NCBI GenBank assembly: GCA_964199315.1
Contig: OZ116710.1
Span: forward strand, 23,002,001-23,066,000
Direction: 5' to 3'
Origin: Orbicella franksi
Taxonomy: Eukaryota
Length of the DNA: 64,000 bases
The notes beneath the pieces are model-generated. The model was not told the DNA's origin. It made no database searches and saw only the letters and a program-made list of their open reading frames with translations. Positions 1 to 64,000 of this stretch are shown here, piece after piece (position 1 is the stretch's first letter; each line of letters begins with the position of its first letter). The translations under genes and the position numbers were made by a program.

Positions 1-38800: not shown

Positions 38801-40693
38801 GCTTAAAATTAAGGACATCTTCACCGCAAGAAGTATGGATCTCGAAAACGTCCCATTTTCAAAAATGCTCCGAAACTTAAGCTGCACATCCAGGATAGTT
38901 ATTGTAAATTTTCACAATTTTGAAGCGAAGTTAGAACTAAACAGTGTCTAGTACATTTCAAATACGTTTCTCGTTTCCATTTGTTGGTTCGAATATTAGA
39001 TCAATCTACGTCGTTGTTCTTATTACACGGCATGATTAACCTCCACCTCACCCGGTTTATGACCAATCGGAAGGAAGAAATTTCAAGTTTTTAGATGGCT
39101 AAAACGCCGTGAATAAACAACCATATCAAATTTTATATTTCAAATCCCAATTTGAGATCTTGTATAGATTTGATCAAGCCAAAGAAATATAATACAATTT
39201 CCATCAATTAAATATGCATACGTTTGCACCAGTTTTTTCGGAGCAAAAGTTTTCAGAAACGCGAAACAAATATTATGGCTGTCTTGGGCTTTGAAATAAC
39301 TTTCGAAAGAGATAGTTTTTGCATCAATCCGTTCGGTACTTTCCGAGAAATGACTTTCAAGCAGGTTAGAAATTTGAGTCTTGGCGCTTTGTGTTAATCA
39401 TTCATACAGGGGAATGACGTAAGTTCTATTAATTGTTTAACTTTGGAGAAGCATGTATAATTTTCCTGCCTTGTGAGCGCTTTGAAAATATTTCCAATGC
39501 TAACAGTATGGTATACATGTAGTTTATCTTAACCCCCCAGATTTTCAATTTCGTATTTTCTATAGTAGTCGCGACCCGATGACACTTGGCCATTGCCTGC
39601 GCGATCTTTGACAGCGTGATGCGAAGCTTAACATAGATCGAAAAAGATTATCATAAGGCACGGGGATGTGTGCTCTCACCTCATGCTTTAACCTAATTCA
39701 AACTTGCGCATGATACAATTTGGTAAATAGAAAATAATACATGGACGCGTCTGTCTTCAAGTTTCTATCAGTAAAACGATCACGGTGGGCGTTTGTCAAG
39801 TCACTTTGTACGTACTTGATATAAATTTTAAATTTAATTAATTATGAAGTGAATAAAAATCACATGAAGCAATACGTGACAATCGGCGCGCCTTGAGTTG
39901 CCTCAGGATGCGAGTTACATCGTTTATATAAGAAATAGTTTTCCCGCAAAATTCATAAGGGATTTAAAAAGAAGGTTGAAATGTTTAATTAGCACAATTA
40001 ACACTTTCTATTTAGCAGCGTGTCTACATTTGAAAAATGAAATAATACTTAAAATTTTTTGATTACATATATTTCTTCAAAAGACTGAGCACAACATTGA
40101 AAAAGTAGCTGATTAATTGTGCTCATATCTATAGTGTTATTAGTTCTATTTTTGACGTTGGTTGTGGGTTACAAGTCAGCAGTAGCATTCTTCATGCATT
40201 AGATATGTGTTTGTGTTCTGTTAAAACCAGTTTCTACTACTGAAAAGTATGACACGTGACTAAGTAAATAATACGTAACAATTATTGTACATACGAAAGC
40301 ATGATTTTAAAATAAACGGAATACGTACAAAGTAAAAAGTATGTTTTCCTTCTGTTATCTCCCAGAACTTGTATTTGCCTCTCAGCTGCCTTTAGAGCTG
40401 CCGGTTAATCGAACCACAAAACAAAACAACACTGTATAAAAAGCTCGATTTCAGCGCGGGCAGGTTCGTAAAACGCGATAAGCTCGAAAATAAAAAATAT
40501 ATATATCTATATGTATATGATTTTAACATTTTTAGCATCAAATTTTTGTTACAAAAGAAACAATTATCTTAAGACGGATTTTATAATTCAGTACTTTATC
40601 TTCTCACTAGACTGTTCAAACATTGAATAAGCGCGAAAATGAGAAGCGAACAGCAGGCTCATACTCGCGCGGTGAAGGGTCGTAGCATGAAGG

Positions 40694-40770
40694 CCATCTC
40701 GTTCCCAGGGTCTCTGAGCTTACCACTCCCCTGGGGGTGGTAAAATGAGAGACCCTGGGAATGAGGTTGG
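40694..40770. mobile_element. Short hairpin MITE
   Basis: CTCGTTCCCAGGGTCTCT / AGAGACCCTGGGAATGAG inverted arms. Confidence 0.7.
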
Positions 40771-41189
40771 CAGAAAGCAAGACCTAAGTGGAATGCACGT
40801 CATGACGTCACCGGAAATGATCTTCACTACTTGCCGCCGTACTGCCACCTAAGTATTAAAGGTGTGTAAGACGGTGTGTACAAATTCTCTTACATTTTGA
40901 AAATAGTGATCTGAAAATATATATGTATATCGTGAAGATATCATGAACTGGTTTTCACACATCATCCATCATGGCGGGAACATAGAGGCACGAAATATAG
41001 GGCAAATCAAAAAAACATTCGTCTCTGAAAATAATTCTGGGGGTGGGAGTGCTGGGCTTTGTCATTTAATTACTCATTGAAAGACCTCCTGTAGCGAAAC
41101 GTTTCTCGGAGCACGCTTTTAGTCCAAAGTGTAATCTTAGTGTTTCACTGCTCTTCACCATTATAAATCTTTCATCGAAGACGTTAAGC

Positions 41190-43229
41190 ATGGACCTGCG
41201 ATATTTTACCGATTTAAGGCAAGCTTCATCGGTAAGAGTAATAAATTGGCTTAAAAACCGATCTTTACTGGCAAATCCGCTCCACTGTGGAGGATGCAAC
41301 CAAGCCATTACAGTGGTTGAAAGATCGGATGTCCACGTCGACGGATACCAATGGTTAGTATAAAGAGAGGGTATATTAACTTAAGAGTTGTATAATTTAA
41401 ACCATTACTGAGCAGTAGGGCTGCAAGCACGCAGGAATGCTGGGTCCGTTTCTAGTGAGAGCATAAACCATGGCTATAGCGCGAGCTACAGAATGATTAT
41501 GCGGGAAAAAAAAGTCCGTAAGCAGTCTAAAGACATGCGGAATATGTACTTTATCTTAGTATATGCAAACCCGCGTCGATCGGACAGAGCATTCGAAATT
41601 CCAATAAAAAATCGTGAAGCGTGCTTCTTCTTTACCTGAATGATTTGAACTAGCGATTATACGTGGTCTGTTGAACGAAATGTAAAAAACATCGCTTGAT
41701 AGCCTGCTGCGAGCGTGGCACTATCACGCGCTTCATGTTCGCTCCTCTCGAGCTCTCCTTCTCACTTGCCATGTTGGATGGCAAGTCACGCAAGTTGGGT
41801 ATACTCGTATTATATGTTGAACCATAAATGCGAGCTTCATTATTCCATTGATATTTATCATACGTCATTTTCGGCTTCTAGTTTTTGAAATACAAAAATC
41901 TAAGGGAACGCAGATATAAGGAGCGTGTAAATTAAGAAAACAAACCACGACCGCACAGAGAAATACGGGCACAAAGTTTTGGCGCGTTCTCTTGACAAAA
42001 ATGGAGTAATAGTGCTGGGACTACTGGAGCAATATTGCGGGAAACGCATTCGTTGGGATTTCACACCTCTATCTCGAAGATCGTGTTTCGTTCTTGCAGG
42101 CTAACCGCATTGCTATTGTATAGCAAACGTCCAGAAGACGAGACTATGTCATATCTCGGATATGTCATTGCTAAAAACGCAGACTAAATAATTCTTCCCG
42201 GAACCCCATAGCAAATCTCTTACCCAAAACGCACTCCGTTTGAAGCTGTAGAGTGAGCCATTCCGCTTGGGCGTAGAAGATATGAGACCGAGAACTACTG
42301 TAGTAATATCCCTTTTAAATCTCTAATAGGGGCGTCCAAAGGAATTCTGAATTTGACACTGGTTCTATTCCTTTAGGAGATGCAGTACTTGCAGGAAGAA
42401 ACGAAGCATCAGAACTAACAGTTTTTTTTGCCAAGTGGCCAAAAATCCCATTGGGGGAACTTTTAATGATGATTTACTTCTGGTCCACGGACCAGAGTCG
42501 TAAATCCACCGCTAACATGATGTCCATGAATAACAACCTAGTCTGCACTGTTTTCCGAAGTTTGGAGGACGCATGTTCAGCGGACATCGCAACACACCCT
42601 TTTATTCCGTTTGGGGGAACAGCTGTCGTGAAGTGCGACGAAAGCAAATTCAATCACAAAGCAAAGGTTAGTTAGTATACATGTCTTGGTTGTGATATTG
42701 CTGCTTTGTCAAATTTGGTTGAATTCTTTGACAAATAGTTTCACTAATCAACAATCGTTAACTCTATTAGTATAACCGAGGAAGAAGAGCTCTCGACTTG
42801 TGGGTCTTTGGAGTCATTTCAACAGCCACGAGGCCTGCAAAGGGTTATTATGAAGTGGTGGCGAGTCGGGATCGTGCGACACTGTTGCCAATTCTTGCAA
42901 AATGTCTCCAACCAGGCAGTGAAGTGTACACCGATGACTGGGGGGCCTACAGAAACCTGGACCAACATCGGCCCAACCACGTCGCTCGACATCGCGTTGT
43001 TGTCCACGCAGATAACTTCGTGGACCCAGTAACTGGGGTTCACACTCAGGAAGCCGAATCTGCGTGGGCAAATTTGAAAGGCCCCCTCAAAGGACGGCGT
43101 GGTATCTCTCGCGATGATCTCCAGGCCTATCTGAACGACAGGATGTGGAGGCAATGGCGAGGACTGGATCGCATCATAACAAATTTTCTCCTGGCATTGT
43201 CTTCACAGTATAGAGACTATATTGTGTAA
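41190..43229 (+). mobile_element. Merlin (IS1016/ISXO2-like, DDE_Tnp_IS1595) transposase gene, 3 exons, single +1 frameshift
   Basis: Exons 41190-41353, 42377-42666 and 42771-43229 (both donors GTTAGT, tag acceptors, phases match). N-terminal WL..LLANPLHCGGC..DGYQW-RCSTC zinc ribbon; DDE triad in CDESKF / YTDDW / TQEAES. 913 nt = 303 aa once one T is removed from the T8 run at 42422-42429. Confidence 0.88.
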
Positions 43230-46200
43230 TACATACTTAATCACTGGTCCCGAGGGAAGCAGTTAGCTTTGTTTTCCCGAGAATGTCGATGTTTCCCGAG
43301 ACGAAGAGGGGAAGGGGATTGGGGGGGGGGGGGGGGGTGGTGTAGGGCGGGAAACCAAACAAACTTTTTCCTAAAGGACCGGTAATTAAGTGCTTTGTTA
43401 TATAGCTGGAGCCTGTGTCACAGTAGCCTGCGTGTGTTTACTATTTACTACTTACGTCTTGCGTCACAGCCGCCCTCCCCGAAAGAAAAAATCGGTGAGG
43501 AACCTCTACGTTTTTTTCCTTTCGGGAAGAGTGCCTGCGTTGCAGGCTACGTTTAGTGAAAAGTAATAAATCAAGTAGAAGAAAAAGTAACCTCTGGTTA
43601 GTGAGAGAGCGCGCAATAATTCTGTAATTGTAATTTTTAATTTACGGTAATTGTAACTGTAACTGTAATTACGTGACCCTAAATCAACCAATAAGAACAA
43701 GCGTGATATTCAAATTAACTCCAGCTATATAACAAGATGCACTTAATGGCTGGCCCCACTTGAAACAGAGTTTTGTTTCTCGTAGGTCAGTCATGAAGTA
43801 TTTGTTATACCTTCCAATTCAAAAATAGAATAAATCTAAAATGTACCTCATGCTTACTAGTTTTGGTTTGTTTAGTTCTAAGAACTTCATTGTTCTTAAT
43901 TCTGTACAATCCAAAGGTTGTTTTCAAGTTTTTCTCTTTTTTTTTTTGGTTGCTTTACTAGGGGATTAAGAGCTTTTTTGCTTAACTTCCTCTGTTATGA
44001 CTTGAAAGTGTTTCTTTGCCGTCACTACGACGAGCAAGTTATTAGCTTGACTGACGCACAAATTTGCCGGATCTTCAACACGTTCGAATTGAAAGTTCGA
44101 GTTGTTGTTTTTATAGGGCGAGAAAAATTACACGTGACATGTATTTGAGTTGGGAGGTATAACAATGAACTTTGTATTCCAGTTCATTACAGGATTAGTT
44201 ACCCTTAGCTATAACAAAAACATAAAGTGTTGCGAAAGCTTTTGAAGTTTATTGAAATGAAAATCAGTGGAACAAATTGATGCGCAGTAGAATAATTAAG
44301 CGTAGTAAATGCGATGTATTTTGCTCCGGATAACAGATAGATCGTGTTGCAGTTTGTACATACAATAATGCATACATTTTCCTTAAGATAATTTTTACAG
44401 CATATCGTCTGAAAGAAAGATGGGCCTACAATCTGCGACACAATAGCCCACACATTGCCGCTGAGATCACAATATTTTTATATTATTTTAGACTCGATTC
44501 CCTTAACTTTGACCGACTCTCCCCTGATAAATTAGTTTTTTCCTCATTTGTGCTTGTACAACATTGAATGTAGGAAAGGGTTGGAGTATTGTATTTCGAG
44601 GTGTGTTTGGTTTTAAAGTTCATTTTTGAGTTCGGCCTAAAAAGGTGCTTACTGAATTTTGTCGCAGATTGTACGTAGTGTCTAGGGAGTAATTCAAAAA
44701 TGTTTTATTGTTGTAATTTTTTAGTAAACAAAATATCTTGCAATTGGTGGAACAAAGCGTTTTAAATCGCCTGTATCGTTTTTAGCCGATAACAATGTGG
44801 TTCTCAGGGGCGTTACCCATCTGTTTATAAAAACCTATGACAATTTCGTATCAAGAGGAACAGCAAGATTTAATTTCACAGGCACAAGGAACCGGGCAAG
44901 CGTGTGAGAGCCTGCACGTGTGGCTTCAAGGTTAAGATTTTTTAAAGTTACAGTTTCTGGTTAGCATTTATATAGTTTGTAAGATTGCGAATAAAAACTT
45001 TTGCATAATATTTAAATTTTACAATTAACATTGCAATTAAAATCAAACTCAGTCTATTGATCGGGTTGTCAATTTACTGAAAAGAACTTGATAATTAACT
45101 AGCCTCCTTTCACGAACAAAAATGGTTTCACGAACGAGTCTCGATTTTTGAATAAGTCTCGTTTCCCGAACGAGTCTCGTTTTCCAAACGAGTCTCGTTT
45201 TTCCAAACGAGTCTCGTTATTCAAAACGAGTCTCGTTTTTCCAAACGAGTCTCGTTATTTCAAAAGAGTCTCGTTTTAACAAGTCTCGTTTTCCAAACAC
45301 TCCGAACGAGTCTTCCGACGAGTCTTCTTCTTTGAATAGTTTTCCGTCAAAACAAGTCTCGTTTTCCGAAAGTTTCAAGAACGAGCCTGGTTTTTTAAAC
45401 GAGTCACGTCTTCGTTGCATATCGAGCACACATTATATCGAGACGATTTTTGTCGAGTGCTATTAGCCTGGTTTACCAGAAACCGTGAGTGATCCGAAAG
45501 GAAGTGAATTTTTGATTACATAACAAATCGGAAATGTGACTTAATGCATCCTTTGCTAAAATAACAAACACACGTGGCGGAAGTGTCCAAAGAAATGGAA
45601 CGTGAAATGGAATGCAGAAGACGTCAGTTTGAATACTTAAAATTAAGTTGATCTTAATTTCCTCGTTAAACGCGCTTACCAAGAAAGTCAAAGTTTGTTG
45701 AGCGATTAATAGAAGGTTGCGATCTTTTGGTCAAATTAGTTGTGTTGATGTTGAACTCGCCTACATGTACCTCGATCGATAAAAGACTTTCGGAGAAACC
45801 CACAAACAAAGAGAAGCATTTCAAAGATGAAATGGCTTTATAGGAGTTTTAATAGCAAATGCTGAAAGATAAGAACAGAACTCGCTTAACTGCAAAGTTA
45901 GTAACGTGCGTCGATCAGCGATCGAAACACGGTTATGAAAATTGTGAACCGCTCGAAGGGCAAGAACGGTCCTGAACGGTCCGTGTTTGCTTTTAAACAT
46001 GACACTGTTAACCTTTCTTTCATGTATACAGCACCGTTCTACTGAAATGAAGTTAATGACTTCATTAATCGCGGCGTTTGGTGAAAGAAGCCACTGAGAT
46101 CGATCAGCAAAAGAAGCAATTTCAGCGTACAGGTCTGGACACCGCGGAAATCATGAACGATATGTTTTCGCTTGAAAACTGAAAAATGTGCAAGCGAAGC

Positions 46201-47201
46201 TTCGTCAGATCGCGCAAAGGTTTGCTGCGTTGTTGCTGCATTGTTTGCTTTACAATAGGCTATTAAAATCTCGCGAGAAGTTCAGGCAGCCGTACTTACA
46301 GTTTTTTCAAGCTCTCACGAGACGAGACTCTCGTCTCTGGAGACGAGACTCTCGTCTCGCGAGATGAGAATTTCGTCTCACTAGAAGGTGGTAACTTACT
46401 TTTGAGCGGTACTGTAGGTCTGTGAAAGGGGTTTCAGGCTAGAAGCTACATGTATATGAAAGGAAAGCCTTTCCTGTCAAAAGCACTGTAAAATGGATAG
46501 GTCTCTGACCTTGGGCCAAAGCCTCCTTGTACAAAACTTTGTTACTTCCCTTCCTCCTCTACATGGACATAGTTCTCTAGAAAAAACCGCTTATAAATTG
46601 TAATAAAAACATTCCCTTCACTTCAGGTTCATGATTGAAACAAAACTGTCTGAAATCATTTTTATAATATTGAAGGAAATACTTTTCTTCTATAGATTTC
46701 CTTTTTACCCGCAAGCTATAATCAAATTGTTTACGTTTGACTTAGTTGAAAGCAAACAAGATTTTGCCAATATCCATGTCTCACTTAGTGAAATTGGGAA
46801 AAATACTCTTGGCAGTCCTGGCATTCTCAAGTTGATTGTCTAAAATAAATTTCAAAATCATGTATGGTAATTTTTGCATACTAGTAATCATTCTTATACA
46901 GCTGTTTCGAAATGTTAACTGAACAAGGACCATAACTAATTTACCTTTACCCAAAATGCACTGCTGACTCATATACATAATTATATTGTCAATGTTGGAC
47001 TGACTGGTAAATATGGTGAACTCTTATTTAATGATTTCATTTTGAAACAGACTGTTGTTATTATTTGACACTACATCATGTACAAGTTAATATGATAAAA
47101 ATGTTCCAGTTCCAATCAAAATTAATTATTATCCATTTTAAAATTTATGAGCTGTCTGTGGAAACAACCTGTGAGTTGATTTTTGTATTTCTTTTCTATT
47201 T

Positions 47202-47450
47202 CGAGCAGTCTGGCCTCAAGCCCTGGCTGGGAACATTTTATCGTGTTCTTGAGCAAGACACAACTTTCACAGTGCCTCTTTCCACTCTGGGGTATAAATA
47301 AGTACCAGCAAATTTAATATTGCAGGGTAACCTGCTATGGACTAGCATCCCATCCAGGGGGAGTAGAAATACTCTTAGTTGCTTCGTGCTACAGAAACCG
47401 GGATAAGCTCCGGCCTGATGGGCCACTTGGCTCATATGCAGACTTTACTT
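47202..47450 (+). mobile_element. 5'-truncated tRNA-derived SINE with CORE-like central domain
   Basis: Degenerate B-box (ggcctcaagccctgg), GTGTTCTTGAGCAAGACAC...CACAGTGCCTCTTTCCAC core, CAGACTTTACTT 3' end. Confidence 0.7.
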
Positions 47451-48161
47451 CCACTTCGGAGTTGCTGTTTGCCTCTTTTAGAACGAATGCTTGTGCAAAA
47501 CATTTCACATAAATATGACTTGATTTTCAAGAGAATGAACATACAGGTGACATGCATTTTGATATGAATAGTTTTGCACAAAGACTTGTTTTGCCACAGA
47601 GGCAAAAGTCAACTATTCAACCATGAGCTGGCTCAGGGAGCCTTTGATTTTTCCCTCAAACCCCGTCTAGACCATCTACCCAGCCAAATTTTACAGACAA
47701 ATGTATGGATACTCCAGGAGTATTGAGGAAAGTCTTCCTGCAAAAAATGGATCGCTTCTTCGCATTGTTGGCCTTGTTTGACGTTTGTCTGAAATGCACC
47801 TTTAAGAAGATTGTCTTCCTTCCACGATGAAAACCTGTTATTCGCCATCTTCGAGAGAAGGGGCCTCTTGTTTACTCACCGTAAACAGGTTGAATGTATT
47901 TCAAGTTCCCGCCATTTTAAATCTCTTTACAATGCACGCAACGCATGCTGGTAGTGGTAGCTCTCGGCTGGGTTGAAAATTTTCATTTTATTTTACTTTG
48001 GTTTTATTTATTTTTTTTTTTGGATTTCAATTGATTTTACTTTCTCTTTTATTTAACTTAAAATTAGATATATAAATAAATTGGAAAAATAGAACAAAAT
48101 ATACAAATCAAAAGAAAAAATATTAACAAAAATAATAAAACAATTCTTCCTTCAAAATACG

Positions 48162-50310
48162 GGTAAGGTAAGGTAAGGTAAGGTAAGGTAATTTATTTTA
48201 CGTCAAGAACACGGGGAGCGGTTGCCCAAGCCTCCCGAGCCAGGGGCTCATGATAAAAGTGTTTGACATACATGTTAAAAAAAAGATTTAAAAACTATAT
48301 ATTAAAAAATACAAAATTATCATACTATTAATATCTTAAAAATATGCGTTAAAAATACAATATTAAAAAACGATAAAAATACAACATGTCTATAAAGGAA
48401 TCATTTAAGACAAGAACTGCATTGGCAGCCACCAAAGTTTGTTGTATTAAGATGATTGATAAAAGCTGGAACGTTTGCTGCATTTTTTGCTGCCGGCGGT
48501 AAGTGATTCCAAATTCTAGAGATGATATAAGAATACGAGCCGTGGAAGAATCTACTATTGAAAGGGCGTTGTTCTACGTTTAGCCCGCTGCTTCTAAGAT
48601 TGTATGGCGTGACCCGGGGCTTGAATAAGTTGGTGATATAACGTGGGCCATTTTCTTTAAAACACTTAAAAAATATTATAAGAGATTGTTCAATACGTCT
48701 ATGTTCTAGCGTTCTCATGCCCAGCAGTTTGAGTAATGACTCATAATTAGAAGTTTTCCCCGTGTTCATTACTGTTCGTAGACCGTAGTAGTTAGCGTCT
48801 TCCACTTTTTTGTTGAGCGTTTTACCTATACCAATCAGTAAAGAATTACAATACTCAAAATGCGGTATTACAAAGCTCCTGTATAAAAGTAATAAAGTAT
48901 CTATGGGTACTAAGCGCTTGAGGCGACGAAGTGCGGCAATCTTAGCGTATGCTCTTTTCAGCATTACATTTGTGTGTTCTTTGAAAGATAACTTATTGTC
49001 CAGACATACTCCAAGGATCTTTAAATGTTCTTTGATATCGATTAAGGTGCCATCAAACTCCAAATCGTAATTGTATGTTGAATTCCCAAGAATCATTGCT
49101 TGTGTCTTGTCCCCGTTGGCTTGAAGATAGTTGTAGTTAAGCCAGGTAGATAGTTTTTCCATGTCTTGATTTAAGACGTGTTGAAGCACAAGAGGACTTT
49201 CGTCCGCCATATATTCGGTTGTATCATCCGCGTAGATGCGGAGGGAAGAGACGGAAACAGATTCGTTCATGTCGTTCATAAAGATGTTAAACAGTAAGGG
49301 GCTAAGGAGACTTCCCTGCGGGACGCCGCACTGTAAAAGTGACCAGCTAGAGCACGTATTATTGCATATTACCCTTTGTTTACGGTCATGCAAAAATGAT
49401 CTTAAAAGTTGTAGGGCTGGTTCTTGCAAGCCATACGCTTTTAACTTTGCTAGCAGCAGATTGTGGCAAATGCAGTCGAAGGCCTTGGAGAGATCGATAG
49501 CAACTACACCCACTTCTTTTTTTTCATCAAGTGCGCGTCTCCAATCATCTGTTAATTTGATCAACGCTGTAGCGCAGGAGTGTCCCTTAAGAAAACCCGA
49601 CATGTTGGGCGAGAAAATTGGTGCAAAGGAGGCGTACATCTGGTCGAACAGCACTTTCTCAAATAGTTTGGAGATTGCAGAGATAACGCTGACTGGTCGG
49701 TAATTGTTTTTATCGGTCACATCGCCCTTCTTATGGATGGGGGTGACATTACTCATTTTCCATTCTTTGGGCAGAGTACTCGTGCGAATACAGTAATTAA
49801 ACAAAGACGTTAACGGAGTAGCCACGGCTATAGCGGAAAGTTTAACAATCTTTGGAGAGAAACCGTCGGGGCCAGTGGATTTCTTGGCATTCATTTTTAA
49901 TACGTAGTTGGTTACGGTTTCCTTGTTGATTTCCTTAAAAGCAAAGTCAAGGTTGTATGATTTGCTTTTAATTGCTGCTATGCTAGGATGGTCGCCGAAA
50001 TTCTGTTCCGTTAAGCTCAAGGCTGAGTCCTGTATTCTTGGATTTACAAAGAAGTCGTTAAATACGTTGCTGGGATTAGATACGAGTTTCCCATCATCCA
50101 GAAGATGGATGTTAGCTGTGCCATCAGTGTTAGATTTATTGTTCGGAAGAAGAGGTTTCATCTTTTTCCAGAATAAACCAGCAGATGATGTTCCTGAGGC
50201 TGCATCGGCGCAGAAATTTTTTACTGCTCTTCTCTTTAGACCTGTAACTCTGTTCCGTTGTTCTTTGTACTTACACCAGTTTGAATGGTTTTGGGTGGCA
50301 GTTCTTGCGG
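48162..50310 (-). mobile_element. Young 5'-truncated L2/Crack/Daphne-group LINE with (TTACC)n tail
   Basis: Uninterrupted RT frame; (GGTAA)6 at 48162-48191 on the + strand; endonuclease absent. Confidence 0.9.
48401..50161 (-). CDS. Non-LTR retrotransposon reverse transcriptase (C-terminal part of ORF2)
   Basis: KSTGPDG, NYRPVSVIS, DLSKAFD, GVPQGSLLSPLLF, YADDT. The frame stays open upstream to about 50317. Confidence 0.92.
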   Translation of the reverse strand: MKPLLPNNKSNTDGTANIHLLDDGKLVSNPSNVFNDFFVNPRIQDSALSLTEQNFGDHPSIAAIKSKSYNLDFAFKEINKETVTNYVLKMNAKKSTGPDGFSPKIVKLSAIAVATPLTSLFNYCIRTSTLPKEWKMSNVTPIHKKGDVTDKNNYRPVSVISAISKLFEKVLFDQMYASFAPIFSPNMSGFLKGHSCATALIKLTDDWRRALDEKKEVGVVAIDLSKAFDCICHNLLLAKLKAYGLQEPALQLLRSFLHDRKQRVICNNTCSSWSLLQCGVPQGSLLSPLLFNIFMNDMNESVSVSSLRIYADDTTEYMADESPLVLQHVLNQDMEKLSTWLNYNYLQANGDKTQAMILGNSTYNYDLEFDGTLIDIKEHLKILGVCLDNKLSFKEHTNVMLKRAYAKIAALRRLKRLVPIDTLLLLYRSFVIPHFEYCNSLLIGIGKTLNKKVEDANYYGLRTVMNTGKTSNYESLLKLLGMRTLEHRRIEQSLIIFFKCFKENGPRYITNLFKPRVTPYNLRSSGLNVEQRPFNSRFFHGSYSYIISRIWNHLPPAAKNAANVPAFINHLNTTNFGGCQCSSCLK

Positions 50311-51699
50311 ATGATATTCATATCTAAGTTGATTTGGATTTTAATAGAATCTTGGCGATTGCTACTTCTTGGCCACCATACAAGTCTCAAAACCTAAGTT
50401 TACTGTATAACACTGGTGCATTCTCTCAATAGGTGAGTAGAATAGTCTGTCTTTATCAACAGGGACTCCTCTTATACTACAGTATTCCACTCGTACTGAG
50501 TTGACAAGAAACAAATATGGTTGAATTGACTCGTGGTAGCTATTGTCTAGAGGGGTAAAAAATGCAATGATTGTTTTAATCTTTTTTGCAAAGCCTCAAT
50601 TGTTGCTCCAGGTTGTCCAATAAACACAACCCAAGTCTAATTATAAGGATTAGGTTGTACCCAATTGTGCACACTTGCCGGTTGATTATTCATGTGAACT
50701 GCCCAAGGATTTACTCGCTGAAAGATGTAGCTTCAAACTAAAAATGCTAAAACTGCAGTCGGGGATGGACATTGGTAATTTACATTGAAAGTTGTGTTTG
50801 ACCCTGATGTTATTAAAACAGAAAACAACATTTATAGCAACTTATAGAAATATGTTTGGACCGAACAACTTTGCTCATGCTACACCAGAAAAATGGAATG
50901 AGTTAATGCTAGCATTACAAATCATGTAAGTGACTTGTAAATACTTGGAATGTTGCTATGTTTGTTCCCACATTTCAGTATCTGGGAATACCAGGCCTCA
51001 AGAGACAGTCTCTTGTGCTAATCATGAGTCTTGTCCATGACAGTGGTGTGATATAGTGAATATCATGGTCAAACTTATTTGTGAGCTATGTGGTTGGTCT
51101 TCCATTAATGATGGATTTTACTTCGCTTGTTTATACCTTCATGATTAAGACATGTTCTTTGAGGAGTACTGTTATGACTTTCCATACTGTTCTTATACAT
51201 CTTTCGAACTCTCTTCTTTTGTGCATTGAGTCTGTAAAATATCCACTTGATGTCTTGTAGCAGATATCAGTGTTCTCAGGATGATTTTGCCTTGGGGAGT
51301 CCCAGGGCCCCCTCTGCTGAGAATTAAGGACCCTGTAAGAACATTAGGGGGACAAAAATACATGCGGTCCACAACCGGTGTGGAAAAATTCTTTCTAATT
51401 TCTCTGCCTTCCATTTCATCAAAGCACATTAAAAAAACATGCACTATGAATATCCCAAGCCTGCAGTCAAAATGGTCTATGACATGAAGTACTTACCTGA
51501 TCCAATATGGCAGACTAGGTGTCTAGGATTCAATGATGATGCATACATCAGTCTTTGCCACGTAGGTGGGACCAATGAAAGTAAAGGGAATAAAATTAAA
51601 GACTTTGAATCTTTTATCATGTTTTTTTATTCATTCGAACAAGCAAAATACTGGGTTGTTAGGTTGACCATTTAAACTACTTAATTATTGTAGACGTTC

Positions 51700-54150
51700 T
51701 AAAGTCTGTTTGACTCATAGCTTGCCCTTGCGCCCTAATGGGAACATCTTCTTGGCTCTTGATGTGCCATTTCAGTTTTTCTTGGGGAAATCCCACAAGG
51801 CCATGGCCTGGTTAGAACACTGAGATATTCATACATCTGAGGATTATTCCATGCCAGAAATGCTTCACACAGTTCCTTTTCACCTTTAACAGAGTTACTT
51901 CTGCTGTCTGACCTGATTTATTAAAGACATTGTCTCCTTGCAATGAAATGCCCAAGAGCTTTGATTAAAGATTTGGTGTCCAAAGAATAAACCACTTCAA
52001 TATGGACTGCACGGATGGGCATGCATGTAAGCAATACACTGTATCTCTATACAACATTGAGTTAATATCCGATACGGAGCCAACTGCTTTGTCTTAGAAT
52101 TGGGTTAGAACACCAACCAGTGTGTTGTTTAGATTTGGCTCCTTTGACAGCTGGTCATCAAGAGAGGCGCCATGATACTTTGCTGAGCAGCTAAATACAG
52201 TTCAAATGTCTGACTTCTATGGGCAGCAAGAGAGAAGTTTGCACCAGTCACCTTTTCAGCATAGGTGTGGTGCAGGTTCATCAAACCTTAATATTTATTT
52301 TGTAGGATTGCATCTCTTTGTGGGTGCCTCTTCAGTGTCTGGAGTCCATATTTTCCTTGAGACTTGTTCTCTAAACACAGCGGATCATTTGTCCATGGGA
52401 GACTGATTCTGCTTCACTGTGCGACTGGAACATGTAGACTGTTTTTGGGAGGTGCACAAAACTGTTGCTGCAGGAAAAAAATGTATTTGGTTTAACTGAT
52501 GCCACATATGTATAATTTACTTTCTCTAATTTTCACTTGAGTGTTAAAAACTGTGTTAAAGAAAGAGGAATTTTGACCAATTTAGCAGGAAAATGTTTAT
52601 GTTGCGGTTGAACTTTTTGTTGAATATCAAACTGAGGTACAGCCAACAAAACTGTATTTTGTAAATAGCTGTTACCGTGATTCTAAAAATATATGGCCCT
52701 TGATAGTTTTCTCTCTGTGAAAACATATGAGCCATGTCGACATGATGATAGAAATGATTTTGAAAAACATTTAAGTGAGAAAATTAACGAACGTAAAGTA
52801 ACGTGATGTTACAACAACTTCATGTCATCAATGACAAATAAATAAATTAAAAATAACAGGAAGGCATATTTATAGAAATAGGGATGTAAGGAAATAAATT
52901 AGCAAAGGTGACATGAATGGAATCCCCTTGATTGTTCAGTTTTGTTCTTTTCTTAATATGCAGCATTTCAAAGATCAAACATTCAAGTCTTTATGACTGT
53001 AAAGTTCTTAATTAAGTCGTCAGGTGTTAAGCTGTGCTCCCTGAAATGTTTTCCTCACAATGTAGAAGAATGTAAACATTCTGGTATATCGCTTTTGATA
53101 GATAAAATGTGGGCAGTGTGTAGCATCCTCTAGGTAACTTAATTGAAAGGTTAATATTGAGGTATCTCATTCTGCCATTCAGGAGCTTCTAGGTTCAAAG
53201 GAAGGGATTGACCTACAGGTGTGTCTTCCATAGAACTAGGTAGCCTTCTAGACAGGCTGAATTCAGTATCTGCTGATAATCGTTCCGAGTATCCATTGTT
53301 GTTTTCTCTGAGTATGTGTACACCTGATGCTGCGTTCACAGGCAGCTGTCTCACTATAGATTAACCAATCTTTCAGTGTTGCTTGGGTTTGTAAAAGTGA
53401 AACACTTTCCTTATCTTGCTCAATTTCTGAAGTAATTTTGCGATCAACTTGCTCTCAGTATGAACATAAACTGGTTCTTTGTTCTCTGCCGTCACCTTTT
53501 CAGTTTTAATTTTTAACTGGGTTTTGTGTTGGTGCAATTATAGTTATTCTTTCATCTCGTGTAGCCTTTTTAGCAACGCAGTGTGAGTGTTTAAAACACC
53601 CTGTTTCTCTGCAGCTCTCACTCTGGTACTCGTAGAGTTGTGCAATGTGTGTGACAAGCATAGCATGACAGACTTAAAACTAATGTTTGATATGCTATCA
53701 TCAGGATTTTTTCAAAAGATCTTCTTAGCTTTGAGGCCTCCACCCAGCTAGCCAAAATTCTGTTGTCTTTAAATGTTCTATTTGACTGAGAACTGACCCA
53801 TAACAATTTCCTGATTCTTCAATGAACTCTCAGTCTTCTAATTGACTATGAAACACCTGACACGCCTCTTGAAATTTCTTAAACACTTCCTCCAGTTCAA
53901 GTGACTTTTTATTACTTTGTCAACATTGCTTTCATTAGTCATTAATCATTAGACTGGAAATGTCTTTAATTAATCTTGTTAGTCAAGATTCCCTTTGCAC
54001 TGCTATGTACCTTCTTTGTTTCCATGGGACCATTACAAGAGTTCCTCTCTTAAGATCTCTGTTGCCAAACATCAAGATCACAACTGGCTTCCACTTTCTG
54101 TGACAGATATTTTTGACAATGTTAGCTATTGTAACATCTGGTACTGAATG
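51700..54150 (-). mobile_element. Heavily decayed BEL/Pao LTR-retrotransposon relic
   Basis: Minus-strand fragments [14 protein letters not shown] and SDINSMLY (start of RT), joined directly to RYSVLLTCMPIRAVHIEV / SLDTKSLIKALGHFIARR (integrase) and PLGR (C-terminal region). Boundaries are approximate and no LTRs were recognised. Confidence 0.6.
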
Positions 54151-54856
54151 GAAGGAATATGTCATTGGCAGTCTGAGTCACAACTTTCACTGTGGGTTTT
54201 TCTACCTCCTATGGACATGAGCCATGAAATTTTGGTCAGAGAGTAAATTATTTTTCCTTTTTGATAAATGAAAGCAAAATAGACCATTTGGGGTCAGTCT
54301 CTTAAATTGAAGTACAAATTTACTTAGACACAGTTTTTTCAAAAAAATATCCATAAGAATGAAAGTAGTTAACTTGTGAGTTAATAACTAGTTTAAAATA
54401 GTTTTATAAAGTCCTTGTACAAGGGTGGATATTTCCTATCCTTTGAAAAAAGGAAAACAATTCTTTCACAAGTAAACTTTTAACAATCCTTACTCTGAGT
54501 GTGAACCTGAAGTATTTTGCAGATTTCCATAAGATGGGAAATTGCTGTTTTGTTAAGTCTGCAGGCTAAAGCAGACCTGTTTTACAGCTAAACCTGTCTG
54601 TAAAATTGTTAAGAATTATGTGGTATTTTTACAAAAGTTGCTCCAAGAATTGAAATTTGTTGCTACAAAATTTCATCATCAGTTATCAAATTGGTTATGT
54701 TAAGCAATTTTCTAGCCAAAAAATATAAAATTTGTTACAGCATCTGAGGAACCAATACCCATCATTCTTCTTCCATACCCTGAGAAGAACTTGAATTCCT
54801 CTTATTACTATGCCAAGAAAGGTGTTAATTAAAAAAAAACACACAAGGAATTCAAG

Positions 54857-55080
54857 AGTAGTGATATATGCTCTTAGGGGCAGTAGCCAATCAGGAGGCA
54901 GGGATTATACCACGTGACCAAGGTTTTCCCATACATTCTCTTAAATTTTCAAGATCCAAGATGGCGCCTGGGTAGGTAAAACATGGCGCCCGTGACGTCA
55001 CAGCTCTTGCATGCCCAAATAAGGAGATAGACCGGAAGTGAATTTCACAATTGATTTTTATTGATTACAGGAAGTAAAAA
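54857..55080 (+). promoter_or_regulatory. Maverick terminal (TIR) region rich in transcription-factor motifs; PolB polyA signal
   Basis: CCAAT 54877, CACGTG 54911, CAAGATGGCG 54957, ACATGGCG 54981, TGACGTCA 54993, CCAAATAAGG 55015, ACCGGAAGTG 55031; minus-strand AATAAA at 55057-55062. Confidence 0.65.
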
Positions 55081-58000
55081 TTACAATGGTGAGTATCCGT
55101 ACGGAAACGACATGAAAGTGTTCGTGTCTATGACGCGTTTGTCGAAGACGAGTCCGTAGCGTTTAGTCCGTGTGATGACTCTGAGATGTTTGGTGGCTGG
55201 GTTTCTCCAGAAGAAGTTGGGGTTGACGACGTGGATATTGCGTCGTTCATCCTCAAGAGGTTGTGTGAGTTCGTCGAGTAGATTTTGTCTCATGACGTCA
55301 TAGTTGAGTTGCCTGGATCCTCGTACATTGAGTGAGAAGCCTCTGACTTTACAGCAGACTTTGCCTTGGTGGGTTCTGTAACCGTAATTTTTGGGTCCAG
55401 CGGTGGTGAAATCGGTGATGAAATCGCCGTCGTCGAGTTCGTTGGTCATCTCTCCCAGGTAATCTCCTAACGGAACATCGGCTTGGCCTGGTTTGTGCGA
55501 GTAGACGACGGAGTCAGTGTCAAAGTAGAGAACTTGTTGTTTTAACTGTTCTAGGTAGCTGTATAATTTGAGACGTGCCCAGCAGGTGGTGAAAGCGGCG
55601 ACGAAGATGTTGATTCGTCCGTTATCGGGTTGATTGTTTTTGAGTTCGGTGTGGACGACTTCTAGGGCTTCGTCGTTGGCGATTCTGACTTGTCGTATGT
55701 CATTGAAGGGATTGGAAACGAGGTCAAAGAGTTGCGTGGCGTTGTAGACGACTTGGGTGGTGGGTTTGTGTAGGTTTTCACCGAACTTGCCCCAGAAGGA
55801 GTTGAGCATGAGTTTGGCGGTGGCTTTGCGTCCTGGATTTTTCTGGATCATGGTTGGATCTAGAGCGATGCCTTCTTTCTGTTGGTATTGTTGCACGTAC
55901 CGTGCCTTGTCTTCGTGGGTGTTACACCAGTTGGGGTAGCCAGCGGATTCCTGTTTGATTTTTAGCCAGGTATTCACATAATCGGCGAAGAGGCCTTTAC
56001 GGCATTGTTCTGGCGGGAAATGGTGGACTTCGTGTATTTTGTTGAGCGTGTATCCCGTGGCAACGGCTTTCTGGATTTCTGGTGTGCACCAGGTCCCTCG
56101 TAGCGTGCGTTGCTCGGGCGTGTGAGGGCAGTGATGCGATTTCTCTAGGAGGGGTTTGGTCATTTCGTGTTCCACGCACGAGCGGCAGAGGGGGAAGGTG
56201 AGTTTACCTCCGTGCCTGAAAGGTAGAACGGGATGGTATAGTTCGTGAGGCGGTAGTATGTCCACTTTGGCCATTCCGAAGTAGTGATGGATGTCTTGAT
56301 CTTGGGGGTTGACGATGACTTGCTGGTGTCCTACAGGGTATTCGCCTTCCTTGTTGGCCCAGGGGTAGAGCGACGTCACGTCGACGTACTTGGTTTTTTC
56401 TCCTTGGGCCATGTCGGTCACGTGATGCAGTTTGACTGCGTTCGTACGGCCTCCGAAGAAGGCTTCTCTGGGCTCGAGCGGTTCGACGATTTGGAACGTG
56501 TCTAGGAACTTGCGGAGATCTGGGTCGGTTTTGACCTCCAGGTCCCAGTCGCATTCCCACTTGACGCAGAGCTGGTAGCCTTGGCGACTGAGAAGGTCGT
56601 GTTTCTTGAGCGTGGACTCGTAGACTTCCTGTAGGGTGCGATCGGTGTGACAGATGGGATATCGGTCTCGTTTTTGGGGGAAACAGCGAGGACATCCGTG
56701 CCATAGACATCCGTGGAATTCATAGACGGTTCGAGTGTCTGGATCGTATCCGTCCATGAGTTGATTGGCTAGACGGATTTCACCTCCGTTTCTCACGGTG
56801 CGTATACGATCGCCTTGGTCAGTGTGTTGTAACAAGTGTTCTTGCCAGGCTAGCCATTTCAGGGCTTTGACGGACTGATTGGATCGTGCGCCGTGCCATC
56901 CTTGAGGTGGTCTGGAGGCGATGGTGTTGGGTGGTACGAGTTTCTTGCGCCAGAATCACTTGCAGGCGGAGGCGATGGTGACGCATTTCTCCATGGGGGT
57001 CAAAGTCGGCTTTTTGTTTGAATTCTTGCCGGAACTTTTGGCAGCCCGCTTTGAGGAGTTTGACGTCAGACTCGCAGGAAGCTTCCATTTCTTGTCTTAG
57101 TACGAAATGGTAGTTGTCGTTGACTTTCTCTTGGTACCACTGTTCGAATTCGGCTTTCTTTTTGGCAGACATGCCATTGGGATCGTACATGTCTCTCGGC
57201 GGCATGGGTCCTTCGTACTCTTGGTTTTCTAGGGTGTTGAATTTGTGAGGGAAGAATCCCTTGCAGAGTTCGTGGATTCCGAAGGTGGCTGGAAAGTTGG
57301 CCAGCGGGAACGGGAGAAAGCATAGGGAATCTTTGAAAGTCAGTCTGTCAGATCTCAGGGACAGTATCTTGGTGCCTACGGTGATTTGGTCTGTGACTTC
57401 TCGATGCGTGGCGTAACAGTGTTGTAAGATGAACATCCCGTCGTAGCCTTTGAGATTGTGAAAGAGGACGATGACGTCCCGATCGTCTCCGTCCACATCG
57501 ACGGCGAGGGATTCGAGGTGGTCGAACATGTCGGAGGTGCAGTTGGGACCGTAGAAGGAGCAGAATTGATCCTCTTCATCGTCTTCTAGGCAGAGTAGAA
57601 TGGGTGTCTGATTCCCTTCGGCGTCGGTGATGGCTTCGTAGTCGCAGTATACTTGAAGGGGCGGATCTCTGACCACCCAGATGCGCGTGTCTGGATCATC
57701 GGGTTCGGGTTCTTCGAAGGGTCGACCTTTGACTTCGTCGCGTGACACGTGTTTCTTTTTGGGCTCGTCTTCGTCTTCGGGGATGCGTTGGATGTAACAT
57801 CGGTGCGTCTTCAGAAAGACTTTCTTTTCGCAGATGTGGCATTCGCCCCATCTGCATACGTGATCGGGGGTACGACGGTCACCTCCTCGTCCAGTCCTGT
57901 GTTTAGGTTCGTAGACGTGGCAACAGTCTGGGCATTTTTTGTAAGTGTCGCAGATGGATGGAATGTTGAGGCTCCGGCGTTGCAGGTGGTAGTTGTAGCA

Positions 58001-59143
58001 TTGGTCTCCGAAGAATTTTCTGTGACATAATCGGCAGATCGAGGCGGGTTCGGGAAACTTGCCTCGTGCTAGGGGTCGTTTGGCCTTGATGAAATCGGGG
58101 CAGTCCTTTCGTTTGCAAGCAGGACACCATTTACCGTTGCAGGTATGACTTTTAAAGTCGTCGTGATCGTACCCTCGATTGCATTCGTCGCAGAAGTAGG
58201 ATTTGTTGAGGAACCCACTGAACGAGTTGCATCCGTTGTAGTGACTGTCTTCTTTGATGAGGCGAATGATCTTGTCCGAGGGTTCGGGTCCCGCGTAGAT
58301 GAGCATGTGGGGTGGATCGATGGAAAGGACTTTGAGTTGGTACCCAGGTAACGCGGCCTGAAACTGCTGCAGTTCTGGAATGCCACAAGGTCCTTCGGGG
58401 ACGTGGGCTAGACGGTGGAGTTCTTTGGCCAATCGCTCTTGGATGGGTAGCCCCTGTTTGAGGTTGTGGTAATCTGGGTCTCGCGAATTTCCGTTCGCGT
58501 CTACCAGGGCTTTCATGGTGACGATGGCGCGAGCGCAGCAGAGATTGTCTTTGTTTTTGATGGTCACGCGCGACCGTTTGACGATTCCCCGCACGGCGGC
58601 ACAACTCGGTTTGTATCGTTTTCCGTGACCACGCCCTGGACCTGGGGTGTGTATGAAAGTGGTTTCCATGGTAAATGTGTCGTCGGGGGTGAATTCTTCG
58701 TTGGAGTTGAGTTTGGCCGCGAGAGACTGGAGATAAGTGTCTAGTCTTTCACTCCCTTCTTCGAATTCGCGCACGGTGAAGGTGGTGGATTGAAAGGCGT
58801 GCGTGAAGGCACTGGACTGCATGGTGAAATGGACCGTGGAGTTGGGTGTCAGGGTAGGATCCTGAGCGATTTGTTGCTCGATGGATCGTTGAAGGGCCTG
58901 AGTCAATTCTTGGCCTAGATTGTCCCTGGGAGTCACGTCTCTGTGTTGTCTGAGCGTGGCTTCGAATCGTTGTTTGTTGAGGACATTTCTCCAGTTACGT
59001 CGAGCGCCTACGGGTCTTAATTCAAATTCTAGGAGGGGTCTTGTACCACCACCTCCGGTTTGGATCATCACTCGGTCGAGAGCCGGATCAAAGATCCAGT
59101 CGTCATCGTCGTCGAAGAAGGCTTCGTCGTGGGTCCGTCTGTT
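55081..59143 (-). pseudogene. polB: Protein-primed family B DNA polymerase (pPolB) with N-terminal terminal-protein/Cys-rich region; +1 frameshift and one nonsense codon
   Basis: Exo motifs YCDYE, HNLKGYD and SCESD; pol motifs YVDVTSLYP, KLMLNSFWGKFG, YFDTDS and GPKNY; VSR-like insert YEFHGCLWHGCPRC. Extra C in the run at 56995-56999 and TGA at 56956-56958 split ORFs 56819-59179 and 55081-56835. Main exon predicted to start at the acceptor at 59143. Confidence 0.93.
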
Positions 59144-59185
59144 CTGTGAAGACATGAATGAGACAAATGTTACGAACATCGCTTT

Positions 59186-59542
59186 TTAATCATCTGAGAA
59201 CGCATACGCTCTTTTGTCATTTACATCACGGAGTGCGTCTTTGAAATTATATCCTAAAAAGACTTTCTTTTCGCTGTTATAAATGTCTACATAATGACCG
59301 TGGATGGTCATGTGATCAGGCTTGAATCGCCCGTAGATCTCATTACAAGCGTCGAAATCGCATTTTTTGGTTCTTAATTCTATGTGACCGTACCCCCATC
59401 GTATTTTCAACATATCGTAATGTACAATTTCTTCGTGAAGTTTGTTCAATAGTTCATTGTTCCTGCGGTCGAATATGTGTTGCCAGGTTGCCAGGCAAAG
59501 TATGTGACACTTTAGTTCTTCTGGTAGGCTATCCCAGTGACT
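59186..59542 (-). CDS. F-box-like paralog C (spliced exon; 137 aa with leader)
   Basis: ttctcactctcttacAG acceptor, then SHWDSLPEELKCHILCL...LKIRWGYGHI...HMTIHGHYVD...FLGY. The frame is open and has no in-frame ATG upstream of the motif. Confidence 0.7.
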   Translation of the reverse strand, partial: SHWDSLPEELKCHILCLATWQHIFDRRNNELLNKLHEEIVHYDMLKIRWGYGHIELRTKKCDFDACNEIYGRFKPDHMTIHGHYVDIYNSEKKVFLGYNFKDALRDVNDKRAYAFSDD

Positions 59543-59957
59543 CTGTAAGAGAGTGAGAACGCTTTCTTGACCACCTATTATTGGCGTACTTGGTGGAGAG
59601 ATCAGGGTAGAGGAAGGTCTTTTCTATGGGGACGCGTTTCTTGGCCTCTTTTATAGTGCAAGATAAATACGTTTTTTGGGGTTTATCGTGAATGTCGATG
59701 TAACATCCGTATATTCTTATATGTGGAAATCTGTCTATTCTCTTCTTTTTTATACAACATGGTGAATTACATCGACATTGAACAATCTTAATGTGTCCTA
59801 TGCCCCATTGTTCTTTCAGTTTGCCGTATTCTATTATTTCCTTGAGAAGACGTCGTAACTTTTTGTTTCTTCTGCGCTCGAGTAGGATTTGATTCCTGGC
59901 TAGACGCATTATGTAGTCCTGTAGTTCATGAGGTAATCGATCCCAGTAATTGCTATT
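59529..59957 (-). CDS. F-box-like paralog B (spliced exon; 161 aa with leader)
   Basis: tatcctcaccccccacAG acceptor, then NSNYWDRLPHELQDYIMRL...LKEQWGIGHI...HIRIYGCYID...YLSC. The frame is open. Confidence 0.7.
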   Translation of the reverse strand, partial: NSNYWDRLPHELQDYIMRLARNQILLERRRNKKLRRLLKEIIEYGKLKEQWGIGHIKIVQCRCNSPCCIKKKRIDRFPHIRIYGCYIDIHDKPQKTYLSCTIKEAKKRVPIEKTFLYPDLSTKYANNRWSRKRSHSLTESLG

Positions 59958-60314
59958 CTGTGGGGGGTGAGGATATCAATCTCTTAACGTCCGGTATTCT
60001 GAGACAAGCATGATTTAACCCGTACCCTAAAAATATGGCTCGCTTAAAGTTGCATTCGTCTGTGTAGAATTCACGACCATGTGCTTGTTTTTCATTCCTG
60101 GAACTCTTCCTTTGGGACAATAATCTAGCAGACATGTCTCTAGAACTACTTTGATTGCACCTAGCCCCCATTCTGCTTTGACCTTAGCGAAGGCTCGAAT
60201 CTCGTTACAAAGCTCTCTCCTCATTTCACGTTCGCGCCTCTCGACGAGAGACTGGGACTCTCTGAGGTGAAGGATGTAGGCCTGCATCTCAGGGGGAAGA
60301 CAATCCCAGTAACT
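59953..60314 (-). pseudogene. F-box-like paralog A (spliced exon, frameshifted near 60070)
   Basis: ctttttggcacgcctttgttcacAG acceptor with CTGAC branch site; SYWDCLPPEMQAYILHL...VKAEWGLGAI...KHMVV/(shift)/FYTD...FLGY. 362 nt is not a multiple of 3. Confidence 0.68.
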
Positions 60315-60345
60315 CTGTGAACAAAGGCGTGCCAAAAAGATGTCG

Positions 60346-60615
60346 TCAGTTGTCTAGGGAAGCCACGACCGTACTTAGATAGCACGGTGTGTGACAGATC
60401 TGACAGTGCAACTTCTCGTTGTTCACCCCCTTGTTGATCTGATCATCGAGTGCATCGACGAAGCAATCGAAATGCACGTGGTAACGGCAGCACTTGGTAC
60501 GACCGCAGGTTTCGGTTCTAAGGATGACTTTCTTACATAGGGTGCACGTTATACTCACTGCTTCATGTTGATCCATCAGTTGGTTCATCTCCTCGTCGGT
60601 CGGCTCCTCTGCCAT
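60346..60615 (-). CDS. Small RING-finger-like protein (89 aa); first 19 codons double as the shared leader exon
   Basis: ATCATGG start; CTLC..CC.YHVH..C..CQIC pattern; GCA|GTGAGT donor after codon 19 (60559/60558). Confidence 0.7.
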   Translation of the reverse strand: MAEEPTDEEMNQLMDQHEAVSITCTLCKKVILRTETCGRTKCCRYHVHFDCFVDALDDQINKGVNNEKLHCQICHTPCYLSTVVASLDN

Positions 60616-60639
60616 GATTTTAAGCACTCGATACAAGTC

Positions 60640-60870
60640 AAAAACTCAGAGTGCCGTGAACAGTTCGAGCCGATCTTTTTATACTTACGGTAAAAACTGG
60701 ATCCCAGGTTGCACTCGACCTGGACCCAGTCTCCGACCGTGAGGTGGGCGTGGTAGGGGGATACCCTCTATCCCCTGGGTCTACCCTGCACACGTGATGT
60801 CGGCCTTTTTCGTTTGATTGGTGCATGATTGACATAAAGCGAGGCAAACGCATTTGGCATTTTTTCAGTT
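60640..60870. promoter_or_regulatory. Divergent promoter between the two accessory transcription units
   Basis: Minus-strand TATAAAA at 60677-60683; GGGCGTGG about 60746; CACGTG 60791; ATTGG about 60817; CATAAA about 60833; ttttttcAG acceptor at 60868 before the plus-strand ATG. Confidence 0.55.
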
Positions 60871-60876
60871 TTGGTG

Positions 60877-61704
60877 ATGGAGACTGAATCTTGACGCCGC
60901 AGCCGCCGACCTCGAAGTCAGTCCCCTGAAGAATCACCGAGACGAGTACGTCATCGTCGTCGTGCACGATCACACGATGACGATGAACCACCGAGACGTA
61001 GTCGTCGCCTTCAGGGTCATATACCCGAAGAAACACCGATTCAACAAGTGTGTTTTATTTGTCAGAGAGATATTCACGTCGATTCTCTGGCATCGTGCCA
61101 GCGTACTCCTTGCTGCGGTGTGTGGATGCATCGACGTTGTTACCGGGATATGGAGAGATGGGTTCTGAACTGCGGCAACTGCCGACGCGTGATCGGCGAC
61201 AATCAGCCTGAGGTCGTGTTGGAAACCGACGAGGAACTCGAGGAAGATGATCATGAGGAGCACCAGTTAACGGCAGGTGCGAATGATCGTTTAGTTAGAA
61301 TGGATCAAGAGATTGAGCGATATCGTAGTGAGGGTAGACCTAACCACTGCCATTGCGAGGGGTCGTACTTGTGGAATAATTTGCCGTATGACTTGGACTC
61401 TGGCGTTTGGCTACGTTATTATACCTTTCTCAGAAATTTCGTGACTCTGTATCGGGATCGAGACCTGTACATTCACGGTAGTGTGCGTCTCCCCGTGGAA
61501 CCGACCCGAGAGGTCAGAGCTATTTTGTACCGTCTGTTCATTAACAATACCCCTTATTATACGTATAACTTGATCCGAATTCAAAGGTTCAGACTCTTCT
61601 TTAGACGTGTGGAAAGACAAAGGGATATTGAGATTCGACAACTGTGTCTACTACCTTTTCCTGGGGGTCCCTCGCTTTACCAGGAGGACGGACTATGGAC
61701 CTGA
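60877..61704 (+). pseudogene. Arg/Ser-rich N-terminus + RING finger + C-terminal domain 1 (275 codons; TGA at codon 6)
   Basis: METES*RRSRRPRSQSP...PPRRSRRLQG...CFIC..PCCGVWMHRRC..CGNC. The frame is continuous with ORF 61048-61704 apart from TGA at 60892-60894. Confidence 0.7.
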
Positions 61705-61725
61705 CACTGTTTTTTTCATTCGCAG

Positions 61726-62162
61726 TGGACACTCATCGCAGAATGATTCATGACACCCTTACCTATATGAGAGACCATGGAAAACCCTTCGACACGCACA
61801 ATTCCTTGATGCGTTCCTGGAATCATTTGTCTTATCCCATTCCTGTCACGGTGTGATTCCAGTACTATCGCGAGATGGAGGACTTTGTGCGATCCTTGGA
61901 GTTTCGAAGTCCCATGTACATTCACGGCACCGTGTTCTTTCCCCTCAATGTCATTTCGTACGATCATATACGCATGGAGGTGTAACGCATGTTTTATTTC
62001 AACACCCCTTTCTTAGTGTTCGAATTCACCTCCAGAATTAGGTTTCAGTTGCTGTTCATATCTTCGTCGACGTTCGGGGACCAAATAAGGTTCGAACGTT
62101 TGTTTGTGACACCGAATGCCTCGAATACTCTGTACCACAACGGCATGACGTGCGAGAGTTGA
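61726..62162 (+). pseudogene. Paralogous C-terminal domain 2 (alternative terminal exon), two nonsense codons
   Basis: CTGAC + ttttttttcattcgcAG acceptor (phase 1). GKP..H..SWNHLSY..V*FQYY..MYIHGTV..V*RMFYFNTPF aligns with domain 1 GRP..H..LWNNLPY..VWLRYY..LYIHGSV..LYRLFINNTPY. AATAAA at 62225-62230. Confidence 0.65.
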
Positions 62163-62232
62163 AGAAAAAACAAAGAGACTCTTTTTGAAAAACAACAAAG
62201 TGTGTAACTTTCTTTAATTACAAGAATAAAGT

Positions 62233-62613
62233 TTACAATTTCCAACGTTTCTTGGTTTGCATGATTTTCTTAACAATGCGTTCTGTCATGGTTTTACGTC
62301 CGGGTAATTTGTCGATGGCTTGGATCATCTTGGTGTCGGCGTTCCATTTGTCCTGTAAGTTCTTGGCCCTGGAATAGTCAATGTCGTGTTGTTTGGCCAG
62401 TCGGTCCAGACGGTTGATCCCGGGGTCTTCTTGCGCCAGACGTTTCTTCAGTTTGGTACCAGGTCCCATGTACTGATAACCGGGCCAATGAAACTCGATC
62501 CCAGTCTTGCCCAACCATTTTTGGATGTCGAACCCATACCCTCGTTGACATCAGCGACGTCGGGTACTTCTCCTCAGGGGTGGAGCCCTTTTCTTCTTCT
62601 TACTGCATGTCAT
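62233..62613 (-). pseudogene. Basic N-terminus + parvovirus VP1u-like phospholipase A2 domain protein (126 codons; TGA at codon 21)
   Basis: MTCSKKKKRAPPLRRSTRRR*CQRGYGF..PGYQYMGPGT..GINRLDRLAKQHDIDY (YxGPG Ca-loop and HDxxY catalytic motif). TGA at 62551-62553; ATTAAA at 62213-62218 on the minus strand. Confidence 0.82.
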
Positions 62614-63283
62614 AGCCTAGTTTTCGTCTTGGAGGAGCGTCCCAATTTTCCCAACCTGCTTGTAACTGTTCGAATGTGGTAGGCTTGGCCTTCTTGTACT
62701 TCTTTGCCTTGCCTTTAGGAATGTAACGTCCTTCGTCGTCTTCTAAGAGTGATTTCAGGAAACCTTTGGCTGCTTTGCCTACGCCTGATTTCTTCTTCAA
62801 TCCTTCTTTTTTGCTCACTACTTTTTTACCAGTGGATGATATGGGAGTTTTGCCCAACGTGACTGGTTCAAATGAACTGAAGGGTTTGGGGGTTTTCTTC
62901 TCCCTTTTAACACTCGGTGTAGCGGTTTCTTGTTTGATGACGATTGGGGGTGCTTGTTCTTTTACGACTCCCTTGAGGATCTGTTTCAACAGACTTTCGA
63001 CGGGTGCGTCGACCATGCCTTCGGGTTCCGTCGTTCCCTGGTACGAGATGGGACCGCTTTTACCCGTCCGTATGCATTTCACCAGTTTACCTTCCTCGGT
63101 GGCGATGGATTTGGTCATCTTGACGGCCATGCTGTCGGGGATACGTTTGTCGTTCAAGATGAGATGTTCTTCGGCGGCCAGACATCCGGTTTTGTTCAAC
63201 AAGGCGCTCTGGGTGATCTTACCCTTGTAATAATCTTGCAGACGATTGAATTCTTGAACGGGTACCATCATGACTTCGTTCAT
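62600..63283 (-). CDS. Maverick hypothetical protein (227 aa; helical N-terminus, Lys-rich low-complexity C-terminus)
   Basis: Intact ATG ORF overlapping its neighbours (ATGA overlap at 63280-63283; 14-nt overlap with the PLA2 ORF start). Confidence 0.7.
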   Translation of the reverse strand: MNEVMMVPVQEFNRLQDYYKGKITQSALLNKTGCLAAEEHLILNDKRIPDSMAVKMTKSIATEEGKLVKCIRTGKSGPISYQGTTEPEGMVDAPVESLLKQILKGVVKEQAPPIVIKQETATPSVKREKKTPKPFSSFEPVTLGKTPISSTGKKVVSKKEGLKKKSGVGKAAKGFLKSLLEDDEGRYIPKGKAKKYKKAKPTTFEQLQAGWENWDAPPRRKLGYDMQ

Positions 63284-63720
63284 ACCTGACTCAAGGTCGT
63301 GTCAGGAAACTCGGACAATTCTCTCAAGGCCGTCTCGTAACAGTCTTGCCAGTACCGTATGGATTCGTCTTTCTTTTCCAACTCGAGTTTGAGACTTTGA
63401 ACGGTTTGCTTGCCTTTACCGCATTCCCTGCACAACTCGATGCACCCACCGGGCGGCGTGGTATCTCGTTTCGTTTGACAGGATTGGCAGAAGTCACCGA
63501 ACTTTAAAGCCATGTACTCCTGATACAGGTCGTGGTATCTCTTGTTCAAGAACTCGTACGAGTCTTTCCATCGGGCTTCGCGACGATTGGCGTCTTGCAA
63601 CAACTGCACGAGTTTAGGAATGGTCTTGGACTCATCTTCTCTCGGTGGGAAATTGGGTATGACGTCGATCCCCTCCAGCGGGTAACCATCCTCGCTGCAT
63701 CCTTTCACCGTACACAACAT
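63280..63720 (-). CDS. Maverick hypothetical coiled-coil protein with CxxC pairs (about 146 aa)
   Basis: Open frame from ATG about 63720 (MLCTVKGC); CQSC and CREC pairs; stop overlaps the next ATG. Confidence 0.55.
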   Translation of the reverse strand: MLCTVKGCSEDGYPLEGIDVIPNFPPREDESKTIPKLVQLLQDANRREARWKDSYEFLNKRYHDLYQEYMALKFGDFCQSCQTKRDTTPPGGCIELCRECGKGKQTVQSLKLELEKKDESIRYWQDCYETALRELSEFPDTTLSQV

Positions 63721-63995
63721 GCTTTGAAACAACCGTGTAATCCACTCCAGAACCCCGCTCTGTTTTGGCTCAGGAGATGTTCTCTTCGACGTTTGAGAGA
63801 GTTTTTGCGTCTACCCACTTCACGCAAAACCTTTTTATGTCTTTTCAGTTTCCCATAAGTCGTTGCGTTGATGGGGACCCTCTTTTTCAGCAAATTGAGA
63901 ACCATCTCGCTGATGGCGTTGATCTGATCTTTGTTGGCGAATTGCAACATCCGTTGACGTTTGTTTCGATTGGCTTCCTTCAGGACGTGCGTCAA
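63705..63995 (-). CDS. Small basic Maverick protein (possibly 5'-incomplete at the window edge)
   Basis: ANKDQINAISEMVLNLLKKRVP..LKRHKKVLR..LKRRREHLLSQNRAGF resembles small basic proteins I recall from Mavericks. Confidence 0.65.
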   Translation of the reverse strand: MTHVLKEANRNKRQRMLQFANKDQINAISEMVLNLLKKRVPINATTYGKLKRHKKVLREVGRRKNSLKRRREHLLSQNRAGFWSGLHGCFKACCVR

Positions 63996-64000
63996 GAAAT

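Follow-up and report, generated by a model that had tools for sequence, protein, structure and literature searches.

The Locus and Its Gene Parts

The window analysed here is a stretch of 64,000 nucleotides from the Orbicella franksi genome (contig OZ116710.1), in which the GC content rises from ~0.38 to ~0.48 from about position 55000 onward. The gene of interest belongs to a Maverick/Polinton element of the adintovirus type, approximately 20 kb long, and lies directly upstream of PolB. The element also encodes an adenain-like protease, an integrase with rve and chromo domains and a PLA2-like domain, the latter found at 62233–62514 (PF08398, E 5e-12). The protein-primed PolB of the window copy is split on the minus strand into two overlapping ORFs (55081–56835 and 56819–59179). 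A second RING unit is transcribed divergently from the minus strand, and a spacer of 240 nt is common to both units.

Exon 1 of the plus-strand gene (60877–61276) starts with ATG 60877 and encodes an Arg/Ser-rich N-terminus, a conserved RRSRRL..PEE motif, a RING-like zinc finger (61051–61182; CxxC-x11-C-x4-CC-x4-H-xx-C-x10-CxxC) and an acidic linker (61213–61251) with a VLETDEE motif, in which L-E-T-D-E is invariant in 24 sequences. The exon ends in phase 1, at position 61276, within the predicted 5' splice site CAG/GTGCGA (61274–61282). The predicted intron of 449 nt (61277–61725) contains domain 1 (61277–61704, plus strand), which would be coding if the intron is retained, up to the stop codon at 61702–61704, and would be lost with the intron if it is spliced out. 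The 3' end of the intron (61701–61725) comprises CTGAC at 61701–61705 lying over the domain-1 stop, a pyrimidine tract and the terminal AG at 61724–61725. Exon 2, which corresponds to domain 2 (61726–62162, plus strand), starts in phase 1 and ends with the stop codon at 62160–62162.

The signals that the sequence-only reading of this DNA had pointed out are present in the window: the phase-1 donor at 61276/61277, following the RING-like finger and the acidic linker, the phase-1 acceptor at 61725/61726 with CTGAC over the stop of the first ORF and, in the opposite unit, CTGAC (60345–60349) over the stop of the RING ORF on the minus strand. Additionally, the plus-strand gene is flanked by a TATA-like CATAAAG (60833–60839), which precedes the start codon by about 40 nt, and by an AATAAA polyadenylation signal (62225–62230), both on the plus strand and kept in nearly all of 30 copies. 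The former is a putative promoter element, while the use of the latter, presumably common to both mRNAs, is predicted. The conservation of the two suggests a single transcription unit.

The window copy itself is broken. Apart from the split in PolB, three in-frame stops interrupt the RING gene, one in exon 1 (60892–60894) and two in domain 2 (61854–61856 and 61983–61985). Since the first of them falls six codons past ATG 60877, the N-terminus is missing from the list of ORFs in the window. ATG 60877 is the true gene start, present in 30 of 30 copies.

Reading Frames and Selection among the Copies

The comparison encompassed about 85 copies altogether. Thirty close copies (the window and 29 others) were drawn from the 497-Mb assembly, which holds at least 40 with 79–96% identity to 60868–62230. 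To these were added 16 divergent genome copies (73–86%) and 39 JGI metagenome contigs, which reach down to ~40% protein identity in domain 2.

The coding parts are open in most of the close copies. Of the 30, 27 keep exon 1 open, 29 have exon-1 indels in multiples of three, and 26 have an open frame that reads through from exon 1 into domain 1. Domain 2 (61728–62162) is open in 28 of the 30 aligned copies, and a search of the genome with a domain-2 profile gave 50 open frames among 51 full-length matches. At the two positions where the window copy has stops in domain 2, all 29 other close copies carry sense codons of the kinds that had been predicted from the window alone.

Among the 30 copies, dN/dS amounted to 0.45 for exon 1 in its annotated frame, 0.29 for domain 1 and 0.42 for domain 2, in comparison to 0.8–2.0 in the wrong frames. 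Between lineages (median of pairs with dS > 0.4), the values were 0.48 for domain 1 and 0.37 for domain 2. For domain 2 the in-frame values of 0.37–0.42 stand against 0.8–1.4 in the wrong frames. The lower in-frame values of domains 1 and 2 indicate that both are maintained by purifying selection.

Domains 1 and 2 are paralogues. Their profile–profile comparison gave a probability of 98.2% (E 4e-14), with 30% identity over 118 of ~142 columns, and the similarity starts at the splice junction, as had been claimed earlier for the alignment of the downstream exon with domain 1. Both paralogues are kept down to ~40% identity.

Conservation of the Predicted Splice Signals

The donor GT at 61276/61277 is retained in 46 of 46 genome copies and also in JGI contigs down to ~60% protein identity. 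When scored with a rough donor matrix, 61276 ranked first among the 28 phase-compatible GT sites of the upstream ORF, and it was the only positively scoring one retained in all 46 genome copies. Positions −3 to +3 of the site are good and positions +4 to +6 poor, as would suit a donor that is used only in part. Because the donor lies over a Gly codon, coding accounts for some of its conservation. In 24 aligned sequences this Gly is nearly invariant, and the residue after it is Ala, Thr, Ser, Asp or Ile. The common codons of these residues begin with a purine and thereby match the GTR requirement of a donor.

The 3' end of the intron was compared in 76 copies. The acceptor is YAG in every one of them (CAG in 64, TAG in 12), and all 76 have a CTRAC branch-like site over the domain-1 stop, 18–31 nt ahead of the 3' splice site. 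In one copy the sequence reads CTAAC and the stop is TAA, which preserves the stop together with the branch-like consensus. The tract between stop and acceptor is 84% pyrimidine and occurs in 12 different lengths, covering all three residues modulo 3. Exon 2 opens with TG in 67 copies and with TT in nine; joined to the G of the donor side, these bases give GTG or GTT, both coding for Val. Only for a codon that spans the junction would this difference be a silent one. The predicted intron thus combines the GT-AG ends, the branch consensus and the pyrimidine tract of a spliceosomal intron, and the conservation of these putative donor, acceptor and branch signals is greater than expected by chance.

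A Contig with the Exons Joined

In one JGI contig, Ga0099803_1253978 (L079, 2525 nt), the counterpart of window positions 60347–61276 is joined straight to that of 61722–61990. The two alignment blocks overlap by 4 nt, the GCAG common to the donor and acceptor sides, and the frame stays open over the join, leading from the acidic linker via Val to domain 2. The contig also holds the intergenic spacer and the opposite-strand unit. Its exon 1 contains two nonsense codons, and its identity to any copy in the Orbicella genome is only 90–95%. A genome search for the 61276>61726 junction as one piece returned only split matches among the genome copies.

The contig could be RNA-derived, e.g., if a decayed copy gave rise to a long plus-strand transcript; alternatively, it could represent a DNA copy with precise intron loss. 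Either origin points to the use of the 61276>61726 junction. A chance deletion that ended at both predicted sites, mediated by the GCAG microhomology, is very unlikely.

A Proposed Gene for Two Proteins

We propose that 60877–62162 on the plus strand is one Maverick gene, which gives two proteins depending on whether the intron is retained or spliced from 61276 to 61726, and we assign this reading a probability of roughly 0.78. One pre-mRNA would be the source of two proteins with the same RRSRRL motif, RING-like finger and VLETDEE linker. Retention of the intron (61277–61725) would lead to the RING followed by domain 1, terminated at 61702, with a length of ~275 aa in copies with open frames. 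Upon removal of the intron, G 61276 and TG 61726 would form a Val codon and the RING would be continued by domain 2, to a total of ~278 aa. A RING exon shared between domain 1 and a spliced domain 2 was the central suggestion of the sequence-only reading; it is borne out by the comparison of ~85 copies and by the junction in L079, and the splicing model appears well supported at the level of sequence comparison. Domain 2 probably arose as an old tandem duplicate of domain 1, with the branch site of the intron built on the domain-1 stop codon and the old stop region recruited as branch and 3' splice site. Another element family of the Orbicella genome contains a relative with a single domain, in which the RING, the linker and one domain are encoded by one ORF. 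This makes a tandem duplication of the C-terminal part, followed by recruitment of the stop region, the likely history.

The most serious competitor, itself unlikely, is that domain 2 constitutes a separate small gene, translated without splicing from ATG 61695 or from an internal Met. Such a start is available in frame in the window copy and seven others, and gene callers applied to public contigs do give stand-alone ORFs of 133–180 aa. However, these eight of 30 copies are about what chance would give; in the remaining 22, otherwise open in domain 2, ATG 61695 is out of frame, and this ATG owes its existence solely to a Trp codon close to where domain 1 ends. A start at a fixed upstream ATG is also excluded by the lengths of the tract between stop and acceptor, which cover all residues modulo 3. 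No in-frame ATG lies between the upstream stop and the acceptor in 40 of 76 copies, and at least nine of those 40 also lack Met in the first 28 residues of exon 2, a stretch that contains a strongly conserved R-D-x-G-x-P-F-E-T-H-N-S-L-T-R-S-W motif. It is the T tract, translated in heterogeneous ways, that supplies the N-termini of the called ORFs. What the comparison of copies shows is the structure of the gene, selection on its three coding parts and the absence of a separate start for domain 2. Intact copies that translate domain 2 from ATG 61695 and do not conserve the donor, which had been named beforehand as evidence against splicing, are not the pattern observed, as the ATG is in frame in the minority given above and the donor is invariant.

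Slightly less probable still is the splicing of domain 2 to some other donor, for instance that of an upstream leader exon, with no fusion to the RING. The evidence for the acceptor is independent of the choice of donor and would suit this arrangement equally. Nevertheless, 61276 is the only well-scoring phase-compatible GT in all copies, the junction is exactly where the paralogy with domain 1 sets in, the Val codon spanning it varies only synonymously, and L079 shows the 61276>61726 join. It is highly improbable that the resemblance to splice signals is a coincidence and that domain 2 is an unexpressed duplicate in decay; the two in-frame stops of the window copy would fit such decay, but all except one of the 51 full-length genome copies are open, dN/dS of domain 2 between lineages is as low as 0.37, and both paralogues persist down to ~40% identity and in 240 database clusters. 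Hardest of all to credit is recoding, in which the ribosome would read through the stop or shift frame on the T run. A C after UGA makes for a leaky stop context, and slippage could occur on T runs; against this, the 12 distances from the stop to domain 2 are spread over all three frames, so no single recoding event could be conserved.

The RING-Like Finger and the C-Terminal Domains

Across 24 sequences, with identities as low as 42%, the ligands of the zinc finger vary hardly or not at all. The finger has eight or nine conserved Cys/His residues, lacks the canonical fourth ligand (His) and contains a CC doublet; the doublet or an extra neighbouring Cys may replace the fourth RING ligand. No Pfam family matched the RING unit at E ≤ 1. 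A profile search against the sequences of solved structures gave weak top matches, all of them RINGs, with RING-H2 domains in the lead (Pirh2, E 0.0023; HRD1, 0.0068; then gp78, RNF165 and RNF4). The full-length AlphaFold model reached an overall pLDDT of 65.6, with 58–70 in the finger. With Foldseek, the modelled finger was superimposed on the RNF165 RING with a TM score of 0.84 and an rmsd of 1.2 Å over 50 residues, and the top 39 rows of the exhaustive structural search with VIA were all RING or U-box domains (Z 4.1–5.8). The identification of the N-terminal finger as a RING, already made from the sequence of the window, is hence supported at the level of a model whose confidence in this region is middling (pLDDT 58–70).

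An Ile between the first two Cys residues and an Arg directly after the last one are conserved in the 24 sequences; we take these to be the E2-contact and linchpin positions of active RINGs. The RING would be expected to recruit an E2 enzyme, and the protein is a putative E3 ligase. As for the linker, VLETDEE could act as a SUMO-interaction-like motif or as an LxCxE-like motif with a casein-kinase-2 site.

The structure prediction proposed for the two C-terminal domains yielded confident models and no match to known structures. Domain 2 modelled alone reached pLDDT 84 and pTM 0.80, and domain 1 within the full-length model pLDDT 85–91. Foldseek searches with the C-terminal domain returned only E > 1 against PDB and E > 0.4 against BFVD, the best Z in the VIA search (4.8) was under the noise level of the tool, and Pfam had no match on domain 1 or domain 2. 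In the ESM Atlas there were only weak leads to viral RING proteins. Judged solely by their position, the C-terminal domains may bind substrates and provide two target specificities. A W-x-x-L-P motif prompted the consideration of an F-box/PRANC identity for domains 1 and 2, which was rejected, as neither Pfam nor the fold searches gave such a match. A weak PRANC match (E 0.022) is located on the module of the opposite unit, and by hhalign (probability 0.8%) there is no homology between the modules of that unit and domains 1 and 2.

Distribution of the Protein Family

Homologues of the read-through protein were only unnamed proteins from JGI, ENA and Logan assemblies, with 41–91% identity. A profile search of 1.84 billion representatives retrieved 240 clusters. 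Among the 154 domain-bearing members obtained, 89 were domain-1-like and 65 domain-2-like. The RING was combined with a domain of the first type in one ORF in 26 of the 154 and with one of the second type in none. The stand-alone ORFs of the domain-2 type varied at their N-termini, where Phe and Leu were often abundant, which fits translation of a T tract from an ATG present by chance. IMG/VR contained no relative of domain 2.

Relation to Known Systems

The early region of polyomaviruses gives, from one pre-mRNA, two proteins with a shared N-terminal exon, large T and small t. The Maverick gene would resemble it in that translation of one protein continues past the donor to a stop in the intron, while the other protein results from splicing to a downstream exon. 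It differs in the shared part, which is a RING-like finger instead of a J domain, in the mutual paralogy of its alternative C-termini, and in its carrier, a 20-kb Maverick/adintovirus-like provirus of an invertebrate. The combination of a constant N-terminal domain with alternative, related, tandem-duplicated C-terminal exons is known from Drosophila lola and mod(mdg4). These genes share with the one described here the constant N-terminal part and the mutually related alternative C-terminal exons; however, they encode cellular BTB transcription factors and have many variable exons, whereas the Maverick gene has two alternatives, one of them predicted to arise by intron retention. Herpesvirus ICP0 is a viral RING E3 ligase that is encoded by a spliced gene and presumed to redirect host ubiquitination. 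By analogy, the Maverick gene would likewise encode a viral RING protein from a spliced gene, with the same presumed effect on the host. Apart from the RING fold, the two are not related in sequence, and the ligand pattern of the Maverick finger is unusual, with the CC doublet and no fourth-position His.

The closest likeness in gene position is to the 'Oncoid' genes of adintoviruses, which sit directly upstream of PolB (Starrett et al. 2021, PMC8502044). The Maverick gene shares this position, the paired CxxC motifs and an acidic T-D-E-E stretch of the casein-kinase-2 type (PMC8502044). The defining LxCxE motif of Oncoid genes is absent from it, however; it has LETDE instead, with no Cys, and by that definition it does not belong among them. 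Starrett et al. (2021, PMC8502044) contains no mention of a RING fold, splicing or duplicated C-terminal domains. Concerning splicing in Mavericks or adintoviruses, no description was found in the literature searched.

Mavericks and adintoviruses are widespread in animal genomes, and their non-structural genes are almost unstudied. A broader proposal, which we consider somewhat less probable than its opposite, is that invertebrate Maverick/adintovirus-like viruses encode modular RING ligases programmed by splicing, with a constant E2-recruiting exon and alternative target-recognition domains of a fold not seen before, multiplied by tandem duplication of exons. The two divergent units upstream of PolB would then form a cassette for host manipulation and correspond to the early regions of small DNA tumour viruses. 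Polyoma-, papilloma- and adenoviruses widen their protein set by means of host splicing. A conserved intron-retention switch would be another use of the host splicing machinery to the same effect, and the proposed early-region kinship of Mavericks with those viruses would be strengthened.

The C-terminal domain, with its confident model and no structural match, is a target for structural and interaction work. There is also a consequence for annotation: the stand-alone domain-2-type ORFs with chance starts, 65 of the 154 members retrieved, are probably mis-modelled exons.

Organization and splice-like signals of the opposite unit

The second RING unit, divergent from the main gene, occupies 59186–60636 on the minus strand. 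It comprises a RING-like ORF (60346–60636), which gives a weak match to PF08746 (E 0.0046), and three modules located downstream of it on the same strand: module 1 (60027–60335), module 2 (59529–59909) and module 3 (59186–59449). Clear paralogy links modules 2 and 3 (33% identity, E 2e-19), whose opening motif is shared by module 1. The sequence YAG|AGTYACTGGGA, translated as S-x-W-D-x-L-P, stands at the start of every module. Homology of these modules to the C-terminal domains 1 and 2 of the main gene (61277–61704 and 61726–62162) was rejected at an hhalign probability of 0.8%.

The acceptors at the module starts are in phase 0. The RING ORF of the unit contains a conserved CTAA|GTACG in phase 1, therefore the pairing of this site with the module acceptors does not keep the frame. 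A second conserved candidate in the unit, TC|GTRGCT, is in phase 0.

The composition of the cassette differs between copies, as seen when 60318–60345 and 59193–59556 of the window were compared with the related sequences L007–L030, L055, L058, L079 and L084. Around 20 of the 30 genome copies carry 95–320 extra nucleotides between the CTGAC/stop and module 1, and module 3 is wholly missing from some copies, e.g., L084 and L079 (JGI contig Ga0099803_1253978).

Relatives and surroundings of the main gene

Two short motifs flanking the RING of the main gene, RRSRRL-x-G-x-x-PEE directly before it (within 60877–61050) and VLETDEE directly after it (within 61213–61251), are invariant or nearly so in relatives down to 42% identity. 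Single-domain relatives, with RING, linker and one domain in a single ORF, were found at each end of a 6.8-kb element (L050, G000:C1:39194500-39202200), the inverted ends of which (1983 nt) are perfectly identical. In this copy the RRSRRL start motif and the RING lie in different frames. The centre of the element contains a long repeat rich in Pro as well as an ORF resembling a packaging ATPase. Similar pairs are present on contigs C5, C7, C10, C11 and C12 of this assembly.

The PLA2-like domain beside the main gene is limited to some lineages of the element, because the 390-nt stretch that includes it (62254–62643) is missing from many related copies; around 48 nt replace it in L055, L058–L060, L065, L077, L080, L082, L084, L086 and L087.

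Decay of the window copy

The PolB gene of the window copy is split into two overlapping minus-strand ORFs (55081–56835 and 56819–59179), an arrangement that a frameshift would explain. The split PolB and the three in-frame stops that interrupt the RING gene show that the window copy is decayed.
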